64,000 nucleotides of DNA, taken from Candidatus Thalassarchaeum betae (GTDB lineage: Archaea > Thermoplasmatota > Poseidoniia > Poseidoniales > Thalassarchaeaceae). The DNA is taken from contig PSPG01000005.1 of NCBI GenBank assembly GCA_003193925.1, forward strand, positions 17,840-81,839, in the 5' to 3' direction. Under the pieces are notes generated by a model. It saw only the letters and a list, made by a program, of their open reading frames with translations, ran no database searches and was not told where the DNA came from. Of this stretch, positions 1 to 64,000 are shown piece by piece. The position numbers and the translations under genes were made by a program. Every line of letters starts with the position of its first letter. Positions within the stretch are counted from its first letter, which is position 1.

Positions 1-221
1 TTGAGTTCGAAGACGGAGTTGGAGAATACCGATCCCCTTTCCGAGCCGGCCTGGTTCAACGTGCTCGGGCCGCCGGGGGTGTCGGCTCGTCCGGGGGTGT
101 CATCGAGTTCGGGCGGCTCGACTGTCGAGGCCACGAATGCCGAGGCGGACACACCGAGGAAGAGCAAGCATATCGAGGCGGCCACGAGTCGGTTGGCCGG
201 AGTTTGTTTTCGTACTCGCAT
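1..221 (-). CDS. 5' part of a secreted or membrane protein (runs off the window edge; not in the ORF track)
   Basis: Manual translation from ATG at 221: MRVRKQTPANRLVAASICLLFLGVSASAFVASTVEPPELDDTPG..., a basic N-region plus hydrophobic H-region like a signal peptide. The frame stays open to position 1. Confidence 0.6.
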   Translation of the reverse strand, partial: MRVRKQTPANRLVAASICLLFLGVSASAFVASTVEPPELDDTPGRADTPGGPSTLNQAGSERGSVFSNSVFEL

Positions 222-265
222 TCGCCCGCCTCGCTGTCCCATTGCAGTTCCAACCAAAGAGATTC

Positions 266-281
266 GTCGGACTAGTCCGAC
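266..281. promoter_or_regulatory. Perfect 16-bp palindrome GTCGGACTAGTCCGAC in the intergenic region
   Basis: Seen directly between the radical SAM stop (346) and the ATG at 221. An operator or terminator role is only an inference. Confidence 0.35.
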
Positions 282-345
282 AAGTGCCTATTCTAGCCAA
301 AAAGCGAAACAGTTGGGAATATGACTATTGCTGTGCCACGGACGC

Positions 346-2127
346 TCATGCATCACAACTGAGCACTGAATCCGCTGTAGCAGGAAAGTTGAGTCTGGCA
401 GCAGCGAATGCTGATTCCACCGAGTCGAACGTCACGCCCCTGGAAGCCGCTCTGGCGCGGGCGGAGACCAGTCTCCAAGCTCCCTTGCCGCCGATTCCCG
501 GGATGGCCATGAACTGCTGCTGCGTGGCGGAGTTGACATCGAGGCCTACCTCGACCCCTGTGATGCTGCGCATGCCATGGCCCGTCACCAGTATGTCAGA
601 GCCGGTCTCGAGGGGGATCTTGTAAGGGACTCCGACGAGAATCGGGTATGCTCCTATCTGCCGGCCGAAGGTGATTCCGGGCGCACCGTGGATGGATGCC
701 TCGCGGTAACTCGGGTCGAGGACCTGCTCGGGCCTGCGGATGCGGTCGTTGTGCGCCTCCCACCAGACGTCCCTCAGGATGGTGCCGATCGGCAGCATCT
801 CCTTGAGGAGCGGTCGGTCGATGCTCTCGCGCACCTCGCGCTTGAACTCGCGGAAGGTCTGCTCCGGGATCTCCTGAAAGCCCCTCCCCTCGACCTGCCG
901 GATGTTGATCCTCCTCAGCCACAGGCCCTCGTTGCGCAGGCTTGCGAGCAACTCGAGGTTCATCCGATATGTCGCCTCGGTCTCGCCGTTGAGCCCGGCG
1001 ATGAAATTGAGTCCCGGCAGCAGCCTCGGCAGGCCCCTCTCGCCTCGCTGCCTGCCGTACTCGTTGACCAGTCGGATGGCGATCCGCAGTTGCTTGGGGT
1101 TGCAGTTCAGCCAGTTCTGCTCGTGCACCGTCGGGTCCGCCGACTCGAGCCCGAAAGAGAGTACTGCGCCATCGGAGAGTGTCTCGACAAGCGTCTTTGT
1201 GATCTCGGTCGAGGGCTCGATGCTCTCTGCGACTATCGAGGGATTGGCGTTGTCCACATGGAGGATGCCGAGTCTCTCGTCCTCGCGCGCACCATGCAGC
1301 ACCTTGGCTATCGGCTCGGGGTCGGGAATCGGGTACTCGAGGTCCTCGACTCCTTCGGCGCGGTAGGTGTAGATGTCAGTCGCGCCGCCGATGCGCACAT
1401 GCCTGACTCCGGCATCCATCGCCGCGGTGAGCTCACCCAGGACGTCTTCCTCGCTGCGCCACAGTGGCAGCCCCTTCTTCGGCTCTATGCAGAACTTGCA
1501 GCCTCGCTTGAAGCGGACGCAGCCCTGGTAGAGCTCGATCTCGTAAGTCAGGGGGCCGGGAGTGCCGTCAGGCGCAGTCAGGTCAGGGTGCTCCATGACG
1601 GCCTTCGACGAGGCCCCGGCATGCGCCCATCTGGTCCATTGCTCGGGCGTCCTCCTCGCGTGACCCCATTCCCCGGTCGACAGGTAGTGGTCGAGACTCG
1701 CATCGGTGTCCTGGACCGCGCAGAAAAGGTTCGAGCGCAGCGGGGTCCAGCCGTCGTAGCGCCAGTGGCGGATTGCCCAGCCGCCGCACAGGACTGGCTG
1801 CCCGCTGGGCAGTATCGCGAGGACCTCGTCCATCTCGCGGCGGCTGATCGGGGTGCCTCTGACGTACTTGCCAGGCACCACAGCGCCTGCCAGCACCACC
1901 GCGCCGTCCAACTCGGACAGCTCGAGCTTGAGGGCATTCCTGTCCTCGGGCTCTGCCAGACGGGGCTTCTGGTACATCCGCCACTCATCGATGGTCATGT
2001 AGGTGTATGGGACGCCTCGGGCCTCCAGCACTCCGCAGATGTAACGTATGTGGAAACCGAGGTAGTTCGGCACCCCGAAGGCGGCAGGCTCGTCCTCGTA
2101 ACCGTCGAGGACAAGCCATCCTTCCAT
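346..2127 (-). CDS. Radical SAM protein with C-terminal helix-hairpin-helix (COG1031-like)
   Basis: N-terminal LDGYEDEPAAFGVPNY, Cys motif GCVRFKRGCKFC, LRRINIRQV, FGRQIGAYPILVG, and HhH IPGIGGKGAWRL. Confidence 0.85.
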   Translation of the reverse strand: MEGWLVLDGYEDEPAAFGVPNYLGFHIRYICGVLEARGVPYTYMTIDEWRMYQKPRLAEPEDRNALKLELSELDGAVVLAGAVVPGKYVRGTPISRREMDEVLAILPSGQPVLCGGWAIRHWRYDGWTPLRSNLFCAVQDTDASLDHYLSTGEWGHARRTPEQWTRWAHAGASSKAVMEHPDLTAPDGTPGPLTYEIELYQGCVRFKRGCKFCIEPKKGLPLWRSEEDVLGELTAAMDAGVRHVRIGGATDIYTYRAEGVEDLEYPIPDPEPIAKVLHGAREDERLGILHVDNANPSIVAESIEPSTEITKTLVETLSDGAVLSFGLESADPTVHEQNWLNCNPKQLRIAIRLVNEYGRQRGERGLPRLLPGLNFIAGLNGETEATYRMNLELLASLRNEGLWLRRINIRQVEGRGFQEIPEQTFREFKREVRESIDRPLLKEMLPIGTILRDVWWEAHNDRIRRPEQVLDPSYREASIHGAPGITFGRQIGAYPILVGVPYKIPLETGSDILVTGHGMRSITGVEVGLDVNSATQQQFMAIPGIGGKGAWRLVSARARAASRGVTFDSVESAFAAARLNFPATADSVLSCDA

Positions 2128-2172
2128 CGTAGCCCCGGTAAGGCGGCCGGTTTCCTAGTATTCACCGCTTCG

Positions 2173-3435
2173 CTAGTTTCGGCGCGGGCGCCTCTTGCGC
2201 TCCCTGCCGCCGCTGGGGTTGGACTCCTGCACGCTCATCTTGCGGCCGTGCAGCTTAGTGTTGTTGAGTTCCCTGATGGCTGCGAGGCCGGCCTTCTTGC
2301 TGGTGAATGTGACGAAGGCGAAGCCCCTCGAGCGTCCGGTCTCCCTGTCGGTGGCGATGTGGACCTCCTTCAGTTCGCCATGCGCCGAGAAGATCTCCCT
2401 CAGCTCGTCCTCGGTGGCATCGTAGGAGACTCCGCCCACGAACAGCTTGGCGCCCATCGCCTCACCTGCTCCCGCGCGTGCCGCGTTCATCACCTCGCGC
2501 TCCTTGGCGAGCTCGTCCCTCGAGGCCTTGCCGTCCTTGACCCTGTCCATGCAGTCCCGGCATCGAATCGGCTTGCCGGGAGTCGGTTTGAATGGAACTT
2601 GAGTCTTGGTTCCGCACAAGGTGCAGGTAGTCGGATGCATCTCGCGCCGCGGCCTGCCTCCTCCGGCGCCTCGTGACTGGGATGCCCGTGCACGGCGGGC
2701 CGAGGCCGGCATCTCGTGACTCATTCCACGGCGGTGATCGGCTACTGGGGAGAGGTAGGGGCGTGCGCCGTCGTGGCCGAGCAACGGCTCGGCCTCGGGC
2801 GACCAGCGCGCCCCGGGCCGGTTCAGTGACTGTATGTCCTCGCCGATGACATGCCCGTGGCCGAAGCCATTGGACAGGACCCTGTAACCGGTGTAGTCGC
2901 AGCGTGGGCATGCGACGTTGAAGTCGGGAGTCTCGCTGGAAGTCTCCAGGTCCTCTCCGCACTGCGGGCAGAGAGCGTGGAGGACTCCGAGCTCGGGGTC
3001 ATCGCGGGTCGTGGCCTTGAGCATGGGGTCGAGCTCGACTATGCGCGCGCGGATGATGTCCCTCTTGCGCATGGCATCGCCGGCTGAGGGAAGGAAGCGG
3101 TCGACGAAATTGGTGACGTAGATGTCAGCGAACAGTTTCAGTGCTGGGAGGTCCCTGTGCCCCCCGTCCTTGCCCTCGATGTGGAGCAGGCGGACCTCGG
3201 CGGTCTTGGGGTTGAGCCGATTGACCTCAGCGATGATCACATCGCCGATCTCGGGGGAGTTGACCGATGGCCTGATCGACTCCACTGACATCTTCCCGTT
3301 GCTTTGGACCAGGGTCCCTGTGACCACTGCGACGGCGCCCGATACATCATCGTGAATCCCATCGCCGGCCTCCACACCGTCGGGGATTGCGACGGAGGAG
3401 CCTGGTGTGACGAAGTCGCCTGCTGCAGCGGTCAT
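2173..3435 (-). CDS. csl4: Exosome RNA-binding protein Csl4 fused to a CxxC-x17-CxxC zinc ribbon and an RRM domain
   Basis: FVTPG N-terminus, S1 domain (GDVIIAEV...DIIRARIV), Zn ribbon (CPQC...CPRC), then CTLC...CRDC, then an RRM (KLFVGG RNP2; RSRGFAFVTF RNP1). Confidence 0.85.
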   Translation of the reverse strand: MTAAAGDFVTPGSSVAIPDGVEAGDGIHDDVSGAVAVVTGTLVQSNGKMSVESIRPSVNSPEIGDVIIAEVNRLNPKTAEVRLLHIEGKDGGHRDLPALKLFADIYVTNFVDRFLPSAGDAMRKRDIIRARIVELDPMLKATTRDDPELGVLHALCPQCGEDLETSSETPDFNVACPRCDYTGYRVLSNGFGHGHVIGEDIQSLNRPGARWSPEAEPLLGHDGARPYLSPVADHRRGMSHEMPASARRARASQSRGAGGGRPRREMHPTTCTLCGTKTQVPFKPTPGKPIRCRDCMDRVKDGKASRDELAKEREVMNAARAGAGEAMGAKLFVGGVSYDATEDELREIFSAHGELKEVHIATDRETGRSRGFAFVTFTSKKAGLAAIRELNNTKLHGRKMSVQESNPSGGRERKRRPRRN

Positions 3436-3491
3436 CGGCCCGCCGACCGGACAACTCCCTATGAACGGTCCGGAGGGATTGAGCCGCAGGC

Positions 3492-4106
3492 TCAGGGAGG
3501 TGTGAGCCGCCAGAAAGCGACTCTTGTGCGCCCCCGTTGGCGGCTGTGGTGCGAGTATGCCGCCGGGAGGGCGAAGTCAGCCTCGCCGTATCTCTCGGTA
3601 GACCAGTCCGAGGCCTCGAACAACGGCTCGATGTGACTGGCTTCGGCGCTGTGCAGAAGATGGGCAGGGAGGCCGGAAGACAGGATGGCGTCGAGGAAGG
3701 GGCGGTCTGCCTTGGCGGTCTGGCGGCCCCAGGGCGGGTTGCTGACGATCAAATCGGCAGCGCCAAGATCGACCGGGTCCGAGCCCAGCGTCGCGGAGAC
3801 GATCTCGACGGACTCAGCAAGCCCCATCGACTCGGCGTTCGCCAGCGCCGCATCGCAAGCCCCTGGGTCGGCCTCCACGAGAATTGCTCGGCCCGCGCCC
3901 ATCGCAAGCGCCCCCAGCCCGAGCACGCCGTTGCCCGCACCGAGGTCTGCCACGGTGCAGCCCTCGGTGAGGTCGCCGAACGCGGAGATGTCGGTGAGCC
4001 AGCGAGCCGCTAGGTCGCCGTCGGTGGTGTACTGCTCGAGCTCGACGGAGTCGCATGGGTGCGGAAGCAGGCCCGACAGCAGCATCCCGAGCCTGCGGAC
4101 CCTCAT
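3492..4106 (-). CDS. METTL5-family SAM-dependent methyltransferase (putative rRNA m6A methyltransferase)
   Basis: LEQYTT, DLGAGNG motif I and NPPW motif IV. Start moved to the ATG at 4106 (MRVRRL). Confidence 0.85.
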   Translation of the reverse strand: MRVRRLGMLLSGLLPHPCDSVELEQYTTDGDLAARWLTDISAFGDLTEGCTVADLGAGNGVLGLGALAMGAGRAILVEADPGACDAALANAESMGLAESVEIVSATLGSDPVDLGAADLIVSNPPWGRQTAKADRPFLDAILSSGLPAHLLHSAEASHIEPLFEASDWSTERYGEADFALPAAYSHHSRQRGRTRVAFWRLTPP

Positions 4107-4217
4107 GGGCTCGCTAGGGCCGCTAGTACCTAAGAACCAATTCAGCGACTCTCCTGAGCGACCACCTCCCAACATGCGGGCAGAGGCACAAAATACGATG
4201 GGTTGTTCGCCCGATGC

Positions 4218-6830
4218 ATGACTTCCTCGGCCAGAGGTAGGGCCCGAACATCGATGCTCATTCTGACGATGTTCCTGACGAGCGCCTTCCTCGCTGTGTC
4301 ACCCACTGCCATCGCAGAAGGTGGCGCACGCTCGTCACACACCTACGTCGAGCAATTCGGTGCCGGCTTCAACGAGACGGTCATCGCCACAGACAGTGAC
4401 GACCTCAACGTCCCGCGAGACCTCGAATTCCACCCTAGTTCGTCCCGGCAAAACGAACTCTGGGTCATAAATCGCGCCACTGACAGCGTCACCATCATAC
4501 ACAGTGCAGGCCTAGCAGGCCAGTCTAGCGAGAACAGGCAGGACGCATACGGCAACCACTTCATGGAGGAGGTCAGCGCATTCGCCTTCGGACAAGACCA
4601 TTCCGAGTTCGACTACATCTTCGCCTCGGCCCAAGAAACCCGCAACACGTACAACGGCCAGCAACCACCGAACAATTTCATGGGGCCGGCACTCTGGCCT
4701 TCGTCGCTCTCCCACTTCGCCATGGAGAACCAGCAACCAGGCGGACGCTTGGGTAGCCACCTCGACATGCTGCACGAGAGTCCGAACGGGATGGGCATCG
4801 CCCACGACTCGGGCAACGCCTACTGGTACAACGACGGCTACTACGGTGAATTGGTGTATTACGACTTCCACGACGACCACAATACCGGTGGAGATGACCA
4901 CGACGACGGTGTCGTTCGACGCTACACCGAGATCACCCCCACACGCAGAGCAGGCGTCCCCGGTCACATGGTACTCGACAAGGCGAATGGAATCCTCTAC
5001 ATCGCCGACACCGGGGCTGGCCGAGTTCTCTGGGTCAACACCGACGACCCCACCACCACGACGGCGGACATCATGGGTTCGAGCACGCAGAAGGACTCGG
5101 AGCTGGCAGAGTACAGCGAGATCACCGACGTGGAATGGGGTGTCCTCGTCCCCAGCCTTTCCTCTCCTTCCGGCATCGCCCTGCACGGTGACACGCTCTT
5201 CGTATCGCAAAACGGCAACGGGAAGATCAGCGCCTACGAGCTTGCAAATGACGGCAAGAGCGGCACTCACATGCAGACAGTCGACACCAACGCCAACTCA
5301 ATCATGGGCCTTGAGGTAGGACCGGGCGACAAACTCTGGTACGTCGACGCGGGATTGAACCGTGTCATCAGAATCGACCCCTTCCCCGACGCCGACATCG
5401 ATGGCATCCGCGACAGCCTCGACGACTGCCCGGTGACCTATGGCACCAGCACAGAGGACCGTCTCGGGTGCCCTGACACGGACGATGACGGCTGGTCCGA
5501 CGATGGTGACGCATTCATGTTCGACATCACCCAATGGGCCGATCGCGACTCCGACGGGTACGGCGACAACCCCCCGCCCGCCAGCGCCCCCGACGACTGC
5601 CCCGATGTCTGGGGCAACTCGACCCTGGACAGTCTGGGTTGCCTGGACGGCGATGGTGACGGCTGGTCTGAGGCCAGCGACACCTATCCGAACGACAAAC
5701 TGCTGTGGTCGGATGATGACGGGGATGGCTACGCCGACCAATCGGGGACTGACCTCTCCGACGACTGCCCCGGAGTGGCCGGGACCTCGATCTGGGGTCT
5801 ATTAGGCTGCATCGACACCGATGGCGACGGTTGGGCGGACACCGAGGACGAGTATCCAATGGATGTCTCGCAGTGGCGTGACACCGACGAGGATGGATAC
5901 GGCGACAACGGTGAGGGCACAGACGGTGACCTCTGCCCCTTGCAAGAGGGCTACTCGACCATCGACCGTCTCGGCTGTCCCGATGCTGACGAGGACGGTT
6001 ATTCCGACCCGGCGGACGCATGGACCGTGGATGACGGCGCTGACGCATTCCCCAGTGACGACTCGCAGTGGCGAGACTCGGATTTGGACGGATTCGGTGA
6101 CAATCCCGCACCTGCCAACATGGCCGACGTCTGCCCGGTGACCTATGGCACCAGCACAGAGGACCGCCTCGGGTGCCCTGACACGGACGATGACGGCTGG
6201 TCAGACGATGGTGATGCATTCGCGTTCGACATCACCCAGTGGGCCGATGGCGACTCCGACGGGTACGGCGACAACCCCGCGCCCGCGAGCGCCCCCGACG
6301 GCTGCCCCGAAGTCTGGGGCAACTCGACCCTGGACAGTCTGGGTTGCCTGGACGGCGACGGTGACGGCTGGTCTGAGGCCAGCGATCCCTATCCGAACGA
6401 CAAACTGCTGTGGTCGGATGATGACGGGGATGGCTACGCCGACCAATCGGGGACCGACCTCTCCGACGACTGCCCCGGAGTGGCTGGAGCCTCGATCGAG
6501 GACCGACTAGGCTGCATCGACACCGATGGCGACGGTTGGTCCGACGAGGCCGACTACTATCCAGCAGACGCGGAGCGTCACGTCAAGAGCAACCTCCCGA
6601 TGATCGTACTCATCGCGGCAATCGTCGCAGGGACAGCTACATTGCTGATTCTGCGCCGAAGGTCGAGAAGAACCGCCTCGCATGCCCTCGGGCAACCCCC
6701 AATCGCTCCACCGCCCGCACCCGCGGCGGTACAGCAGGCCCCGCCCAGACCCGCCGGTGGCCTACCGCCGGGATGGACTGAGGAGCAGTGGGAATACTAC
6801 GGACAAGAGTGGCTCGACGGCGACAACTGA
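4218..6830 (+). CDS. Secreted, C-terminally membrane-anchored protein with a beta-propeller-like domain and thrombospondin type-3 (Ca-binding) repeats
   Basis: Signal-like N-terminus, many DxDxDGxxD / D-x-C-P repeats, TM segment LPMIVLIAAIVAGTATLLIL followed by RRRSRR, Pro-rich linker and terminal GLPPGWTEEQWEYYG. The start codon is uncertain. Confidence 0.85.
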   Translation: MTSSARGRARTSMLILTMFLTSAFLAVSPTAIAEGGARSSHTYVEQFGAGFNETVIATDSDDLNVPRDLEFHPSSSRQNELWVINRATDSVTIIHSAGLAGQSSENRQDAYGNHFMEEVSAFAFGQDHSEFDYIFASAQETRNTYNGQQPPNNFMGPALWPSSLSHFAMENQQPGGRLGSHLDMLHESPNGMGIAHDSGNAYWYNDGYYGELVYYDFHDDHNTGGDDHDDGVVRRYTEITPTRRAGVPGHMVLDKANGILYIADTGAGRVLWVNTDDPTTTTADIMGSSTQKDSELAEYSEITDVEWGVLVPSLSSPSGIALHGDTLFVSQNGNGKISAYELANDGKSGTHMQTVDTNANSIMGLEVGPGDKLWYVDAGLNRVIRIDPFPDADIDGIRDSLDDCPVTYGTSTEDRLGCPDTDDDGWSDDGDAFMFDITQWADRDSDGYGDNPPPASAPDDCPDVWGNSTLDSLGCLDGDGDGWSEASDTYPNDKLLWSDDDGDGYADQSGTDLSDDCPGVAGTSIWGLLGCIDTDGDGWADTEDEYPMDVSQWRDTDEDGYGDNGEGTDGDLCPLQEGYSTIDRLGCPDADEDGYSDPADAWTVDDGADAFPSDDSQWRDSDLDGFGDNPAPANMADVCPVTYGTSTEDRLGCPDTDDDGWSDDGDAFAFDITQWADGDSDGYGDNPAPASAPDGCPEVWGNSTLDSLGCLDGDGDGWSEASDPYPNDKLLWSDDDGDGYADQSGTDLSDDCPGVAGASIEDRLGCIDTDGDGWSDEADYYPADAERHVKSNLPMIVLIAAIVAGTATLLILRRRSRRTASHALGQPPIAPPPAPAAVQQAPPRPAGGLPPGWTEEQWEYYGQEWLDGDN
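5426..6540 (+). repeat. Intragenic direct duplication of about 410 bp (5426-~5835 and 6131-~6540, offset 705 nt)
   Basis: CTGCCCGGTGACCTATGGCACCAGCACAGAGGACCG occurs at both 5426 and 6131. The following ~135 aa (CPVTYGTSTEDRLG...GCIDTDGDGW) are nearly identical. Confidence 0.9.
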
Positions 6831-6937
6831 TGTCGGAGAGCCATCGGGCCGCTAATACCCATGAACCGATTCAGTGGTTTGCTGGGTTCCCAATCCATAT
6901 TTCTCAGAGTTGAAATACCGCCAAGTCGAAGGGTACT

Positions 6938-7990
6938 ATGAGCGCGATGTCGGAGATGCTGTCATATGGCCTTCTAGCTCTGGTTATCGGCCTGGTGATA
7001 CTAATCGTCTACGCCCTCTCACTACTCAAGGCGATACAACAGGAGTCGTCTGTCATTCGTGATCAGGCCACCCTAATCCATACACAGGGGGAAGTGCAGA
7101 AGGAGGCGATTGGAAATCTGGATTTCACAGTAAAACCAGAGATGATCTCAGCTGGAATCGGCCAGAGCCAAGCGGTCATCACCAAGGGCATCCAAGCTGG
7201 GCTGGACGATGCCAAGTTCGGTGAGCGAATCGGCGCTATTGACACCAATGCAGCAGCAATCCTCAGCGCGAACGCCCAGATTCTGACGCTGTTCCAGGGT
7301 GGAGGCCATGAAGCCTCTGGCTGGGCTGAGATAGAACTGGAGAAGTTGCTGAAGGACAAGTTCAGCGATGTGAAGATTCGCAAGCGAGTGGCGAAACTTG
7401 ACGGCGCTGTGCCCGATGCTCACCTCGAACTGTCCAATGGAGATATCCTGTGCATTGACTCGAAGTTTCCCCTCGGGACGTTTAGCCGTATGGCAGCAGA
7501 ACCCGACGGCCGCAAGCGCAAGCCGCTACAGGAAGCTTTCATCAAAGCCCTGCGTGGACACATCGACAAGGTTGCGCAGACCTACGTCAAGCCCGAGAAG
7601 GGCACCACGGAAGTCGCCTACATGTATATCGGCTCGGAAGCGGTGTATCACCATCTCATCAATCCTATGAACGAGTCGGAGTCGAGTCTCATCAGGGATG
7701 CTGCGGGCACAGGTGTAATCGTTTGCTCCCCATCGACATTGATGGCCAACATGCATCTTGTTCGGATAGCGGAGCAGGCTATGGGCATCTCAGAGCATAC
7801 GGGGGAGATTGTCGCTGGCCACAAGCAACTGCGTAAGGACCTCGACGACCTGAAGAACATCTGGATGACCCTGATGAACCAGATTAAGGACTCCTACAAC
7901 AATCGGGCCAAGGTGCAGGATGCCATCGACTCGCTCGAGCGCATCGTGAAGTCACTAGAGAGCCTCGACTTGAGTGGGGATGAAGACTGA
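6938..7990 (+). CDS. rmuC: RmuC-family protein (N-terminal TM, coiled coil, PD-(D/E)xK-like domain)
   Basis: WAEIELEKLL, PDAHLEL...IDSKFP, YMYIGSEAVY and VIVCSPSTL match RmuC motifs. Confidence 0.8.
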   Translation: MSAMSEMLSYGLLALVIGLVILIVYALSLLKAIQQESSVIRDQATLIHTQGEVQKEAIGNLDFTVKPEMISAGIGQSQAVITKGIQAGLDDAKFGERIGAIDTNAAAILSANAQILTLFQGGGHEASGWAEIELEKLLKDKFSDVKIRKRVAKLDGAVPDAHLELSNGDILCIDSKFPLGTFSRMAAEPDGRKRKPLQEAFIKALRGHIDKVAQTYVKPEKGTTEVAYMYIGSEAVYHHLINPMNESESSLIRDAAGTGVIVCSPSTLMANMHLVRIAEQAMGISEHTGEIVAGHKQLRKDLDDLKNIWMTLMNQIKDSYNNRAKVQDAIDSLERIVKSLESLDLSGDED

Positions 7991-8008
7991 GGGGCCCCTC
8001 GCGACTAC

Positions 8009-8590
8009 ATGGTCGATTGGTCGGCTCACGAGTACCGCGCCGTGGTCCACCTGCCGGAGGACTACACGATCCTCGACCTGAGCGGCGGAACCTGGACTCC
8101 GCCGAATACAGAGTACAGCGTCGGCAAGTACGACGAGGTCCGCCCTAACATGTACAACACCGAGCTGTTCGGCGGAACTCGCCTGATTCACATGGGAATC
8201 GACATCGGCGGACCGGTAGGGACTCCGTGCATGGCCTTCGCTGACGGCGGGGTCTCCCACTTCGGCTACAACCCGGAACCGGGTGATTACGGCAACGTCG
8301 TCATCATCAGGCACGACATAGATGGGACTCCGGTGTGGGCGCTCTACGGCCATATGGACGCGGTCTCGATCGAAGGAAAGACAGTGGGTCAGAAGGTGAG
8401 TGCGGGCGAGGAGATAGCCTGGTTCGGAGCCCGCCACGAGAACGGCGGCTGGGAGCCGCACCTCCACCTCCAGCTCTCGCTCGTCGAGCCTGAGACACAT
8501 GACCTCCCCGGGGTCGTCGCACCCGAGGACAGGGAGCAGGCGCTGCTCGACTACCCCGACCCGAGGCTGGTCCTCGGGCCGCTCTACTGA
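8009..8590 (+). CDS. M23-family metallopeptidase domain protein, no signal peptide
   Basis: HxxxD (IHMGID), YGN, LYGHM and HxH (PHLHLQ). Confidence 0.85.
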   Translation: MVDWSAHEYRAVVHLPEDYTILDLSGGTWTPPNTEYSVGKYDEVRPNMYNTELFGGTRLIHMGIDIGGPVGTPCMAFADGGVSHFGYNPEPGDYGNVVIIRHDIDGTPVWALYGHMDAVSIEGKTVGQKVSAGEEIAWFGARHENGGWEPHLHLQLSLVEPETHDLPGVVAPEDREQALLDYPDPRLVLGPLY

Positions 8591-9627
8591 ATGCTCGCCA
8601 AGTGCACCTTGAGCGAGTCTATCGCAGCCATCTCAGAGGGATCCCTTCCGTTCAGCAGCGCGAGCGCGATCGACACCCAGTCGGTGACGTGAGCTGCGTA
8701 GAGCAGCCGCTCGAGCAGGCTGGAGCCCTCGCACTCGATGCGCCAAACGATCTCGGTCTCGATGTTATCCAGCATCCAGCCCATGCGCGCTCGCGCGCGC
8801 GAGCGCGTGCTGTCGGATGTGAATGCGATGAGCCCTCGGGATGATGTGTCTTCTGCGGACCATGCTACGATCTCGTTGTGGTTCATCTCGGGAACCTCTG
8901 CGGGGTGCGCGAACGCCGCCGAGTTCTCGTTCAGCTGGCAGGCGAAGCGATACGCGGCCGGACCGAGTTCGGTGGGTGCCACGATTCCGACCTCGCGTCC
9001 GGCTATGGAGCGAGCCATCGTCTCGGACATGCCGTCGCCATCAATCAGATCAGCGTCAGCTGAAGCAGCCCTGAGGCGCTCGACCATCGCTGCCCTCTCA
9101 TCCCCGCTAGGCGCGGCGAGCAGGCCCAGTGCCCAGCAGGCGGCGAGCTGGGTGCCGAGGATGTGGCCGAATGCCGAGCGTGGCATCTGGCCGCCGGGGA
9201 CTGCGAGCGAAACGGAGTCGTCGCTGCCATCGAGCAGTTCCGCGAGTTGTCCGCCCGAGCACACGCCCACCACGGTGCCGCCGGACTCGAGAGCCTCGCG
9301 CACACCATCCAGGGTCTCCTCGGTGTTGCCCGAGTAGGAAGTGGCCAGAACCAGCCATTCGGGGCCCCACCAGCTCGGCAGGCCGTAGTCGCCCCATACG
9401 ACGAAGGGAAGGCCGCCCTCCGCGTCGGCCAGTGCCTTGAGGAAGCGCCCTCCTGCCCCGGAGCCGCCCATGCCGAGGCAGAGGACGCCGCTCCAGTCGG
9501 AGTCGTCCTCGATGCCGACCTCGGCTGCCATCGCGGCCTCGAGGTCGTCTGCGAAACTGCGAGTGAGCCCGGCCATACCACTGGCATCTAGCTCGGCGAG
9601 CAGGGAGGCCATGTCACTCTCGCCCAT
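8584..9627 (-). CDS. Bifunctional phosphoglucose/phosphomannose isomerase (SIS domain)
   Basis: GMGGSG, SYSGNTEET, MPRSA, QLNENS, PEMNHNE. Start set at ATG 9627, after SD GAGGTG. Confidence 0.88.
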   Translation of the reverse strand: MGESDMASLLAELDASGMAGLTRSFADDLEAAMAAEVGIEDDSDWSGVLCLGMGGSGAGGRFLKALADAEGGLPFVVWGDYGLPSWWGPEWLVLATSYSGNTEETLDGVREALESGGTVVGVCSGGQLAELLDGSDDSVSLAVPGGQMPRSAFGHILGTQLAACWALGLLAAPSGDERAAMVERLRAASADADLIDGDGMSETMARSIAGREVGIVAPTELGPAAYRFACQLNENSAAFAHPAEVPEMNHNEIVAWSAEDTSSRGLIAFTSDSTRSRARARMGWMLDNIETEIVWRIECEGSSLLERLLYAAHVTDWVSIALALLNGRDPSEMAAIDSLKVHLASIQ

Positions 9628-9629
9628 GC

Positions 9630-10682
9630 TCACACCTCGTTGACTGCTCCCGGCAACGCCAGCCATGCTCCGTCTATGAAGCCGATGCGCAGGCGTGAGG
9701 CGGTGCCGTCGTCGTCGTACGGGAACGCCACCGTGACCATCTTGTAGTCCGTCGGGTCCATCACCTCGGCGGCGGAGCTGTCGCGGTTCATGACCTCCAC
9801 ATCGTGCTGCTCCTTAGTCGGGCACACGACTGTCGACTTCTCCATGTCACGCCATGATACCCCGGTTCGCTCGAACCGATCCAGTCTGCGCAGGCTCGGG
9901 CCGTCCTTCTGCCAACCGTCGATGAGCCAGAACTGCTGTCTGAATCTTATGACATCCCTTAGCCCGTAGGCTGGCTTGCGGTAGCTGAGGGTGAGTCTGG
10001 TCACGTCGATGCCGTCGCTGGTGCCGACTACAGATGATGTCTCTTTGATCCTCCCCCCGAACCTCCTGACCAGTCTGCGCCCCCAGTTCTTGGCCATGGC
10101 CTTCGAGCCGAGCTGTAGGTCCCAGCCCCCAGTCACCGGCCCCTCATTGGTGACGAAGAACATGGGATCCGGCTCCATGTTCTCGATCATCTCATCCAGC
10201 GTCGCCCTGAGTTCCTTGAGCTCGGCGTCGTCCAAGCGTCGCCCAGCAGAGCGGAGTTGGACGGTGGCTTCGAAGTAAGAGCCGGCCTTTCGCGCGCAGG
10301 CCGGGCAGACGGCGTTGCTCGTCTGGAGCAGAATCGAGTGCTGATCTTCGAACTCGTACCCCTCGATGGATCCCTTGACATCCACGTGGAGTCGGTTCGT
10401 CCTGTCATCGATGGCTTCGACGGCGAAGTCGACATCGACTTGCTTGGCCCGCTCCTCGGTGACCAGGTTCTCGCGGATTCGCAGGTCGGCGATGATATCG
10501 GGGTCCATCTCGGACCATCGTCCTCTGACCTCATAGGAGTCGCATTTGGAGCAGCGTGACTGCTGGATTATCTCAGGTATCTTGGACAGCGTCGTGCGCT
10601 GCCTCATGCATGCCTCACACATCCTCTCGGAGGTGAGTGGCGGGGGCGCCCCGCAGACGATGCAGAAGGCTCCGGCTGGCAT
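9630..10682 (-). CDS. nmd3: NMD3-family protein (large-subunit biogenesis)
   Basis: CIVCG...CEAC, CSKC, CPACAR...YFEATVQLR, GGWDLQLGS. Confidence 0.88.
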   Translation of the reverse strand: MPAGAFCIVCGAPPPLTSERMCEACMRQRTTLSKIPEIIQQSRCSKCDSYEVRGRWSEMDPDIIADLRIRENLVTEERAKQVDVDFAVEAIDDRTNRLHVDVKGSIEGYEFEDQHSILLQTSNAVCPACARKAGSYFEATVQLRSAGRRLDDAELKELRATLDEMIENMEPDPMFFVTNEGPVTGGWDLQLGSKAMAKNWGRRLVRRFGGRIKETSSVVGTSDGIDVTRLTLSYRKPAYGLRDVIRFRQQFWLIDGWQKDGPSLRRLDRFERTGVSWRDMEKSTVVCPTKEQHDVEVMNRDSSAAEVMDPTDYKMVTVAFPYDDDGTASRLRIGFIDGAWLALPGAVNEV

Positions 10683-10747
10683 GATGCTCCCTGCTCTCCG
10701 CTCAGCCCGCCCGTTTCAAGGGTTCCCGGAGGGAAAAAATGGGTAAA

Positions 10748-10897
10748 TCACTCGATTTCGTCGTCTGAGAGGACGTCCTCGGCAGCCGCGAGACGCGCGT
10801 CGAGGTCAGCCAACCTGCTGAACAGTCGGTAGACGTAGACACCTATCAGGCCAATGAGAGCGAAGTACACGACAGCAAGTTCGGTCAGCCCGGTCAA
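10748..10897 (-). CDS. Small single-TM protein, CcmD-like (49 aa; not in the ORF track)
   Basis: TTG start overlaps the ccmC stop, with GGAGG upstream. Sequence MTGLTELAVVYFALIGLIGVYVYRLFSRLADLDARLAAAEDVLSDDEIE has a TM segment plus charged coiled tail and sits directly after ccmC. Confidence 0.65.
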   Translation of the reverse strand: MTGLTELAVVYFALIGLIGVYVYRLFSRLADLDARLAAAEDVLSDDEIE

Positions 10898-11607
10898 TGT
10901 ACCGCCTCCTCGTCGAGAAGACGCTGCAAGCGGCCCAGTCTTGATTCCATCTGGTGGACGGTGTCAGTAAGCAGGGCGAAGCCCGCGAAGAGCAGGAAGA
11001 ACGAGACGAAGCCAAGAATCAGGACCATCATTATCTCGGGCGCCAGCCCGGCTTCCTCGCTCTCGATGATGATGATTCCGGGATGGCGCTCCTGGTACCA
11101 AGTCGTCGCCAGAGCGGTAATGGGGACCAGAGCGAAGCCAAACAGCCCGACGGCTGCGATGGTGTCTCTGGTGTCCTGACCGTCGGGCTGAGAGTTGCGA
11201 GCGAGCACTAGGAAGAGGGCGACCGCGGTGAGGAGCCCGTATGTATTCAGCCTCAGGTCGCCCCAGTCCCACGGCACGCCCCACTCTGCCGAGCCCCAGA
11301 TGGGACCAGAGATTACCACACCCAAGCCGAACAGCAGCCCGAGGTCCGAGCCGGTGCATATGAGCCTCCACCCCATGTCCGAGCGGCGCATGTACCAAGT
11401 CACTGAGCCGACGAAGAGCACGCAGAAGGCGAGGAACGAGGACCAAGCGAAGGGAACGTGCCAGAACAGTATCCGGTAGGCCTCAGGCGCTTTCCACGCC
11501 TCCGCATCGACTTCCGGCGCCCACAGGAAGCCGAGCAGAACCGTGGCCGCTGCACCTGTCAGGCCGAGGGCTGTCAGCGTCTTGCCCCTCGTTCCAGCAG
11601 ATGACAT
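10894..11607 (-). CDS. ccmC: Heme chaperone/channel CcmC (cytochrome c biogenesis system I)
   Basis: FWHVP, Trp-rich WGSAEWGVPWDWGDLRL, second His (ERHP), about 6 TM segments. Confidence 0.85.
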   Translation of the reverse strand: MSSAGTRGKTLTALGLTGAAATVLLGFLWAPEVDAEAWKAPEAYRILFWHVPFAWSSFLAFCVLFVGSVTWYMRRSDMGWRLICTGSDLGLLFGLGVVISGPIWGSAEWGVPWDWGDLRLNTYGLLTAVALFLVLARNSQPDGQDTRDTIAAVGLFGFALVPITALATTWYQERHPGIIIIESEEAGLAPEIMMVLILGFVSFFLLFAGFALLTDTVHQMESRLGRLQRLLDEEAVH

Positions 11608-11645
11608 GATCTACGGAATCTGCTCCCTGTCATGAATGCTCGTCT

Positions 11646-13058
11646 TCAGGCCTCAGGCAGGAACACCGCGACAGCCCAGACCAGTGCGGAAGTCAGGCTC
11701 GCAATCAGGCAGGTCACCAGCGGGTCGCCCATACCCAGCCCGAACGACATGCCGTCGGTCATGATTGTCGAAAGTGCATCCGTCAACTCGAGGAAGGGCC
11801 AGACCAGCACCAAGAGGAGGAGGGAGGCGGCTGCGGCACTGGCTCGGCGGAGGTCTGCTACGAGCAGGTGCAATGCGGCTGCTGCGATGGCGACGTCGAG
11901 CATGGCGACCGCAGGCAGCCAGAGCCATCGCAGAACCTCTGACGATGCGTCGGAATCGAAAGAGCCGGCCAGCACGAACCACGATAGGTAGGTCAGTGGA
12001 ATCGGCAGAATGAGAGACGCTCCGACCAGCGAATTCGCAGGACGTGTCATCGGGCCGACGACCGCAGACCACCAGCGCCCGCAGTCGGCCTCAGCCAAGC
12101 GCCTGACCAGAGCGGGCGAGACTACGGCTGTGATGAACGCGGGAACGAGGACCAGCGCGGCCAGCATGTCGTTGCCCGCGTGACTCAGGTCGAGTTCGCC
12201 TACGAGAGCGTATGCGAGGAGCATCGCCACGATTGCCGGTACGGCCCGCCCGACGGTGTCTATGGGATTGCGCATCTCCATCCTCAAGGCCCACCTCATC
12301 AGCGAGCCGAGCGTGCTGGGCTCGGAAGAGCCGTCGGGTTGGGGGAGTTGTGCGGGCACTCCTTGGGACTCGCCGGTAGACTCTGTCAGCATGCCTCCCT
12401 CGACGCTGACCACGCGGTCGGCGCATCGGATCACCTCCGCATCGTGAGTAGCGACGAGGACTCCGTGGCCCATGGAGGCCAAAGCCTTCAGCCAGCCTGC
12501 CAGAAGCGCTCTGGCGGACTCGTCCAGCCCCTCCGAGGGCTCGTCGAGCAGGGCGACCCGAGAATCCCCGCAGAGCGCAGCGGGAGCGAGTCCGCACAGT
12601 ACTGCCAGGCGACGGCGCAGGCCCCCTGACAACTGTGATATCCTGTCCGCACGCCTGTGCTCCAACCCCCATGCGGACAGCATCTCGGCCATCTTCGCTT
12701 CGTCAGAGAGGCTTCCAGCGACGCATAGTGCGGTGGCGAGCCTCTCCTCGACGTTCTCCTCACCGCACATCCCGTCGCTCTGGAGGGTGAGTCCCATCGG
12801 CGGGAGAGCGGTCCTGCGGCCATCCGAGTCACGCACGACTCGCTGAGAGCCTGTCCCAGAGCGCCAGCTGACGCTCCCTGAGGTGAGAGGAAGCAGCCCG
12901 GCGCAGGCCTCGAGCAGTGTAGTCTTGCCAGAGCCGTTGGGCCCGACCAAAGCCACTACCTCCCCTTCGCTCAGATGGAAATCGACATCTTTCAGGACCG
13001 TTCGCGGGCCCCGATGCACTTCGATGCCCGATGCCAGCAGCAGAGTGCCTTGTTCCAC
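11646..13058 (-). CDS. ABC ATPase fused to a permease (CcmA-CcmB-like fusion)
   Basis: Walker A GPNGSGKT, signature LSGGLRRR, LLDEP and ATHD, followed by about 6 TM segments. Lies directly upstream of ccmC. Confidence 0.75.
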   Translation of the reverse strand: MEQGTLLLASGIEVHRGPRTVLKDVDFHLSEGEVVALVGPNGSGKTTLLEACAGLLPLTSGSVSWRSGTGSQRVVRDSDGRRTALPPMGLTLQSDGMCGEENVEERLATALCVAGSLSDEAKMAEMLSAWGLEHRRADRISQLSGGLRRRLAVLCGLAPAALCGDSRVALLDEPSEGLDESARALLAGWLKALASMGHGVLVATHDAEVIRCADRVVSVEGGMLTESTGESQGVPAQLPQPDGSSEPSTLGSLMRWALRMEMRNPIDTVGRAVPAIVAMLLAYALVGELDLSHAGNDMLAALVLVPAFITAVVSPALVRRLAEADCGRWWSAVVGPMTRPANSLVGASLILPIPLTYLSWFVLAGSFDSDASSEVLRWLWLPAVAMLDVAIAAAALHLLVADLRRASAAAASLLLLVLVWPFLELTDALSTIMTDGMSFGLGMGDPLVTCLIASLTSALVWAVAVFLPEA

Positions 13059-13147
13059 GCGAGCCCGAAGGTGGGCTATCGTTTGAGTAGTTCCATCACG
13101 GGGTCGAAGCGGCTATTCGCTCAAGCCGCGCGGCTTGGAAGGGCTAC

Positions 13148-14182
13148 ATGGGAGTCGAGTGGGCTGACTTAGCGGGCAGCGACCTGATTGTGGTCGGGAT
13201 ATTGGTCGCAGTTGCGCTCGCACCCTACGTCTCCGCGGTGCGCGGCGAAACCAGCCTGGCGCTGGCCACCGTGCTCTCGCTGATGCTCGTGACCTTCGTG
13301 CAGTTCGCACATTCGGTAATGACCGGAGTCCCGATCCACTTCGCGTGGATGATCGACCTCTTCGGCATCAAGCCCCACCTCATGGGAGACCCTCTCGAGT
13401 CGTACAGGATGGTGTCTGCTGCGTGGCTCCACGCCGACTGGGTCCATGTCCTGGGCAACATACTGGTGATCGCATTGGTCGGGGTTCCGCTGGAGCAGAG
13501 GCTGGGCGGACGCAGGTGGATGGCCGTGTACTTCCTCGGGTTCGTCGGAGGCAACGCAGCTTGGATCCTGTCGCATCCCGAGTCGTCGGCTCCGGCCATC
13601 GGGGCCAGTGGCGCTGCATTCGGGCTGCTGGGGGCTTACATGGCCTGCTGGCCCGAGGACAAGATTGAGTTTCCTCTGCTGTTCTTCATCCGGGCTTGGC
13701 CGGTCTGGCTGATCGTCTTCATCAGGCTGGGTCTGGAGGTCTGGCAGATGTATTCGCTACAAGCTGGGACCGCTGGCGAGTCGAACATAGCCCACATGGC
13801 CCATGCCGGCGGCTTCTTCGTGGCGTATCTGCTGGCAAGGCCAATCGCCAGAGGGGCTCCCAGCTCGCTCGACTCGCCGCAGGAATCGGCCACTGGACCG
13901 GCGCGGGCGGAAGCCATCAGGGCACAGGCCAAGGAGAGTATGGGAAGCCTCGATGACGACCCTTGGGCGGCGGTTGAGAAACCGCTGCAGGGCGGGGCTG
14001 CTCGAATACTGAGGAGGCTGCGAGAGGAGGGCGATGAATTGGAGACCCGCAGAGCCTGGTTAGAGGAGCTCTCCGAGCACACCATCTGCCCTGTCTGCGA
14101 TGGCGAGATGATTACCGAGATAAGGGGCGAGAACTGCAGGTTGCGCTGCGCCCTGGTCGGCTCTCACGTCAAGTGGCCCTGA
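13148..14182 (+). CDS. Rhomboid intramembrane serine protease with a C-terminal soluble domain containing CPVC...C
   Basis: WLHADWVHVLGN, catalytic GASGA and AHMAHAGG. Confidence 0.9.
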   Translation: MGVEWADLAGSDLIVVGILVAVALAPYVSAVRGETSLALATVLSLMLVTFVQFAHSVMTGVPIHFAWMIDLFGIKPHLMGDPLESYRMVSAAWLHADWVHVLGNILVIALVGVPLEQRLGGRRWMAVYFLGFVGGNAAWILSHPESSAPAIGASGAAFGLLGAYMACWPEDKIEFPLLFFIRAWPVWLIVFIRLGLEVWQMYSLQAGTAGESNIAHMAHAGGFFVAYLLARPIARGAPSSLDSPQESATGPARAEAIRAQAKESMGSLDDDPWAAVEKPLQGGAARILRRLREEGDELETRRAWLEELSEHTICPVCDGEMITEIRGENCRLRCALVGSHVKWP

Positions 14183-14252
14183 ACGGATGCATCGAGTAAT
14201 CCCGGACAGGTTGGGATTATACCCCATCCGAGTTTGGCTCTCAGGGAGAGCC

Positions 14253-17200
14253 ATGGTTCTGAGCAGGCACCCGGCAGCCCCTCTGATTGCGGTCGCGCTT
14301 CTGCTCGTCATGGACTTCTCGATGGGTGCAGGCGCCATGATAGCCACCTCCGACATCACTGACGAGGGGGGCGGTAAGGCCCCCCAGTCCAACGCCAACC
14401 TCCCTCCTCCGCTGATGTGCGGCGAAGAGGAATGCCCTCAGAAGGACCGTTCCCCGGGCTTCCCCGCCGGGGATGCCGGATGGCCAGTCGAGGACCCCGG
14501 ATGGTGGTTCGGGTACTGGTATGACCTCGACTCGGACGGCATGGACGACCGGTTGCAGCGAATCATCGCGGGAGAGCGGGTTTCTGTCTCCACCACATCG
14601 ATAATCGGTGCTGACGGGCTGCCGACGGTCGCCATAGTGGTCGACTACTCATGGCATCCGGGACCCACCGACATCCAAGCCATCAAGGCGGTCTTGTACG
14701 AACACGGCTGGAGCGCGCAGGGCTCCTGGTTCGATGTCCTCCACATCCTCGACTCCATCGTCATCGACCATGTCCCTGTGAGTTCGCTGATAGACATCTG
14801 GGGTCTGGAGGGAGTGGTAATGATCGAGGAGCAGAACGTCATAGTGCCACTGCTAGACAAGGCCACTCGCGGCTCGAAGGTCCGTGACTCGGACGTCTTT
14901 GACGAGACGATGCGCGACTTCGGCTACGACGGCTCGGGCGTCGTCATCGCGATCCTAGACTCCGGGGTGGACAACGAGCACTTCTCGCTGGACGACTTCT
15001 CGGACGACAACAATGACAACGAGAAGGACCCGGATGAGCTGCCTGATCCGAAGTGGATAGCAGGCTGCGATGCGACCTCGTGGAACTCGCAGGACTGCGA
15101 CGACGGCGATAACGACCCGGACGACGGTGATGGCCACGGCACTCACGTTGCTGGAATCGCCTTGGGTACCGGGGATGAGCGGAGGATCAACCAGGGCTAT
15201 GCGCCCGGCTCCTACCTGGTCGATGTCAAAGTCATGAGCGATGCGGGCGCTACTAATTCCGCTGCAACCCTGAGGGGCATACAATGGGTGATTGACAACG
15301 CCGACAGAGACTGGGGCAACAACGAGTCCAGCGAGGGCATCGACGTGATGTCGATGTCCTTCGGTGCGGGCAGCGACCCACAGGGCGATGACCCGGGCGA
15401 CAATGGCTCCAACGCGGAAGCCAGAGCAGTGGACGAAGCGAGCGATGCAGGAATAGTCTGCATCGCCGCCATCGGCAACGACGGACGTCGCAGGATAACC
15501 TCCGTGGGAGCTGCTGACACCGCCATCACGGTAGGTGCGATCGATGACGAGAACACGATTAAGCGCGGTGATGACATGATTGCCTCCTACTCCAACTCAG
15601 GTCCGAGGGAGGACGACGGAGACGACAACGAATGGGACGAGCTGAAGCCCACCGTCGTCGCGCCCGGATCCAGTATCATGTCCGCTCAGCACGCTGCTTC
15701 AAGCAGCGGTATCCCGGGGGCTCCCAGACCTCTGGCTGAGGACAGTTACACCCAGATGACAGGCACCAGCATGTCGGCTCCGGCTGTAGCCGGGTTCGTC
15801 GCCGTCATGCTGCAGATAGACGATGGTCTCGAGCCGCAGGAGGTCAAGGACCTGTTGCAAAACAACTCGGAGACCCGCGGCTCCCCATCCATGCCGAGCA
15901 TCACCGACAAGTGGAACGATCATTACGGATTCGGTATCATTGATGGCAATATGATCCTCGAAGCGATACTCGGAGGAGGGATCGACCCCGATCCGGGTAA
16001 CGGAACTGAGCCGCCCCCACCTGGCTCGGGCGACTGGGTGGTCTTCGAGAATCCCGAGGAGGAATCCTGGTTGGTGGAGGGCGAGACCTACAGCGCTCGA
16101 GGCCATATCGACGAGGATGCCGAGACCAACGGTACCATCGAGGAGGTCGCGGTCAGGATCTCGTACACTCACAGGCCCGAGGGCGAGCCGAAGAGAGAGG
16201 TCGTCCTGCTCGACTGGCACGCTGCTCAGGGGTCGACCAACTGGACCACTCCGTTCACCCTGCCCGAGTTCACCGAGGACGAGATCAACGTCCTCGAGGT
16301 GATCCTCGAAGCCCAGGCGAGGAACCAGTTCGACCAGTGGAGCGACGTCGCCGAGCAGAAGCACGAGGTCGGGCTGGTCGAGGTCACGATGGGTGGTCCG
16401 AGCGGTCAGAATCCCGTATCTGGGAACGTCAACGTCTACGGGACTTGGGAGTCGGTGAACGGCGGGACCGTCCAATGGAGACTCGGCACCGGTTCATGGG
16501 AGACCGCTCAGACCTTCGGCGGCAGCGGCAGCGGCAATGGCGACTGGTCTGTCACGTGGAACACCGAGGAGATCGGCGACGGCTTCTATAGGCTCTCGGT
16601 CAGGATGATCAGCGGCGACGGTGTACGCTCCGACGAGGTCCGCAGGACCGTTGAGGTCGACAACGATCCGCCGGCACCCGACCTGATGTTCAGGACTGGA
16701 CTGTCGGTCGAGGAGTACGGCATCCCGCTTTCTGAGACCTACGTCAACACATTCCTCGAGATCCGTACCGAGATACGCAACGACGGCGACCTAGCGGCCT
16801 CGAACCTAGCCATCTCACTCTATGAAGACGGGGCTCGGAAGGACCAGATGGTGCTGCCGAGCATAGACAGCGGTGACATCGTCGAGATAGTGCTGTACTG
16901 GAACCCAGACACTGTAGGCGACAAGGTCGTCATGGTGTCCCTCGACCCCGCCGACACTATCGAGGAGATCGATGAGACCAACAACGAGCAGTCGATCACC
17001 TTCCCAGTTATCCAGAGGCCGCAGGGCATTGACCTTGCCTTCCGCGAGGGCGCTGTTCGCACCGAGCCCACCATCCCGCGCCCGCACGAGCAGTTCCTGA
17101 TCACCGCGAGGGTCGACAACCTCGGCTCATCCGATGCGACCAGCGTGGGGGCGATGCTGGAGATCATGACCGAGCTAGGTTGGGAGCTGGTCTCATCGAC

Positions 17201-19019
17201 CGCGATATCGCTGGTCGCCGGTCAGGGCGCATCGCAGATATCGTTCGCCCACCGAGCGAACGAGTCGGGGCCACTAGACGTGCGAATAACCCTCTCAGGC
17301 TCGACCTTGGCCGACCTCGACTGGAGCAACAACCAAGTCGAGGCCACCATTCTGGTCGACGAGTCGACCCTGTCCGGCGCGAGGGCGATGAACTTCGAAT
17401 CGGGCGAGGTCCCGGTGAAGGTCGTCGACCTCGATGACGAGGGGCTCGTCATCACCGAGAAGGACGGCCGGTTGAGGCTGTACAGACTGAACTCAAACCT
17501 CGGCACTACAGCCTGCACCAATGTGCTGGAGGACGTGTGGTCGGGCGACATCGCGATCTGGAGCACTGAGGACGGGGTGGCCCATGTGGTCTGGACGAGG
17601 AGGTTTCTCGATTCAGAAGGCTACTTCCAGCAGACGCTGAGCTACTCGACGATAGACGCGACCTGCCAGATGACGCCCATTCAGGATCTTATGGATCCGA
17701 TTCTGCTGTCTGACGGCAAGTACTGGGGAATCGACGTCGATGTCGATGGCTCGGATGTCTTGGTTGCAGGCTACCATCGTGACCTCTCCACCGGGGGCAC
17801 ATACGAGGACCTGACCAGCGTCTTCCTGCTCCACGCCGATGCTCCCACCAAGTCCTCGGACTGGGAGTTGACGCCAAACGTGATCGGCGAGATAGACCTC
17901 GCCCCAGGCGCCGACCCCGTGGACGTGGAGTTCGGTGAAGACGATGGCGCTCACCTCCTCTACCAGTCGATCAGAAGCGACTCGACCGGTATTGAGAGGC
18001 TTGGACTATGGTACGCTCACGGACTCGTGGAGCAGTCCCCATGGGCGTTCAAGAAGGCCATCGGTGACGAGGCCTCACTAGGGTGTATGAAGGTCCTGAT
18101 CATCGACGATGAGGAGCGCATCGTAGCAGCCTGGAGGGAGGGCGACGACCACGAGTCGGATCTGGTGGTGATTGTAACTGACTCGTCGTTTGAAGCCGTC
18201 GATAACCTCAGTCGCAGATACCCTGCAAGGGGTATTGGCACAATCGAGATGATCGAGGTGGAGCGAGGCGTCCAGGTGTTCTTCGACATGGTCGGGCCGA
18301 CAGGTCCGCAAGTCCAGTACGGGATGATAGACGCCGAAGACGGTTGGCTGGGAATCTCAAATCGCCTGAACCTAGGATACCTCTACCTCGTCGACCGGTC
18401 CCCTGACAGCAGCGAGACCATCATCATCCACACCTCGGCCAGTGGGTGGCAGATCAGGGCCCTGATCGACGACGATTCTGACGGAGGGGGCGGCTCGCTC
18501 CTAGAGCAGGTTCGACACGCGCTGGGACTCGATGAGCAGAACTTCAAGATCCTGCTCGGGGGCTTCGCCATCACCATCCTCGTCCTGTGCGCCATAATCC
18601 TGACGACCCTCTCCGCCAGAGCAGTCAGGTGGATGAAGGGCCGCAGGAGGACCGAGGCTTCTGGGACGGTGATGCTGGAGGAGGATGTGGTCGACGTCAT
18701 CGACGAGGATGACATCGCCGTCACCACCAGTGAGGTGACTGATGCGCAGCTCGTGGAGCTGGTCGACATCAATGAGGGAGCCGGGGATCGACGCGAGCGC
18801 AGAGAGAGAAGGAGCCAGATGGCAGCCGCTCCCGAGCCGCTGCCTCCCGTCCCGGCACCCGACGCTCCAGAGGCACCACCGGAAGGGGCGCTGGTTCCGC
18901 CGGAGTTGCCGCCTCTGAACCGCCCGGTGATGTGCCCCAGTTGCTCAAGCAGGTTCGAGGCCCCCTCCGATGTGAAGATGGCAAAGTGCCCCGTGTGCGA
19001 CGGGCGCATCGACCTCTGA
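14253..19019 (+). CDS. Large secreted, membrane-anchored subtilisin (S8) protease with CARDB/Ig-like domains and a cytoplasmic Zn ribbon
   Basis: Catalytic triad ILDSG, GHGTHVAG, GTSMSAP; IDETNNEQS-type CARDB motifs; a TM segment near the C-terminus; terminal CPSC...CPVC. Start set at ATG 14253. Confidence 0.9.
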   Translation: MVLSRHPAAPLIAVALLLVMDFSMGAGAMIATSDITDEGGGKAPQSNANLPPPLMCGEEECPQKDRSPGFPAGDAGWPVEDPGWWFGYWYDLDSDGMDDRLQRIIAGERVSVSTTSIIGADGLPTVAIVVDYSWHPGPTDIQAIKAVLYEHGWSAQGSWFDVLHILDSIVIDHVPVSSLIDIWGLEGVVMIEEQNVIVPLLDKATRGSKVRDSDVFDETMRDFGYDGSGVVIAILDSGVDNEHFSLDDFSDDNNDNEKDPDELPDPKWIAGCDATSWNSQDCDDGDNDPDDGDGHGTHVAGIALGTGDERRINQGYAPGSYLVDVKVMSDAGATNSAATLRGIQWVIDNADRDWGNNESSEGIDVMSMSFGAGSDPQGDDPGDNGSNAEARAVDEASDAGIVCIAAIGNDGRRRITSVGAADTAITVGAIDDENTIKRGDDMIASYSNSGPREDDGDDNEWDELKPTVVAPGSSIMSAQHAASSSGIPGAPRPLAEDSYTQMTGTSMSAPAVAGFVAVMLQIDDGLEPQEVKDLLQNNSETRGSPSMPSITDKWNDHYGFGIIDGNMILEAILGGGIDPDPGNGTEPPPPGSGDWVVFENPEEESWLVEGETYSARGHIDEDAETNGTIEEVAVRISYTHRPEGEPKREVVLLDWHAAQGSTNWTTPFTLPEFTEDEINVLEVILEAQARNQFDQWSDVAEQKHEVGLVEVTMGGPSGQNPVSGNVNVYGTWESVNGGTVQWRLGTGSWETAQTFGGSGSGNGDWSVTWNTEEIGDGFYRLSVRMISGDGVRSDEVRRTVEVDNDPPAPDLMFRTGLSVEEYGIPLSETYVNTFLEIRTEIRNDGDLAASNLAISLYEDGARKDQMVLPSIDSGDIVEIVLYWNPDTVGDKVVMVSLDPADTIEEIDETNNEQSITFPVIQRPQGIDLAFREGAVRTEPTIPRPHEQFLITARVDNLGSSDATSVGAMLEIMTELGWELVSSTAISLVAGQGASQISFAHRANESGPLDVRITLSGSTLADLDWSNNQVEATILVDESTLSGARAMNFESGEVPVKVVDLDDEGLVITEKDGRLRLYRLNSNLGTTACTNVLEDVWSGDIAIWSTEDGVAHVVWTRRFLDSEGYFQQTLSYSTIDATCQMTPIQDLMDPILLSDGKYWGIDVDVDGSDVLVAGYHRDLSTGGTYEDLTSVFLLHADAPTKSSDWELTPNVIGEIDLAPGADPVDVEFGEDDGAHLLYQSIRSDSTGIERLGLWYAHGLVEQSPWAFKKAIGDEASLGCMKVLIIDDEERIVAAWREGDDHESDLVVIVTDSSFEAVDNLSRRYPARGIGTIEMIEVERGVQVFFDMVGPTGPQVQYGMIDAEDGWLGISNRLNLGYLYLVDRSPDSSETIIIHTSASGWQIRALIDDDSDGGGGSLLEQVRHALGLDEQNFKILLGGFAITILVLCAIILTTLSARAVRWMKGRRRTEASGTVMLEEDVVDVIDEDDIAVTTSEVTDAQLVELVDINEGAGDRRERRERRSQMAAAPEPLPPVPAPDAPEAPPEGALVPPELPPLNRPVMCPSCSSRFEAPSDVKMAKCPVCDGRIDL

Positions 19020-19028
19020 GGTACTTCT

Positions 19029-19670
19029 GTGACACTGTTGCTTCTCGCCTCGGCTTCCCAACGGAGGCACTCCTGGCTCAGTGACAGACTGGATGGGACC
19101 GGCACGAGAATCACAACCCGGCCCCTTGTCTCCGCGGAGCCGGGGCCCGGTGCAGGCTTGGAGGTCGGAGTGCAGGCTGAGGCCACTTGCCTCGCTAAAG
19201 CCGAGGCGGCTGCCATGGAGATGACCCTGTCTGGCGACTCGGGTTTCGACCTAGTCGTGGTCGCCGACACCCTAGTCGAGGATCCAGAGGACCCGCTGGT
19301 GGCAATGGGCAAGCCAGATGACGTGGTCGCTGCGGCAGCGATGCTCCTGAGGCTCTCAGGCCGCAGGCATCGCGTGTGGTCCTCCACCGCCCTCCTGTAC
19401 CCGCCGGACGGGCAGCGCGAGGGGACTGAGATGCTGCACAGGGGCTGGAGCGCAGACGTCTGGACGGATTCCGCGCTGGTCGAGTTCGAGGAGCTGAGCG
19501 AGGACCAGCTGGTCGAGCTGGTTCGCAGTGAGTCGTGGCTTGGCAAGGCGGGAGCGTACGACCTCGCGGGCCGAGCCAGCCAGCATGCCAGACTCATCGA
19601 GGGCTCCGAGGTAACTGTTCTCGGCTTCGCTACCTCGGCGATGGACGCACTGCTCGGGTTGCTCGACTAG
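19029..19670 (+). CDS. maf: Maf-family nucleoside triphosphate pyrophosphatase
   Basis: LLLASASQRR, VVADTLV, MGKP, LSGRRHRVWS, GKAGAY. Confidence 0.88.
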   Translation: MTLLLLASASQRRHSWLSDRLDGTGTRITTRPLVSAEPGPGAGLEVGVQAEATCLAKAEAAAMEMTLSGDSGFDLVVVADTLVEDPEDPLVAMGKPDDVVAAAAMLLRLSGRRHRVWSSTALLYPPDGQREGTEMLHRGWSADVWTDSALVEFEELSEDQLVELVRSESWLGKAGAYDLAGRASQHARLIEGSEVTVLGFATSAMDALLGLLD

Positions 19671-20164
19671 ACGAACACGACGCCGCCGTGCTTGAGCACG
19701 AAGTCGCGCTGGAGCTCGTCGAACCACTCCAGCATAGCCACGGTGAAGCGCACGGCGATGACCTCTTGGTCCATCAGAAGGTCGTCTTGGATCCCTTTGA
19801 GCGTGCCGGGGGCAGCGCCGCAGGACACGCAAGCGCCATCCAAGTCTAGAATCAGCGACAGTGCCGAGCCCCCGCTGTGCATCTCCTCGATATCCGCCCC
19901 GGTGACCACCAGACCTCCGCCGTGGCCGTCCAGAGCGGCCCTCACCGGACCTAGCCTGGCCATCAGTGCCGGCACCAAGTCGGAGTTGTCGCTCTCGACC
20001 AGTTCGACCAGAGAGAGCGCCTCGAGACGAGCGATCTCAACTGGGTCGTGAGCCTCGGTCACCCTCCTCTCGGCCTCCTTCTGCATCCCAGCCTTAATCT
20101 GAGCCCGATAGGTCTCCTCAAGGCTGTCAGACAGGGGCTGGGAGCCATCTTCGCCTAACTTCAT
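19667..20164 (-). CDS. NifU/NfuA-like Fe-S carrier
   Basis: VRAALDGHGGG and LDGACVSC (CxxC). Divergent from sufCBD. Confidence 0.8.
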   Translation of the reverse strand: MKLGEDGSQPLSDSLEETYRAQIKAGMQKEAERRVTEAHDPVEIARLEALSLVELVESDNSDLVPALMARLGPVRAALDGHGGGLVVTGADIEEMHSGGSALSLILDLDGACVSCGAAPGTLKGIQDDLLMDQEVIAVRFTVAMLEWFDELQRDFVLKHGGVVFV

Positions 20165-20189
20165 CACCACGCCGAGGTGGTAATCTGAT

Positions 20190-20205
20190 TTTAGGGTGAC
20201 CTAAA
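20190..20205. promoter_or_regulatory. Palindrome TTTAGG-GTGA-CCTAAA, a candidate DtxR-family (iron/manganese) operator
   Basis: Inverted repeat seen in the nifU/sufC divergent spacer. It resembles TTAGG-Nn-CCTAA DtxR-family boxes. Confidence 0.6.
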
Positions 20206-20260
20206 CTCAAAGCAGACGTTCAAAAGGGACCTAGTTTGGCTCAGTGACGAGGGACACAGT

Positions 20261-21037
20261 GTGAGTCGTGACGCTCCCCTACTGGAGATTCGAAACCTGC
20301 ATGCTGGAATCGACGATACGCCGATTCTCAAGGGCGTCGACATCACGATAAATCCGGGTGAGATCCATGCCATAATGGGACGAAACGGGAGCGGCAAGAC
20401 AACCGCCGCGAACATCATCATGGGGCACCCAGACTACAAGGTCGAGAAGGGGGATGTGCTGCTCTCCGGAGAGGACCTGCTGGAGCTCGAGCCGTGGGAG
20501 AGAGCACGCAAGGGCGTATTCCTCTGCTTCCAGTACCCACAGGCCGTCCCGGGACTGCAGGTCGGTAACTTCCTCAGGAAGTCCCTTGCCAGCATCAAGG
20601 GCGAGGAAGCCGCCAAGGGCACGAAGTTCAGAAAAACCCTGAAGGATGCCATGGAGGCTCTCGACATTCCTCGCAGCTTCCTCTCGAGGTACGTCAACGA
20701 CGGTTTCAGCGGAGGTGAGAAGAAGCGCTTCGAGATCCTCCAACTGCTCATCCTGCAACCGAAGCTGGCAGTGTTGGATGAGACCGACAGCGGCCTTGAC
20801 ATAGATGGCATCAGAATCGTCGCTGCCGGAATCAATTCGGCCATCAGGGGGACTGACTCAGGAGCCCTGATCATCACCCACTACTCAAGAATCCTCGAAT
20901 ACGTCCAGCCGGACAAGGTCCACGTTCTGATGGGAGGTCGGATAGTTGCTACAGGAGGCCCTGAACTCGCCATAAAACTAGAAGAACGAGGATACGAGTG
21001 GTTGGACTCGAAGGCGGAGGCGGAGGGACTAGCATGA
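20261..21037 (+). CDS. sufC: Fe-S assembly ATPase SufC
   Basis: [39 protein letters not shown]. Confidence 0.97.
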
Positions 21038-22449
21038 TGCCATCCAACCAGGAAGCACGGGAGACCGTCGGGGACTACAAGGCCGGATGGCACGATCCGG
21101 AGGACTCCACCATCCGCTTCGACTTCGGGCTCTCCGAGCAGGTCGTCAGGGACATCTCGGCCATCAAGGAAGAGCCGCAGTGGATGACCGACATCCGCGT
21201 CAAGGCGTACCACCACTTCATGGAGCGCCCGATGCCCACATGGGGTTCCACCGAGTTGCTCAACTCGATCGAGTTCGACAAGATCTGCTACTTCCTGCGC
21301 TCGGGCGAGGGCACTGAGACGGACTGGGATGACGTTCCAGAGGACATCCGCAACACCTTCAACAGACTAGGCATACCCGAGGCCGAGCAGAAGTGGCTCT
21401 CGGGAGTGACAGCCCAGTACGAGTCGGAGGCCGTCTACCACAGCATCCGCGACGACCTCGAGGAGCAGGGTGTCATCTTCCTCGACATGGATAGCGGTCT
21501 GCGCGAGTACCCTGACATCGTGAAGAAATACTTCTGCAGCCTCATCCCATACCAGGACAACAAGTTCAGCGCGCTCAACACCGCCGTATGGTCGGGAGGC
21601 TCGTTCATCTACGTCCCCAAGGGGGTCCACGTCGAGATGCCGGTGCAGGCCTACTTCCGCATCAACGCCAAGAACATGGGTCAGTTCGAACGCACGCTTA
21701 TCATCGCCGACGAAGACTCATCGATTCACTACGTCGAGGGCTGCACCGCCCCGACCTACTCAACCGATTCGCTGCACAGCGCCGTCGTTGAGCTATTCGC
21801 GCTGCCCGGCGCATACATCCGCTACACCACGATCCAGAACTGGTCGAACAACGTCTACAACCTAGTCACCAAGCGCGGCATCGCACACGAGAACTCGACC
21901 ATCGAATGGGTCGACGGCAACATCGGATCGAAGTTGACGATGAAGTACCCCGCAGTGATCCTCAAGGGCGAAGGCTCGCACGCGGAAGTCATCTCTGTAG
22001 CCTACGCCGGCGAAGGAATGCGTCAGGACGCCGGAGCGAAGGTGCATCATCTGGCGTCGAACACCACCAGCAAGATCCTCTCCAAGAGCATCAGCAAGGA
22101 CGGCGGCCGCGGAAGCTACCGGGGCATGGTGACGGTGAGCAAGAAGGCAGACAACTGCAAGGTGAGCGTCGTCTGTGACGCACTCATTCTCGACGGGCAA
22201 AGCCGCTCCGACACCTATCCCACGATGGAGATCAAGAACCCCTCGTGCCGCTGCGAACACGAAGCATCGGTCAGCAAGGTGAGCGACGACCAGTTGTTCT
22301 ACCTGATGAGCCGCGGGCACACAGAAGACAAGGCGCTGGCACTGATCGTCAATGGATTCTTCGAGCCATTCGTCCGCGAACTGCCGATGGAATACGCCGT
22401 CGAGCTCAACCAGCTGATGGCCCTCGAGATGGAAGGCAGTATAGGCTGA
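21034..22449 (+). CDS. sufB: Fe-S assembly protein SufB
   Basis: [42 protein letters not shown] overlap with sufC. Confidence 0.97.
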
Positions 22450-22464
22450 TGGCGGGGTGAGCCA

Positions 22465-23574
22465 TTGGACGCCGCCGCAGAGTACCTGTCCCTCGACGAG
22501 CCCGACAGGTCCAACCATCTCTGGAAGTACACGCCATGGCGCAGGGTTCATCCCACCGGTGACATCACCAGCATCCCGGACGGCATTGGATCGCCCCGAC
22601 TCAGGCTCATCGGCCTAGACGGAGGCGATGCACCCGATGGCATCCGACTGCAGGAGGGAGTGTCTTCGGTCTCCGTACTGCCGCAGAGCGATGTCGTCAC
22701 GAGTTCGTTCTTGCAGGCTGTTTCAGCAAGTTCGCAATGGACCCTACATGTCGAGCCAAACTTCTCCTCGCAACACCCTGTGATGCTCGACATCGATGCG
22801 GGTGACTCAACCTCCGTCCTGCATCTGGTACTAGACGTGGGGCGCTTGTCCGAGTTGGAACTGATCACGCGGGTGAGTGGTTCCGGGGAGTGGTTCGGCT
22901 TCCTGCGTACAGGCGAGATCGGAGAGGGCAGTATCCTCAACGACGTGGTAGTCTGCGTGCAGGACGGGGGGACCTTGCTCCGGGTCGATTCGATAGCAAT
23001 CGGCAGGGACGCGCAGGTGCGCGCGGGAACTGTCTGTTCCGGCTCCGAGCGGACCAAAGCGGACCTGCGCTACCGGATGGGCGAGCCCGGAGGAAACCTC
23101 AGGATCCTGGGCTCGGTGCTCTCGTCTGATGGGATGCATCTGGACCACCACTTGGAGATACACCACGATGCGCCCGAGACGTTCAGCCGGCTGGCCTGGA
23201 ACTCCGCATGTGGGGGCAAGAGCAGGACTGTAGGGACGGGGATGCTCAGGGTCGCCGACGGCTCACGCGGGACGGATGCCGCTCAGCTCTTCCACAACCT
23301 GCTCCTCTCCAAGGACGCTGAGGCGGACTCGATCCCCGAGTTGGAGGTCCTCGAGCACGAGGTCGTCGGATGCGGTCATGGGACGGCCAACGGGCCCATC
23401 GACGAGGACCAACTGTTCTACCTCGAGACCAGGGGCTTCGACCCCTCCGACGCGAGGGGTTCCCTGATCGCCGCATTCCTGAACTCGACCCTGTCCGAGA
23501 TGGGAAGCGAGGCCCTGCACGGCTGGCTGGTCAGGCTGCTGGCCTCTGAGTTGGAGTCACTGGGCGCCCCCTGA
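22465..23574 (+). CDS. sufD: SufD-like Fe-S assembly protein
   Basis: WKYTPW, NLLLSKDAEADSIPELEV, CGHG...GPIDEDQLFYLETRG. Confidence 0.9.
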   Translation: MDAAAEYLSLDEPDRSNHLWKYTPWRRVHPTGDITSIPDGIGSPRLRLIGLDGGDAPDGIRLQEGVSSVSVLPQSDVVTSSFLQAVSASSQWTLHVEPNFSSQHPVMLDIDAGDSTSVLHLVLDVGRLSELELITRVSGSGEWFGFLRTGEIGEGSILNDVVVCVQDGGTLLRVDSIAIGRDAQVRAGTVCSGSERTKADLRYRMGEPGGNLRILGSVLSSDGMHLDHHLEIHHDAPETFSRLAWNSACGGKSRTVGTGMLRVADGSRGTDAAQLFHNLLLSKDAEADSIPELEVLEHEVVGCGHGTANGPIDEDQLFYLETRGFDPSDARGSLIAAFLNSTLSEMGSEALHGWLVRLLASELESLGAP

Positions 23575-23586
23575 GGCAGCAAGCGA

Positions 23587-24372
23587 TTAGGCCGAGCGGT
23601 CCCTATAACTCGACAGAAGGGCTGTCATCAGAAGACCGGCGGCTGCGCCGAACATCATTCCCTGTTCCTCCATCCCAGAGCCGGCCAAGTCCCGAAAGGC
23701 GAGTGTCATGGCCCCCGTCATCGGCACCACGAAGACGACGAATCGCCCGAGCCACTCCTTTGGAGTAGGGGCCCTGCCCATTGGCCTGAGGGTGACTGAA
23801 CTGGACTTCTGGATGACCTGCCATTCCGCCTTCTGGGCGTCAACCCTGAGCCTCTGCAGGACTGCGGGCCTGATTCCGGGGTCGGCCGAGCCCACGTGCA
23901 GCGTCTCGCCTCGGCCGGTCACCAGCTTCAGCCTGCCTAGGTCGGCCCTGCGCTCGAGAAGCCTCTCGGTCAGTGCCGCGGCAGAGGGCGCATCGAGGCC
24001 GTGCAGGTCGACCACCAGCACCCCTCTGTCTCGTCTGACCTGCTCCTCGACGGTCCAAGCCGTCCCCGAGCCACTCCTTGGAGCCCTCTCCTCGATTGGT
24101 GAGAGGATGGCTCGGACCTTGGTCACCTCCTGCTTCCTTTCGGCCTCGACGTTGCGGCCTGAGCGCGACGACTCGGCCATTCTGTAGTACGCGAATGTGG
24201 TGACGATGACCCCGCCGGCAAGGCCAGCCACGATGCCAGAGCGCACAGACCCCATCACATCCGGACTGTCTAGGCCACTGAGGAAGATGGCGACGAAAGT
24301 GGCCATGACCGCGACCATCGAGCCTACTACCCCGCCGAGCCATGCAGCATCGCGGAACCCGAGGTCGGCCAT
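23587..24372 (-). CDS. Membrane protein with a central Smr-like domain
   Basis: Two N-terminal TM segments, VVDLHGL...LKLVTGRG...H (Smr motifs), then two C-terminal TM segments. Confidence 0.7.
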   Translation of the reverse strand: MADLGFRDAAWLGGVVGSMVAVMATFVAIFLSGLDSPDVMGSVRSGIVAGLAGGVIVTTFAYYRMAESSRSGRNVEAERKQEVTKVRAILSPIEERAPRSGSGTAWTVEEQVRRDRGVLVVDLHGLDAPSAAALTERLLERRADLGRLKLVTGRGETLHVGSADPGIRPAVLQRLRVDAQKAEWQVIQKSSSVTLRPMGRAPTPKEWLGRFVVFVVPMTGAMTLAFRDLAGSGMEEQGMMFGAAAGLLMTALLSSYRDRSA

Positions 24373-24464
24373 GGTGGTCGGAGCACGGGGTTGCTCAAGA
24401 GTCCGAGGGTTGGAATCAGGGTTACCGAAGCAGCATTCATCAGGGGCGAGCCGCTGGGAGAAAT

Positions 24465-25214
24465 GTGGGAGTTCTAGCTAATGGGCTCGGAGATCGGGTC
24501 AGGGAAGTCAAAGTCAGCAGAGTCCTGGTAGCCGCCGCTGGCGGATACCTGCTTCTGATGTTCATAGCGCCTCTGGCGATGCCCGAGGGAACGGTACCTG
24601 AGCTCTCCGGACGCGCCAACACATTCGACTACGCCACCGCGAGCGGGTGGGGGAACCAGGATAACGGCGAGGGTGCGAGTGTGGGGCACGACCAATCGGC
24701 TCACGGCGGGACATTCGCTTGGACGGAGTTAAACCCGGTATGGGGATTCGTGTACGCCGTCGGTGACCTGAACTGCCACCAGAAGTACGAGCGCTCATGG
24801 AAGATCAACGGGAATCAGATGCCGATGTGCACCCGGGACGTTGGAATCATCTTCGGATTCGTGGTCGGTGCCGCCTTGTTCGGATGGCGCGGCCTCAACC
24901 GCTGGACGGTTCGCGACACCTTCCTCTCGATATTCCCGAACGAGAGGCTGGAGCCCGTTTACTTGAGCGACAGGAGGATGACGGCCATGCTCGCGATCAT
25001 CGGACTGGGGCTGCTGCCGATGGCAGTTGACGGGTTCACCCAGATGTTGACCGACTACGAGTCCACCCACCTCATCAGGCTGGTCACCGGCTTCGCAGCC
25101 GGGCTGGTTGTCGGCTGGTGGTTCTCATCCTCGCTGTCCGCCCGGACCAAGTACTTCGGGGATGACCCACGCCTAGTGGTCCTGCCGGCCGACGCAAGAC
25201 TAGTGACCAAGTGA
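24465..25214 (+). CDS. DUF2085-like membrane protein
   Basis: LNCHQKYERSW...NQMPMCTRDVGI, DGFTQ, RLVTG. Probable GTG start at 24465. Confidence 0.75.
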   Translation: MGVLANGLGDRVREVKVSRVLVAAAGGYLLLMFIAPLAMPEGTVPELSGRANTFDYATASGWGNQDNGEGASVGHDQSAHGGTFAWTELNPVWGFVYAVGDLNCHQKYERSWKINGNQMPMCTRDVGIIFGFVVGAALFGWRGLNRWTVRDTFLSIFPNERLEPVYLSDRRMTAMLAIIGLGLLPMAVDGFTQMLTDYESTHLIRLVTGFAAGLVVGWWFSSSLSARTKYFGDDPRLVVLPADARLVTK

Positions 25215-26567
25215 TCACACGGTCTTGCCCTGCCACCAGGAAACCAGCCCGCTGGCCCCAGCGGGGTTCGAAGCTCCTTCTATGCCGCAGCCGAGCAACG
25301 CGATACGCTCCAGAGTGTCGCGCACGGCAGCCGGATGCCGACCTGACCTGACTATCTGGCCCATGGCGAAGCGGAGATGGGTATCGGGATTGACTGCAAT
25401 CCACTTCGAGATAGCTTCCCTGAGTGGCCAAATCGCCAGCACCAGCGTCCCCGCGGTGCGATATCGCTCCTTCAACTGCGAGCGGGGGGCATCGCGTCCG
25501 AGCAGGGCCCGGTGCTTGTGCACCCAGTCTGTGCGCTCGTGGAGGAACTTGACGAGCCTCTGCGTATGGCGCTCGGACACAGCCCTGACGGGGCCGAGCG
25601 CTCTACGCAGCTCCGCCACATCGGCGGATGGCATCAGAGCGAGAGTGCCGCAGATGGCAGACATGGAATGCGAGAGGATGCTCTTGGGAACGTCGACCCT
25701 AGCATCCTCGCTGACGCGCTCCAACGCTGCGTCGTGCTCGTTCTGGGCCTCCTTGAGTGTCTTCCACGGCGCTCTGCCGTCCAACCATCCCTCTTTGGTG
25801 AGAGTCTGCTCGACGCCCAGTCCAATCAGTGTGGTCTGGCCCTTGGAGGCGTGGAGCAGTCGCCTCAGGAGGTGCCTCTCGACGACCTCGGTGTCGACAT
25901 TCAAAGGAGCTGGTCTGGAGTGGACGAACTTCCGGATCCTGCTGATCAGAGCCCGGCGGAACTCGGCCTCGGTGCCCTCGTTCAGAACAGGTCCGATGAC
26001 AGCCCCCATATCGAATGGAGTGGGCATCTCCAACTCGCCTGACAGCAGCGAGGTGTAGCCCCGCCTGATGCGCTGCTGCAGCTCCGTCGTCTCGAAGTAC
26101 TCCTCCTTCTCCGTCAGCGCCCTCAGGCTCCCTGTCTTGATCCTCTTCAATGCGACCTCGGGATCGCAGTCGACCCAGATGCAGAGGTCGGGAACAAGGG
26201 CCGCCGAGTTCATGTGGGCGACCCTGTCGACCCCGAGCCCGCCGACGACCCCCTGATAGACGAGTGAGGAGTGGATGTTCCGCTCGCTGACCACTGCCCT
26301 GCCCTCCTCGAGGCGAGGCAGTATCCAGCCGTGAGAGTGATCCACCCTGTCGGCTGCGAACAGGCCGGCCTCCTGCTCAGGGGTCATGGTCTGCCTTCGC
26401 ACCGCGTCTATTGCGAGACGGCCGAGCGGATGCTCCCTCCTAGGCTCCCCGGTCGCCTCGACTGAGGTGAACGAGAACTCCTTGCTGAGGACCTCTGAAA
26501 CGACCTTGGTCGCCACTCCCTTGCCGCTCCCATCACCGCCCTCTATCGTTATCAGATACACGGGCAA
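25215..26567 (-). CDS. tmk: Thymidylate kinase with a ~230-aa C-terminal extension
   Basis: ITIEGGDGSGK, LFAADRVDH, VVSERNIHSSLVYQG, PDLCIWVD. Confidence 0.85.
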   Translation of the reverse strand: MPVYLITIEGGDGSGKGVATKVVSEVLSKEFSFTSVEATGEPRREHPLGRLAIDAVRRQTMTPEQEAGLFAADRVDHSHGWILPRLEEGRAVVSERNIHSSLVYQGVVGGLGVDRVAHMNSAALVPDLCIWVDCDPEVALKRIKTGSLRALTEKEEYFETTELQQRIRRGYTSLLSGELEMPTPFDMGAVIGPVLNEGTEAEFRRALISRIRKFVHSRPAPLNVDTEVVERHLLRRLLHASKGQTTLIGLGVEQTLTKEGWLDGRAPWKTLKEAQNEHDAALERVSEDARVDVPKSILSHSMSAICGTLALMPSADVAELRRALGPVRAVSERHTQRLVKFLHERTDWVHKHRALLGRDAPRSQLKERYRTAGTLVLAIWPLREAISKWIAVNPDTHLRFAMGQIVRSGRHPAAVRDTLERIALLGCGIEGASNPAGASGLVSWWQGKTV

Positions 26568-26575
26568 ACCTCAAA

Positions 26576-27325
26576 CTAATCCTCTGTGTAGTCTGTGAAC
26601 TGATCCCTAGCGAGATGCGTCATGCCCATGCCGAGGAGTATGAACAACGGACCTAGGAATAGCATGCCTCGACTCCACAGTCCGAAGAATGAGAGCCACC
26701 AGGTGCGTCGGTAGTGATCGCCGCGGTAGGCCTCCAGACCGCCCACCATCCCTGCGAGCCCGGCCAGCAGCGTCAATCCAGCGATGGTGGTTCCGATGAG
26801 CACCGACTCGCCGAGATGGCTCTCGCCGGTCATGTCGTACTCGTACAGCCCGTCTCCCGGAGTCAGAGTGACGGAAATCTGAGCGTGGTCCCCGGGAACC
26901 AGCAGTATCCGAACGGTAACGTTCCCGGGGTGGTCGACAAGCAGCGTCGAAGAGCGTCTGGGAACGTCCTCGACCGAGAAACGCCCGCCTGAGTCGGTGA
27001 TGTCGTGGCCTATCTCCAGGTCGTCGAAATCGAGGACGCTCACCCTGACGCCCTCAACCGGGTCGCCGCCCGTGGTGTTGTCCTCCAACGCCGTGCTCAC
27101 TATGCCATTGACATTGGCGACCCCATCGGAGCTGTCCAGTTGGCCACTCAGAATCTCGCCGACGTCGGCGGATATCAGAGCGACTCCAAGAATTGCTCCA
27201 AGCAGGCTGCCGACGAATATCATCAACGCCCCCGCCACCCTAGTGGCTGGGTCTATCGAGAGGTCATGCAGCCAGAGTTCCATGGCGCTGTAATCGTCGA
27301 ACTCGTCGTCGCTCGAGTCGTTCAT
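26576..27325 (-). CDS. Membrane protein with a carboxypeptidase-regulatory-like (beta-sandwich) domain
   Basis: TM segment, PVEGVRVSV...TDSGGRFSV motif, two or three C-terminal TM segments. Confidence 0.6.
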   Translation of the reverse strand: MNDSSDDEFDDYSAMELWLHDLSIDPATRVAGALMIFVGSLLGAILGVALISADVGEILSGQLDSSDGVANVNGIVSTALEDNTTGGDPVEGVRVSVLDFDDLEIGHDITDSGGRFSVEDVPRRSSTLLVDHPGNVTVRILLVPGDHAQISVTLTPGDGLYEYDMTGESHLGESVLIGTTIAGLTLLAGLAGMVGGLEAYRGDHYRRTWWLSFFGLWSRGMLFLGPLFILLGMGMTHLARDQFTDYTED

Positions 27326-28320
27326 CGGGCTTCACCTGCCTCTTGCTCCCCCTCGCTGGGAGCTGGCGGCTGTTCAGTTTGCCGCCTGAGGAGGAGCAGC
27401 ATCAGGAAGTGGATTATCGCGCCCAGCGCGCGCATCGAGCTGAGGATGACGACCAGCGCCGCGATGAGCAGGACCGGCCAGATCGACGTGAGAATCCTCG
27501 AGACATCCGAATCGGTGATGTCATCCTCGACGAGCTCCTGGCCCGACTCGAAACTCACTAGGTGCATCGACGACCAGTTCTTCCCGGTGACCAGGAAGGC
27601 GTCCTGCTCGGAGACGTAAGCGATGCCGTTCAGGACCTCGTTGGATCCGCCTGACTCTGATTCAGCCAACTGCGATGCGTCGACGGTGAACTCCACTGCT
27701 CCCGAAGTTGAGTTGATCGCCAGGATGGAGTCGCTGCCCAAGACATTGGCGTAGATCATCCCCCCGACGCACTCCAGCTCGTTGAGCAGGCTCGCCTCCT
27801 GACCGTCGAGAGTGACGAGGAGGGTGCTCTGGACAGTGAAGTCGGACGGGTCCCTGAGGGCCAGCTCGGAAGTGCCGTTGGACATCACCAGGAACTCGCC
27901 ATTGTAGCACAGTCCCCAGCCCTCGCCAGAGTACGTGTGATTGCCGACGACTTCGAAAGTCTCGATGTCGAAGACCAGAGCGATCCCCTCCTTCCAAGTC
28001 AGCATCACGATGGTATCTCCGAGGATAGTGATCCCCTCTCCGAACAGACTCTGATCGAGTTGCGTCTGACGCAGCACCTCCCCGCTCGAGGGATCCACCT
28101 CCCTTAGGCTTGAATGGCCATACAGTCCGGTGCTCTCGTACAGGGAGCCACCGTGCATCTCGAATCCCTGAGTGAATGCCTCGTCGTCATGGGAATGTGA
28201 CGAGATAACGTGTAACTCGGCCGCGTCTGAGCCACCGGAAGCAGCAACCGGACTGGGCAGCAGAAGCAGTGCGACGAGCAGGCCCGGGGAGACACGCAGC
28301 GCCGTGCTAGGCCAAATCAT
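27322..28320 (-). CDS. Glutaminyl-peptide cyclotransferase (beta-propeller type), membrane-anchored
   Basis: FTQGFE, FGEGIT, EGWGL, LNELE, VLNGIA. Start set at ATG 28320, which gives a signal peptide. Confidence 0.9.
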   Translation of the reverse strand: MIWPSTALRVSPGLLVALLLLPSPVAASGGSDAAELHVISSHSHDDEAFTQGFEMHGGSLYESTGLYGHSSLREVDPSSGEVLRQTQLDQSLFGEGITILGDTIVMLTWKEGIALVFDIETFEVVGNHTYSGEGWGLCYNGEFLVMSNGTSELALRDPSDFTVQSTLLVTLDGQEASLLNELECVGGMIYANVLGSDSILAINSTSGAVEFTVDASQLAESESGGSNEVLNGIAYVSEQDAFLVTGKNWSSMHLVSFESGQELVEDDITDSDVSRILTSIWPVLLIAALVVILSSMRALGAIIHFLMLLLLRRQTEQPPAPSEGEQEAGEAR

Positions 28321-28396
28321 GTACGAACGGCGCTCCATCGATGTTAAAATAGGTCTTTGAGCGGATTGAACCTGAAAGCAACACGGAGTGTTGAAC

Positions 28397-31300
28397 ATGG
28401 CTGCAACTAGAACGGCGGCATCGCGGAGAGTACCTCTGCTGCTCATCGCCACCATGCTCCTGTCCCTCCTGACCCCAATGGCTCTAGCAGAGCCTGAGTC
28501 TGATGATTCGATGCTAGAAGTCATGTCGGGTGACCTGACGGACTTTACTCCCTCTATTGAGGGCAAGCGGTACATGTTCACCGACGCTGCCGAGCCCGTC
28601 TTCTCGGCCACCAGCTTCCTCAAGATGGAGTGGAGGGACGCGGGCTACCCGGGACTCATCCTGCCTTTCTCGCCAGGCTACCTCAACTCAAGGTCCTCGA
28701 CCCGCACTTGCGAGAACGCTTGGAGCCAGGGTGAATCAGGCAACATCTCTACTGCTAGCGGGACGGTTGCCGTGACAGTGCAAAAGATCTCGGCGAACTC
28801 GGCCATACTGGTGGAGGACGGGCAGATCATTCCGTCGACCACCGTCAATGACATCGTCTCGACCTGGGAGTCGACCATCTACCCTACCGACACCTCGTAC
28901 TTCGGCACCCCTCCGGACGTCGACAACAACTGCCAGATCGAAATCGTCCTGATCTCGATCGACGGCGCGGGGGGCACTGGGGGATACTACTCCCCCGGAA
29001 TCTCATCCGTCAGGGAGTCGGTCTTCGTCGACGTCGATGACTTGAGTTGGAGGAACACCATTCTCGCGCACGAGTTCGAGCACCTACTACACAACGCTCG
29101 TGACCCCTACGAGTACCTGTGGATCGACGAGGGCGCGGCCGACATGGCTGTCTACCTCTGCTTCGGAGTCACGGGCACGCTGACCGGGCACGCCAACGCG
29201 TGGTCGCAAGACAGCAGCCTCAGTGTGAGGTGGTGGAACGGCAGAATTGCCGACTACGGTGCCGGCTTCATGTTCCTGATGTACCTCGCAGACAAGCTCG
29301 GTGGAGGGGCCGCGATACAGCGCCTCGTTGCCGACACCGCCACCGGGGGGGTCGCTATCGAGAACCTCGCGCAGAGCCCCGAGACAGGCTCTACTGCCAT
29401 CGGGACCACGATGAGCGAAATCTATGCCAACTTCAGCGCCGCCGTCTCTCTGGACAGCGCGCAGGGAGCCTTCGGGTTCTCGAACCTCGACCTGACCACA
29501 GGATGCATCGCCGCGTACATCTGCAAAGCCCAGATGAGCGGTTACAACGACCAGTGGGTGGACGGCTGGAACAGCTCCAGCCAGACCATCGAGGGTTGGG
29601 GGATGAGGGCCTACAAGTTCACCCAAGGCTCCGGGGCTCCGCTCAATCTGATGGTGCAACCGACACAGTTCGGCTTCGACGGCGCCATCATGGCCAAGGA
29701 TGCTGACACGGGTACATGGTCGATGAGCAGCCTGAGGATGGACTCGGGCACTGGAGCCGGGACGGGGCTCGTTCACGGCTTCGGCAACACCACCGACGAG
29801 GTGTGGCTGCTGACATGGTACGAGTCCATGGTCAGCGACTGCGACTACAACTACGCCAGTTGCGGCATCACCACCGGAACTTACCCCACCGCGTCGCTGA
29901 CAGTCTACGCCGGTCTCATCACGGACCCGGCTGAGGTGTCGATCGATACCATCATGTCCTTTGACAGGGATGGCAACAACCTTGACGACAGCGTCCGGAT
30001 CGACCTCGAGGTGGTCTCGAACGCGTTCTTCGAGATACTCGAGGTCACAGTCGAAGCCTACGTCAACAACACGCTGACCGACTCTGTGGTGTTCGACATC
30101 ACCGCCGGCAACAGCGTACCCTCTCCGAGGAGCGTCTGGTTCACGCCGCCCTCCTCGGGCGACTGGACCTTTGGAATCAGGGTCCGCGATATCACCGGAG
30201 AGGTCGTCGACCAAGCCTTCGCCCTGCCTATGACTATTGCTAACATGGAGCCGATCGCCTCCGGTTCGATGTCCACCTCGATTACTCAAACGTGGCTCCC
30301 AGTGAGCATGTTCGGCTCGGGCTACGACTCATGGGGCTTCGGTCAGCTCAACGGTACTTTCAGCCACAACGAGACGCCCACTGGGTACGTCTGGGACCTC
30401 GGTGACAACAACTCCTCTGGACTGAAGAACCCCGTCCACTCATACCTCAATCCGGGGAACTACCAGATTGTGCTGGTCGTACAGGACCAAGGGGGCTACT
30501 ACTCCGAGCCGCAGTCGTGGAACATCTCAGTCAGTGACATCTCCGACCCGGTCCCGGAGATCTCGGTAGACGGGGTGGTGATGATCGACGATCTGGTGCT
30601 GCTGACCGACCAGAGGGTGCAGTTCTCAGCCAGAGGGACCACGGACAACCTCCCACTGGAGCAACTCGATTTCACCTGGGACTGGGGCGATGGCCAGTCG
30701 GAGTACGGTCAAGGCCTGGCTGAGGCCGGGCACTCGTGGGTCGACGGCAGTGCCGATGGGATCATCTACACGCTCATCCTGACCGTTGATGACGGCAACC
30801 ACATCGTCGAGCATTCGCTGTACATCAGAGTGCTGAACCGCCTGCCCAAGCAGGTCTTCGACGAGCCACTCCAAACCTACACACTGACACCGCTGACAAT
30901 GCCTACCGTATTCGAGGACTCTGACGGGATGATCGTGGAGTACAACTGGTACTTCGAGGGCGGCGTCAACCTCGGTGGCTCGGGAATGAGTCTGACCTCC
31001 AACTTCTCCGCTACCGAGTCGGTGCTCCAGAACCCGAGCGTCGGATGGCTCGAGCCCGGCATGAAGAACGTCACCATCGAAGTCACAGATGACGATGGCA
31101 ACTCCTCGATCGCCACCCTCTGGGTGCAGGTCCTGAACCAGCGGCCCGTGGCCGTCTTCTCGAGACCTGCGGACGGCACTGTCGACACCGTCTACACCTT
31201 CGAAAGCGCCTCCTTCGATCCGGACGGCGACACCACCCTGCTTCAGACGATATGGGAGATCTCCGAGCTCGACGAACCGGTGCACAACGTCTCCTCGGTC

Positions 31301-32503
31301 AGCCACACCTTCCTCGAGCCCGGATTATACACTATCAGCCTCACAGTCATCGACGACAGGGGCCTGTCGTCGGCCACCAAGTCATACTCAATCAGGATTG
31401 AGAACCCGCTGCCGGTGCCTGCGCTCACCTTCAGCTGCCCAAGCATCAACGGCACCGTGCTGGATGGCATCCCAGAGGACGAAGGAGTCGTCGTCTGGCA
31501 AATCCCGCACACCCCCGATGGCGGCGCATTCGTCGCACCCGGGGACCCGATCAGGTTCGACGGCTCGGGGAGCTACGACGCCGACCCCCTGTTCACCGGA
31601 AGGACATCCACCGACTCGAACGACCCCGAGTGGAACGGCATCGTCTCGTGGATCTGGGACTTCGGCGACGCCAGTCCGTCGGCCCATGGCCCCGTGGTCT
31701 GGCATGCCTACGAGATACCGGGGGCCTACACAGTCACCCTGACCGTCGTCGACGGATTCGAGGGCGGCGAGACCAACACCACCTCGATGACCGTGTACGT
31801 CTCCAGGGCGCCTATCATCCTGACCAACGACCCGATCTCAGCCGATTACGTCAGCATCGGCGATCTGGTCCTCCTGAATGCCAGCGCCACCGACGCCGAC
31901 CTGACGGACGGCATAGAAGCCTGGCTCGATGTCGATGCCTCAGACGACAGCGACGGCGACGGCGATCCCACCAACGACCAGGACAGGCCCCTCACCGGTA
32001 TCCTGACCGTCAGATGGGACCTCAACGCCATGCAGGACGCCAATCTGGATGGCGACTTACGCAACGACTGGCTATGGGTCAATCAGACGTGGAACCAGGC
32101 CGGCGAGATCAGGATTGTGATGCAGGTCTGCGATGGAGTCGCTGTCTGCTCTTCCAGAGACTACGTCATCACCGTGCTGGCCCTTCAGGAGGATGACCGT
32201 CCCAAGTCTCTGGCTGACCTGACGTGGAGGGACCTGGTCCCGAACAAGGCGAGTGCGGGCCTGCTGGCCCTCGTAGCGGCCGTCCTGATTCTCGGGTGGT
32301 TTGTCATGCGAGAGAAGGACGAGGACGAACTGGACGCCGAGGGGATGCTTGAGACCTACGACGTCGCTGAGGTGGAGGCCGAAGGGGGGCTTCCGGGGAT
32401 GGACCAGCACAAGCCCCCTCCCCAACCGAAGTACCTGACGGTCGAAGAGCGAAGAGACAAGGAGTCCGGATACATCCGACCCATCCGGACGAGGAGGCGC
32501 TGA
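28397..32503 (+). CDS. Secreted zinc metalloprotease (HExxH...E, M30/M6-like) with multiple PKD domains and a C-terminal TM anchor
   Basis: LAHEFEHLLH...WIDEG; PKD signatures WDLGD, WDWGDG and WDFGD; TM segment AGLLALVAAVLILGWFVM. Confidence 0.85.
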   Translation: MAATRTAASRRVPLLLIATMLLSLLTPMALAEPESDDSMLEVMSGDLTDFTPSIEGKRYMFTDAAEPVFSATSFLKMEWRDAGYPGLILPFSPGYLNSRSSTRTCENAWSQGESGNISTASGTVAVTVQKISANSAILVEDGQIIPSTTVNDIVSTWESTIYPTDTSYFGTPPDVDNNCQIEIVLISIDGAGGTGGYYSPGISSVRESVFVDVDDLSWRNTILAHEFEHLLHNARDPYEYLWIDEGAADMAVYLCFGVTGTLTGHANAWSQDSSLSVRWWNGRIADYGAGFMFLMYLADKLGGGAAIQRLVADTATGGVAIENLAQSPETGSTAIGTTMSEIYANFSAAVSLDSAQGAFGFSNLDLTTGCIAAYICKAQMSGYNDQWVDGWNSSSQTIEGWGMRAYKFTQGSGAPLNLMVQPTQFGFDGAIMAKDADTGTWSMSSLRMDSGTGAGTGLVHGFGNTTDEVWLLTWYESMVSDCDYNYASCGITTGTYPTASLTVYAGLITDPAEVSIDTIMSFDRDGNNLDDSVRIDLEVVSNAFFEILEVTVEAYVNNTLTDSVVFDITAGNSVPSPRSVWFTPPSSGDWTFGIRVRDITGEVVDQAFALPMTIANMEPIASGSMSTSITQTWLPVSMFGSGYDSWGFGQLNGTFSHNETPTGYVWDLGDNNSSGLKNPVHSYLNPGNYQIVLVVQDQGGYYSEPQSWNISVSDISDPVPEISVDGVVMIDDLVLLTDQRVQFSARGTTDNLPLEQLDFTWDWGDGQSEYGQGLAEAGHSWVDGSADGIIYTLILTVDDGNHIVEHSLYIRVLNRLPKQVFDEPLQTYTLTPLTMPTVFEDSDGMIVEYNWYFEGGVNLGGSGMSLTSNFSATESVLQNPSVGWLEPGMKNVTIEVTDDDGNSSIATLWVQVLNQRPVAVFSRPADGTVDTVYTFESASFDPDGDTTLLQTIWEISELDEPVHNVSSVSHTFLEPGLYTISLTVIDDRGLSSATKSYSIRIENPLPVPALTFSCPSINGTVLDGIPEDEGVVVWQIPHTPDGGAFVAPGDPIRFDGSGSYDADPLFTGRTSTDSNDPEWNGIVSWIWDFGDASPSAHGPVVWHAYEIPGAYTVTLTVVDGFEGGETNTTSMTVYVSRAPIILTNDPISADYVSIGDLVLLNASATDADLTDGIEAWLDVDASDDSDGDGDPTNDQDRPLTGILTVRWDLNAMQDANLDGDLRNDWLWVNQTWNQAGEIRIVMQVCDGVAVCSSRDYVITVLALQEDDRPKSLADLTWRDLVPNKASAGLLALVAAVLILGWFVMREKDEDELDAEGMLETYDVAEVEAEGGLPGMDQHKPPPQPKYLTVEERRDKESGYIRPIRTRRR

Positions 32504-32505
32504 GC

Positions 32506-33411
32506 GTGAGGAACAGCCCTAGGAAACTCATTGCGGCCCTGATCAACCTCTGCCTGCTCCTACCCACAGTCGCGGTGTTCACCGCCGTCATCGCGGCTCC
32601 GATCGCATCAGCAGAGGCTACCTGCGACGTACCGGCGAGCAACATCCCCGGAATCGACCGGTACTTCGACGAGCACAGCGTCGAGGATGGCGGAATATGG
32701 TGGTGGCATGAGGGTGGGGGCAATGACCTCAGGTCCCTCGATGTTGATTTCAGCACCGAGATGACGATTCAGAACGACAGCGCCAACGCCGTCAGCATGG
32801 AGCTGGTGCCGGGTTACCAGTACACGTTCTGCATCTACCTGAGCCCGGACCAGGACTCTCCGCCCAACATGGGGGCGATCGGCGATGTCTACCTGATGAC
32901 CGAGAGCAACTGGAACCGCTATGCCACCAGTTACAATGATCGCGAGTGGACCGAACTCGAGGAGGACCTGGAAAACGTGCCAGTCGAATGGCGGGACCTA
33001 TTCGTCTGGCTCCCATTCAGGGACGTGCACGCTTACGAGAGCGTCTCCAGCGAGGTCTTCTCTGTGGCGATCGACTCCAGCGGCTCGCTGTGGTCGTCGG
33101 TCGACTGGTTCGAGAGCGGGGACGAGAAGTACTACCTCGTCGTGGACGGCTGGGACAATGACAGGAGCACGGACAGAGGTGCGGCCGGAGGTACCATGAA
33201 TGTCGAGATACTCGTCGATGTCGAGGAGAGAACGACGCTGCCGAATTTCATCGCCTACATCCTCATCGCGGCTCTGCCTCTGGCTTGCATCATAGCCCCC
33301 ATGGTCATACACAGCCGATACATGTCAACGGGAATCAGCGAGGAAGATGGGGACCTCCGCCAAGTGCCCTACTTGGAAGACGAGAGCGATGAACGCGATG
33401 GCGAAGACTAA
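32506..33411 (+). CDS. Hypothetical secreted protein with a C-terminal TM anchor
   Basis: Signal-like N-terminus, acidic ectodomain, TM segment FIAYILIAALPLACIIAPMV. Follows the protease gene after 2 nt. Confidence 0.7.
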   Translation: MRNSPRKLIAALINLCLLLPTVAVFTAVIAAPIASAEATCDVPASNIPGIDRYFDEHSVEDGGIWWWHEGGGNDLRSLDVDFSTEMTIQNDSANAVSMELVPGYQYTFCIYLSPDQDSPPNMGAIGDVYLMTESNWNRYATSYNDREWTELEEDLENVPVEWRDLFVWLPFRDVHAYESVSSEVFSVAIDSSGSLWSSVDWFESGDEKYYLVVDGWDNDRSTDRGAAGGTMNVEILVDVEERTTLPNFIAYILIAALPLACIIAPMVIHSRYMSTGISEEDGDLRQVPYLEDESDERDGED

Positions 33412-34229
33412 CCAGTCTCATACTCCAGTAACTGCCATGCGGTCTGCAAATCGGATGCGTTGATCCTCCCCTGCCTCGAAAGGTGCCATCCGGATTCCAT
33501 AGTCGTGTAGACCATGGCCTGTCCCAGCAGGGGTGCGTGAATCCGAGTCCAGTCGCCCCCTGAGCCTGTCCCCATTATCGCGTTGGGGGTGCCTGAGCCA
33601 TTGAGTTGCCAAGCAGCCTCGAAGAGGCGCAGGCCATCATGTCGGCCCAAGGTCCGGTAGCACATCTTCACCATCTCGCCGGCATCGGAGTTGTCCACCA
33701 CGTCCTGGATGATCTCCGATGCCGATGGTGGCTGCTCCGAGGAGTGCTGGGAAGCGATGACTCGAGTCTTATCCCCGGCTGCATCGACCAGTGCCTTGCG
33801 TGGCTTGGACTCCATGTCCACCTCGAGATCGATCCAGCTCACGCCGCTCTCGATACCAGCCTTCAGGACCTCAATGCGCTGTCCCTCGTCGCCGGGATAA
33901 TGCCCTCCCTGACGCTCTGGGCGGCATGTCAGCACCACGGGTAGCTCGATGCCCTGCTTGAGGAAAGCAAGCGCTGTGTGGACGTCCACCGAGTCCAATG
34001 GCTGCGGTATCATCTCGGGCTCGACGAACTTGGGGCGCTCTCGCTCTCCCTTGCCGTTCCCCTTCTCTTTCTCGGAAGGATCGGGGTCGGGCATCTGCTC
34101 GACCACCCAGAGTTTGTCCAGACGGACCTCCACGAGATCAGCTCCGGCGGCCGTGGCCCTCGCGGCGTCCTTCAGCATCTCATCGACCGTGCACCCATTG
34201 AGTGTCACGCAGATGAGAGGTCGAGCCAT
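33408..34229 (-). CDS. aroD: Type I 3-dehydroquinate dehydratase
   Basis: ADLVEVRLD, VVLTCRPERQGG, WIDLE, VIASQH, VKMC, AIMG. Contains a charged insert after VRLD. Confidence 0.8.
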   Translation of the reverse strand: MARPLICVTLNGCTVDEMLKDAARATAAGADLVEVRLDKLWVVEQMPDPDPSEKEKGNGKGERERPKFVEPEMIPQPLDSVDVHTALAFLKQGIELPVVLTCRPERQGGHYPGDEGQRIEVLKAGIESGVSWIDLEVDMESKPRKALVDAAGDKTRVIASQHSSEQPPSASEIIQDVVDNSDAGEMVKMCYRTLGRHDGLRLFEAAWQLNGSGTPNAIMGTGSGGDWTRIHAPLLGQAMVYTTMESGWHLSRQGRINASDLQTAWQLLEYETG

Positions 34230-34385
34230 TCGCCCGCCCCACCTTAGCGTTCTGTTTAACCGTGTCGTGAGGAGAAAGCAGGCCTAAGGCCTGAAATCGG
34301 TCGAATATCCCCATTTTTCGCTGTTTTTGAGGTCCCCAGAAGGAGGGTTGAAGAACCCCCCAAGCACACGGTTGTACAGGTATGC

Positions 34386-36380
<1,995 letters not shown>

Positions 36381-36388
36381 GTGGTAGA

Positions 36389-39085
<2,697 letters not shown>

Positions 39086-39131
39086 GGGAAACCGCTCGGC
39101 TTAAGCGATTAACGCGGGTGGCCAGAGCGCT

Positions 39132-39218
39132 GCGGCAGTCGCATAGCCTGGCCATTGCGCTGGATTGCTAATCCAGTGGTGTTTCACCTCGGGAGTTCGA
39201 ATCTCCCCTGCCGCGCCA
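39132..39218 (+). tRNA. tRNA-Ser(GCT), long variable arm, encoded CCA
   Basis: Acceptor GCGGCAG/CTGCCGC, anticodon arm CTGGA-TTGCTAA-TCCAG, T-arm GGGAG-TTCGAAT-CTCCC, discriminator G followed by CCA. Confidence 0.96.
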
Positions 39219-39354
39219 CCTCATTCATGGCAGTCTTCATGCGCTGAGCCGGCACACTCCCAGCGTGGACTGGGACGGTGAGTCGGACTACGGCAACTGG
39301 ATCAGGGGCTAGTCGCATACGAGGTTTCAACCGAACGCCGCCCATGGCGGTGGC

Positions 39355-40539
39355 ATGCTGAGCATCGAGCCGATGGATCTGCACGGCCCCATCGACTGGG
39401 CGCTGCCGCCATCGAAGAGCCACATGATGCGCTGGCTCGCCCTCGCCGCGCAGGCCGAGGGCGAGACCGTCCTGAGCTTCGACGGCGAGCCGGGCGAGGA
39501 CGTGCTCTCGATGGCCGAGTGCCTGCGGCAACTGGGTGCCGGTATCGAACAGAGTGCCTCGCAGTGGAGCGTCACCGGCGTCGGTGCGGACGGATTCAGC
39601 GAGCCCGAGGGGGTGCTGGACTGCGGCAACTCCGGGACTGCCGCTCGCTTCCTGACCGCAATCGCGGCTGGACTGGCATCGGCTGTCGCGCTGGACGGTG
39701 ACGCCTCCCTGAGGCGGCGCGATTTGTCGGCTCTGAACAGCGCACTTCGCGAGTTCGGGTGCGAGATCTCCTCGGATGCCGTGCCCCTGTCGGTGAATGG
39801 CCCGGCCCGTACGGGCAGAGCCTACCTCGAGGTCGGCTCGTCCAGCCAGCCCCTCTCCGCTCTCCTCCTCGCCTCTCCGGGGTACTCGGCGCGTCTCCAT
39901 CTAGGTATGTCCGAGGGGTCTGTGAGCCGCGGCTACTCCCGGCTCTCTTTCGAGCTGGCAGCGCTGTGCGGCTCTCCGAACAGGCTCGACGGCGACGTTG
40001 TGGTGATCGAGCCGTGGCGTGTCTCGACGCCCCCTGCTGTCAGCATCCCCGAGGAGGTAAGCCTGCTGCCGATGGCGATGCTGATGTCCGAGCTGCATGA
40101 CGCCGAAGTGGAAGTGCGCGGCTCGGGCATCGAACTCACGCCGGCACTGATGGCCTTGGCCGAACAAGAGAGCGAACTGGACCTGCGTGACGAGAGCGAT
40201 GTCATCACCCCTGCGGCGGCGCTGCTCGCTCTGGGCCGAGGGGGTCGAATCACGGGCGCGGCCCACTCGAGGGGCAAGGAGTCGGACAGGATACTCGGGA
40301 CGGTCGGGCTGCTGGCCGCCTTCGGCATGGCGTCCAGCGCGACGGGGGATGGCATCGAGGTCCCGGGCGGGCAGGTCCCGGCGAGGCCGGAGTCACCGGT
40401 CCAGACGCATGGTGACCATCGTATCGCAATGACGGCGATGGTGCTGGCCAGCAAGGTCGGAGGCAGCATCGTCAACCCGGAGATCAGCGCCGTCACCGAC
40501 CCGGGTTTCATCGAGCGATTGACGGGATTGGGAGACTAG
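39355..40539 (+). CDS. aroA: EPSP synthase-like (3-phosphoshikimate 1-carboxyvinyltransferase), divergent
   Basis: LPPSKSHMMR, CGNSGTAARFL, SSQ, KESDRI, GDHRIAM. Confidence 0.85.
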   Translation: MLSIEPMDLHGPIDWALPPSKSHMMRWLALAAQAEGETVLSFDGEPGEDVLSMAECLRQLGAGIEQSASQWSVTGVGADGFSEPEGVLDCGNSGTAARFLTAIAAGLASAVALDGDASLRRRDLSALNSALREFGCEISSDAVPLSVNGPARTGRAYLEVGSSSQPLSALLLASPGYSARLHLGMSEGSVSRGYSRLSFELAALCGSPNRLDGDVVVIEPWRVSTPPAVSIPEEVSLLPMAMLMSELHDAEVEVRGSGIELTPALMALAEQESELDLRDESDVITPAAALLALGRGGRITGAAHSRGKESDRILGTVGLLAAFGMASSATGDGIEVPGGQVPARPESPVQTHGDHRIAMTAMVLASKVGGSIVNPEISAVTDPGFIERLTGLGD

Positions 40540-40551
40540 TCGGGGAATAAC

Positions 40552-41520
40552 ATGTCGAAGAGCGGCGGCAACCTCGTAACCCACTTCCTCCTCTTGCTGG
40601 TGGTCATCATCTGGGGCTCCTCATGGGCCGTGGGAAGGATTCTCAGCAGCGGACTGGATTCAGAGAGACCGGCCACTCTGGACCCGGCGACGGCGGCATG
40701 GCTGAGGTACGCCGTGGTCGTGCTGATGTTCTTCGCATGGTGCGCCTACAAGTCGCTCACGGGTGATAGGGTCAGAGCCCTGCCGCCCGATCGCAACACT
40801 TGGAGGTCGGTGCTTTGGATAGGCTTCTTCGGAGTGATGATCTACCAGTTGCTGTTCATGCACGGGATGAAGTGGACGGCGGCGGGTGACGCCTCGCTGA
40901 TCATCCCAATCAACCCGGTCTTCACCGTGCTGCTGGCGGCTCCGATGCTCGGCCAGCCCATATCGAGGAAGATGGCGCTGGGACTGTTCTTCGGAATCAC
41001 CGGCGTGGCCGCGGTCGTGGGCTGGAGCCCCAATGTGGACATCCCGTTCGAGCACCGCCTGCTCGGTGATGCGATGGTCGTCTTCGCGGCCCTGTCGTGG
41101 GCCACGACGACCAACCTGACCAAGCGCATCCTGCAGAGGCGGCGCGACGAGGCCGGGGCATCGGCCCTCGAGATAGTGATCTGGTACTCCTTCGCCGGCT
41201 GGGTCATGCTGACGCCGTGGATGCTGTACGAGCTGTGGGGCGCGCCGCTTCCTGCGCCCACAACTGTCGAATGGGCCTCGATTCTCTACCTCGGCTCGTT
41301 CTCCACCGTCCTCGCCTACGTCTGGTTCGCGATGGGCATAGACAGGCTCGGGCCGACGGCAGCGGCGTCGTACGTCTTCCTCGTGCCGGTCTTCGGCATA
41401 CTCACCGGCTGGGCGCTGCTCGACGAAAGCATCGGAGTCTCGATGCTGGTCGGCTTCGTGCTCATCGTGGTCGGGGTCCGCGTAGTGCAGCGCGAAAGCG
41501 CGAGGCTGAGAACCGATTGA
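40552..41520 (+). CDS. DMT/EamA-family transporter
   Basis: About 10 TM segments with two EamA repeats (IWGSSW; YLGSFSTVLAYVWF...LGPTAA). Confidence 0.9.
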   Translation: MSKSGGNLVTHFLLLLVVIIWGSSWAVGRILSSGLDSERPATLDPATAAWLRYAVVVLMFFAWCAYKSLTGDRVRALPPDRNTWRSVLWIGFFGVMIYQLLFMHGMKWTAAGDASLIIPINPVFTVLLAAPMLGQPISRKMALGLFFGITGVAAVVGWSPNVDIPFEHRLLGDAMVVFAALSWATTTNLTKRILQRRRDEAGASALEIVIWYSFAGWVMLTPWMLYELWGAPLPAPTTVEWASILYLGSFSTVLAYVWFAMGIDRLGPTAAASYVFLVPVFGILTGWALLDESIGVSMLVGFVLIVVGVRVVQRESARLRTD

Positions 41521-41588
41521 GGGAACGCCTCCGGTGTTGCCTCATCATTAAATAGAGGGGGTCGTTGGGCGGCCAACGAGGTAGGTAA

Positions 41589-42128
41589 ATGGCACGCATG
41601 CCAGGCAGTATGTATCGTCAGATCAAGGGTCAGGCGTACACCCGGAGAGAGTACTCCGGCGGAGTCCCGAACAATCGCATACTGCGCTACTTCATGGGTG
41701 ACCGCAAGGCGGCGGAGGCAGGTCAGTTCGACATCATCGTCGAGCTGTCCGCTGACAACGCATGCCAGGTTCGCGACACCGCTCTGGAGGCGACTCGACA
41801 AGTGGCCAACGCGACTATCAGGAAGGTTGCCGGAGACATGGGCTACGCCCTGCGCATGCACACCTACCCGCACCAGATCCTGCGCCAGAACAAGCAGGCC
41901 ACCGGGGCCGGCGCGGACCGCGTCTCGCTGGGGATGCGCCAGTCATACGGGAAGAACGTGGGCACTGCCGCGCGGGTCCGGCCGGGTCAGACGCTGGTCT
42001 CCATCCAGACCATCCCAGAGCACTACCTGGTGGCCCGGGACGCACTGCGAAAGGCACGCTGCAAGCTCCCTACGCCATGCACTATCAGGCTCGTCAAGGG
42101 CGCCGAGCATTTGCAGGGGCTAGTGTGA
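41589..42128 (+). CDS. rpl10e: 50S ribosomal protein uL16 (L10e)
   Basis: YTRREY, ALEATR, YPHQILRQNK...GADRVSLGMRQSYGK. Confidence 0.95.
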   Translation: MARMPGSMYRQIKGQAYTRREYSGGVPNNRILRYFMGDRKAAEAGQFDIIVELSADNACQVRDTALEATRQVANATIRKVAGDMGYALRMHTYPHQILRQNKQATGAGADRVSLGMRQSYGKNVGTAARVRPGQTLVSIQTIPEHYLVARDALRKARCKLPTPCTIRLVKGAEHLQGLV

Positions 42129-42140
42129 GGTTGAGGGGCC

Positions 42141-42719
42141 ATGTCGCCCTCTGACCCTCTGACCGTACTGCAGGACTCACTGCGTGGAGCGCCGATCATC
42201 TGGAAGGGCGAGTACCCGTACTTCATCCACCCGATCTCCGATGGCATCCCGCGCATGGAGGCCGACGTGCTGCGCGCCACCTGCGACCTCATCGTCGAGA
42301 TGGTAGACTGGTCCGAGATCGACCTCATCGTCAGCGTCGAGGCGATGGGGCTGCCCCTGCTCGCCGTGGTCGGGGACGCCACCGGCAAGCCCACCGTGGT
42401 GATCCGCAAGCGCTCGTACGGCATGGAGGGCGAGGTCCGCGTCGACGTCTCGACCGGCTACTCCCAGTCCACCGCCTACATCAACGACATCAAGTCAGGC
42501 GAGAGGCTCCTCATAGTCGACGACGTGATCTCCACCGGCGGCACCCTAGAGCCACTGCTCGAGGCGCTCGAGGGGATGGGCGCCGTGCTGCAGGACGTCG
42601 TCGTGGCCATCGAGAAGGGCGAGGGCCGAGAGCGATTGGCGCGAGAGCGCCCGGACTGGCCGATACGCACGCTCGCGCGCATCGACATCGTCGACGGCAG
42701 GGTCGAGATCCTAGGGTGA
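42141..42719 (+). CDS. hpt: Archaeal purine phosphoribosyltransferase (Hpt-like)
   Basis: YPYFIHPISDGIP, EAMGLP, PRPP motif IVDDVISTGGT. Confidence 0.85.
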   Translation: MSPSDPLTVLQDSLRGAPIIWKGEYPYFIHPISDGIPRMEADVLRATCDLIVEMVDWSEIDLIVSVEAMGLPLLAVVGDATGKPTVVIRKRSYGMEGEVRVDVSTGYSQSTAYINDIKSGERLLIVDDVISTGGTLEPLLEALEGMGAVLQDVVVAIEKGEGRERLARERPDWPIRTLARIDIVDGRVEILG

Positions 42720-42770
42720 AGCGTCCTATCAGATGAAATAGCGGCCGCCTGACCGCGGAGCGGGCGGAAT

Positions 42771-43880
42771 ATGGATCTGGAGCGTCACGACTTCCAGCTC
42801 GACGAGCTCGTCGAGAGAATCAAGGCGAACGACAACAGGCTGGTGGCACTGCAGGTCCCCGAGGGCCTCAAGATGCAGGCCCTCGAGATGATGGACACCA
42901 TCGAGGACGGATCGGGAGCGCAGGTCATCCTGGCCGCTGACCCGTGCTACGGCGCGTGTGACCTCGTCCACGACAAGATGCGGTCGATGGGCGTCGAGTT
43001 GGTGGCCCACATGGGTCACAGCCAGATGAACATCGACTCTGGCATGCCGACGCACTTCATCCCCGTCACCTACGACGGTGACCCGGAGTTGGCCCCGGCC
43101 CTCCCCTTCCTGGAGCGGCATCGGGCAATCGCCCGATCCCGACTGGACTCGGTAGCGCAGGAAGAGGAGTTGGATGATGCCGCTGCGAAGCAGCGCTTCC
43201 TCGATGCGGTCGGGCGCGTGGCCCCCCTGACGGGCACGAGGCTCGGACTGGTGGGCTCGATACAGCACCTCCACCTCCTGCCCGATTTCAAGGAGAGGCT
43301 CGAGAAGGCGGGCTTCGAGGTGGAGATACCGTCGGGGGGCGAGAGGCTCACTTTCCCCGGTCAGGTGCTCGGATGCAACTACTCGGGGGACGACCCCTCG
43401 ATCGGTCACTACCTCTTCCTCGGCTCGGGCGACTTCCACCCCATCGGCCTGGTCCTCCACACCGGCAAGCCCCTCGCCATGCTGGACCCATACAGCGGGG
43501 ATGCGACCGAGATGTCCTTCGAGCGCATCGAGCGCATCCTGCGCCAGCGCTTCGGTCTAATAATGGCCGTCGACGGGGCCAAGACGTTCGGCATCCTGAT
43601 TGGTGAGAAACCGGGGCAGATGCGCCGCAACCTAGCCATCCGGATGAAGCGGCTTCTCGAGAAGCACGGTCGCAAGGGGTACCTGCTGGCGCTGGACCAC
43701 ATCAGCCCAGACCTCATCGACTTCTACCCGGTTGACGCCTTCGTCAACACCGCCTGCCCGCGAATAGCGATCGACGACTCGGTGAAGTACGCCAAGCCGC
43801 TCATCACCCCGTACGAGCTCGAGGTCGCGCTCGGTGAGAAGGAATGGCAGAGCGGATACCAGTTCGACGAGATTCCTTGA
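42771..43880 (+). CDS. dph2: Diphthamide synthesis enzyme Dph2
   Basis: LQVPEGLK, PCYGACD, GQVLGCN, FVNTACPRIAIDD. Confidence 0.93.
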   Translation: MDLERHDFQLDELVERIKANDNRLVALQVPEGLKMQALEMMDTIEDGSGAQVILAADPCYGACDLVHDKMRSMGVELVAHMGHSQMNIDSGMPTHFIPVTYDGDPELAPALPFLERHRAIARSRLDSVAQEEELDDAAAKQRFLDAVGRVAPLTGTRLGLVGSIQHLHLLPDFKERLEKAGFEVEIPSGGERLTFPGQVLGCNYSGDDPSIGHYLFLGSGDFHPIGLVLHTGKPLAMLDPYSGDATEMSFERIERILRQRFGLIMAVDGAKTFGILIGEKPGQMRRNLAIRMKRLLEKHGRKGYLLALDHISPDLIDFYPVDAFVNTACPRIAIDDSVKYAKPLITPYELEVALGEKEWQSGYQFDEIP

Positions 43881-43927
43881 GCACGCGCGCGCAGCAGACG
43901 GGCGTATGCGTGCGCGCTGCTCCAAAT

Positions 43928-45130
43928 ATGTCTAATAACGATGTGAGCACGAGTCGCATGATGGCCGACTACCTCGACAGAATCGGAGCGGGCAAGGTCC
44001 TGCTGGACAGAGCGCCGTTCTCGTTCGACTGGACCCCGCCCGCTTTGGTCGGCCGCGATACCGAGCTGCGCGAGTTGGCCTCGATGTTCACCGGGATGGA
44101 GAGTCACGGGGTCAGCAGCAGGGCCGTGATCACCGGCCCAGTGGGCTCCGGGAAGACCGTGATGACGCGACGCTTCGGAGAGGACTTGCAGCGCATGCTC
44201 GACGGGCGCAGGAAGATCATCCTAGCGCACGTCAACTGCCGCAACCACCCGAGCACCTCGCAGGTCCTGCAGCAGATCGTGCTCTCCCTCGACTCCGGTC
44301 ACCCCGAGCGCGGCTTCAGCTCCGGCGAGATCATCCAGTCCATCCGCCGCAACCTGAATGCGCACGACAGTCACCTGCTGCTGGTCCTCGACGAGGTCGA
44401 TGCCCTGATCCGAAGGGAGAAATCCGACCTCATCTACAAACTGCTGAGGATCGACGAGGGGCGGGACCAACAGGGCTCCCTCTCGCTGATGCTGGTAAGC
44501 CAGGACGTCTCTATGCTGAAGTTGTTCGAGGCCGCCATCATCTCGCGCCTCGGGGAGAGCAACATCCTGAATCTGCAGCCCTACGACGCGCCTGCGCTGA
44601 TGGGCATCGCCAGACAGCGCTACGAGGAGGCCTGCAAGCCTGGCTCAGTGGGCGATGACACTCTGGCCAAGATCGGCAGGTTCGCCGCTGACACCGGAGA
44701 CGCGCGCCTCGCGATCGAGCTGCTGGAGGCGGCGATTCGCCGTGCTGAGAAGGCGGGTAGGGGTGATGTCCTGGTCGAGGACGTGCGGCCCAGCACCCTG
44801 CGGGCGGCCTCGGTCGAGCCGAGTCAGGTCGACAACCTGAGCAAGCACCAGAAGCTGGTCCTGCTCGGAATCTGCAGGCGCCTGAAGAAGGCCGACGAGA
44901 TCTCCAGCGGCGACGCCCGGAAGCTGTACAACCTGGTTTGCGAGGAGTTCGAGGCTAGGCCTCGGAGCTACACCACGTTCTGGAAGCACCTCAAGGCGCT
45001 CGAGACCCAAGGGCTGATCGAGACGAGGACGGCGAACGCATCGGTGGGGAGGGGCAGGACCCAGCACATCACGATGACCAACACCGCACCCGCTGTCCTA
45101 GAGAGTCGGATTGAGAAGGAATTCCAATGA
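43928..45130 (+). CDS. cdc6: Orc1/Cdc6 replication initiator
   Basis: LVGRDTE, Walker A GPVGSGKT, VNCR, Walker B LVLDEVD, PYDAPAL, GDARLAIELL and a C-terminal winged helix. Start set at ATG 43928. Confidence 0.93.
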   Translation: MSNNDVSTSRMMADYLDRIGAGKVLLDRAPFSFDWTPPALVGRDTELRELASMFTGMESHGVSSRAVITGPVGSGKTVMTRRFGEDLQRMLDGRRKIILAHVNCRNHPSTSQVLQQIVLSLDSGHPERGFSSGEIIQSIRRNLNAHDSHLLLVLDEVDALIRREKSDLIYKLLRIDEGRDQQGSLSLMLVSQDVSMLKLFEAAIISRLGESNILNLQPYDAPALMGIARQRYEEACKPGSVGDDTLAKIGRFAADTGDARLAIELLEAAIRRAEKAGRGDVLVEDVRPSTLRAASVEPSQVDNLSKHQKLVLLGICRRLKKADEISSGDARKLYNLVCEEFEARPRSYTTFWKHLKALETQGLIETRTANASVGRGRTQHITMTNTAPAVLESRIEKEFQ

Positions 45131-45197
45131 TGCGAAAAGCGCCGTAGGCGCTTCCGAACCGCTCTTATAGGGGCCTTTTGTCGGGAGGCCGTCCGAG

Positions 45198-45704
45198 GTG
45201 ACCGAAATGGCAGCAGAGCAGGCCTTCAAGGCAGTGATCAACGACACTTCGCCATCGTCTGGCGGACGCGCCTTCGGCATCGACATCACCGGCTCGAACT
45301 ACAATCACTTCCTCGGCAAGAGGATCGGCGACACCGTCGACGGCATGTTCGTCGGCGAGGGGGACAAGTCACTCTCCGGCTACAAGCTGGAGATCACCGG
45401 CGGCTCTGACCTCACGGGCCGGCCCATGCGCCCCGAGCTCGCTGGCAGCGGCGTCAAGTCTGTGCTCATCACCGCTGGCATCGGATACAAGGGCAAGCGC
45501 TACGTCAAGAAGAGAGGCAAGATCTACCGGTACAAGTACGACGGTCTTCGCAGGCGACGAAACCTTCGCGGCAACGTGATCAGCCAAGACACCCGCCAGA
45601 TCAACCTGAAAATCACCGAGGCGGGCAATCGCTCCCTCGACGCCATCTTCGGCCTCGTCGAGGAGGCCCCCCCTGTCGAGGAGCCCTCTGGAGAAGAGGA
45701 GTGA
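45198..45704 (+). CDS. rps6e: 30S ribosomal protein eS6 (S6e)
   Basis: FLGKRIGD, YKLEITGGSD..GRPMR, GLRRRRNLRGNVI, QINLK. Confidence 0.93.
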   Translation: MTEMAAEQAFKAVINDTSPSSGGRAFGIDITGSNYNHFLGKRIGDTVDGMFVGEGDKSLSGYKLEITGGSDLTGRPMRPELAGSGVKSVLITAGIGYKGKRYVKKRGKIYRYKYDGLRRRRNLRGNVISQDTRQINLKITEAGNRSLDAIFGLVEEAPPVEEPSGEEE

Positions 45705-45724
45705 ATCGGCGGGAGGGATGAGGA

Positions 45725-46966
45725 CTGGCACAGAGTCTCCCCCGACAGCCCGAAGTCAACATAGGCATGGTCGGTCACGTCGACCACGGCAAGACTACCC
45801 TGACCCAGGCCCTCTCAGGAGTCTGGACAGACACTCACTCCGAGGAGAGAAAACGCGGCATAAGCATCAAGCTGGGATATGCGGACACGGCGTTCTACAA
45901 AACCGCTGACGGCAGGTTCTACGCCAAGGGCAAACACCCCGACGGCAAGGACGACGACGAAGGCGAACTGCTCCGCGTGGTGTCCTTCGTCGACGCCCCG
46001 GGCCACGAGACTCTGATGGCAGTGATGATCTCCGGCGCCTCGATAATGGACGGTGCTATGCTGCTCATCGCGGCCACCGAGAAGTGCCCCCAGTCCCAGA
46101 CCCGCGAGCATCTGGCAGCGTTGCAGATCGCCGGCATCGAGAACATCGTAGTGGTGCAGAACAAAATCGACATCGTGACCCGTGAGAGAGCCGTCGAGTC
46201 ACACGGTGAAATCAAGGGATTCCTCGAGGGAACGATAGCCGAAGGCGCTCCGATTATCCCAGTCTCAGCCCACCACGACGTCAACCTCGACATCCTGATC
46301 CAAGCCATCGAGGACAGCATCCCGACGCCAGACCGCTCCTTGGACGAGGGTGGGCTGATGTACGTCGCGCGCTCGTTCGACACCAACCGCCCTGGCTCTA
46401 GGCCCGACAAGCTGCAGGGCGGAATCATCGGGGGCAGCATAGTCGCGGGCTCGTTCAGCGTCGGTGACTCGATCCTGATTGCACCCGGGCGCAGGGTGCA
46501 AGGAGGCGGCAAGACCGATTGGGAGCCGATTCGCACTACCATCGAGAGTGTCAGAGGGGGTGGACTCGCCCTCGAATCGGTCCACGCGGGAGGGCTTTGC
46601 GGCATCGCTACTCCGATGGACCCGGTCTCGACCAAGGCCGACGAGCTATCCGGCCAAGTGATGGCGCGCGAGGGCGAACTTCCTCCCGTCTGGGAGAAGT
46701 TGGACTTGGACCTGGAACTTCTGGAGAACATGGTCTCAGGGGGCGAGGGCGAGCCGGAGAAGGTCCGCCCGCTTCAGCCCAACGAGATGCTGATGGTCAA
46801 CTCGGCCACGGCAACCAGCGTCGGAACCGTATCATCGATCAAGGGCAGCAAGGCGACTCTGCAACTGCGTCTGCCGATATGCGCCAAGCCCGGCAGCAGA
46901 ATCACCCTCTCACGACGTGTGGGCTCTCGCTGGAGACTTATCGGGCACGGCTCGATAGGGGGGTGA
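45725..46966 (+). CDS. eif2g: Translation initiation factor aIF2 gamma subunit (probable CTG start at 45725)
   Basis: QPEVNIGMVGHVDHGKT, ERKRGISIKLGY, DAPGHE, NKID. The conserved N-terminus extends upstream of the track ATG (45767) to an in-frame TGA at 45719. Confidence 0.95.
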   Translation: MAQSLPRQPEVNIGMVGHVDHGKTTLTQALSGVWTDTHSEERKRGISIKLGYADTAFYKTADGRFYAKGKHPDGKDDDEGELLRVVSFVDAPGHETLMAVMISGASIMDGAMLLIAATEKCPQSQTREHLAALQIAGIENIVVVQNKIDIVTRERAVESHGEIKGFLEGTIAEGAPIIPVSAHHDVNLDILIQAIEDSIPTPDRSLDEGGLMYVARSFDTNRPGSRPDKLQGGIIGGSIVAGSFSVGDSILIAPGRRVQGGGKTDWEPIRTTIESVRGGGLALESVHAGGLCGIATPMDPVSTKADELSGQVMAREGELPPVWEKLDLDLELLENMVSGGEGEPEKVRPLQPNEMLMVNSATATSVGTVSSIKGSKATLQLRLPICAKPGSRITLSRRVGSRWRLIGHGSIGG

Positions 46967-46970
46967 TTCG

Positions 46971-47339
46971 ATGGTTCGCGTCCTAGTCGACGCGTGCGGA
47001 TGGGCCGCGATGACGGATGCAGGATTGAATCTGGACGAGGGGATGAAGGACGTCGTCGGCGAGGCAGACCTCGTTGTCCTCGATAGCGTGCAGAGTGAGC
47101 TTGAGCTGCTGGTGCAGCAAAGGAGGAATCTCCTGCTCGAGCTCCTCGCAAGGCGCTCCGAGAGGATTCCAGACATCGAAGGAATGAGCCATCCGGACGA
47201 GATGCTGGTCCACTTGTCGAGTGCCAACGGCTGGCCGGTGCTGACGGTCGACCGTCGATTGAAAGAGAAGCTGGTGAACTCCGGGGGCTCGTACATCGAG
47301 GTCACCTCGGGTCGGGCCCTGCGGCTGGTCGGCCTTTAG
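46971..47339 (+). CDS. PIN-domain protein (Fcf1-like), typical eif2g neighbour
   Basis: VLVDAC...V..EL, PDEMLV, VLTVDRRL. Confidence 0.8.
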   Translation: MVRVLVDACGWAAMTDAGLNLDEGMKDVVGEADLVVLDSVQSELELLVQQRRNLLLELLARRSERIPDIEGMSHPDEMLVHLSSANGWPVLTVDRRLKEKLVNSGGSYIEVTSGRALRLVGL

Positions 47340-47629
47340 GGCAGAGTGAACAGCCGGTCGTCCCCATGACCGTCCAGAAGGCCGATTCTTACCGCGGCGT
47401 CGAGCCAAGCGTGGGAGTAGTTGATCGCGCCGAAGGCGCTGACCAAGTCCCCTGACTCCATGAAGTGGCGAGCGTCCGCTGCGTAGTCATCGCACATCCT
47501 CATCATCGAAGTCAGTCGCTGCTCGTCTTCAGCACCCTGTGCGCATGGAGTGGCTTTGGCTCTAGCCTCGGCGGTGAGAGCAAGGTGCTCTTCGATCTTC
47601 TCCCGCGTCACAGTGGCACTGTCGGACAT
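47336..47629 (-). CDS. DUF357-family protein
   Basis: YAADARHF...GDLVSAFGAINYSHAWLDAAVRIG. Confidence 0.85.
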   Translation of the reverse strand: MSDSATVTREKIEEHLALTAEARAKATPCAQGAEDEQRLTSMMRMCDDYAADARHFMESGDLVSAFGAINYSHAWLDAAVRIGLLDGHGDDRLFTLP

Positions 47630-47637
47630 TGGAGCAC

Positions 47638-49413
47638 CTAGGTCAATTCGAGTTCCAAGGATGCCGCATGACTGAGCTTGAACAGCCTCGTCCTGCCCTG
47701 CTTGCGCACCGAGAGCAAACCCGCCCTTCGCAAGCCGTTGTATATCTGCGACAATCGGGGGCGACCCACCTCGAGGAGCGCCTGCAACTCGGGGTCAGAT
47801 GGCGAAACCTCACGCTTTCCTGCGGCTGCTAGGACCGTGTGTTCCGAATCCGAGAGGCTGGCCGCGCGAGTGCGGTCCAGCGGCTCGTCATCGTCCCACC
47901 TGGGTCCCATGATGATCGGTATCTTGGGTGGCACCGGGTCTGGCTCGGGCTCGACGAAGACCTCCTCGGGCTGGTCGTTCACCAGAGGCGGGGCCTGCTC
48001 GATGTCGAACACCGGCGCAGGAGGCGCCTGCGGCTCCGCATCCAAGTCGGGTAGCGATGAGCCTAGGCTGGGGTCCACCGTCCAAAGAGCGCCCTCGGCT
48101 GCCATCACAGGCTGCTCTTCGCTCGGGGCGACGGAGGTGTCTGGCTTGGCCTCGGTGACGAACGCAGGCTGTGGTTTCGGCTGCGAGGGAGCCTTGACGG
48201 GGATCGGAGTCAGTTGAGGGCGCCTCTCGGCATAGGTGATCGGAGTCTCGTCGAGGCCCTCTGGCATCGAATCGCTGACCCTGACTGACCTGTTGCGCAA
48301 GCCGCTGAATCCGCTGACACTCTGCGGCTGCTCGGGCGGCTCAGTGCCCTCTTCCATGAGCACGAACGAGTCTAGGGTCTCCTGTTCGCCATGAGTGGTG
48401 ACGGTTTCTGCGGGAGCGGTCTCCTCGGCCTCGTCCTCCGAGTCCTCGTCCCAGACGTCTTCAGGGTCGGGGAACTCCTCGGTCTCCTCGTCCCACATGT
48501 CATCCGGCTCGACATCCCAGTCATCCTCCTCGGGTTCCGGCTCCGGCTCAGGCTCTGGGGTGTCGCCCTCTACCAGAAGCTCCTCCTCGGGTTCCTCCTC
48601 CACCGTGACGAGTGGTTTCTGCCACCCCACCAGTCGCTCCAGCGTACCCTGAGAGCCTGCGTCACGCCTCTCGTCGACGAGGTCACGGAGCAGGCGGACC
48701 ACTTCACGGGGGTTGCCCCCTGTATTGCTGTGGATGGCCCTGAGCAGATCCGGCTTGATGTTCCACCTCTCCCTTGCCTTCCTGCGCACCAGATTATCGC
48801 TCATTTTCTGTATCTGAGGCGCAGAAAGGCCCTCAAGACGCTCAGGGGGGTCGAAGATCTCGAGCACCTCCTCGTCTAGGGAAGTCAGTTGCGCGGGCGT
48901 GAGGGAGACCACCACCAGCGCCCTCAGACGCTGCAGAAGCGGTGCCATTCGGGTGAGGAAGTCGTTGATCTGGACGCTGGAGGGGTAGTCCAAGGCAATC
49001 AGCGGCAGGGGACCCGTGCCCTGCTCTAGAGTCTCGATCAACTGCTCGCAGAGCTGTCCGATGGAAGGAGGCACGTCGTATCCGACGAAGTTGATGGCAA
49101 TCTCGTGCATGACGGAGTTCACCGGATCCTCTTCGGGCCAGTACTGGCCGACGAACTTCTTGTTCACCTGAGACGACAGGGCGTTGATCAGCGAAGTACG
49201 GCCACTGCCTCTCTCCCCGACCAAGAGTATCAACCGGGGAGATTCAGAGATGACATGCTCGCGCAATCTGGTAAGAAGGGAATCTCGCCCCACTATGTCC
49301 TGAGCCCGCGTGGACTCAATAGGTCGGAGTTCGAAGGGGTTGCCCCTCAGAGGAGGTAGGTCGAGCAGAGAAACTGCTGCTCCATCCATTGCTCGAGCAG
49401 CGATTTTTCTCAT
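47638..49413 (-). CDS. Degenerate AAA+ (AAA_16/ExeA/Cdc6-like) domain, acidic Pro-rich linker and C-terminal winged helix
   Basis: NPF...IVGRD, Walker A-like GERGSGRTS, Walker B-like IALDYP, TGGNPREVVRLL; C-terminal LSDSEHTVL...VGRPRLSQIYNGLRRAGLLSVRKQGRTRLF. Confidence 0.75.
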   Translation of the reverse strand: MRKIAARAMDGAAVSLLDLPPLRGNPFELRPIESTRAQDIVGRDSLLTRLREHVISESPRLILLVGERGSGRTSLINALSSQVNKKFVGQYWPEEDPVNSVMHEIAINFVGYDVPPSIGQLCEQLIETLEQGTGPLPLIALDYPSSVQINDFLTRMAPLLQRLRALVVVSLTPAQLTSLDEEVLEIFDPPERLEGLSAPQIQKMSDNLVRRKARERWNIKPDLLRAIHSNTGGNPREVVRLLRDLVDERRDAGSQGTLERLVGWQKPLVTVEEEPEEELLVEGDTPEPEPEPEPEEDDWDVEPDDMWDEETEEFPDPEDVWDEDSEDEAEETAPAETVTTHGEQETLDSFVLMEEGTEPPEQPQSVSGFSGLRNRSVRVSDSMPEGLDETPITYAERRPQLTPIPVKAPSQPKPQPAFVTEAKPDTSVAPSEEQPVMAAEGALWTVDPSLGSSLPDLDAEPQAPPAPVFDIEQAPPLVNDQPEEVFVEPEPDPVPPKIPIIMGPRWDDDEPLDRTRAASLSDSEHTVLAAAGKREVSPSDPELQALLEVGRPRLSQIYNGLRRAGLLSVRKQGRTRLFKLSHAASLELELT

Positions 49414-49421
49414 TCTTAATA

Positions 49422-49592
49422 TTCACGCATTTTCACGCTTCCCAGAGGGCGATTTAACGCATTAAAGCGATTTTCCGAGAGGTCTTGGTGATGCTACTGC
49501 CTCCAGTACATCGATTGAAAACAAGTCCGTTAACGCTTTTCTAACGCTTTTTCGATGCGTTAACGATGCGTTAATGGCCAAATTAACGCTTT
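49422..49592. repeat. AT-rich cluster of about 8 TTAACGC/TTCACGC-like motifs in both orientations
   Basis: Forward copies at 49422, 49432, 49454, 49530, 49541 and 49583. Reverse copies (GATGCGTTAA) at 49554 and 49565. Hand count for 49381-49620 is about 45% GC. Confidence 0.8.
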
Positions 49593-49694
49593 TTTCGGAG
49601 TCGTCTCGCGACCTTCCAAGGGCCCTCATGAGGTGTTTAGGCATCATATCACAAAATGTTAGAAGCCGGGCTCACCGAGCCTCAACCGACACGC

Positions 49695-50990
49695 ATGCCA
49701 GTAGACAGCAGCCGCTTGGAGGGATTCTACAGGCTCTCGGTTTCTGAACGCCGGGAGAAGTTGGCGGAGATAGCCGGCCTCAGCCCGGAGCAGGTGGAAG
49801 CCTGGTCATCCACAGGAGAACTGTCCGAGGACGCTGCAGACAGGATGATCGAGAATGTCATCGGAACCTACTCCCTGCCGATTGGGGTTGCGACGAACTT
49901 CATCATCGACAATGAGCACTACCTGATCCCATTTGTTCTCGAGGAGCCGAGCGTCGTGGCAGCCGCCAGCAACATGGCGAAGCGCTGCCACGCCAAAGGA
50001 GGATTCACATCGAACAACGACGAGCCGGTGATGATCGGGCAGATCCAGGTCGTCGGATGCGAGAATCCAGAGGATGCGAGGGACTCAATCATGGCCGCGA
50101 AGGCCGATTTAGTCGATTCTTGCAACGAAGTTGACCCGATCCTGGTCAAATTCGGGGGCGGATGCAGGGATGTCCAAGCCAGAATCATAGAAACCGAGTC
50201 CGGACCCATGGTAATAGTGCACATTCTGGTGGATTGCAGGGACGCTATGGGTGCGAATGCCGTCAACACGATGGCCGAGACGATAGCTCCGAAAGTGGAG
50301 GAAATCACCGGTGGGACGGTCATACTGCGAATAATCAGCAACCTCGCTGTTCACAGGTTAGCGCGGGTGAGCGCGGTCTTCACACCAGCTGAGCTGGCGG
50401 ACAAGGGCGACGCTAGTCAGGGCTCCGAAGTCATAGAAGGGGTACTGCAAGCCTATCACTTCGCCAAGGCTGATCCGTTCCGCGCCACGACCCATAACAA
50501 GGGCATAATGAACGCGATATCACCCATAGCCATCGCATGCGGGCAGGACTGGAGGGCTGTCGAGTCCGGTGCCCACAGCTTCGCATCGCACGAGAGGACG
50601 TACGGCTCACTGACCCACTGGGAGAAGGACCCCGATGGCAATCTGGTCGGCTCGATAGAGCTGCCCATGGCAGTGGGGCTGGTCGGCGGTGCCGTTCGGG
50701 TCCACCCAGCCGCACAGGCCAACGTAGCCCTGCTGGGCATCTCATCGGCCAACGACCTAGCGAAGGTCATGGCCGCAGCTGGACTGGCTCAGAACCTCGG
50801 TGCCCTGCGTGCCCTCGCTACCGTGGGCATCCAGGTCGGCCACATGAAGCTCCACGTGCGCAACATGGCCGTCACGGCCGGGGCCGAGGGCGGAGAGGTC
50901 GACATCGTGGCAGCCCGGATACGGGCGCACGGTGGCAGGATAACGCAGAAGGCGGTCGAAGAGGAGCTCGCGAAACTCAGGTCGGAGTAA
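49695..50990 (+). CDS. hmgA: Class II HMG-CoA reductase
   Basis: IENVIG, EEPSVVAAAS, DAMGANAVN, THNKGIMN, GHMKLH. Start at ATG 49695 or 49656. Confidence 0.95.
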   Translation: MPVDSSRLEGFYRLSVSERREKLAEIAGLSPEQVEAWSSTGELSEDAADRMIENVIGTYSLPIGVATNFIIDNEHYLIPFVLEEPSVVAAASNMAKRCHAKGGFTSNNDEPVMIGQIQVVGCENPEDARDSIMAAKADLVDSCNEVDPILVKFGGGCRDVQARIIETESGPMVIVHILVDCRDAMGANAVNTMAETIAPKVEEITGGTVILRIISNLAVHRLARVSAVFTPAELADKGDASQGSEVIEGVLQAYHFAKADPFRATTHNKGIMNAISPIAIACGQDWRAVESGAHSFASHERTYGSLTHWEKDPDGNLVGSIELPMAVGLVGGAVRVHPAAQANVALLGISSANDLAKVMAAAGLAQNLGALRALATVGIQVGHMKLHVRNMAVTAGAEGGEVDIVAARIRAHGGRITQKAVEEELAKLRSE

Positions 50991-51614
50991 TCACTCCTCG
51001 ACTTCGAGGGGTTCGCTCTCCACTTCTTCCTCCTCGGAGAATTCGCTGATGGTCAACTGCTCGTCGGGCGCCAGAGAAGCGGCCAATTGAGCGCTTGTCA
51101 GACCCATCTTGGCGGCCTCCTTCCTGAACCAGGTACGGACCTTGCGATACTCGACTTCGGGGCAACCGAAGTACTCAGCGAAGCGGCGAGTGGTGGTCAG
51201 CCGGCGAGTCAGTCCGTCTCGCCGGCGGCCGATCAGCCCGGTGTTGGCCAAGTCGCGGACGTGGTCGTACGCCCTCTGTCCGAGCATGTCGACCAGCTGG
51301 GACTGCGCCATGGGCTGGTGGTAGGCTATCAGGGCGGCTGCTGGCAGCAGTCGCTGGGGGATGTCAGCCCGGAACGACTCGGGCAGGTGAGGGGAGAGGC
51401 TGGGCCGGACCTCGAAGATCCAGCGTCCGGCGACCTCCGTCAGCTGAAGGGCGGAGTCGCGGCGCCGACGAATCGTCACTTGCAGGTCCTTCAGGGCGGA
51501 TTGGACTTCTGCCTGTGGCCTCTCCAGCAACTCAGCCAGCTCTGCGACCGACATCGAGCGCCCGGCACCGAACAGTATGGCTTCGAGGACGGTGGAGAGG
51601 GATGTCTCAGACAC
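50991..51614 (-). CDS. scpB: SMC complex kite subunit ScpB
   Basis: LEAILFG, AALIAYHQP, RAYDHVRDL, TTRRFAEYFG. Confidence 0.92.
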   Translation of the reverse strand: MSETSLSTVLEAILFGAGRSMSVAELAELLERPQAEVQSALKDLQVTIRRRRDSALQLTEVAGRWIFEVRPSLSPHLPESFRADIPQRLLPAAALIAYHQPMAQSQLVDMLGQRAYDHVRDLANTGLIGRRRDGLTRRLTTTRRFAEYFGCPEVEYRKVRTWFRKEAAKMGLTSAQLAASLAPDEQLTISEFSEEEEVESEPLEVEE

Positions 51615-52617
51615 CGGTGAATCCCTCCATAACCGTCGTCTTGGGGTTGAGTCTATCTGTCAGAGCGACGAAGTCGTCCTCATCCTCCCAGAGGTCCTTC
51701 AGCATGATTCTTCCATTGCGGCCCTTCTCCTGAGTGAGGTCTGCGTAGCCGCGGTTCGTCAGGAACAGCGCCGAGACCAGAGCGGTCACTTGAGCCTCCG
51801 CCTCCGCCTCGTCATGCTTGACCCCGGCGTCGATCGAGTTAGCCATCATCTCCTCTACAAGCGTACTCAGGTCCACAGGCTTGCCCCCTCCCTCTGAACG
51901 GGCCCTCAGGGCCTCCCAAGTCCTGCGTAGGTCTCCCTCGAGATCCTCGGCGTGGAGGCTGCCGCTGAATCTCGTCCTCGCACGAGCGAGGGCCTCGCGG
52001 CGCTCCTTGGCGATCTGCTCGCGCAGGCGCTGCTCCTCTGCCAGCCTGCCTGCGGCTTGGAGGCCCATGAGGAGCTCTCCTAAGGTCACAGGGCGGCTCT
52101 CGTCGCGGTGGATCCTGCCCTCGAACATCTGAGGCAGGACCTCATCAGCAGCCCCGGTGAGGACTCCCACGGAGAAGTTGTAGTCGGCGTCGTCGAAGTC
52201 GGTCTCCCAGCCGCCGTCGAAGTCCCAGACCTCCTCCTCTTCGTAACCGAAGGCTCGCTCCTGGCGCTCCATCAGTGTGAATGCCTGTCCGCGTAGTATG
52301 GACCATGCCATCCTGATGAGCCTGCCACAGGTCGGCAGGTCGATGTTCTCTGACTCCTTGATCCTCTCGTTGAACATCTCGAGGAAGCTCGAGAGGTCGA
52401 CGTCCCATGGGTCGAGGTCGCTCGATTGGAAGAGTTGGAAGACCAGTGCCACCGAGCGGTCGAAGGGGTCGATGAGGAACTGGTGCTCGGCCTCCTCGAG
52501 AGTCGCGAGTTCCACGAGCCTGTCCAGGTAGCGGCTCGTCTCGAGGTCGGCCTCTCCGCCGAGCATCCTCACCACTATGTCGTCGCGCAAGGCCCGCCCG
52601 TCGAACACAGCCATCAC
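51607..52617 (-). CDS. scpA: Kleisin ScpA
   Basis: LDPWDVDL, GRLIRMAWSILR, RPVTLGELL, VSALFL. Lies between smc and scpB. Confidence 0.88.
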   Translation of the reverse strand: MMAVFDGRALRDDIVVRMLGGEADLETSRYLDRLVELATLEEAEHQFLIDPFDRSVALVFQLFQSSDLDPWDVDLSSFLEMFNERIKESENIDLPTCGRLIRMAWSILRGQAFTLMERQERAFGYEEEEVWDFDGGWETDFDDADYNFSVGVLTGAADEVLPQMFEGRIHRDESRPVTLGELLMGLQAAGRLAEEQRLREQIAKERREALARARTRFSGSLHAEDLEGDLRRTWEALRARSEGGGKPVDLSTLVEEMMANSIDAGVKHDEAEAEAQVTALVSALFLTNRGYADLTQEKGRNGRIMLKDLWEDEDDFVALTDRLNPKTTVMEGFTGV

Positions 52618-55600
52618 TCGGCCTCCTTCTGCTCGGCCTCGGGCTCGGGCTCAGGATCATCCGGAGCCTGTTCGACGGCATCACGCTCGACGATGTCCTC
52701 AGTCCAATCCTCGGTTCGCTCACGAAGCGATTCAATGGTGCCGCCCTCTGCCTCGATCTCCTCATGCGCATCGCCCTCGGTGACTTCCACTCCGGCCCGC
52801 TCGGCCAAGCCACCGAGACTCTTGGGGGCGCCTAGTGGCTCGGGAGCCCGGGGCATGTCCTCTGGGTCGGGTAGCTCGGGCATCTCTGCTCGCTCTGCCT
52901 CGGCCTCGGCCTGAGCCTTTCGCTCCGCCTCGAACTCCTCGCTCATCTCAAGGGCTGCTGCCCTGTCGAAGTCGGTGATCAGGCGGCTGCGTCCGTCACC
53001 GGCGTGGGTGATCCCAATGTGGTGGTCGGCGAGGATCAGGCTGACCTTTCGCAGAGTGACCATCATGAATTGGGCTCGCTGGCTGCGCATCCTGCACAGG
53101 GTCGCGATGCGCTCCGCGTTGAACGGGTCGAGGTTCTGGTCGACCTCGTCTAGGTAGTAGAACGGGCCCGGCTCGTAGTCCTGGATCGCGAAGATGAGAG
53201 CGAGGGCGGCCATCGACTTCTCGCCGCCCGAGAGCTGGCTCCTCCGGGTGTTCTTGCTTTTACCAGGAGGTACGCAGTCCATCTCCAAGCCGCCATCGAA
53301 GGGGTTCTTCGGGTTCTCCATACGGAGTTTGCCACTGCCGTACGGCTGCAGTATCCCATAGACTCTCGAGAAGTTTTTGTTGACATGATCGAACACCGCC
53401 ATCAGACGGGTCTTGCGCTCGTCCTCCAGCTGCTCCGCTATGGATACCAGCTGGTCGCGTCGGTCGCGCAGCAGCTTGCCGTCCTCTACGAGGCCGGCGA
53501 TTCGCTCTACGGCGGTGTCGTACTGCTCGATGGCGAGCATGTTGACATCGCCGAGATGACCGAGGCGGCGCTCGAGCCCCTGCACGCTCTTCTCCGCCTC
53601 GGCCACAGTCGGCAGTTGCACATCCGGCGATGGGATGCCGATCTCAGAGGCCTCTAACTCGGCCACGATCTCATCCACCGCTTCGTGCTTCTGCTGGATT
53701 TGTAGGTTCAGATCCTCTATGCGGGCTGTCAGGGTCTCTCTCTTCTGGGATAGTGTATCCACCGAGGCGCGCAGGCTGGCGCGCTCGTCGACGATCTCGT
53801 CTCGTCGCTCCTTGAGCGCGTTCTGCTCCTCGTTGAACTGGGATACCTGCTCCCCGAGGTCAACCAGTTTTTCCTCGGCTTCGGTGATGGCCTCATCGAG
53901 CTTGGTGATGGCTGCCTCAGCCTCGGCGGCGAGTTCCTTCTTCTTGTCGATCTGGCGCCGGAGGTCCTCCACTCGGTCAGCGAGTATCCTCAGACGCTCG
54001 TTGCCGTTGGATATCGCTGACTCGGAGGCGAGTCTCTCTCGCCCGGCCTCGGTCATGGTGCGCTCGGCATCACGCAGCTTCTGCGACAGGTGGTCGGGCG
54101 CGTGCTCCTGTAGGGTCTGTGCGGCCGCGGCCCGCTCGGACACGGCCTGCTCGTGGGCCTCTCTGGCCTCCTCTGCCTCTGTCCTCGAATCTGTGTGGGC
54201 GGACTCGCACCTCCGGAATTCCTTCATCGCCTCGACGACCTTCTTGCGAACGTCTGCGACGGTTTTCTGCGCCCGCTCGAGGTCTGCCTTCCAATTGCGC
54301 AGGCGCAGGGAGTGGTCGCTGTCGTCGAGGCCGTGAATCCTATCTCTAAGGGTCTGCTGGTTGGTCCGCAGCTCCCTCAGCGCGGCCTCGACGGTGGAGT
54401 AGATCAGGTTGGCTTCTTCGACGGCGGCCTCGAGCCTGTCCAGGCTGGAGGAGACCGAGCCACCGCCGAAGGCATTGCGGTTGGTCCTGGATGCCGAGCC
54501 ACCGGTCATGGCGCCCGAGCTCTCGATGACCGAGCCGTCGAGGGTGACCAGTCGGACACCGCCCATGTTGCGACGGGCGATGCCCATCGACTGGACGAGG
54601 AGGGTGTTGCGCCCTGCGTACCTGACCGCAGTCTCGACCTCTGAGTCGTAGTCGAGAAGGTCGTGGGCGAAGCCGATGACGCCGGGATTGTCGGCGACTA
54701 TCAGCGAGCGCCCCTGGGGTCGGCTGACTCTGAGTTTGTTGAGGGGCAGGAAGGTTGCCCTGCCGCCGCCGTTCTTCCTCAGCCAGCCTATGCACTTGGC
54801 GGCGACGTCATCATCGGTTACGACGATGCTCCTCAAGCCGGCTCCGAGTGCGTTGGACAGAGCCCCCTCGTGAGCCGGGTCCCTTGGCGCTGTGAGTTCT
54901 CCGAGGGAACCCAGTATGCCATTTATCTCCCCGCTCTGGCGAAGTCTGGTGAGTGCTGCTAGAGTGACTGCCGAGCCTGGAGTGTTGGCCCGCTCCTCAT
55001 GGCGGGCACGGGCCTTGTTCAGCTCCCTCTCTGCGTCTCGGACCTTGATCTCGGAGCGGTCACGGTCCTCGACCAGCGTCGCCTCCTGTCTCTGCAGTCT
55101 GCGCAACTCCTCGGCCAGGGAAGCCCGATCCGCCTCGGGCTCGTCGCTCTGCAGGTCCTCCCCTACAAGTTCGAGGTCGTCACGGACCATCGTGGCCTCC
55201 TCGAACTCCGCCTCGAAGTCGGCCAGTTTGGCCGAGGAGATCTGCGCCGTCTGCTCTGCCCGGTCAGCCTCGAGTCGAGCCTGAGCATGGCTAGCGTGGG
55301 CTGCGTCGACTGCCTCGGTGGCCTTACCGAGGACGCGCGTCAGATCGCGACCGTGCTTGTCACCGGACTCGATGGCCTCGCGGGCGGCCGCCTCGTCCTC
55401 GGCGGCCTGTTTATGTGACTGGATGGCCGCCTCGAGCGCGCCACTGGCATCTTTGAGGGAGCCTTCGGCGTCTGTGCGTGCCGACTCGGCTCGCTCGAGC
55501 TCGTCCCCGAACTCCTCGGCTTCGCCTCCGGCATCCTCGATGATCCTGCGCTGGTCGCCTTTCCTGTCGCCGCCGGTCTCGATCTCGATCTCGTACTGGC

Positions 55601-56522
55601 GAATCTGCTCCAGCAGTTTCCGGGCCTCGCCGCTCATGATCTCGTTGATGTCCGAGTCGACCTTGACGAGCTCCTCGTCGAATGCCAGGAGGCCCTTGTT
55701 GCCGTCGGTGATCCTCTCGCCGATCTCATCTATCTCATCGAGGTAGCGCGAGCGCTCCTCGCCCAGCAGTCGTACCTCGTCGAGGCGGTTTCTGTGCCTC
55801 GACTGGTGGAGAGTAATCCTAGAGGCGTCCAACTCGTCCTTCAGCTGCTTGAATTTCAGAGCATGCTCGCGCTCCTTGGCGAGGTCCCTCAGGCGCTTCT
55901 TCTGCTCGGCCTCGAACAGGTCGATGGTCCCGATGTTATTCTCGACGTGCTTGCGCTGGGTGCTGGCGCGGCGGATCTCGTCGTCGTAAGCGGTGACGCC
56001 CGCGACCTCCTCGAGCACGCCGCGCCGCTTGTACGGGGTCATCGTAGCGAGTTTCGTGACGTCGCCCTGCTGGACGATGTTGTAGCCTTCTGCGCGCAAG
56101 CCTGCTTCGGCCAAGATGCGTCGCATCTCGGTGGCCGTGGACGGATTGTCGTTGATTCTGTACGAGGAGATGGGGTCGCCCTTCCTACCGAGCCTGACAG
56201 AGCGGGTGAAGCTGACCTCGTCGGTGTCGACCATCAGCCTCCTGCGACCGTCGAACTCCGGGGTGTTGGAGAAGACGAGAGTGGCGGACATGTGCTTGGC
56301 TGGCCTGCCACGCTTGCCGCCGTTGAATATCAACTGGGTCACATTGGCGGCCCTGATCGACTTGGTGGACTTGGGTCCGAGCACGAATTGGATGGCATCG
56401 AGGGAGTTCGACTTGCCCGATCCGTTGGGCCCGGTTATGGCCGTGAATCCCTCTTCGAGTGGGATTGTGACTTCGCCTGCGAATGACTTGAAGTTCTCTA
56501 GTTCCATTCGCAATAGACGCAT
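52614..56522 (-). CDS. smc: Chromosome segregation protein SMC
   Basis: ENFKSF, GPNGSGKSN, VQQGDV, hinge GGRATFLPL/VTLDG..SGAMTGG, LSGGEKS, LDEVD, long coiled coils. Confidence 0.97.
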   Translation of the reverse strand: MRLLRMELENFKSFAGEVTIPLEEGFTAITGPNGSGKSNSLDAIQFVLGPKSTKSIRAANVTQLIFNGGKRGRPAKHMSATLVFSNTPEFDGRRRLMVDTDEVSFTRSVRLGRKGDPISSYRINDNPSTATEMRRILAEAGLRAEGYNIVQQGDVTKLATMTPYKRRGVLEEVAGVTAYDDEIRRASTQRKHVENNIGTIDLFEAEQKKRLRDLAKEREHALKFKQLKDELDASRITLHQSRHRNRLDEVRLLGEERSRYLDEIDEIGERITDGNKGLLAFDEELVKVDSDINEIMSGEARKLLEQIRQYEIEIETGGDRKGDQRRIIEDAGGEAEEFGDELERAESARTDAEGSLKDASGALEAAIQSHKQAAEDEAAAREAIESGDKHGRDLTRVLGKATEAVDAAHASHAQARLEADRAEQTAQISSAKLADFEAEFEEATMVRDDLELVGEDLQSDEPEADRASLAEELRRLQRQEATLVEDRDRSEIKVRDAERELNKARARHEERANTPGSAVTLAALTRLRQSGEINGILGSLGELTAPRDPAHEGALSNALGAGLRSIVVTDDDVAAKCIGWLRKNGGGRATFLPLNKLRVSRPQGRSLIVADNPGVIGFAHDLLDYDSEVETAVRYAGRNTLLVQSMGIARRNMGGVRLVTLDGSVIESSGAMTGGSASRTNRNAFGGGSVSSSLDRLEAAVEEANLIYSTVEAALRELRTNQQTLRDRIHGLDDSDHSLRLRNWKADLERAQKTVADVRKKVVEAMKEFRRCESAHTDSRTEAEEAREAHEQAVSERAAAAQTLQEHAPDHLSQKLRDAERTMTEAGRERLASESAISNGNERLRILADRVEDLRRQIDKKKELAAEAEAAITKLDEAITEAEEKLVDLGEQVSQFNEEQNALKERRDEIVDERASLRASVDTLSQKRETLTARIEDLNLQIQQKHEAVDEIVAELEASEIGIPSPDVQLPTVAEAEKSVQGLERRLGHLGDVNMLAIEQYDTAVERIAGLVEDGKLLRDRRDQLVSIAEQLEDERKTRLMAVFDHVNKNFSRVYGILQPYGSGKLRMENPKNPFDGGLEMDCVPPGKSKNTRRSQLSGGEKSMAALALIFAIQDYEPGPFYYLDEVDQNLDPFNAERIATLCRMRSQRAQFMMVTLRKVSLILADHHIGITHAGDGRSRLITDFDRAAALEMSEEFEAERKAQAEAEAERAEMPELPDPEDMPRAPEPLGAPKSLGGLAERAGVEVTEGDAHEEIEAEGGTIESLRERTEDWTEDIVERDAVEQAPDDPEPEPEAEQKEAE

Positions 56523-56655
56523 CCCATCACCCCTACGTCGTACGAAACATCGCCGACGTCGTTCACGCGCTCCCTTCCTGTTCGCCTATGAATGTTGAGG
56601 CGTCCATAGGCGCAGCACAACGGTTCCGAAAGGGACGAAAAATCGCCGTGTCGCC

Positions 56656-57612
56656 TCAGTCAAGGTGGGGCGAAATCTGGATCCCCCTGACGAGAGCGTG
56701 TAGCATCGCGTTACGAGGCGTCGGGACGCCCACTGACTCGCCCTGCGAGACCACCGCTCCGCACAGTTCGTCAATCTCCGTCTTGCGCCCTGCCATCACA
56801 TCCTGCAGCATCGAACACCGGTTCCCCGCGGTGGCTCCGGCGACCTGTCTGAGATAGTCCTCGATGACCAGGTCGCCGAGGTCCACCCCACTGGCTTCTG
56901 CGACCACAGCCGCCTCCTGCATCGCGGCCAGCGCCTGCTCCCAAAGATCGGGGACCTCCAGCAGCGCGCCGTTGCGCACGCCGGCAATCGAGCAGACCGG
57001 GTTTATCGCGACGTTGACGAGCAACTTGATCCAGACGACGCGTTGCATGTCCTCGCTCCACACCGGTGCGAGGCCTGCGGCTTCTAGGGTGGCGAGCAGT
57101 TCGGTAGCCGCTCCTGAAGGGGCTCCGCCGTCGAGCCAGCCGAGCCTGATGGCGCCGCGGCCGGCCCAGTGGACCGAGCCCTCGCCGTCCCTCCACGCAG
57201 CGTGGGTGATCGAGCCTCCGAGCACCCTCGAGCGGCCCAGCCGATGCGCGAGCGCCTCGGCGTGGCCGAGTCCGTTCTGCACACTGATGGCAACCCCCTC
57301 GGGCGAGAGGACATCCTCTGCGAGTTGGACGAGCACGGGGGTCGAGTCGGCCTTACCGCAGAGTATCGCAGCCGCGCAGGTCCCGTGGATGCTCTCGGGC
57401 ACCGGTCCTGCGGCGCTGTCGAAGGAGGCGAAGTCCTCAGGCGGAACGACCTCGATCGAGCCCTCAGGCGTGTGCATCACGAGGCCTATCTCCGAGAGTT
57501 CGCTGGCGGTGGTTCCGCGGGCCACTGCCACCATCTCGGCGTCGGTGTCGGCCAGGGCTCCCAGCAGGACGCCGCCGATAGAGCCGACGCCGAGAATGGC
57601 GATTCGCATCAT
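56656..57612 (-). CDS. panE: 2-dehydropantoate 2-reductase
   Basis: ILGVGSIG, QNGLGH, WIKLLVNVAINP, SMLQDV...KTEID. Start set at ATG 57612. Confidence 0.93.
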   Translation of the reverse strand: MMRIAILGVGSIGGVLLGALADTDAEMVAVARGTTASELSEIGLVMHTPEGSIEVVPPEDFASFDSAAGPVPESIHGTCAAAILCGKADSTPVLVQLAEDVLSPEGVAISVQNGLGHAEALAHRLGRSRVLGGSITHAAWRDGEGSVHWAGRGAIRLGWLDGGAPSGAATELLATLEAAGLAPVWSEDMQRVVWIKLLVNVAINPVCSIAGVRNGALLEVPDLWEQALAAMQEAAVVAEASGVDLGDLVIEDYLRQVAGATAGNRCSMLQDVMAGRKTEIDELCGAVVSQGESVGVPTPRNAMLHALVRGIQISPHLD

Positions 57613-60020
57613 GCGCCCTCCATCGTGCGTGCCGCGAAGTGCAGGGTGATGCCATCCTCGTCGGCGGTCACCCACGCTGCCCACCAAGCGAAAGGCGAGC
57701 CGTGTACCGAGGCGTTGGCGGTAACCGAAGCCATCGCATCCACTTCAGATGGCGCCCACGCCTCCCAATTGTCCCAAGCGACTGCGTCTCCCGTCCAATC
57801 GAGGGCGATGGGCATCGAGGCGTTCTCCCGGTTCACGATGCTGAACTCCCCGTTCGGCATCCTCGACGCGAGGGTGCCGGGATCAACCATGACATCCGGC
57901 CCCTCGGCCACCCTGAAGGAAGCGAGCATGGCGGTGCCATCGCAGAGCGCCAGCCAGCCCGACTCGTCGAATCTGAGGTTCCCGTTGCCGGTCTCGCCTG
58001 CTGGCATGAGTATCGCGGAGCGGTCTGCGAGGTCCCTGTTCCAGTCGCCGCTGGCGTTGACCTCGGCAATCACATCAGTGGACGGGCAGAAGGCCGAGCC
58101 GGACTCACCACGGGCTATCACGTACTCGGAGTCCGACTCGAACCACTCGGGAATCCGCCACTCACCATCGGAGACCTGTAGCCTCGGCTGGGTCCCCTCG
58201 ACGGCCATGAACAGGATGTCGTTGGACATGTTGGCGCGTGAGAGCGTGATCGTCGGACCTATCCTGCGGAACTGGTCATCCTGCATAGAGAGGGACTGAA
58301 TGGCCCCCTGGTGGCCTCGCATGCATAGATCATGCACCCCGGGGCCCAGAGAGGTCTCGTTCTCGAAGGACCAGAACGGATTGTAGTTGCTCAGGTTGAC
58401 GTAATCACCCTCGACGACCAGAAGCTCGACGCAGATCCTCGGAGTATCGGTGTCCTCGACCATCACCCATAGCGGATCGATCGATGTGGTCCTCCCGAGT
58501 GGCTGTAGCACGATTCCGTGCTCGGTGACGTGGTTCGCGATATCGATCAGGATGACCAGTCTGAACGCTTGCAAGGTGCCGTCCTGGTTTCTTGCCAGAT
58601 TGATGGTGACACTGCCTGGAGAGGCCTGAGTGACCTCGTCGAACCTGCACACGCCCCTGTCGTCCAAGCACTCGGAATCAATCTGCCAGCCCCCCGTGGG
58701 GGGGCCCTCGATGCGCATCTGCAACCAGCCGGAGACCGGCATGATTCCGGCTGGCTCGAGCGCCAGCTCGATCTCGGCCTGTCCGTCTTCGAAATCCATG
58801 AACGCTGGCCACGTATCCGTGGACAGGCCCTCGTCCCAGTCCTCCATCTCGTAGCTGGGCTCGAGGCCTGGGAAACCGAACACCAGTATGACCAGCAGAA
58901 GCGAGCCGATCTGCCTCATCGAGATATCGTCGAGTCCGGCGTACTCGTCGACGACGAAAGGGGACGGCATCTGCTCAGGGCTGAACCTGCGCCAAGCGGC
59001 TATGGCGGCCAATAGGAGCCATGGCCAGTACTCGGTGCTGAGGAAGATCAGGAGAGTGAAAGCGAGGGTGGAGATGAACAGTGAGGTCTGGTTGCTCTCG
59101 TGAGTCATGTTTTCCGGGCCGATGAGAGCGTGCAGTATCCTGTCCCCTGGGAATCCCGGTATAGGCAGCAGCAGGCCCCAACCGACTATGGACAGCCCGA
59201 TGCCGGCGAGGCCAGTCGGGTGGATCCACTGCAGTTTCAGAGCCAGGTCGGGCTCGAGCCAGGCTGTGCTGAGGATCTCGATGAGGAAGTTCGTGCCCAG
59301 GGCTATCGGAGCTGCTTCGTAGGCCGGCGGCTGATTGGCGGTCAGGCTGAGTCCCAACAGAGCCAGTGCGGTGCCACAGACGAACAGGACGGCCGGGACG
59401 ACAAGTTCGATCAAGCCGAGGGAACGGCGGTCCGGCACCGGCTGCAGGTCTGGGCGCAACTGGCCGAGCGCGGCTACGAGGGCGAACGGCCAATCGGGGG
59501 ATAGCAGCGGGAAGGCGAGTGGGATGAGATGCCCGGAGTCAATCTCGAATCGAGCGGCTAAGAACAGCCGGGCGTAACTCGCAAGCAGCACCGAGCCGAT
59601 GACGGGCAGCGTGAAGGTGAGCAGGGTCGATTGGATGACTGACGAATCCAGCGGGGAGCTGCCCGGTCCCAGATGGGTAGTCCAAAGGGCGCCTACCATG
59701 GTCACGAAGCCCGAGACCAGCGCCCAGACCAGCGCCTGCTGCCATGACGGCAATACCATCGGCAGGATGGGGAGGCGCCCGATGCTCAGCACCGGTGGGT
59801 CGCCCTCGTCGAGGACCCCGATCAGGCTCAGTTGCTTCAGATGGCGGTTCAGCGAGCGCAGGCAGGCGCTCGGCCCTCTGCCGTCCCTGCCGTTGACATG
59901 CCACGAGACCTCCAGCAGCCCCTCGTTGCCGAGGACGAAGTACCTCGAGCAGATGACCTCGAGCAGTTCTCGCTGGCCCCATGTCTCTTTGTCGAGCAAG
60001 TACTCTTCTCCCCCGGACAT
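57609..60020 (-). CDS. Site-2-protease (M50)-like membrane protein lacking catalytic motifs, with a large C-terminal acidic beta-rich domain
   Basis: The TM layout and DRRSL...P and HPTGLAG motifs resemble archaeal S2P. The HExxH position reads LASYARL and the NxxPxxxLDG position reads LLPIPGFPGD. Confidence 0.6.
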   Translation of the reverse strand: MSGGEEYLLDKETWGQRELLEVICSRYFVLGNEGLLEVSWHVNGRDGRGPSACLRSLNRHLKQLSLIGVLDEGDPPVLSIGRLPILPMVLPSWQQALVWALVSGFVTMVGALWTTHLGPGSSPLDSSVIQSTLLTFTLPVIGSVLLASYARLFLAARFEIDSGHLIPLAFPLLSPDWPFALVAALGQLRPDLQPVPDRRSLGLIELVVPAVLFVCGTALALLGLSLTANQPPAYEAAPIALGTNFLIEILSTAWLEPDLALKLQWIHPTGLAGIGLSIVGWGLLLPIPGFPGDRILHALIGPENMTHESNQTSLFISTLAFTLLIFLSTEYWPWLLLAAIAAWRRFSPEQMPSPFVVDEYAGLDDISMRQIGSLLLVILVFGFPGLEPSYEMEDWDEGLSTDTWPAFMDFEDGQAEIELALEPAGIMPVSGWLQMRIEGPPTGGWQIDSECLDDRGVCRFDEVTQASPGSVTINLARNQDGTLQAFRLVILIDIANHVTEHGIVLQPLGRTTSIDPLWVMVEDTDTPRICVELLVVEGDYVNLSNYNPFWSFENETSLGPGVHDLCMRGHQGAIQSLSMQDDQFRRIGPTITLSRANMSNDILFMAVEGTQPRLQVSDGEWRIPEWFESDSEYVIARGESGSAFCPSTDVIAEVNASGDWNRDLADRSAILMPAGETGNGNLRFDESGWLALCDGTAMLASFRVAEGPDVMVDPGTLASRMPNGEFSIVNRENASMPIALDWTGDAVAWDNWEAWAPSEVDAMASVTANASVHGSPFAWWAAWVTADEDGITLHFAARTMEGA

Positions 60021-60046
60021 CGTCGCACCGTGGTATGCGGCCGGGG

Positions 60047-60096
60047 GAGGTCCGATTTGACCTCTCGCACGGGCGTGCGGCGAACTGCGTTCGCCG
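60047..60096 (-). terminator. Two short hairpins just downstream of atpD
   Basis: CGGCGAAC-TGC-GTTCGCCG (60078-60096) and GAGGTC-N6-GACCTC (60047-60064). No clear U-tract. Confidence 0.3.
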
Positions 60097-60098
60097 AA

Positions 60099-60716
60099 TC
60101 ACTTGTTCTTGAAGCGCTTCAGACGGAAGGTCTCCTCGCGCTCCATCTCCTCGAGACGGAGCTGGATGAAGTTGCGAGCCTCCTCCATCTGGGGGATGAC
60201 CACGTACTCGAGGGCGTTGACCCTGCGCTTGGTCGCCTCGATCTCGACGAGCAACCGCTTGAGGGTCGCCTCCATCTCCGCGGCCTTGACTATCTTCTCG
60301 ACCAGGGTGGAATACGCGTCCGAGGCCTCGTCGATGTACGCCGAGCCGCCAATCAGGACGGTTTCGCGCTCCTCGATGGTCGTAGTCAGATTGGTCCCAA
60401 CTACGCTCGGCACGACGACGCCCATGATGTTGCGGCGGGTAACCGTGACCTCGGGGTGGCGCGAGATGGCGATGGCAGCGCTCTTGACGGCGAGGCCGCC
60501 CTCGATGGCGCTGGCAAGGCCGATCGACTGGACTGCGTCCCGGTAGGTCCCGACGAGTTGCTCCCTGGCTGCGATCATCTCGGATAGCAGGGTCCTGAAC
60601 TCGTGGAACAGTCCGTCGCGCTTCATCTTCAGCAGGTTGTACCCGTTCTCGGTCTGCTTGATGCGCCGCTTGAGGTTGATCAGTTCGCTGCGGGTCGGCT
60701 TGATGTCGAGTGCCAT
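60099..60716 (-). CDS. atpD: A/V-type ATP synthase subunit D
   Basis: KPTRSELINLK, LLKMKRDGL, RNIMGV, TKRRVNALE. Confidence 0.96.
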   Translation of the reverse strand: MALDIKPTRSELINLKRRIKQTENGYNLLKMKRDGLFHEFRTLLSEMIAAREQLVGTYRDAVQSIGLASAIEGGLAVKSAAIAISRHPEVTVTRRNIMGVVVPSVVGTNLTTTIEERETVLIGGSAYIDEASDAYSTLVEKIVKAAEMEATLKRLLVEIEATKRRVNALEYVVIPQMEEARNFIQLRLEEMEREETFRLKRFKNK

Positions 60717-60748
60717 CTTGTCACCTCATCAGCGAAAACGCGTTATCC

Positions 60749-62131
60749 TCAGGACTTCTTCTCGGTCGGGTGGTACTTGTCGATCCACTTCTGGTCGAGG
60801 CGAACTAGGAACCGGGTGTCGATCTCCTGCAGTAATTCCCAGCACATGTCCAGAGTCTCGGATATGGTGCGGTCCTCATCGCGGCCCTGGCGGAGGAACT
60901 CGTTCTCGAAGACGTCAGCGAACTTCAGCATCTGCAGGTCACGCTCGTTGAGCGCGTCCTCACCGACGATAGCGACGAGTCCCCTCAGCTCACGTCCCTG
61001 CGCATAGGCCGCGTACATCTGGTCGGAGACCGACTTGTGATCCTCCCGGGTGTGCCCTTCCCCGATGCCAGCGTTCATCAGACGGGAGAGTGAGGGGAGC
61101 ACGTTGATCGGAGGGTAGATTCCCTTCTGGTGCAACTCGCGCGAGATGACGATCTGCCCCTCCGTGATGTAGCCTGACAAGTCGGGAATCGGGTGAGTGA
61201 TGTCGTCACCCGGCATCGTCAGAATTGGGAACTGCGTGATGCTGCCGCTCCTGCCCTTCACTAGACCGGCCCGCTCGTAGAGCATGGCGAGATCGGTGTA
61301 CATGTAGCCGGGGTAGCCACGCCGACCAGGCACCTCTTCGCGTGCGGCTCCGACTTGGCGCAGAGCTTCACAGTAGTTCGTCATGTCCGTGTAGATGACG
61401 AGCACGTGGTAGTCGTGCTCGAAAGCCAGATACTCCGCGGCGGTCAGTGCTAGTCTGGGCGTGATCAGCCGCTCGACTGCCGGGTCATCTGCTAGATTGA
61501 CGAAGAGGACCGCCTTATCGAGCGCGCCCGTGCGTTCGAGGTCGGAAACGAAGAAGTTGTACTCCTCGGCGGTGATACCCATAGCGCAGAAGACGACGAC
61601 GAACTCCTCCTCGGAGCCGAGGATGCGTGCCTGGCGGGCGATCTGCAGCGCGATGTCGTTGTGCGGAAGGCCAGAGGCCGAGAAGATGGGCAGTTTCTGT
61701 CCGCGCACCAGTGTGGTGCAGCAGTCGATGGCGCTGATGCCGGTCTGAATGAACTCAGCGGGACTGCGTCTACTGTACGGGTTGATGGCCGCACCTACGA
61801 TGTCAGCATATCTCTCCGGCACGATGTCGGGGCCTCCGTCGCGCGGCTTGCCGTTGCCGGCGAGAATCCGCCCGATGAGGTCCTTGCTCACCGGCAGGCG
61901 GAACACGTCGCCGAGGAATCGCACCCCAGTCTGGCGATCGATGCCGCTCGTGCCCTCGAACACCTGCACGACGACCACGTCATCGCTGGTGTCGAGCACC
62001 TGGCCGTTCTTGGTGCTGCCATCGGTCAGCCTCAGGCTGACGATCTCCCCGAATGCCACGGGCTCGGTCTTGTTGAGGAAGACCAGTGGTCCCTTCACGT
62101 CCGTAATAGTCCTGTACTCCTTGTCCGCCAT
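60749..62131 (-). CDS. atpB: A/V-type ATP synthase subunit B
   Basis: [47 protein letters not shown]. Confidence 0.97.
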
Positions 62132-62143
62132 TCATCATCCCCC

Positions 62144-63889
62144 CTATTCCGCGGCCTCCGCGGTGGCTGTAATCTCTGTAACCATGTCATTCACCAGTTT
62201 CTCGATGCGTTCCTCGAAGCCCTCTTCGAACCGCGAGCGCATCAGCAGGCTTCTCGACTCGACATTGACCACGTCCTCGAGTGTGGCGCCAGCGGCCATG
62301 GCCTTCTTGGCTGCCTCCTCGAAGGAGAGGATGGCTCTGATCATCGCATACTGCAGCGGCAGCGCAGTGTATGTGTCGACCGGGTGGAATGCGTTCTGCT
62401 GGAGGAAGAACTCGCGAATCATGCGAGCGACCTCAAGTGTGAGCTGCTGGTCCATCGGCAGCGCGTCCGAGCCGACCAGCTGCACGATCTCCTGCAACTC
62501 CGCCTCGACCTGCAGCAGCGTCGATATCTTAGTGCGCACGTCGGGGAAATCCGAGGCGACGTTGTCTCGGTACCACGGGTCGAGGGCCCGAGGGTAGAGG
62601 CTGTACGAAGTCAGCCAGTTTATCGCGGGGAAATGGCGCTGCCATGCGAGTTGGGCGTCGAGGCTCCAGAACACCTTCACGATGCGAAGCGTTCCCTGGC
62701 TGACGGGCTCCGAGATGTCACCGCCGGGTGGTGAGACCGCCCCAATGACTGAGATGGAGCCGTCATCGCCTCCCAGCGTCTGGACGCGCCCTGCACGCTC
62801 GTAGAACTCGGCGAGCCGGCTCGACAGATAGGCAGGGTAGCCCTCCTCGCCCGGCATCTCCTCGAGGCGGCTGGAGATCTCTCTCATCGCCTCGGCCCAG
62901 CGACTCGTGGAATCAGCCATCAGAGCCACGTCGTAGCCCATGTCGCGGAAGTACTCGGCAATCGTGATGCCGGTGTACACCGAGGCCTCGCGTGCGGCCA
63001 CCGGCATGTTCGACGTGTTGGCTATCATCGAAGTCCGATTCATCAGTGGTTGTCCCGTGTTGGGGTCGATGAGGTGAGGGAACTCGGTCAGAACCTCGGT
63101 CATCTCGTTGCCACGCTCGCCGCAACCGATGTACACGACGACCTGTGCGTCAGCCCACTTCGCCAACGCCTGCTGGATCACCGTCTTGCCGCTACCGAAG
63201 GGGCCGGGGATACCGGCGGTGCCCCCCTTTGCCACGGGGAACAGGAAGTCGAGGATGCGCGTGCCCGTCACGAGCGGGATGTCGGGGGCATACTTCTGCG
63301 TGAAGGGACGTGGGAGGCGCACTGGCCAGTTCTGCATCATCTGCAACTCCGTGCCGTCCTCGAGCGTGCACACGGTCTCGGTGACCGTGAATTCCCCGCC
63401 CTTGATCGACTTCACGACACCCCCCCTGCCAGGCGGGACCATCACGCGATGCTCGATGGTCTCGTTCTCCTGCACGGTGCCGATCGTCTGACCTTCGGAG
63501 ACCTCGTCCGACATCTCGACCGTTGGGACGAACTCCCATTTCTTCTTCAGGTCCAACCCATCTGCGTCTACACCACGTGAGATGAAGACCCCCATCCTCT
63601 CCTCAAGGATTTTCAGAGGGCGCTGGATGCCGTCATATATCTGAGTCAGGAGTCCCGGTCCCAGTTGCACGGAGAGTGATTGGCCGGTTCTCACAACTGG
63701 CTCACCGGGCCGTATGCCGCTGGTGTCCTCATACACCTGAATGACCGACTGATCCCCGTGCAATTCGATTACTTCTCCCATTAGTCCCTCGTCTCCGATT
63801 CGTACCACTTCGTACATTCTCGGGTTGATACCCACTGCGGTAACAACTGGTCCGGAGATTCTGTAAATCGCGCCACTTTCTTCACTCAT
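62144..63889 (-). CDS. atpA: A/V-type ATP synthase subunit A
   Basis: [30 protein letters not shown]. No intein-sized insertion. Confidence 0.97.
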
Positions 63890-63918
63890 TTCTTCACTTC
63901 CTCTCCTCTATTGATGAA

Positions 63919-64000
63919 TCACTTCCAAAGGTCGACGCCGATCGCCGACTTTATGGACTCTCGGAGGGTGTTGTCCTCCTCGGTCCCGATGCCCAGAACT
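63919..64000 (-). CDS. atpF: A/V-type ATP synthase subunit F, 3' end only
   Basis: Manual translation ...VLGIGTEEDNTLRESIKSAIGVDLWK*, directly upstream of atpA. Confidence 0.85.
   Translation of the reverse strand, partial: VLGIGTEEDNTLRESIKSAIGVDLWK

Follow-up and report, generated by a model that had tools for sequence, protein, structure and literature searches.

The gene considered here lies at positions 2173-3435 on the minus strand of the window, the whole stretch of 64,000 nucleotides of Candidatus Thalassarchaeum betae DNA that was analysed, and encodes a 420-residue protein (plus stop codon) in which Csl4 is followed by an orphan segment, an Arg/Gly-rich (R/G) stretch, a CxxC-x17-CxxC module and an RRM. 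The original prediction had described one open reading frame of 420 residues with no internal stop, and the ORF list and translation agree with this (0 internal stops); its reading of the protein as Csl4 (N-terminal domain, S1 domain and zinc ribbon) with a CxxC-x17-CxxC module, an RRM and a basic tail is likewise borne out by profiles and sequence. The Csl4 portion comprises residues 1-192 and the C-terminal extension 228 residues.

Two co-oriented genes, also on the minus strand, flank this one. Upstream is the gene for a small methyltransferase of 227 residues (3492-4175; Pfam MTS, PrmA and Cons_hypoth95), and downstream that for a 593-residue radical SAM protein with a helix-hairpin-helix tail (346-2127; Pfam Radical_SAM and HHH); the conserved gene neighbourhood contains no helicase gene. 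The same methyltransferase gene precedes Csl4 in families f2 and f3, which are the sister families (presumably MGIIa) of the Poseidoniales family f1 (Thalassarchaeaceae by source names), and in the sister order. In f1, f2 and f3 loci the fusion is followed by the radical SAM gene, which does not follow the stand-alone Csl4 of the sister order. Because the methyltransferase-csl4 synteny is common to both, the fusion is an orthologue of the stand-alone sister-order Csl4.

A diverged Csl4 beside a complete exosome core

The N-terminal domain (residues 1-55; 3271-3435, minus strand, as are all features below) falls within a match of residues 7-191 to the NCBIfam profile NF034126, which scores 91.5 bits against a cut-off of 90 and covers profile positions 1-178 of 180. 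The S1 domain (residues 56-148; 2992-3270) is defined by this profile together with the alignment to 2BA1, the A. fulgidus Csl4, and the C-terminal zinc ribbon (residues 149-192, CPQC...CPRC; 2860-2991) aligns to the ribbon of the same structure. The 2BA1 alignment starts at residue 8 and extends over positions 3-177 of 179 (E 3e-14), and 2ba1_A is also the best Foldseek match of our predicted model (E 2.7e-12; TM on the target 0.63). The ribbon reads C156-x2-C159...C176-x2-C179, with all four cysteines invariant in the 40 family members and stand-alone Csl4 aligned, and residues P11, G12, G24, G26 and G40 of the N-terminal domain are invariant too, including in the comparison with stand-alone sister-order Csl4.

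Thus the fusion has the N-terminal domain, S1 domain and four-cysteine zinc ribbon of canonical archaeal Csl4 (AF0206, PDB 2BA1/3M7N; NF034126), in the same order, but it is 420 residues long against about 180-200, it carries a 228-residue extension (orphan segment, R/G stretch, second zinc module, RRM and basic tail) that the canonical protein lacks, and its Csl4 portion is unusually diverged, with about 90 bits versus 150-205 bits in other Thermoplasmatota. The usual archaeal length of about 180-200 residues, as first stated, fits the Csl4 frames of about 185-220 residues outside Poseidoniales; longer Csl4 open frames elsewhere in the phylum were considered as fusions and rejected, their extra length being stop-free sequence upstream of the gene in GC-rich genomes.

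It is the sole Csl4 of the genome, where no other gene scores above the cross-match of Rrp4. In the same genome the SBDS-Rrp4-Rrp41-Rrp42-L37ae operon is intact (contig C19), and the N-terminal, S1 and KH domains of Rrp4 are all present. This is most likely, then, the Csl4 cap subunit gene of this Marine Group II archaeon, with a fused C-terminal extension.

A Csl4 score barely above the cut-off, and far below those of other lineages, might instead mark a protein that has left the exosome and acts on its own, as a multi-domain RNA chaperone or a cold-shock/CIRBP-type regulator at the post-transcriptional level, in which the Csl4 part is one more RNA-binding (S1/Zn) module, with the cap formed by Rrp4 alone; Rrp4 is intact, homotrimeric Rrp4 caps occur in crystallised exosomes (PMC3672285), and some sources do call the protein a 'cold-inducible RNA-binding protein'. 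We think such a departure improbable: the N-terminal domain, by which Sulfolobus Csl4 is mainly anchored to the ring (PMC4227792), keeps the hallmark invariant residues of canonical Csl4 and is modelled confidently (pLDDT 80-86 in the AF2 monomer), and the genome has no other Csl4. DnaG and Rrp4 also score lower lineage-wide, which suggests general fast evolution and not a specific release of Csl4.

DnaG itself was found in 141 of 141 genomes surveyed. That of this genome matches NF003108 with 350 bits, only profile positions 1-276 of 419 being matched, and Poseidoniales DnaG proteins score 320-350 bits versus 440-550 elsewhere, their C-terminal part being weak or split; conservation of this C-terminal domain has been reported to correlate with exosome presence. 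We rejected, as stated, the idea that the RRM arm replaced DnaG: DnaG is present in all the genomes surveyed, and weak C-terminal matching is not specific to the order, some f3 genomes matching profile positions 1-418 and other lineages' DnaG also being split. As DnaG is retained, the extension is not a simple DnaG replacement.

The C-terminal extension

The original prediction had a 'linker' after Csl4. This is no plain linker: residues 204-243 (LNRPGARWSPEAEPLLGHDGARPYLSPVADHRRGMSHEMP; 2707-2826) are the most conserved module of the protein (majority fraction 0.90; entropy 0.43 bits), and their LN.xG.RW...AE core is also present in sister families with a different extension (see below). The surrounding region, residues 186-265, found no match in Pfam at E up to 10, nothing meaningful in a PDB search and no paralogue elsewhere in the genome. 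The conserved segment is apparently disordered in the AF2 monomer prediction, where it, like the basic tail, has pLDDT <50. Just before the zinc module, an Arg/Gly-rich stretch is read from the sequence at residues 244-263 (ASARRARASQSRGAGGGRPR; 2647-2706).

The zinc module (residues 264-300; 2536-2646) reads C271-x2-C274-x17-C292-x2-C295 and is matched over residues 264-299 by both PF23477 (4.9e-13; 49 bits, cut-off 27) and TIGR04272 (2.6e-13; 49.5 bits, cut-off 36); it is modelled with pLDDT 68-86 and is the single copy in the genome. Zinc binding has been demonstrated for family members from M. mazei (PMC12704099). In type, the module of the fusion is a ribbon or treble clef with the CxxC-x17-CxxC spacing, not a CCHC knuckle. 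It is joined to the RRM by a predicted long helix (AF2) of moderate conservation, residues 301-328 (2452-2535), of which 306-327 are predicted helical with pLDDT about 80.

The RRM (residues 329-404; 2224-2451) is canonical. PF00076 (RRM_1) matches residues 331-400 with 2.4e-21 over profile positions 1-69 of 70, and RNP2 (KLFVGG) and RNP1 (RGFAFVTF) can both be read intact, with the aromatics of both motifs. Its predicted secondary structure is E-H-E-E-H-E (pLDDT 80-89), and Foldseek gives TM >0.9 with the RRMs of RBM39, ELAVL1 and CIRBP. No other RRM is present in the genome. The statement that archaea seldom have RRMs holds only in part here, since such genes are fairly common in this phylum, with 35 of the 122 sampled genera having one. 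The protein closes with a basic tail, read from the sequence (residues 405-420, ending GGRERKRRPRRN; 2176-2223), the family consensus likewise having a conserved K/R-rich end. Overall confidence of the AF2 monomer is low (pLDDT 63; pTM 0.30), and the model is uninformative on docking to the ring.

Conservation, distribution and origin of the fusion

The fusion is genuine, conserved, expressed, family-wide and under purifying selection. It is without stops in 16 of 16 sampled f1 genera, and four independent assemblies reproduce it with 0 gaps. dN/dS is 0.07 for the whole gene, the Csl4 part (0.071) and the extension (0.068) being alike and purifying selection thus uniform across the domain junctions; by module it is 0.02 in S1, 0.02 in the zinc module, 0.06 in residues 204-243 and 0.13 in the R/G stretch. 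Metatranscriptome contigs span portions of the gene, including the junction between conserved segment and zinc module.

Databases hold hundreds of full-length proteins of this kind, but also Zn+RRM-only proteins of 149-157 residues and RRM-only proteins of 124-125 residues, and on two long contigs two genes are called at the locus. Such records could speak for an artefact, in which a lost stop codon or misassembly joined csl4 to a Zn-RRM gene, or for separate production of the Zn-RRM half from Met266. However, the lengths of the short proteins fit calls from internal Met266 or Met296, mostly on contigs shorter than about 4 kb, and neither two-gene contig is split at a domain boundary: one has a frameshift within the conserved segment, and the other is interrupted by an in-frame stop at a cysteine of the Zn ribbon. 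We therefore rejected separate csl4 and Zn-RRM genes, both examined cases being lesions in single contigs. The original prediction had allowed for two genes in relatives and a stop lost here; relatives within the order are not split and the assemblies are gap-free. With one open frame in all f1 genomes, hundreds of full-length proteins and uniform selection across the junctions, the lost-stop or misassembly version is already refuted, and we regard this whole class of explanation, internal start included, as scarcely credible.

The domain-architecture survey that had been proposed covered 251 Thermoplasmatota genomes from 122 genera, and found the fusion in all f1 genera, Csl4-RRM-RRM in its place in f2 and f3, and stand-alone Csl4 in the sister order; beyond Poseidoniales, no other genome of this sample has the fusion. 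The f2/f3 proteins share with those of f1 the Csl4 core, the LN.xG.RW...AE motif and the gene neighbourhood, and they too finish with an RRM and a basic end, but they have two RRMs and no CxxC module, whereas f1 has RGG+CxxC in the place of RRM1; PF23477 is absent from f3 genomes. In the sister order a 184-residue stand-alone Csl4 is found in the same methyltransferase context, and separate small genes encode RRM proteins of 84-89 residues and RGG+CxxC proteins of 62-68 residues, a 62-residue stand-alone CxxC protein of one sister-order genome having an RGG-rich N-terminus. Residues 250-300 of the fusion, which include the zinc module, are 57% identical to these RGG+CxxC proteins, and the RGG+CxxC module aligns at the position of RRM1 in the sister families.

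The small stand-alone RRMs (of bacterial Rbp type) and small archaeal CxxC-x17-CxxC proteins belong to the same domain families as the fusion's parts. Identity between the fused RRM (KLFVGG...RGFAFVTF) and its stand-alone counterparts (NIYVGNL...KGFGFVEM) reaches no more than about 41-46%. A phylogeny had been proposed as a way to a bacterial donor of the RRM; the tree that we built (80 columns) does not single out a donor. It places the f1 RRM with RRM1 of f2/f3 and separates the fused RRMs from those that stand alone, and the stand-alone sister-order RRMs cluster with bacterial Rbp proteins. AU tests reject neither a single clade of all fused RRMs (p 0.72) nor one clade of fused plus sister-order stand-alone RRMs (p 0.26). 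For the tandem cassette of f3, a bacterial tandem-RRM family (P0226 group; 35% identity, 3e-29) and a moss tandem-RRM protein (31%, 5e-26) are equally good matches. In an exhaustive representative search with the RRM alone, multi-RRM eukaryotic proteins dominate by summed scores, with no donor signal, and a search with the sister-order stand-alone RRM returned its own 84-residue family only. We propose that one or more RRMs were joined to a stand-alone Csl4 in the ancestor of the order, and that family f1 later gained the small RGG+CxxC protein module at the position of RRM1 in the sister families.

A proposed RNA-capturing arm at the exosome cap

Substrate choice by the archaeal exosome is poorly understood; that of Sulfolobus relies on Rrp4 and on Csl4-bound DnaG. 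Since the fusion is the genome's sole Csl4 and a complete exosome core is present, a substrate-binding module in the exosome cap is the best reading of the extension, and we put at roughly 70% the probability that the fusion is an exosome cap subunit with a permanently tethered RNA-capturing arm. Its N-terminal domain would anchor the protein on the Rrp41/Rrp42 ring, and the S1 domain and zinc ribbon would sit at the pore, as they do in archaeal exosomes of known structure, with the R/G stretch, CxxC module, RRM and basic tail hanging from a flexible but conserved tether. This arm would bind single-stranded RNA, and such capture could raise the local substrate concentration or give sequence preference for 3'-5' phosphorolysis or tailing. 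The built-in substrate-targeting module of the original prediction accordingly stands in so far as the fusion is genuine and lineage-wide, is the sole Csl4 and accompanies a complete core; the targeting itself we infer, as we do ring assembly, RNA binding and an effect on exosome activity.

That an arm so placed could act in this way is suggested by engineered Sulfolobus Csl4, which gained poly(A) binding when given a C-terminal RNA-binding domain, and the exosome capped with this fusion degraded A-rich RNA faster (PMC4227792). Archaeal DnaG is bound to the exosome through Csl4 (Sulfolobus; PMC3672285, PMC4227792), so that in both the DnaG-Csl4 exosome and the engineered Csl4-NT fusion, as proposed for the present protein, Csl4 brings an additional RNA-binding module to the cap. 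DnaG, however, is not part of the Csl4 chain and has an N-terminal RNA-binding domain of its own besides a Toprim domain, while the present modules are an RRM and a zinc ribbon, covalently attached, and DnaG is kept. Csl4-bound DnaG and the engineered Sulfolobus Csl4 are the closest functional precedent, closer than ZCCHC8/RBM7.

The tethered-arm reading gives no role to the orphan segment, residues 204-243. That the most conserved element of the protein is a 40-residue stretch predicted to be disordered, as for a peptide folding on a partner, and that the conserved neighbours encode RNA- or ribosome-modifying enzymes, could mean that the protein is a cap subunit whose extension does not recruit substrate, but docks another machine (ribosome, DnaG, helicase or membrane), autoinhibits the pore, or drives RNA-dependent clustering via its R/G and basic stretches. 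This we consider unlikely, given that the RRM retains canonical RNA-contacting RNP residues and that sister families carry two different RNA-binding designs, Zn-RRM and RRM-RRM, at one and the same position, a pattern suggesting that RNA binding is what selection has favoured.

Combining the tethered arm with a role for the orphan segment, we also suggest, tentatively and at odds somewhat below even, that Poseidoniales have rebuilt the cap: a cis-tethered RNA-selecting arm, either RGG-Zn-RRM or RRM-RRM, would be joined by residues 204-243 as a new interface, docking the arm onto the ring, DnaG or another partner and gating RNA entry. If true, this would be an archaeal single-chain counterpart of the eukaryotic exosome adaptor complexes.

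In those complexes, NEXT (ZCCHC8/RBM7/MTR4) and TRAMP (Air1/2), a zinc finger together with an RRM or other binder feeds RNA to the exosome. The convergence with ZCCHC8/RBM7 that had been suggested would hold for this broad logic and go no further: the adaptors are separate polypeptides around the MTR4 helicase with CCHC knuckles, whereas here there is no CCHC knuckle and no helicase, and the binders and the cap subunit form a single chain. Profile searches with the fusion matched no CCHC family, and no homology of its zinc parts to those of the adaptors came to light. The likeness is a functional analogy only.

On the tethered-arm reading, classical RNA-binding domains are hard-wired onto the exosome cap throughout an order of very abundant marine archaea, in two alternative designs, which would provide a natural experiment on how added RNA binders alter exosome specificity, tailing and decay. 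The Csl4 C-terminus is a permissive site for domain addition, as the engineered Sulfolobus fusion suggested, and the highly conserved orphan peptide 204-243 may be a new interaction motif. Our literature search found no paper describing a Csl4-Zn-RRM fusion. Database names for the protein, such as 'CxxC-x17-CxxC domain-containing', 'cold-inducible RNA-binding protein' and 'hypothetical', mask its Csl4 identity.

The Csl4 fusion gene and its integrity

The gene at 2173-3435 on the minus strand is a single 420-aa frame with 0 internal stops, and its product belongs to the Csl4 family, carrying an extension in which the RRM and CxxC-x17-CxxC families are both represented. The original prediction had read the domains correctly from sequence: Csl4 occupies residues 7-191 (NCBIfam NF034126, 91.5 bits where the cut-off is 90; profile positions 1-178 of 180), the CxxC-x17-CxxC domain residues 264-299 (PF23477, 4.9e-13; TIGR04272, 2.6e-13) and the RRM residues 331-400 (PF00076, 2.4e-21). 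The crystallised A. fulgidus Csl4 (2BA1) aligns end to end with the N-terminal 200 residues (E 3e-14, 3-177 of 179), and 2ba1_A is the best Foldseek match of an AlphaFold2 model built from 40 family members, the RRM of which superposes on solved RRMs at TM > 0.9. Two four-Cys sets, a basic tail and the RRM motifs (RNP2, KLFVGG; RNP1, RGFAFVTF) are evident from the sequence itself.

The fusion is genuine. A search of 5.8 billion proteins returned hundreds of full-length relatives of 417-446 aa, from marine metagenomes and Poseidoniales MAGs, and whole genomes of the window's own family (f1; Thalassarchaeaceae by source names) gave one full-length, stop-free orthologue in each sampled genus (16 of 16). 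The 1263 nt recur, with 0 gaps and 0-9 substitutions, in four metagenome assemblies made independently in different studies, and the gene is expressed, parts of it being covered by metatranscriptome contigs, including nt 2582-2776, a stretch across the conserved segment described below and the zinc module. Selection acts on both halves: across 12 orthologues from the same genus, dN/dS stands at 0.071 in the Csl4 part and 0.068 in the extension (zinc module 0.02, RRM 0.06). Public databases store the proteins under partial names and hold short forms, 'Zn+RRM only' (149-157 aa) and 'RRM only' (124-125 aa), whose lengths match gene calls begun at the internal Met266 and Met296; given the full-length matches, we consider it very improbable that the fusion is an artefact or that the extension reflects an internal start.

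It had been foreseen that relatives might encode Csl4 and the Zn-RRM protein separately, with a stop codon lost here; this is not what we found. A true two-gene split on two long metagenome contigs (L032:2120-3465 and L033:3-1313) was rejected, both being lesions: one copy has a frameshift within the conserved peptide EAE/LGHDGARPYLSP, and in the other a TGA-type in-frame stop replaces the second Cys of CPxC in Csl4's own, first zinc ribbon. These copies could be sequencing errors or genuine pseudogenes in some populations.

The stretch between Csl4 and the zinc module, originally taken as a mere linker, is not uniform, and holds the best-conserved segment of the protein, residues 204-243 (LNRPGARWSPEAEPLLGHDGARPYLSPVADHRRGMSHEMP), with a within-family majority fraction of 0.90 (S1 reaches 0.80, the RRM 0.74). 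Its LN.xG.RW...AE core is also present, by alignment, in the families with two RRMs. The segment had 0 matches in Pfam or PDB, and no paralogue was found in the genome. Its pLDDT is below 50, and such a combination of conservation and predicted disorder is typical of peptides that fold upon binding a partner, as this segment may do.

Distribution and origin of the added domains

The survey of domain architecture that had been proposed, covering 251 Thermoplasmatota genomes from 122 genera, separates three arrangements. Family f1 has Csl4-RGG-CxxC-RRM; its sister families f2 and f3 have, in the same gene neighbourhood, Csl4-RRM-RRM of 477-485 aa from which the CxxC module is absent, the RGG+CxxC block of f1 aligning at the place of RRM1. 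In the sister order, which belongs to the same class, Csl4 stands alone (184 aa, 159 bits), the same methyltransferase gene lying immediately upstream of it, and the RRM gene (84-89 aa) lies away from csl4. Across the sample, Csl4 open frames outside Poseidoniales are about 185-220 aa; the few longer ones were rejected as fusions, being upstream stop-free GC-rich DNA. Of the 122 genera, 35 have RRM genes; outside Poseidoniales these are always small stand-alone ORFs (80-158 aa).

Stand-alone RGG+CxxC proteins of 62-68 aa were found in one sister-order family of larger genomes, f5 (L023:2327-2515, minus strand, in genome G072; G072:C119:684-794; G061:C4:55735-55845), and one of these is 57% identical to the window's zinc module over residues 250-300. 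A gene of this type is likely the kind that f1 Csl4 captured. On the simplest history, one or more RRMs joined Csl4 in the order's ancestor, and the f1 ancestor later took in a small RGG+CxxC gene. The Csl4 C-terminus seemingly tolerates additions in other lineages too, since an otherwise canonical Csl4 of another Thermoplasmatota family (L152; G153:C115:11700-15000, minus strand) has a 54-aa Arg/Gly-rich tail (...RGGRRNDGNRGRGGGGRNDRRDRSRR), and that of genome G180 (L151) a 40-aa acidic one.

The RRMs that stand alone in Thermoplasmatota share 55-69% identity with bacterial Rbp proteins and fall into a cluster with these; those fused to Csl4 show another signature and are placed elsewhere. 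A bacterial donor, for which a phylogeny had been suggested, is one candidate: in a weak tree of 80 columns the f1 RRM and f2/f3 RRM1 cluster (SH-aLRT 86), with R1 of a bacterial tandem-RRM family nearby, and f3 RRM2 is placed near the R2 of that family. AU tests reject neither a single clade of all fused RRMs (p 0.72) nor one that also takes in the stand-alone RRMs of the sister order (p 0.26), and a moss tandem-RRM protein aligns about as closely as the bacterial one. The bacterial proteins (282-298 aa; L142:1514-2380, L143:3579-4427, L144:813-1661) share the RRM1 signature KLFVGGLS...RGFAFVTF with the archaeal fused RRMs and have a basic tail, containing ...W..W..D(E/D)D, at their end; their gene has a diacylglycerol kinase gene on one side and mreB/mreC on the other. 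In the domain tree the two RRMs of family f2 (L019:2514-3968, minus strand) are mutually closest, and f3 RRM1 and RRM2 form separate clades, a pattern suggesting that f2 underwent a duplication of its own or gene conversion.

A putative RNA-binding arm on the exosome cap

We propose, with a probability of about 0.7, that the protein is an exosome cap subunit whose extension serves as a tethered RNA-binding arm; it would assemble on the ring, bind RNA and alter exosome activity. Domain identity, orthology, selection and expression are established by the data. The proposal draws on four observations: the N-terminal ring-anchor domain is conserved; the remaining exosome is present; two distinct RNA-binding designs share one position in sister families; and, in Sulfolobus, an RNA-binding domain placed on the Csl4 C-terminus conferred strong poly(A) binding, and exosomes capped with that fusion degraded A-rich RNA faster (PMC4227792). 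The genome (1.48 Mb, 92% complete) carries a canonical SBDS-Rrp4-Rrp41-Rrp42-L37ae operon, its Rrp4 having N-terminal, S1 and KH domains, and the fusion gene is its sole Csl4, sole RRM and sole CxxC-x17-CxxC domain. An RNA-binding protein acting independently of the exosome appears rather unlikely. Alternatively, the extension may dock or regulate rather than recruit substrate, a reading with which the partner-folding pattern of residues 204-243 would agree; we think this improbable.

In working, the closest known systems would be the archaeal Csl4-DnaG arrangement and an engineered Csl4-NT fusion. The resemblance to eukaryotic NEXT/TRAMP adaptors is one of functional analogy only: in the archaeal case the zinc fold differs, a helicase is lacking and all modules lie on one chain. 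Our literature searches turned up no account of a Csl4-RRM fusion, and the CxxC-x17-CxxC domain has so far been known only as a zinc-binding domain of small proteins (PMC12704099).

Replacement of DnaG by the Csl4 arm was considered and is not supported: DnaG was found in all 141 genomes surveyed, including the window's own (C4:131986-132816; locus L031:1033-2199, minus strand). Its C-terminal part scores weakly in Poseidoniales, but not uniquely there; DnaG reaches 320-350 bits in Poseidoniales versus 440-550 in other Thermoplasmatota, and in the window's genome its last ~110 residues have no match to the DnaG profile.

The fusion gene is flanked by a small methyltransferase gene and a radical SAM/helix-hairpin-helix gene, all three co-oriented. 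The latter (~590 aa; window 346-2127, minus strand; also L018:4282-6054, L032:3508-5298 and L033:1350-3119) directly follows the Csl4 fusion in f1, f2 and f3. In the sister order it is absent from this position, and PKD-domain genes come after the stand-alone Csl4 instead; its link to csl4 thus dates from the fusion. Besides the Rrp41/Rrp42 ring, the genome encodes outside the window a bacterial-type RNase PH (C20:95532-96389; L028:2032-2892; TIGR01966, 232.9 bits, cut-off 141.5), the gene for which adjoins that for molybdopterin adenylyltransferase.

Follow-up and report, generated by a model that had tools for sequence, protein, structure and literature searches.

A gene on the minus strand of the window analysed here (the whole 64,000-nucleotide stretch of Candidatus Thalassarchaeum betae DNA, GCA_003193925.1 PSPG01000005.1:17840-81839) encodes a protein that is very probably polytopic, with both termini in the cytoplasm and with a genuine Smr loop domain and its helical extension clamped by two transmembrane (TM) hairpins at the inner face of the membrane. 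In bacteria and eukaryotes, Smr domains are the conserved modules that sense collided ribosomes and act on them as nucleases; to our knowledge they are rare and unstudied in archaea. The membrane-clamped form occurs in Marine Group II archaea (the order Poseidoniales, to which the host belongs), which are among the most abundant archaea of the surface ocean, and it has relatives in marine bacteria of the Myxococcota type. Should the protein act on ribosomes, one would have to ask how prokaryotes arrange quality control of translation at their membranes, and archaeal no-go decay would gain its first candidate nuclease; if it does not, the Smr fold would here have been put to a new use. The family contains lineages with an intact and lineages with a decayed catalytic site, which makes it a natural comparison series for experiments.

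The gene and its protein

Nucleotides 23587-24372 of the minus strand form an open reading frame (ORF) that runs exactly from ATG to stop (261 aa plus the stop codon). It is a real, conserved gene and not a product of chance, as is evident from full-length homologues matching down to E 1e-132, from the presence of the family in 205 of the 251 Poseidoniales genomes sampled, and from pairwise dN/dS values of 0.04-0.10, which are rough because the synonymous distances are large (0.8-2.7). Most homologues begin at the same Met, which supports the start codon; homologue forms of 283 aa arise from longer upstream open frames. The host genome holds a single copy. (A technical note on transcripts: contigs from the RNA libraries of two studies touch the gene, at 23518-23750 (X1) and 23992-24139 (X5), and contigs from other runs touch its flanks only; with DNA carry-over into RNA libraries being possible, this amounts to a hint of expression.)

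The order of parts is two hydrophobic helices, then the Smr domain, then two further helices (Table 1). An earlier note, made from the sequence before this analysis, had described just this layout, with DLHG and VTGRG..H motifs between two pairs of TM segments, and ORF, hydropathy and structural model all agree with it. A 19-residue Kyte-Doolittle window places hydrophobic segments at residues ~10-32, ~44-63 and ~208-226, with a weaker one at ~238-255; the helices of the full-length AlphaFold model span residues 6-32, 39-70, 204-230 and 235-254. The motifs lie in V121-D-L-H-G-L126 (DLHG at 122-125) and in V151-T-G-R-G155, followed by H159; directly after TGRG comes a lineage-specific insertion, ETLHVGSAD, in which the confidence of the model is low (pLDDT <50 at residues 156-160). 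W106, in the extension that precedes the Smr domain, is invariant in the family.

Table 1. Features of the membrane-clamped Smr gene and its divergent neighbour, in window coordinates (TM, transmembrane segment; residue numbers refer to the 261-aa protein)
Feature	Position	Strand	Basis or remark
2TM-Smr-2TM protein (P0001), whole ORF	23587..24372	-	supported by full-length homologues
TM1, residues ~10-32	24277..24345	-	hydropathy peak 2.18; model helix 6-32
TM2, residues ~44-63	24184..24243	-	hydropathy and model; TM1-TM2 loop acidic
Pre-Smr extension, residues 75-111, predicted cytoplasmic	24040..24150	-	helix 75-96, then W106
Smr domain, residues 112-198, beta-alpha-beta-alpha-beta-beta	23779..24039	-	Pfam, hhalign and fold matches
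DxH motif, D122-L123-H124	24001..24009	-	sequence; kept in 100/145 family sequences
T-G-R-G (152-155), GxG motif of Smr domains	23908..23919	-	sequence
TM3, residues ~208-226	23695..23751	-	hydropathy and model; invariant P217; preceded by basic stretch
TM4, residues ~238-255	23608..23661	-	G242xxxG246 invariant family-wide; basic C-tail YRDRS
DUF2085 membrane protein, divergent neighbour	24465..25214	+	Pfam 79.2 bits

The disposition of the protein in the membrane can be predicted from its charges. Averaged over 142 sequences, the 15 residues that follow TM2 and the 15 that precede TM3 are basic (mean K+R 3.89 and 2.63, respectively, with a mean D+E of 0.35 in the stretch before TM3), acidic residues prevail in the two short loops, TM1-TM2 and TM3-TM4 (K+R 0.11 and 0.94, D+E 2.4-2.5), and the C-tail is basic. 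By the positive-inside rule, this distribution predicts that both termini and the Smr domain are cytoplasmic and that only short loops emerge on the outside, which is where, on the earlier note's reading, the domain had to be; that part of its reading is borne out at the level of prediction. The tether is short: the AlphaFold model closes the last Smr strand at residue 197 and opens the TM3 helix at 204, leaving a linker of ~6-10 residues, which should hold the Smr domain within a few nanometres of the bilayer.

Identity of the Smr domain

The case for an Smr domain is marginal for the window protein alone and becomes strong once its diverged relatives are added. PF01713 matches residues 121-180 with 16.5 bits (E 0.0094), under the cut-off of 25.7 bits; the Pfam scan of the protein shows no MutS ATPase, clamp or KOW domain, and an NCBIfam search yields nothing useful. 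The sole match of the window sequence among PDB sequences is the Smr domain of N4BP2, at E 1.3, and a profile made from close homologues retrieves no Smr chain from the same set, its only matches being weak ones to helices of NhaA and gp160. A PF01713 search of the host's own genome (1.48 Mb, 92% complete) gives no match at E<=10; since it misses this gene too, it shows little beyond the absence of a canonical Smr protein.

The diverged relatives say more. Four of 12 diverged members pass the PF01713 cut-off (L016, L017, L018 and L022, with 26.8, 29.3, 26.3 and 33.8 bits), five others fall below it and three have no match; at E<=1, 16 of 27 family members match Smr. Textbook VDLHDL and TGRGxHS motifs occur in other genera as well as in the sister family. 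When the family is aligned by hhalign with ten Pfam-passing Smr proteins, the probability is 98.9% (E 2.4e-17, 100 columns). A profile search of 1.84 billion representative sequences recovers many Smr proteins beyond the family itself: among the 35 of its matches that were scanned, 23 have Smr at E<=0.01 and 11 have it above the cut-off, eukaryotic CUE-DUF1771-Smr proteins included. In the ESM Atlas only the family's own clusters are found, one of them bearing the automatic name 'putative Smr domain-containing protein'.

The predicted structure adds its own support. The full-length AlphaFold model (pLDDT 85.7, pTM 0.64) has a beta-alpha-beta-alpha-beta-beta arrangement across residues 118-197, with strands at 118-122, 148-151, 184-188 and 192-197 and helices at 128-140 and 167-182; a model of the domain only (residues 75-198, from a 58-row alignment) reaches pLDDT 91.7 and pTM 0.85. 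The best Foldseek matches of the full-length model are N4BP2/B3BP Smr structures (2d9i, 2vkc and 3fau), with probability 1.00, TM by target of 0.56-0.68 and E of 0.02-0.08, and ranks 1-10 for the domain model are all Smr-domain chains or Smr-containing subunits of the plastid polymerase (E 0.004-0.04; TM by target 0.54-0.67 for stand-alone domains). VIA-align gives Z 7.4 against 2vkc (rmsd 3.3 over 92 aa), Z 7.3 against 2zqe, the Smr domain of Thermus thermophilus MutS2 (rmsd 2.2 over 72 aa, 28% identity), and Z 5.1 against E. coli YdaL; the DNase I-like subdomain of RNase E (Z 6.2-6.7), IF3-C-like folds (5-6.7) and SepF are also close. With scores in this middling range and with these fold relatives close behind, the fold evidence backs the sequence evidence and does not replace it. 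DxH follows strand 1 and (T/H)GxG follows strand 2, so that both motifs occupy their expected structural positions.

Could the likeness to Smr nevertheless be spurious, an unrelated alpha/beta loop domain having come by DLHG and TGRG by chance? One might think so from the sub-threshold Pfam score of the window protein, from the failure of the close-family profile to find any Smr domain among PDB sequences, and from the near-equality of SepF, IF3-C and RNase E subdomains in the fold comparison. What makes the idea barely credible is the conjunction of the hhalign alignment with Smr proteins, the family members that exceed the Pfam cut-off, the retrieval of CUE-DUF1771-Smr and other Pfam-passing Smr proteins by the whole-library profile, and the location of both motifs where an Smr structure expects them. 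The Smr fold proposed by the earlier note, which had suggested profile and structure comparison as the check, stands: the family-level alignment, the Pfam-passing members and the fold matches all point the same way.

Relatives, distribution and synteny

The best non-archaeal matches in the whole-library search are bacterial proteins of 145-190 aa, which match profile positions ~78-190 from their own N-terminus; for some of them the alignment extends into TM3. The nearest relatives of the archaeal protein are bacterial Smr proteins, uncharacterised and anchored in the membrane at their C-terminus: hhalign aligns the archaeal with the bacterial family at 99.7% probability (E 1.3e-25) over 126 columns covering residues 76-203, and 51 of 56 bacterial representatives, like 104 of 105 further homologues, have a hydrophobic segment at the C-terminus. 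None of the 105 bacterial relatives examined lacks DxH. Their source labels are Myxococcota, Deltaproteobacteria and Alphaproteobacteria HK-STAS-MYXO MAGs, and one source names one of them 'DNA-nicking Smr family endonuclease'. The two groups share a helix preceding the Smr domain (LPWA..RPW..TH; that is, W..W..TH), DLHDL, TGRG.HS and an anchor that in the bacterial proteins follows the domain directly, as TM3 of the window protein does after its ~6-10 residues. The bacterial proteins differ in having no N-terminal TM hairpin, so that they are anchored on one side only, and in their variable neighbourhoods: inspection of ten loci shows no conserved partner. (A Ski2-like helicase gene adjoins one bacterial relative, L033, at that locus only.) Together, the alignment and the shared layout suggest that one can think of the archaeal protein as a tail-anchored Smr protein to which an N-terminal hairpin has been added.

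When the profile is widened to take in the most diverged forms, it detects the family in the 205 of 251 Poseidoniales genomes already mentioned, in 81 of 124 genomes of the window's family and 123 of 124 of the sister family, in 59 of 65 high-quality genomes and in 22 of 25 genera, all of these being counts over related genomes that are not independent. (Genus and family labels such as g14 are tool codes.) A profile of close homologues detects the family in 84 of the 301 genomes sampled from the class and, within the sister family, in 8 of 141; the notion of a patchy accessory gene was dropped, the close profile having undercounted what the wider profile detects almost throughout the sister family. 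Some genera have lost the Smr gene cleanly, and it is dispensable there: the gene is not found in two genera (0/20 and 0/7) and is rare in a third (3/13), SufD directly abuts DUF2085 in each of the five gene-less genomes inspected, and tblastn detects no remnant in those five (E>0.9).

The form of the protein varies across the order. It has four helices in the window's family; in genera g14, g15 and g17 of the sister family (MGIIa) it is ~212 aa long, has a pair of helices at the N-terminus and a single one at the C-terminus, and keeps DxH and GRG; in g16 and g20 (also MGIIa) it has four helices and both motifs are gone, with protein and synteny retained. Pfam-level Smr matches in 301 Thermoplasmatota genomes number 12, of which five belong to the membrane family; the remaining seven, all from other families, are either weak matches or short soluble Smr proteins.

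DUF2085 is the divergent neighbour in 8 of 8 Pfam-annotated loci, and an ORF of matching size and place is found in 8 more loci. (In the window its start is uncertain: the frame is open from 24342, and the GTG at 24465 was chosen.) The other flank varies among loci, being SufD, HTH_10, PCMT, HEAT, GH57 or aldehyde dehydrogenase. In the window, SufC, SufB and SufD occupy 20261-23574 on the plus strand, convergent with the Smr gene (SufD is identified by Pfam, SufC and SufB from their translations only), and beyond DUF2085 lie a 450-aa thymidylate-kinase-like (Tmk-like) protein and a CarboxypepD_reg membrane protein. We do not adopt a functional link between the Smr protein and DUF2085: the DUF2085/Tmk-like block is retained by all five of the Smr-less genomes inspected, and we therefore read the arrangement as old synteny, not as proof of partnership. 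A literature search by title and abstract returned no paper about DUF2085.

Function, and comparison with known Smr systems

If the Smr domain is a nuclease, why do so many of its homologues lack the means? The DxH histidine is kept in 100 of 145 family sequences and is replaced by A, L, M, K, Q or R in 45; in the window's own lineage DxH and GxG are both intact. A FastTree phylogeny of 142 sequences, with its root placed on the sister-family forms and three fragments <200 aa left out, makes the histidine ancestral and shows at least two losses of it inside one clade of 49 leaves (support 0.975), all 49 of which are missing the second Gly of GxG and 45 of which are also without His. Selection has not been relaxed with the motifs: dN/dS of the His-less pair L007/L009 is 0.046, a value as rough as the others. 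Among the most invariant residues are W106, R168, W184, R196, P217, G242 and G246, and not the histidine. Decay of the motifs under purifying selection implies that the protein is retained in those lineages for something that does not need catalysis, and the absence of His from 45 of 145 sequences implies that cleavage is not the conserved core of its function. Loss of the DxH histidine with retention of ribosome binding is a repeated theme among Smr domains (PMC10897456, PMC11806357): MutS2 binds collided ribosomes without cutting, and the inactive Smr domains of MutS2 and SmrA still bind ribosomes (PMC10897456).

The Smr proteins treated in these papers, SmrB, Cue2, NONU-1 and MutS2, all act at collided ribosomes; SmrB, Cue2 and NONU-1 cut mRNA there by means of DxH (PMC11806357, PMC10897456). 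DxH and GxG are both needed for metal-independent RNA cleavage by SmrB and Cue2. With both motifs intact in the window's lineage, the likeliest function is that of these studied DxH-bearing Smr proteins. The reading to which we lean, tentatively and with rather more doubt than confidence, is accordingly framed by analogy with them: an Smr factor tethered to the membrane that surveys ribosomes or ribosome-bound mRNA there, as a nuclease in most lineages and as no more than a binder in the decayed ones. The Smr domain would recognise ribosome-bound mRNA, typically at collided ribosomes, and would nick it; upstream ribosomes would run off the cut end and be recycled by Pelota/ABCE1, and the nascent chain would pass to the NFACT (Rqc2-like) protein. 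Because of the membrane anchor, only polysomes at the membrane would be exposed to this activity, that is, the mRNAs of membrane and exported proteins. Clades that lack His and GxG would have kept the protein for binding or sensing without cleavage, as is reported of Bacillus subtilis MutS2. The ribosomal steps, the cleavage of RNA and the meaning of the anchor are all drawn from this analogy. The genome does encode downstream rescue factors: NFACT_N scores 178.6 bits, an ABCE1-type Fer4_RLI domain is found in a 645-aa frame, and a Pelota-like match of 144 bits covers its model while staying under the TIGR cut-off.

Several observations weigh against a role in ribosome surveillance: the neighbours (DUF2085, Tmk-like and Suf genes in archaea, variable loci in bacteria) give no pointer to translation, the gene is dispensable in some genera, the tether is very short, 45 of 145 sequences have lost the catalytic His, the window protein is itself sub-threshold in Pfam, the Foldseek E-values and VIA-align Z (~7) are middling, and the evidence of expression is thin. 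The tether bears on geometry in particular. Judging from general ribosome geometry, a ribosome docked on the translocon by its large subunit should have its small subunit on the far side, away from the bilayer. SmrB bound to disomes has its Smr domain between their two small subunits (PMC11806357), and a domain on so short a tether could hardly reach that interface on translocon-docked ribosomes. The earlier note had proposed a nuclease for ribosomes stalled at the translocon; taken literally, that version is not one that we endorse, the short tether probably arguing against it.

Three other functions should be weighed against ribosome surveillance. The protein might be a general endoribonuclease that is tethered to the membrane and starts mRNA decay independently of collisions, an analogue of RNase Y and RNase E, which are membrane-bound in bacteria. 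Intact DxH and GxG in the window protein, a short tether that keeps the domain near the membrane, the resemblance of the Smr fold to the DNase I-like subdomain of RNase E and the housekeeping-like character of the gene (single copy, order-wide, in stable synteny) would all suit such an enzyme. It is a distinctly unlikely one all the same, because the gene is dispensable in several genera, the catalytic motifs are gone from 45 of 145 sequences while the protein stays constrained, and the literature, in the text available, describes no Smr protein as a collision-independent bulk RNase. The same constrained decay is the chief argument for a non-catalytic membrane adaptor, in which the Smr domain binds ribosome, RNA or protein and the function consists of that binding together with the TM part and its GxxxG, possibly as a dimer: the 49-leaf clade has dispensed with the second Gly of GxG, and all but four of its leaves with the His, at omega ~0.05, the g16 and g20 forms keep protein and synteny without either motif, the top invariant residues exclude the His, and inactive, ribosome-binding Smr domains are on record in MutS2 and SmrA (PMC10897456). 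Against it stands the retention of DxH in the window's lineage, in the largest MGIIa genera (g14, g15 and g17) and in every one of the bacterial relatives, which implies selection for catalysis in most lineages and makes a purely adaptor-like function unlikely for the family, though with a real minority chance of being right.

A membrane-associated DNA-nicking or defence nuclease, directed for example against incoming foreign DNA, fares worst of the three. In its favour, DNA nicking in vitro is known for Smr domains, namely those of MutS2 and N4BP2, a bacterial relative bears the 'DNA-nicking' name, and the domain is predicted to face the cytoplasm at the membrane. Yet no PADLOC-DB family is matched at E<=0.01 by the window protein, by an MGIIa form or by a bacterial relative; there is no defence island, the gene holding one syntenic place beside housekeeping genes across two families; and a single copy under strong purifying selection is not what arms-race turnover produces. 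The earlier note had offered a membrane-associated defence nuclease as its alternative, and we regard it as unsupported and quite improbable.

If the protein does survey ribosomes, a bolder formulation suggests itself, one that we hold to be doubtful though worth stating: membrane-anchored Smr proteins would constitute a separate branch of ribosome-collision surveillance, devoted to membrane polysomes and common to Marine Group II archaea (as 2TM-Smr-1/2TM) and marine Myxococcota-type bacteria (as Smr-TM); the archaeal protein would be the first no-go-decay-type nuclease of archaea, feeding Pelota/ABCE1 and NFACT; and its repeated inactivation would mark a switch from cutting stalled ribosomes' mRNA to sensing or holding the ribosomes.

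How does the protein compare with the Smr systems that have been studied? It resembles E. coli SmrB in being small and in having as its chief functional part an Smr domain, with DxH and GxG, behind a conserved N-terminal extension; SmrB, in contrast, is a soluble protein that binds uS2 through its hook-like extension (PMC11806357). The window protein has membrane hairpins, and its extension, which matches that of the bacterial tail-anchored family, is probably a different motif. No SmrB chain is found among the PDB-sequence or fold matches of the window protein or its family, and the similarity remains remote. Eukaryotic Smr proteins of the N4BP2, Cue2 and NONU-1 type (DUF1771-Smr) match best in structure (24-28% identity for 2vkc, 2d9i and 3fau), their TGRG.HS...RP.V signature recurs in diverged members of the archaeal family, and in one CUE-DUF1771-Smr protein (P0260) profile positions 85-178 align with residues 482-574, reaching upstream of the Smr domain. 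These proteins differ in being soluble and in being recruited through ubiquitin-binding CUE/UBA domains. MutS2 shares the fold (2zqe), and the B. subtilis protein offers a parallel for loss of the DxH His with presumed retention of binding (PMC10897456); it differs in carrying a MutS core upstream of its Smr domain, the window protein having no MutS domains and a length of only 261 aa. The likeness to RNase Y and RNase E is one of working principle, a nuclease-type domain held at the cytoplasmic face of the membrane, the sequence families being unrelated; RNase E has in addition the DNase I-like subdomain of similar fold.

Searched by title, abstract and available text, the literature yields no membrane or transmembrane Smr protein; 'membrane' occurs 0 times in the text of the SmrB preprint, and in the available text of PMC10897456 only in blotting methods. 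Some of what is described here is already known: the SmrB preprint places archaeal Smr domains "mainly in Asgardarchaeota and Thermoplasmatota", and automatic annotation has attached the Smr name to a cluster of the family and to a bacterial relative. The bacterial Smr proteins sorted into clades in the available text of PMC10897456 fall into three, all soluble. Set beside that scheme, the membrane-clamped Smr protein is a new architecture of a known domain family, and one that lies outside its three clades.

The DUF2085 gene and the conserved block beyond it

A gene for a DUF2085 membrane protein is kept at the same spot across the Poseidoniales, whether the Smr gene is present or absent. The coordinates in the table for this gene are those of its open frame; the GTG at 24465 is probably its true start, and starting there leaves an intergenic region of 92 bp between it and the divergently oriented Smr gene. 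In the literature searched, three papers mention the name DUF2085, and none of these has it as its subject by title or abstract.

DUF2085 is adjoined by a thymidylate-kinase-like (Tmk-like) protein: at all eight annotated loci, in both Poseidoniales families, the neighbour is of comparable length and carries a thymidylate-kinase domain. In the window this domain is N-terminal (residues 8-175; 101.5 bits, Pfam), and the remaining residues, about 270 of them, have no Pfam match; in PADLOC the protein matches PDC-M51B weakly (E 8.8e-7). The conserved block goes on past the Tmk-like gene with a membrane protein containing a CarboxypepD_reg-like domain, in the window and in related loci (L013-L024), and in the latter a glutaminyl cyclase comes next (Glu_cyclase_2, about 265-280 bits).

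Very long open frames also lie nearby: one is a few kilobases from the window's Smr gene, and in two related loci the Smr gene is flanked by another, at L019 by a 1642-aa ORF (no Pfam match at E<=1e-5) and at L021 by a 1598-aa ORF of GH57/glucodextranase type.

Features neighbouring Smr genes
Feature	Location	Strand
DUF2085 membrane protein	window 24342-25214	+
Tmk-like protein, 450 aa	window 25215-26567	-
Membrane protein with CarboxypepD_reg-like domain	window 26576-27325	-
Very long open frame, 1371 aa	window 28388-32503	+
Ski2-like helicase, DEAD and DSHCT domains	L033 1519-4569	+

Soluble, repeated and membrane-linked Smr proteins

Small soluble Smr proteins occur in Thermoplasmatota genus g29 of family f4 (L061, L063 and L066; open frames of 89-104 aa, motif pattern DLHGL...HGHNLG). 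In a single MGIIa genome (G090, genus g14), the membrane form coexists with a soluble one of 155 aa (L062), whose N-terminal extension is long and basic.

Some profile hits have unusual architectures. They include proteins with three Smr units, in P0148 (616 aa) as tandem modules of pre-Smr helix plus Smr domain and in P0239 (465 aa) as Smr repeats; others combine Smr with a membrane helix and Peptidase_M23 (P0207) or with two membrane helices and zinc ribbons (P0169). Crustacean proteins of 160-212 aa (P0226, P0245 and P0265, from Scylla, Palaemon and Meganyctiphanes) have an N-terminal hydrophobic segment and a C-terminal Smr domain: they may represent a third way of placing Smr at a membrane or across it, or they may instead be secreted.

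A helicase beside a tail-anchored Smr gene

In a Myxococcota-type MAG (L033), the gene for a tail-anchored Smr protein adjoins that for a Ski2-like helicase--an arrangement, seen at only one of 10 loci, that is suggestive of RNA surveillance.

What the first reader, a model, noticed from the sequence alone, without database searches (positions are those of the whole stretch)
45701..45769. aIF2-gamma appears to start at CUG, behind an in-frame 6-codon mini-ORF
Seen: the conserved QPEVNIGMVGHVDHGK N-terminus lies upstream of the first in-frame ATG (45767). The frame is closed by TGA at 45719-45721, and the only start-like codon in between is CTG at 45725, 8 nt after a GGAGG SD (45712-45716). This would give MAQSLPRQPEVNIG. 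An in-frame mini-ORF GTG(45701)...TGA (MNRREG*) overlaps the rps6e stop, and an out-of-frame ATG sits at 45718. Known: initiation factors that police start-codon choice use poor starts for autoregulation (bacterial infC with AUU; eukaryotic eIF1 context). Inference: a feedback loop in which aIF2 abundance sets its own initiation.
Basis: partly seen in the sequence, partly recalled or inferred. Interest (0 to 1): 0.72.

Follow-up and report, generated by a model that had tools for sequence, protein, structure and literature searches.

The report
Conserved CUG start of archaeal aIF2-gamma
In this marine archaeon and about a hundred relatives, the essential gene for translation initiation factor aIF2-gamma has no normal start codon and evidently begins at a strictly conserved CTG behind a ribosome-binding site, a very rare arrangement for a gene whose own product helps select start codons.

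Summary
Three independent assemblies are base-identical across the junction. eif2g (45725-46966) has no in-frame ATG/GTG/TTG between the TGA at 45719 and the conserved QPEVNIG. The homologous codon is CTG in 73 of 77 Thalassarchaeaceae (MGIIb) species, and 13 of them have a stop codon directly in front of it. It is the only one of 238 conserved degenerate codon columns that is fully fixed. Ordinary Leu codons changed 16-32 times on the same tree, including 2-11 C/T first-base switches; this codon changed 0 times. A GGAGGTGAT-type Shine-Dalgarno sits at the genome's usual spacing. Upstream, the reading frame is not kept (27/26/24), which rules out readthrough or frameshift. A basal clade has ATG at the same position with a weaker SD. 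A sister Poseidoniales clade acquired CTG independently. The "mini-ORF" is a by-product of SD-like sequence and is not conserved. A covarying helix and a nucleotide-fixed rps6e tail suggest coupling to rps6e translation. Autoregulation by aIF2 remains untested.

The parts
45207..45704 (+). rps6e (ribosomal protein S6e) CDS. The ATG at 45207 is preceded by the SD CGAGGTGAC; the mechanical ORF begins at GTG 45198.
   Evidence: ORF list. Pfam Ribosomal_S6e on the near-identical loci L082-84. SD and spacing.
45668..45679 (+). 5' arm of the outer helix, inside the rps6e coding sequence (C-run plus CUGUCGA). The covarying core is 45673-45679.
   Evidence: MFE fold. RNAalifold and pair counts on 77 species: core pairs 84% paired against 37-62% in slid controls; compensatory UA/AU/CG at A1 columns 19/59 and 24/57.
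45684..45689 (+). CCCTCT box (anti-SD-like), forming the 5' side of a small inner hairpin with AGAGG at 45695-45699.
   Evidence: The Pro codon is CCC in 42 of 42 and the Ser codon is TCT/TCC in 67 of 71. The hairpin pairs are 91% paired but almost invariant, so there is no covariation evidence.
45693..45704 (+). Distal SD-like box GAAGAGGAGTGA, made of the last three Glu codons plus the stop of rps6e. It is fixed at the nucleotide level.
   Evidence: GAA 77/77, GAG 75/77, GAG 71/74, TGA 77/77, while Glu codons further upstream split about 50:50.
45701..45721 (+). GTG...TGA 'mini-ORF' (MNRREG*). It is not a conserved coding element.
   Evidence: Frame relative to eif2g 24/27/26, length 3-421 codons, variable end point.
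45706..45717 (+). 3' arm of the outer helix (UCGGCGGG.GGG). It overlaps the 5' part of the proximal SD.
45711..45721 (+). Proximal Shine-Dalgarno GGGAGGGATGA (core GGAGG 45712-45716). It contains the out-of-frame ATG 45718 and the in-frame TGA 45719.
   Evidence: Profile anchored on the start codon in 77 species: G-rich at -13 to -10 and T at -5. Variants include GGGGTGAT, AGGAGTGAT and GGAGATGAT, ending 3-5 nt before CTG. The same SD type and spacing precede ATG/GTG genes in the window. Duplex energy with an assumed 16S 3' end is -12.6 kcal/mol.
45725..45727 (+). CTG start codon of eif2g.
   Evidence: see the full report.
45725..46966 (+). eif2g (aIF2 gamma subunit) CDS, 413 aa plus the stop codon.
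   Evidence: E = 2e-143 to M. jannaschii aIF2-gamma 1S0U, collinear from residue 6. Pfam GTP_EFTU and eIF2_C.
45767..45769 (+). Internal Met15 codon (NIG-M-VGH). This is the false start used by most gene callers.
   Evidence: 114 of 120 public calls for this species group begin MVGH.DHGK.
46958..46973 (+). SD of the next gene (PIN_9 domain protein). GGGGGGTGAT embeds the eif2g stop TGA (46964-66), followed by TCG and then ATG at 46971.
   Evidence: -18.6 kcal/mol.

Best explanation
eif2g is translated from the CUG at 45725. Shown by comparison: no canonical start exists; the codon is fixed at the nucleotide level across a whole family; the sequence downstream of it is protein-coding and the sequence upstream is not; and an SD sits at the genome's normal distance. 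Inferred mechanism: the 30S subunit is positioned by SD:anti-SD pairing (45711-45721), and initiator Met-tRNA reads CUG with a first-position mismatch, which gives Met1 and a low initiation rate. Delivery of ribosomes is probably coupled to rps6e translation. The rps6e stop lies only 20 nt upstream inside a second, nucleotide-fixed SD-like box. A covarying helix pairs rps6e coding sequence (45668-45679) with the spacer and the 5' half of the SD (45706-45717), so a ribosome finishing rps6e would unmask the SD. Inferred function: the weak codon is held by selection to keep aIF2-gamma output a small fraction of S6e output from the shared mRNA. Stronger codons one mutation away (TTG, ATG) are never seen in this clade. 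My confidence that CUG is the start is about 0.85-0.9. My confidence in the throttle-plus-coupling function is about 0.4-0.5.
For: No in-frame ATG/GTG/TTG in the window or in 26 other species; 13 species have a stop directly before CTG, and L061 has two stops within 9 nt. CTG in 73/77 genomes and 24/27 metagenomic junctions. It is the only fully fixed codon among 238 conserved degenerate columns; other Leu columns use 5-6 codons; CDS GC spans 39-62%. Fitch parsimony on 71 species gives 0 changes, against 16-32 codon changes and 2-11 C/T first-base switches at ordinary Leu columns. CTG stays fixed even where an in-frame ATG lies at -6 inside the SD. The QPEVNIG codons keep invariant amino acids with free synonymous change. 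The N-terminus is collinear with solved aIF2-gamma structures. The rps6e-stop-to-start gap is 15-20 nt with frames 27/26/24. ATG occupies the identical position in the basal clade. CTG arose independently in a Poseidoniales sister clade and was seen in at least 7 assemblies. SD type and spacing match other genes in the window. Helix covariation. Fixed rps6e tail. Identical sequence in independent assemblies.
Against: There is no protein-level or ribosome-level evidence; everything is comparative. The identity of the first amino acid (Met or Leu) is unknown. The window's structure is not more stable than shuffled sequence (z = -0.71), the helix covariation rests on few independent events, and the SD is only partly occluded in many species (columns 16-17 pair in under half). 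A 20-nt gap lies in the range where termination-reinitiation is already much reduced in Haloferax (PMC10666635). The 16S 3' end of this organism was not available, so the anti-SD is assumed. A throttle could equally be built from ATG plus a weak SD, as in the basal clade, so the reason for preferring CTG is not explained.
Confidence: 0.6

Rival explanations
1. Autoregulatory or stringency sensor. The near-cognate CUG makes aIF2-gamma synthesis depend on how strictly the initiation machinery rejects mismatched starts. When aIF2 (with aIF1) saturates 30S subunits the CUG is rejected; when aIF2 is scarce, less stringent initiation makes more gamma subunit. This would be negative feedback, like infC AUU with IF3 or the poor start context of eIF1.
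For: An SD of normal strength combined with a weak codon puts the rate limit at codon recognition rather than at mRNA recruitment. Selection acts against the stronger TTG and ATG codons. Weak codons recur at this gene in two families, and TTG/GTG starts may be enriched for eif2g in other archaea (crude). Precedents are IF3/infC and eIF1/eIF5 (PMC3326321). In the P. abyssi model, aIF2 bound to h44 pulls the initiator tRNA out of the P site unless codon and anticodon pair fully (PMC7531240).
Against: No data here link aIF2 level to this start. The principal archaeal discriminator is aIF1 (PMC4705826, PMC7531240). More ternary complex could instead increase initiation, which would be positive feedback. 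Only the gamma subunit is affected, and the alpha and beta subunit genes were not examined. The sister clade toggles freely among ATG, TTG and CTG, which argues against a strict requirement.
Confidence: 0.2
2. Compensated frozen accident. A slightly deleterious ATG-to-CTG change was fixed once by drift and the SD then strengthened. After that, reversion to ATG or TTG would overshoot expression, so the CTG is locked in without any regulatory role.
For: The tree suggests a single origin at the base of the clade. All six ATG lineages have a weaker proximal SD (-6.0 to -9.4 kcal/mol) than the CTG-clade median of -12.1. Start-codon weakening accompanied by stronger SDs is a general trend (PMC5622118). 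Marine Group II genomes are streamlined.
Against: This rests on one phylogenetic contrast only. SD strength within the CTG clade varies widely (-7.7 to -15.9) without the codon ever changing. Independent recurrence of CTG in the sister clade is unexpected for a rare accident: only 2 of 61,358 AUG starts switched to CUG in PMC5622118.
Confidence: 0.15
3. Recoding instead of CUG initiation. Translation would start at GTG 45701 with TGA readthrough, or at ATG 45718 with a frameshift in the C5 run, or as an S6e-aIF2-gamma fusion.
For: In the window the GTG is in frame and overlaps the rps6e stop (a GTGA overlap, typical of coupling). ATG 45718 would be in frame after a 1-nt slip.
Against: The frame upstream of the CTG is random among species (27/26/24; GTG frame 24/27/26). 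All three stop codons occur directly before the CTG, and there are two stops in L061. Neither ATG 45718 nor the C-run is conserved.
Confidence: 0.02
4. Artefact or pseudogene: a miscalled base or indel, or a dead gene; or the real start is the internal ATG at 45767.
For: Most automatic gene calls start at 45767.
Against: The junction is identical in independent assemblies. The gene is intact and strongly conserved in about 100 lineages. QPEVNIG upstream of 45767 is under amino-acid selection and aligns with the start of the G domain in solved structures.
Confidence: 0.01

Closest known systems
Bacterial infC (IF3) with its AUU start codon
   Same: An initiation-factor gene with a conserved non-canonical, inefficient start codon behind a functional SD. 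The factor encoded takes part in start-codon selection.
   Different: This is a different domain of life, a different factor (a tRNA-carrying GTPase subunit rather than the fidelity factor) and a different codon (CUG, a first-position mismatch). Autoregulation is proven for infC (cited in PMC3326321) and untested here.
Eukaryotic eIF1 (poor AUG context) and eIF5 (poor-context uORFs) autoregulation
   Same: Start-site weakness is built into genes for factors of the same e/aIF1-e/aIF2 start-selection core.
   Different: Those are scanning-dependent and context-based rather than SD-directed at a near-cognate codon. No eIF2-gamma/aIF2-gamma case is described in the papers searched.
Translational coupling of adjacent genes, by termination-reinitiation or by unmasking an SD through upstream translation
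   Same: A co-directional pair with a short gap, SD-like sequence in the tail of the upstream gene, and a helix with one arm inside the upstream ORF.
   Different: The gap (15-20 nt) is longer than the -4/-1 overlaps typical of termination-reinitiation, and efficiency in Haloferax drops steeply at this distance (PMC10666635). The restart codon is CUG.
Rare CTG starts allowed by translation table 11 and used occasionally by annotation pipelines
   Same: NCBI already calls the CTG as the start for one relative (P0011, 'MVQSLP...').
   Different: Annotation is inconsistent: ATT in P0010, an upstream TTG in P0012, and truncation at Met15 in 114 of 120 calls. Family-wide conservation was not reported in any paper the six full-text searches retrieved (about 8.3 million papers held).

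Membership tests
aIF2 gamma subunit (e/aIF2-gamma GTPase) | EF-Tu-like G domain with the P-loop GHVDHGKT, plus domain II and the eIF2_C domain; full-length homology to solved aIF2-gamma | tested here: met
   phmmer E = 2e-143 to 1S0U and 1e-137 to 1KK0, collinear over residues 6-413. Pfam PF00009 and PF09173.
Gene initiated at a non-canonical (CUG) start codon | No canonical in-frame start between the nearest upstream stop and conserved coding sequence | tested here: met
   Met in the window and in 26 other species; 13 have a stop directly before CTG.
Gene initiated at a non-canonical (CUG) start codon | The codon is conserved at the nucleotide level beyond what its amino acid requires | tested here: met
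   71/71 CTG against 5-6 codons at the other Leu columns; 0 parsimony steps against 16-32.
Gene initiated at a non-canonical (CUG) start codon | Coding signature begins at the codon: the frame is kept downstream but not upstream | tested here: met
   The upstream gap varies over 15-20 nt with frames 27/26/24. Downstream, indels come in multiples of three and synonymous variation is seen.
Gene initiated at a non-canonical (CUG) start codon | A ribosome-binding site at functional spacing | tested here: met
   A GGAGGTGAT-type SD ends 3-5 nt before CTG, as for ATG/GTG genes in the window. The anti-SD sequence is assumed, not read from this organism.
Gene initiated at a non-canonical (CUG) start codon | Direct evidence of initiation: an N-terminal peptide, a toeprint, or ribosome profiling of initiation sites | not testable with these tools
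Autoregulated initiation-factor gene (infC / eIF1 type) | A conserved sub-optimal start on the factor's own gene | tested here: met
Autoregulated initiation-factor gene (infC / eIF1 type) | The encoded factor itself discriminates against that class of start | tested here: inconclusive
   From the literature only: aIF1 is the main discriminator, and aIF2 contributes through its pull on the initiator tRNA (PMC7531240, PMC4705826).
Autoregulated initiation-factor gene (infC / eIF1 type) | Expression falls as the factor rises, and the effect is abolished by changing the start to AUG | not testable with these tools
   This needs reporter or in vitro translation experiments.
Translational coupling by unmasking or reinitiation | A co-directional gene pair with a very short gap and an SD in or next to the upstream gene's end | tested here: met
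   The gap is 20 nt (15-20 nt in 77 species), with a fixed GAAGAGGAGTGA box and a proximal SD.
Translational coupling by unmasking or reinitiation | A conserved helix sequestering the downstream SD, with one arm inside the upstream ORF | tested here: inconclusive
   The 6-7 bp core helix is supported by covariation (84% paired against 37-62% for slid controls; UA/AU/CG pair types). It overlaps the SD by only 1-3 nt in many species, and the window fold has z = -0.71.
Translational coupling by unmasking or reinitiation | Downstream translation depends on upstream translation | not testable with these tools
   This needs a two-reporter assay with premature stop codons.
Programmed recoding (stop readthrough or frameshift) | A conserved frame relationship, slippery site or specific stop context | tested here: not met
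   Frames are random, all three stop codons are used, and neither the C-run nor ATG 45718 is conserved.

The most novel reading that the evidence does not exclude
The CUG start makes aIF2-gamma synthesis a read-out of start-codon stringency or of aIF2 availability. This would be an archaeal counterpart of infC-AUU in bacteria and the eIF1/eIF5 circuits in eukaryotes. Self-sensing through a deliberately poor start on an initiation-factor gene would then have evolved in all three domains, here on the tRNA-carrier GTPase itself. The frequent TTG/GTG/CTG starts of eif2g in other archaea would be milder versions of the same logic.
Probability: 0.2. Interest if true: 0.85.

Novelty: new variant of a known kind. 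Interest (0 to 1): 0.72.

Why it matters
CUG is almost never used as a start codon in SD-type initiation: only 2 of 61,358 ancestral AUG starts switched to CUG in one survey (PMC5622118). Here an essential, universally conserved gene of the initiation machinery has kept one through the diversification of an abundant family of ocean archaea, and a sister family acquired it again. That gives a natural, well-defined substrate for three questions: how archaeal 30S/aIF1/aIF1A/aIF2 complexes handle near-cognate starts, whether archaeal initiation factors are autoregulated, and how the output ratio of a ribosomal protein and an initiation factor encoded on one mRNA is set. On the practical side, most public gene models for this protein in Marine Group II are truncated by 12-14 residues, losing the start of the G domain, and the others are annotated inconsistently. 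Gene callers restricted to ATG/GTG/TTG will keep making this error.

Tried and rejected
1. Sequencing error or indel at the C5 run: rejected. Three independent assemblies are identical across the junction.
2. TGA readthrough from GTG 45701, or an S6e fusion: rejected. Frames are random and all three stop codons occur, sometimes two in a row.
3. ATG 45718 plus a frameshift: rejected. The ATG is part of an SD variant and the C-run is not conserved.
4. Start at ATG 45767: rejected. QPEVNIG is under amino-acid selection and is part of the G-domain N-terminus.
5. The mini-ORF as a conserved element: rejected.
6. A known RNA family at the junction: none. Rfam found only a tRNA at 39132.
7. A single-sequence fold of the junction is not better than shuffles, so only the covarying core helix is kept.
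8. CTG as a general start in this genome: no other credible SD-plus-CTG gene start in the window. The one candidate without an upstream canonical codon (17093, minus strand, 92 codons) lies antisense inside a 1221-codon ORF.
9. The representative search gave only distant outgroups (48-51% identity), which served for rooting but not for dating the change.
10. The initiator tRNA could not be examined: the only tRNA in the window is tRNA-Ser(GCU).
11. C-to-U editing of CUG to UUG was considered. No evidence bears on it, and such mRNA editing is not known in archaea to my knowledge.
Full report
OBSERVATION. rps6e ends with GAA GAG GAG TGA, the stop at 45702-04. A GTG at 45701 overlaps that stop and opens the eif2g frame, which closes again at TGA 45719-21. 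GGAGG lies at 45712-16, and an out-of-frame ATG lies at 45718. The in-frame codons that follow are GGA CTG GCA CAG AGT CTC CCC CGA CAG CCC GAA GTC AAC ATA GGC ATG. CTG (45725) is therefore the only NTG codon before the first ATG (45767), and that ATG is the Met inside the invariant NIG-M-VGHVDHGK. The window has 62% GC. It comes from a Thalassarchaeum-like member of Marine Group II: the 99%-identical protein P0005 is named Candidatus Thalassarchaeum betae by NCBI.

NOT AN ARTEFACT. P0005 has been assembled independently in many samples. Three such contigs (L082-L084, 98.7% nt identity to the window over 3.7 kb) are base-for-base identical from 45644 to 45795, including the TGA, the CTG and the C5 run.

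COMPARATIVE EVIDENCE FOR THE CTG START. A scan of one genome per species returned 80 loci with 76-91% amino-acid identity, and those whose record titles name a family are Thalassarchaeaceae; 76 of them, plus the window itself, were usable.
- The codon homologous to 45725 is CTG in 73 and ATG in 4.
- In 27 species, including the window, there is no in-frame ATG/GTG/TTG between the nearest upstream stop and QPEV.
- In 13 species a stop codon (TAG or TAA) directly precedes the CTG. L061 has TGA TTA TAG CTG, two stops within 9 nt.
- The distance from the rps6e stop to the CTG varies over 15-20 nt, and its value modulo 3 is 27/26/24. The frame is therefore not preserved upstream, whereas downstream all length changes come in whole codons.
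- This excludes readthrough, a programmed frameshift and an S6e fusion.

NUCLEOTIDE-LEVEL CONSTRAINT. Across 75 full-length genes whose GC content spans 39-62%, the start column is CTG in 71 of 71 (the other four have ATG). The other 26 conserved Leu columns have a top-codon share of 0.21-0.65. This is the only one of 238 conserved degenerate columns that is fully fixed. On a 71-species tree, ordinary Leu columns show 16-32 codon changes (median 25) and 2-11 first-base C/T switches (median 8). The start column shows none. The codon is thus protected both from synonymous Leu codons and from TTG, a canonical start one transition away. Even in the 12-species clade that has an in-frame ATG two codons upstream, inside the SD, the CTG column is the only single-codon column among 29 all-Leu columns.

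THE SEGMENT AFTER THE CTG IS TRANSLATED. The Q-P-E-V-N-I-G codons keep invariant amino acids while their third positions vary freely. The 413-aa product aligns collinearly from residue 6 with residue 4-6 of solved aIF2-gamma proteins 1S0U and 1KK0, E = 2e-143. Starting at ATG 45767 would delete the beginning of the G domain. Gene callers nevertheless do just that in 114 of 120 public models for this group. NCBI models of close relatives variously use the CTG (P0011), an ATT (P0010) or an upstream TTG (P0012).

SHINE-DALGARNO. Anchored on the start codon, the upstream profile is a GGAGGTGAT-like motif (GGGGTGAT, AGGAGTGAT, GGAGATGAT; in the window GGAGG-GATGA) ending 3-5 nt before the CTG. In the window, genuine ATG/GTG gene starts (12426, 45207, 46971, 56522 and others) use the same motif with a 3-4 nt spacer, and no other credible gene needs CTG. 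The motif itself contains GTG, ATG and TGA. That explains the window's in-frame TGA, the out-of-frame ATG 45718, and the canonical codons at -9/-6/-3 seen in some species. Those codons lie inside or flush against the SD and come and go across the tree. The anti-SD was assumed from the general archaeal 16S 3' end, because no rRNA is in the window.

THE MINI-ORF. The GTG at the rps6e stop is conserved only as part of the nucleotide-fixed box GAAGAGGAGTGA. Its frame relative to eif2g is 24/27/26, its ORF is 3 to 421 codons long, and its end lies anywhere from -12 to +1242 nt relative to the start. It is not a conserved element.

EVOLUTION. In a tree rooted with distant aIF2-gamma proteins, the four ATG species form the basal sister group of all CTG species. 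Relatives of these four are named Candidatus Thalassarchaeaceae. This is consistent with one ATG-to-CTG change followed by retention. A metagenome scan added 27 distinct MGIIb-like junctions: CTG 24, ATG 2, TTG 1. The ATG lineages have a weaker proximal SD (-6.0 to -9.4 kcal/mol) than the CTG-clade median of -12.1, but this is effectively a single contrast.

A second clade shows the same feature. It is about 53% identical to the window protein, has 35-39% GC, and is named Candidatus Poseidoniales/Poseidoniia, probably MGIIa. It has the same rps6e-SD-eif2g layout with only 1-2 nt after the rps6e stop. At its SD-positioned start it carries CTG (L086, L113, and L205-210 plus L212 from at least seven assemblies; an in-frame TAA lies upstream and there is no canonical alternative), TTG (L111, L115, L157, L211) or ATG (L136, L202), sometimes in otherwise identical contexts. 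CTG at this gene therefore arose at least twice. For scale, only 2 of 61,358 ancestral AUG starts switched to CUG in a broad prokaryotic survey (PMC5622118).

COUPLING SIGNALS.
- The last three Glu codons and the stop of rps6e are fixed as GAA GAG GAG TGA (77/77, 75/77, 71/74, 77/77), whereas Glu codons further upstream split about 50:50. A CCCTCT box 5 nt upstream is similarly fixed.
- RNAalifold and explicit pair counting support a 6-7 bp helix between rps6e coding sequence (window 45673-45679) and the spacer (45706-45712). Paired cells are 84% against 37-62% in slid controls, and compensatory UA/AU/CG pairs involve a synonymous site of rps6e.
- In the window the helix extends to pair most of the GGAGG.
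- A ribosome reaching the rps6e stop would open this structure.
- Caveats: the single-sequence z-score is -0.71, the independent covariation events are few, the SD is only marginally occluded in many species, and termination-reinitiation in Haloferax is already reduced 40-60% at 13-14 nt and is about zero at 22-23 nt (PMC10666635).

INTERPRETATION. That the CUG is the start codon is, in my judgement, well supported (about 0.85-0.9), though only by comparison. Why it is kept is open, and three readings remain.
- (a) A hard-wired throttle coupled to rps6e, which I favour. It explains the selection against TTG and ATG, but it does not explain why ATG plus a weak SD, as in the basal clade, would not do the same job.
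- (b) A stringency or aIF2 sensor analogous to infC-AUU or eIF1 (PMC3326321). This is attractive because an ordinary SD plus a weak codon puts the rate limit at codon recognition. It is untested, and aIF1 rather than aIF2 is the main archaeal discriminator (PMC7531240, PMC4705826).
- (c) A compensated frozen accident.

LITERATURE. Full-text searches found no report of a CUG start for aIF2-gamma or of conserved CUG starts in archaea. The 2020 review of archaeal initiation never mentions CUG or near-cognate starts.

Noticed in passing
window 45693-45704, and the homologous position in L001-L080: The rps6e tail GAA GAG GAG TGA is fixed at the nucleotide level in 77 species (the stop is always TGA), forming a second SD-like box (AGGAGTGA) about 20 nt before the eif2g start. 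It is also present in the basal ATG clade, so it predates the CTG. Its role is unknown; possibilities are retention of the terminating ribosome, a pause site, or a hairpin partner.
   Followed up: partly
window 45668-45717: A two-tier stem-loop encloses the rps6e stop codon. The outer helix shows covariation. The inner hairpin CCCUCU/AGAGG is nearly invariant, so it has no covariation evidence.
   Followed up: partly
L085-L204 (metagenome sample of eif2g loci from many archaea): In about 53 non-MGIIb clusters, eif2g starts look unusually non-ATG: roughly 40% TTG, 15-19% GTG and about 40% ATG, plus a few with no canonical candidate (for example L109, where only the GTG of the Val in SVNIG is available). 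The heuristic is crude and has no control genes.
   Followed up: partly
window 46958-46973: The eif2g stop TGA is embedded in the SD (GGGGGGTGAT) of the next gene, a PIN_9 domain protein with its ATG at 46971. This is a tight SD-in-stop junction, and public gene calls for that gene's start also disagree (109 aa versus 122 aa in L082-L084).
   Followed up: no
L081 (ENA contig NODE_8228, coverage 1.6): This appears to be a chimeric assembly. Its 5' part (a short 128-aa S6e and TTG-started eif2g codons) matches the junction of L107, a member of a high-GC clade about 53% identical to the window protein. From position 1904 onward it is 98.7% identical to the window species. The join lies in the invariant GHVDHGK coding region.
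   Followed up: partly
L129: This is the only MGIIb-like lineage found with TTG at the anchored start position (79% amino-acid identity to the window protein), so CTG-to-TTG is possible but rare.
   Followed up: no
window 47638-49413 (- strand): A 591-aa ORF with an N-terminal AAA_16-like ATPase region (weak Pfam hit in L082-84) and a long acidic, Pro/Glu-rich low-complexity middle section (PEPEPEPE..., DEETEE...).
   Followed up: no
window 39132-39218: tRNA-Ser(GCU) is the only RNA gene detected in the 64-kb window. No rRNA is present, so the anti-SD sequence could not be read.
   Followed up: yes

What the first reader, a model, noticed from the sequence alone, without database searches (positions are those of the whole stretch)
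47638..49413. Degenerate AAA+ / acidic linker / winged-helix protein next to the motif array: possible second initiator-like or origin-binding factor
Seen: Walker A has Arg in place of Lys (GERGSGRT) and Walker B lacks the catalytic Glu (IALDYP), while NPF..VGRD and GGNPR are retained. About 250 residues of acidic, Pro-rich disorder separate this domain from a C-terminal winged helix. Known: AAA+ plus winged helix is the Orc1/Cdc6 architecture, and ATPase-degenerate AAA+/WH subunits exist in eukaryotic ORC. Inference: an ATPase-dead DNA-binding partner that recognises the TTAACGC array in its own upstream region, possibly linking Cdc6 or SMC to the site.
Basis: partly seen in the sequence, partly recalled or inferred. 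Interest (0 to 1): 0.7.

Follow-up and report, generated by a model that had tools for sequence, protein, structure and literature searches.

The report
Box-array-linked AAA+/winged-helix regulator of MGII archaea
This gene encodes an undescribed protein found in Marine Group II archaea (a hydrolysis-crippled ATP-binding domain, a long acidic floppy linker and an ArsR-type DNA-binding domain) that always sits beside a rigidly conserved array of TTAACGC boxes covering its own promoter, so it is most likely a self-regulating DNA-binding switch; a role at the replication origin is neither shown nor excluded.

Summary
ORF 47638-49413(-) (true start probably Met9, ATG at 49389, 583 aa) has three parts. 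The first is an AAA+-like N-domain with Walker A GERGSGRT (Arg in place of Lys) and Walker B IALDYP (no catalytic Glu). The second is a 237-residue acidic, proline-rich disordered linker. The third is a C-terminal winged helix.

These deviations are conserved across a family of more than 900 proteins seen only in Poseidoniales. In 76 of 76 testable genomes, and in 4 distant family members, the gene faces HMG-CoA reductase across a 240-440 bp spacer. That spacer holds the same TTAACGC box array with fixed 11-bp phasing, and the boxes are almost absent from the surrounding 10-15 kb.

By fold, the winged helix is ArsR/SmtB-type (HlyU, SmtB), not a Cdc6 winged helix. The N-domain matches ORC/Cdc6 no better than NB-ARC, RFC, MuB or TnsC. 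Two boxes abut the TATA-like element of the gene's own promoter.

Best reading (confidence 0.5): a nucleotide-binding, non-hydrolysing, oligomerising transcription regulator that binds its own operator array and probably also controls HMG-CoA reductase. The origin-factor reading is not excluded (about 0.2). This spacer is the only AT-rich noncoding stretch in 64 kb, lies 4.3 kb from cdc6, and no canonical ORB is present. DNA binding itself is untested.

The parts
47638..49389 (-). Coding sequence of the family member (583 aa from Met9; the open frame runs on to an upstream ATG at 49413)
   Evidence: P0001: 98% identical, 583 aa; Met9 invariant; TATA-like box about 30 bp upstream of Met9. Metatranscriptome contigs cover parts of the gene body.
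48625..49371 (-). N-terminal AAA+-like nucleotide-binding domain with helical lid (res 15-263)
   Evidence: AlphaFold pLDDT about 85. Foldseek matches NB-ARC, Orc1, Cdc6, MuB, RFC and TnsC at E about 1e-7. Pfam AAA_16 scores 31.4 bits, below the 32.6 cut-off.
49195..49218 (-). Deviant Walker A GERGSGRT (Arg72 where Lys is canonical)
   Evidence: G66, G69, G71 and S74 are invariant; position 72 is Arg, or Lys in a few lineages.
48982..48999 (-). Deviant Walker B IALDYP (Asp142 kept, catalytic Glu replaced by Tyr)
   Evidence: Asp142 is invariant family-wide and the next residue is Y/F/H/L/other, never Glu.
48706..48720 (-). GGNPR lid motif (sensor-2-like position)
   Evidence: G233 is nearly invariant family-wide. 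R236 is conserved only within the Thalassarchaeaceae-type members; R243 and D247 are more widely conserved.
47914..48624 (-). Acidic, Pro-rich intrinsically disordered linker (res 264-500) carrying conserved short motifs
   Evidence: pLDDT <50. 28% D+E, 17% P, net charge -56. Conserved islands are visible.
48286..48312 (-). Linker motif GFSGLRNRS (G-[FM]-x-G-L-x-x-R-x-R); Leu372 and Arg375 are conserved across the whole family
   Evidence: R375 invariant, L372 at least 90% across MGIIa and MGIIb members; short helix 373-376 in the model.
48487..48525 (-). Acidic-tryptophan motif DDWDVEPDDMWDE
   Evidence: W299, D300, P303, D305 and W307 nearly invariant in MGIIb-type members; weaker in distant members.
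48061..48096 (-). Linker motif EGALWTVDPSLG (Trp444 nearly invariant family-wide)
47650..47901 (-). C-terminal ArsR/SmtB-type winged helix-turn-helix (res 505-588); predicted recognition helix VGRPRLSQIYNGL at 47731-47769
   Evidence: AlphaFold pLDDT 91.6. Foldseek matches HlyU, SmtB, SqrR, CzrA and NolR at TM about 0.66 and 24-30% identity. Weak NCBIfam ArsR/SmtB hit. It is the most conserved domain of the protein (36-74% identity, against 25-64% for the N-domain and 12-38% for the linker).
49390..49655 (.). Divergent intergenic region between the gene and HMG-CoA reductase; the most AT-rich stretch of the 64-kb window
   Evidence: minimum GC 0.42 against about 0.62. Phylogenetic footprint.
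49415..49422 (-). TATA-like element ATATTAAG of the gene's own promoter, about 30 bp upstream of Met9 (implies a leaderless mRNA)
   Evidence: The junction CGT[GT]AA[CT][AG]TTA[AT] is present in 74 of 77 loci.
49422..49441 (+). Boxes G1 and G2 (TTCACGCATT, TTCACGCTTC), 10 bp apart, abutting the TATA-like element at the BRE position
   Evidence: The tandem pair is present in 66 of 77 loci.
49454..49463 (+). Box F (TTAACGCATT)
49530..49550 (+). Boxes E and D (TTAACGCTTT, CTAACGCTTT), 11 bp start to start
   Evidence: The direct pair is present in 73 of 77 loci.
49554..49574 (-). Boxes C and B (TTAACGCATC twice), 11 bp start to start, in opposite orientation to D and E
   Evidence: The direct pair is present in 77 of 77 loci.
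49567..49589 (.). B-A palindrome GCGTTAAT-N6-ATTAACGC (box A is at 49583-49592), of a size that could fit a winged-helix dimer
   Evidence: CGTTAA-N8-TTAACG is present in 76 of 77 loci.
47336..47629 (-). DUF357 gene, 8 nt downstream on the same strand; probable operon partner, syntenic in every locus examined
49656..50990 (+). HMG-CoA reductase, divergently transcribed across the box array; a universal neighbour and a candidate co-regulated gene

Best explanation
The gene encodes a Poseidoniales-specific, sequence-specific DNA-binding regulator. Its ArsR/SmtB-type winged helix recognises the TTAACGCWTY boxes packed into the divergent promoter region that it shares with HMG-CoA reductase.

Two boxes sit at the BRE position against the TATA-like element of its own, leaderless promoter. 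Binding there would exclude TFB/TBP and give negative autoregulation. The invariant five-box cluster on the reductase side (a palindrome plus two 11-bp-phased direct pairs in opposite orientation) would nucleate a multi-subunit complex that also governs the reductase promoter.

The N-terminal AAA+-like domain keeps a phosphate-binding P-loop, the Mg-binding Asp and a sensor-1-like Thr, but lacks the catalytic Glu. It most likely binds nucleotide without appreciable hydrolysis and acts as a ligand-dependent oligomerisation switch, as in STAND/LAL regulators or the non-initiator Orc1-2.

The 237-residue acidic linker lets several winged helices of one oligomer reach boxes of either orientation. 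It may also compete with DNA as a mimic, and it carries conserved short motifs for partner proteins.

Shown: architecture, conservation of the deviant motifs, fold assignments, universal gene-array linkage, box/TATA overlap. Inferred: DNA binding by this protein, the direction of regulation, nucleotide binding, oligomerisation.
For: (1) The gene and the array are inseparable. The array lies upstream of the gene in 76 of 76 testable loci, with 2-6 exact boxes in 240-400 bp against about 0 in the other 10-15 kb. It is also present in four distant members including Poseidoniaceae.
(2) The array's internal geometry is fixed: B-C pair 77/77, D-E pair 73/77, A-B palindrome 76/77, box-TATA junction 74/77.
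(3) The winged helix is an ArsR/SmtB repressor fold. It is the most conserved part of the protein, matching the near-invariance of the box across genomes of 38-68% GC.
(4) Boxes G1/G2 abut a TATA-like element about 30 bp upstream of the conserved Met9. That spacing matches other promoters in the window, for example S6e.
(5) A transcription-factor gene with its operator in its own divergent promoter is the commonest arrangement for winged-helix regulators (established knowledge). AAA+/winged-helix proteins acting as transcription factors have an archaeal precedent in Orc1-2 (PMC6061795, PMC9738581).
(6) The P-loop, Asp142 and Thr172 are conserved while Glu is never present, and Lys/Arg interchange at position 72. 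This points to retained ligand binding without catalysis.
(7) The gene is transcribed in marine metatranscriptomes.
Against: No binding data exist; the box-binding protein could be another factor. Five of the eight boxes lie 130-190 bp upstream of the gene's transcription start, which is far for an archaeal operator. Their distance to the HMG-CoA reductase start varies from about 35 to 200 bp between lineages, which is awkward for precise promoter control. In some Poseidoniaceae the box next to the TATA element is not evident. The whole SMC ... Cdc6 neighbourhood is syntenic, so adjacency to the reductase is not specific evidence of co-regulation. Order-wide invariance of an eight-box architecture is more than simple autoregulation usually needs.
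Confidence: 0.5

Rival explanations
1. Origin-associated factor. The box array is the MGII replication origin, or an element of it. The protein is a DnaA-like or ORC-like, ATP-bound but non-hydrolysing origin-marking subunit that cooperates with the nearby Cdc6.
For: The spacer is the only clearly AT-rich noncoding stretch in 64 kb. It lies 4.3 kb from cdc6, which itself has no flanking noncoding DNA. No canonical ORB (TCCANTGGAAA) occurs in the window or in 81 loci beyond chance, although sister lineages use canonical ORBs (PMC4153887). Multi-box arrays in both orientations with helical phasing resemble DnaA-box or ORB clusters, and dnaA-type genes are autoregulated from such boxes (established knowledge). 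The AAA+ fold hits include Orc1/Cdc6, with 24% identity to Aeropyrum ORC1. Profile-profile comparison finds local similarity to MGII Cdc6 up to Walker A. Synteny with cdc6 is order-wide.
Against: The winged helix is ArsR-type, not Cdc6-type. Genes on both sides point toward the locus, the opposite of the usual co-orientation with forks. No GC-skew inflection is visible, although skew here tracks gene strand and 64 kb is too short to judge. The 70-bp E-F spacer is neither especially AT-rich in this genome nor free of other conserved elements. Boxes overlap a promoter. cdc6 is transcribed toward the site rather than away from it, unlike characterised archaeal origins (established knowledge).
Confidence: 0.2
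2. The boxes are bound by a different protein (Cdc6, or an unlinked transcription factor). The winged helix of this protein targets other DNA, or serves protein-protein contacts. The linkage would then reflect only shared promoter architecture in a frozen gene cluster.
For: No direct evidence ties this winged helix to these boxes. The entire neighbourhood is syntenic, so co-conservation alone is not proof. Poseidoniaceae encode an extra MarR/TFIIE-alpha-like winged-helix gene in the cluster.
Against: That extra gene is absent from the window lineage. The winged helix of this protein is near-invariant in its predicted recognition helix (R551, R553, S555, Q556, N559), in parallel with the invariant box. 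Boxes occupy this gene's own core promoter.
Confidence: 0.15
3. Centromere-like or SMC-loading site. The protein marks a chromosomal site next to smc-scpA-scpB, and its linker motifs recruit condensin, by functional analogy to ParB/parS.
For: smc-scpA-scpB lie immediately beyond HMG-CoA reductase in the window, in Poseidoniaceae and in many Thalassarchaeaceae. The site is a multi-box nucleation site, and the linker carries conserved motifs.
Against: In many loci ScpA/ScpB are not within 7 kb (L020-L022, L025, L031, L034-L036 and others), so this linkage is not universal. No ParB-like fold or CTPase is present. No interaction evidence exists.
Confidence: 0.07

Closest known systems
ArsR/SmtB family winged-helix repressors (HlyU, SmtB, SqrR, CzrA, NolR)
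   Same: The C-terminal 85 residues adopt the same fold, including the C-terminal helix (Foldseek TM about 0.66, 24-30% identity). There is a weak NCBIfam HTH_metalloreg hit. A conserved 8-N6-8 palindrome lies in the adjacent DNA. JGI annotators called some members 'ArsR family regulator'.
   Different: ArsR/SmtB proteins are about 100-residue stand-alone dimers that sense metals or persulfides. Here the domain ends a 583-residue protein, behind an AAA+-like domain and a 237-residue acidic linker. The score is far below the family cut-off (21 against 55 bits). No metal-site residues were examined. The target is an eight-box array rather than a single 12-2-12 operator.
Archaeal Orc1/Cdc6 initiators and the non-initiator paralogue Orc1-2 of Sulfolobales
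   Same: The order is AAA+ domain, then lid, then a C-terminal winged helix. Fold hits include 1fnn, 2v1u and 2qby. There is local profile similarity to MGII Cdc6 around (F)..P..LVGRD...GxxGSG[KR]T. The gene lies 4.3 kb from cdc6. Orc1-2 shows that such proteins can act as transcription regulators (PMC6061795, PMC9738581).
   Different: Walker A Lys is replaced by Arg and Walker B Glu by Tyr. There is no Cdc6 lid or Cdc6_C match, and TIGR02928 gives E=0.06. The winged helix is ArsR-type. A 237-residue disordered linker is inserted between lid and winged helix. The boxes are unrelated to ORB.
STAND / LAL-type P-loop transcription regulators (MalT, AfsR class; Pfam AAA_16, nSTAND1)
   Same: The best Pfam matches are AAA_16 (27 of 29 members) and nSTAND1 (10 of 29). 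The top Foldseek hit is an NB-ARC domain. The logic of nucleotide-dependent oligomerisation coupled to an HTH effector is shared.
   Different: There is no sensor repeat domain (TPR, WD40 or LRR). The effector is an ArsR winged helix rather than a LuxR/SARP HTH. The Walker motifs are degenerate. The scores are below Pfam cut-offs.
Bacterial DnaA with its DnaA-box arrays (functional analogy only)
   Same: An AAA+ module is tethered by a flexible linker to an HTH domain. Short boxes (7-10 bp) occur in both orientations, clustered next to the protein's own gene, and could serve autoregulation and possibly more.
   Different: There is no homology beyond the AAA+ fold. The domain order differs. No ATPase activity is expected. 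No evidence shows that the site is an origin.

Membership tests
Orc1/Cdc6 initiator family | Canonical Walker A GxxGxGK[ST] and Walker B hhhhDE supporting ATP hydrolysis | tested here: not met
   The motifs are GERGSGRT and IALDYP. Arg, or rarely Lys, occupies the Lys position and Glu is never present, across the family.
Orc1/Cdc6 initiator family | Significant match to family models (TIGR02928, Pfam Cdc6_lid, Cdc6_C) | tested here: not met
   TIGR02928 gives E=0.06 and 12 bits against a 181-bit cut-off. No Cdc6_lid or Cdc6_C hit is found. The neighbouring true Cdc6 scores 225 bits.
Orc1/Cdc6 initiator family | C-terminal Cdc6-type winged-helix domain | tested here: not met
   The Foldseek top 50 for the isolated domain are ArsR/SmtB/MarR-type regulators; none is a Cdc6/Orc winged helix.
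Orc1/Cdc6 initiator family | Initiator-specific motif (helical insertion between beta2 and beta3 of the AAA+ core) | tested here: inconclusive
   The model has two helices (97-110, 118-131) between strands 86-89 and 138-142. The hits include the initiator-clade members ORC, Cdc6, MuB and TnsC, but also RFC and NB-ARC. No residue-level comparison was made.
Orc1/Cdc6 initiator family | Binds origin DNA and loads MCM | not testable with these tools
   Needs biochemistry or replication profiling.
ArsR/SmtB winged-helix regulators | alpha1-alpha2-alpha3-alphaR-beta-beta-alpha5 fold | tested here: met
   The AlphaFold model has pLDDT 91.6. Foldseek TM is 0.63-0.69 and rmsd 2.2-2.6 A over 76-80 residues to HlyU, SmtB and CzrA.
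ArsR/SmtB winged-helix regulators | Sequence match at the curated family threshold | tested here: not met
   NF033788 scores 21.1 bits against a 55-bit cut-off. No Pfam HTH_5 or HTH_20 hit is found at E<=0.1.
ArsR/SmtB winged-helix regulators | Homodimer binding an inverted-repeat operator in or near its own promoter | tested here: inconclusive
   A conserved GCGTTAAT-N6-ATTAACGC palindrome (76 of 77 loci) and promoter-overlapping boxes exist. Binding and dimerisation are untested.
STAND / LAL P-loop regulators | STAND-type NTPase domain (AAA_16, NACHT or NB-ARC) at the curated threshold | tested here: inconclusive
   AAA_16 scores 31.4 bits against a 32.6-bit cut-off, and 27 of 29 members hit it below or near threshold. 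The NB-ARC domain of NRC1 is the top fold hit.
STAND / LAL P-loop regulators | C-terminal sensor repeat domain (TPR, WD40 or LRR) | tested here: not met
   Residues 264-500 are predicted disordered and no repeat domain is detected.

The most novel reading that the evidence does not exclude
The TTAACGC box array is the chromosomal replication origin of Marine Group II archaea, or its control element, and has replaced canonical ORB elements. This ATP-locked AAA+/winged-helix protein would be a lineage-specific second origin-recognition subunit. It would mark the site in a DnaA-like manner and use its conserved linker motifs (the invariant G-F-x-G-L-x-x-R, the acidic-Trp motif, and a clade-restricted PIP-box-like QETLDSFV) to recruit Cdc6, PCNA or SMC-ScpAB.
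Probability: 0.2. Interest if true: 0.85.

Novelty: new variant of a known kind. Interest (0 to 1): 0.5.

Why it matters
Poseidoniales are among the most abundant archaea in the surface ocean and have never been cultured, so almost nothing is known about how they control genes or replicate. This work defines a protein family seen here only in Poseidoniales, found at this locus in every Poseidoniales locus recovered, and not previously described. It also defines the family's probable DNA target at base resolution: eight boxes with fixed spacing, conserved across genomes of 38-68% GC.

That makes a concrete, culture-independent experiment possible, using recombinant protein and a 270-bp DNA fragment. 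If the protein is a regulator, it points to nucleotide-linked control of HMG-CoA reductase, the committed step of archaeal membrane-lipid synthesis. If the site proves to be the origin, it would be a non-ORB origin with a two-component initiator, which bears on how ORC-like assemblies evolved. The Arg-for-Lys, Tyr-for-Glu AAA+ domain is also a natural example of a conserved 'bind but do not hydrolyse' switch.

Tried and rejected
1. Canonical archaeal ORB search (TTCCAGTGGAAAC with up to 3 mismatches in the window; TCCANTGGAAA in 81 loci). Nothing beyond chance was found.
2. GC and AT skew in the window and in L081. Skew follows gene strand and shows no replication signal, so it is uninformative at this scale.
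3. Sequence search of the PDB with the full protein gave only noise. This included a spurious PCNA-chain hit in the linker.
4. Search for homologues in IMG/VR viral contigs found none.
5. A box-pair pattern in viral contigs gave 112+ hits. The few multi-box arrays (L166 next to a primase, L123 among head genes, L185) belong to ordinary tailed phages with no link to Poseidoniales, and were selected by the pattern itself.
6. The A-B palindrome pattern was run against metagenome contigs, returning 120 sampled hits. About 20 are this same locus. About 55 are an unrelated dispersed GCGTTAAT tandem-repeat element concentrated in one metagenome. The rest are isolated palindromes. No second Poseidoniales locus emerged, but the sample is small and biased.
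7. Rfam scan and RNA folding of the spacer found no RNA family. The fold z-score of -3.4 is explained by the inverted boxes.
8. A literature search for a described MGII origin or for this family found nothing.
9. The 830-bp gap next to cdc6 in L083 was considered as a possible origin. It looks like uncalled coding sequence without repeats.
10. The PIP-box reading of QETLDSFV. The motif is confined to part of the family, and the conserved core there is h-x-M-E-x-G-T-E-P-P instead. It is kept only as a side note.
11. The unknown 346-377-aa gene that follows the family member in Poseidoniaceae has no Pfam or PDB match.
Full report
WHAT IS THERE

The open reading frame 47638..49413 on the minus strand is real and encodes 591 residues.

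An AlphaFold model built on 53 homologues gives three parts:
- A confident N-terminal alpha/beta domain with a helical lid (res 15-263, pLDDT about 85).
- A disordered stretch (264-500, pLDDT <50).
- A confident C-terminal winged helix (505-588). Modelled alone, this domain reaches pLDDT 91.6.

The linker is 28% Asp+Glu and 17% Pro, with net charge -56.

One correction concerns the start codon. Translation most likely starts at Met9 (ATG at 49389). That Met is invariant, and many homologues begin there. The 98%-identical P0001 is 583 aa. The upstream ATG lies immediately downstream of a TATA-like element.

THE FAMILY

A word-indexed search found more than 931 relatives, none with an informative name; a few are labelled 'ArsR family regulator' or 'helix-turn-helix domain-containing protein'. 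A profile of the N-domain run against 1.84 billion cluster representatives found 91 clusters at E<=1e-10.

The distant members keep the whole architecture:
- A P-loop GxxGSG[R>K][TS]S.
- An invariant Walker B Asp that is never followed by Glu.
- An acidic linker.
- A linker motif G-[FM]-x-G-L-x-x-R-x-R, with Arg375 invariant and Leu372 in at least 90% of members.
- A nearly invariant Trp444.
- A C-terminal winged helix with invariant P538, S539, L547, R551, R553, S555, Q556, N559, G565 and R576.

All members whose origin could be traced are Poseidoniales. Close relatives of the window protein are Thalassarchaeum (MGIIb). The distant ones are Poseidoniaceae (MGIIa) or unnamed Poseidoniales.

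No specific Pfam family covers the protein. Only AAA_16 and AAA_22 hit, near or below threshold. The winged helix is the best conserved part: 36-74% identity to the window protein, against 25-64% for the N-domain and 12-38% for the linker.

FOLD COMPARISONS

For the whole model, Foldseek against the PDB returns many AAA+/STAND ATPases at E about 1e-7:
- The NB-ARC domain of NRC1.
- Drosophila, yeast and human Orc1 and Cdc6.
- Archaeal Cdc6/Orc1 (1fnn; 2v1u at 24% identity; 2qby).
- MuB, TnsC and RFC.

The N-domain is therefore an AAA+-type nucleotide-binding module with a lid. It is not specifically an Orc1/Cdc6 domain. Profile-profile comparison with the Poseidoniales Cdc6 proteins finds only a 61-column local match up to Walker A (84% probability, E 7e-6).

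The isolated C-terminal domain matches ArsR/SmtB repressors: HlyU, SmtB, SqrR, CzrA and NolR, at TM about 0.66, rmsd 2.2-2.6 A and 24-30% identity. No Cdc6-type winged helix appears in the top 50. The weak sequence hits agree with this (NF033788, NanR and HlyU).

THE DNA ARRAY

TTAACGC occurs 6 times in the window against 1.26 expected, and 5 of these lie within 49454-49589. With the extended consensus TTAACGCWTY and up to one mismatch, 8 of 9 window matches lie in 49422-49592.

This spacer is also the most AT-rich stretch of the entire window.

I oriented 80 Poseidoniales loci on the gene. The order Cdc6 - S6e - eIF2-gamma - PIN - DUF357 - gene - spacer - HMG-CoA reductase is universal wherever the contig reaches these genes. 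ScpB-ScpA-SMC follow in many lineages.

In all 76 loci where the spacer could be delimited, it holds 2-6 exact boxes within 240-400 bp. The remaining 10-15 kb hold none or one.

The internal layout is fixed:
- A palindrome GCGTTAAT-N6-ATTAACGC, in 76 of 77 sequences.
- A direct pair phased at 11 bp, in 77 of 77.
- A second direct pair in the opposite orientation, in 73 of 77.
- A spacer of about 70 bp, then another box.
- Two variant boxes (GCGTGAA) directly abutting a TATA-like ATTAAG/ATTATG element (junction present in 74 of 77).

That TATA-like element lies about 30 bp upstream of the conserved Met9. Other promoters in the window, for example S6e, show the same geometry. This implies a leaderless mRNA, with boxes at the BRE position.

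Four distant family members show the same synteny and the same kind of box cluster, again with 11-bp phasing. They come from a 2.06-Mb Poseidoniaceae contig, a 3.0-Mb contig of about 68% GC, and two shorter contigs.

The linkage is as strong as comparative genomics can make it.

INTERPRETATION

The most economical reading is a DNA-binding regulator that recognises the boxes in its own divergent promoter. The reasons are:
- The DNA-binding domain is of a repressor type.
- It is the most conserved part of the protein, in parallel with the invariant box.
- Boxes occupy the gene's own core promoter.
- A transcription-factor gene with an adjacent operator is the standard arrangement.

The AAA+-like domain keeps everything needed to hold a nucleotide: the P-loop glycines, Ser/Thr, Arg or Lys at position 72, the Mg-binding Asp142, and a sensor-1-like Thr172. 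It lacks the catalytic Glu throughout the family. I therefore infer nucleotide binding without meaningful hydrolysis, used as an oligomerisation or conformational switch. STAND/LAL regulators work this way, as does the non-initiator Orc1-2 of Sulfolobales, an AAA+/winged-helix protein that acts as a transcription regulator (PMC6061795, PMC9738581).

The long acidic linker would let several winged helices of one oligomer reach boxes in either orientation. It could also act as a DNA mimic. Its conserved islands look like docking motifs for partners. HMG-CoA reductase, across the array, is the obvious second target. All of this beyond the architecture and the linkage is inference. I give it 0.5.

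WHY THE ORIGIN READING STAYS OPEN (about 0.2)

- cdc6 in this window has no noncoding DNA on either side; the upstream diphthamide-synthase ORF overlaps its start.
- No canonical ORB is present anywhere in the window or in the 81 loci, although the sister order Methanomassiliicoccales uses canonical ORBs beside cdc6 (PMC4153887).
- The box spacer is the only AT-rich noncoding region nearby.
- An eight-box, helically phased, bidirectional array conserved across an entire order is more elaborate than simple autoregulation needs.

Against the origin reading:
- The winged helix is ArsR-type, not Cdc6-type.
- Genes on both sides are transcribed toward the locus.
- cdc6 points toward the site rather than away from it.
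- No unwinding element stands out.
- No skew signal is visible, although 64 kb is too short and skew here follows gene strand.

A condensin-loading or centromere role is weaker still. ScpA and ScpB are not within 7 kb in many lineages.

KNOWN FAMILIES

The protein is not a member of the Orc1/Cdc6 family. The Walker motifs, the family HMMs and the winged-helix type were all tested and not met. Its C-terminal domain has the ArsR/SmtB fold but not a threshold-level sequence match. Its N-domain sits near AAA_16/STAND models without the sensor repeats that define STAND regulators. It works most like a nucleotide-gated, oligomerising winged-helix regulator. As a family and as an architecture it appears undescribed (literature searches).

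OTHER EVIDENCE AND DEAD ENDS

Metatranscriptome contigs 95-99% identical to the gene cover parts of its body, so it is expressed. No transcript ends could be read. No RNA family or convincing RNA structure lies in the spacer. Viral and metagenome pattern scans returned only this locus, chance hits, phage iteron-like repeats and an unrelated dispersed repeat.

VERDICT

This is a new variant of a known kind (a nucleotide-binding-domain-coupled winged-helix regulator), with a precisely defined candidate operator. It is of moderate interest, and of high interest if the site proves to be the origin.

Noticed in passing
window 43844-45130 and flanks (42771-45198): The Orc1/Cdc6 gene has no flanking noncoding DNA. 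The upstream diphthamide-synthase-like ORF (42771-43880) overlaps its annotated start, and S6e follows after 67 nt. No canonical ORB (TCCANTGGAAA-type) occurs in the 64-kb window or in 81 related loci. The Poseidoniales origin is therefore either not ORB-based or not next to this cdc6.
   Followed up: partly
window 48361-48384 (res 344-351, QETLDSFV): A PIP-box-like motif (Q-x-x-L-x-x-F-V) sits in the disordered linker. It is conserved in the Thalassarchaeum-type members and P0120, but is replaced by unrelated sequence in other subfamilies. There the conserved core is h-x-M-E-x-G-T-E-P-P, just downstream.
   Followed up: partly
window 49464-49529 (spacer between boxes F and E): The roughly 70-bp spacer keeps its length across Thalassarchaeaceae. 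It contains two further partly conserved elements (CG-N4-5-TACTG and CTC[GT]GAA) that are not TTAACGC boxes. Their function is unknown.
   Followed up: no
L042, P0129, P0131, P0132, P0177, P0183/P0307, P0188: A minority of family members have Lys rather than Arg at the Walker A position (GSGKT/GIGKT) and still lack the Walker B Glu. The Arg/Lys interchange suggests the site still contacts phosphate.
   Followed up: partly
L081:11845-12885, L083:9823-10956, L084:6640-7686; L081:13166-13570: Poseidoniaceae-type loci carry an extra gene of 346-377 aa with no Pfam or PDB match, translationally coupled between the family member and DUF357. They also carry a small MarR/TFIIE-alpha-like winged-helix gene nearby. 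Both are absent from the window lineage.
   Followed up: partly
window 39109-39218: The only TTAACGC outside the array lies 17 nt upstream of a tRNA-Ser(GCT) gene (39132-39218), between convergent genes. It is probably a chance occurrence.
   Followed up: partly
window 34-47 kb versus 51-64 kb: Long ORFs left of the locus are almost all on the + strand, and those right of it almost all on the - strand. Transcription therefore converges on the 47-51 kb region. The same holds in the Poseidoniaceae locus L081.
   Followed up: no
L018 (PAQG01000020.1): This contig is labelled 'Acidimicrobiaceae bacterium' but carries the complete Poseidoniales synteny (Cdc6-S6e-eIF2-gamma-PIN-DUF357-gene-HMGR-ScpB-ScpA). 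It is almost certainly a mis-binned archaeal contig.
   Followed up: no
window 51607-52617: The 336-aa ORF in the ScpA position (between ScpB and a 1302-aa SMC, 52614-56522) has no Pfam hit at E<=0.1, so the kleisin of this lineage is very divergent.
   Followed up: no
L199-L316 (many contigs of metagenome Ga0209679), e.g. L212:120-180, L241:890-990: An unrelated dispersed repeat built of tandem and inverted GCGTTAAT units occurs on dozens of contigs of about 40% GC in one metagenome. It looks like the terminal repeats of a mobile element in another organism.
   Followed up: partly
L166:2690-2780, L123:2000-2055, L185:1730-1830: Tailed-phage contigs carry iteron-like arrays of the same heptamer at 11-bp (or 29-bp) spacing. 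One lies just downstream of a primase/helicase gene. No connection to Poseidoniales was found.
   Followed up: partly
window 49462-49647 (-): A 61-aa ORF lies entirely inside the box array. It is not conserved as coding sequence in the aligned spacers and is probably spurious.
   Followed up: partly
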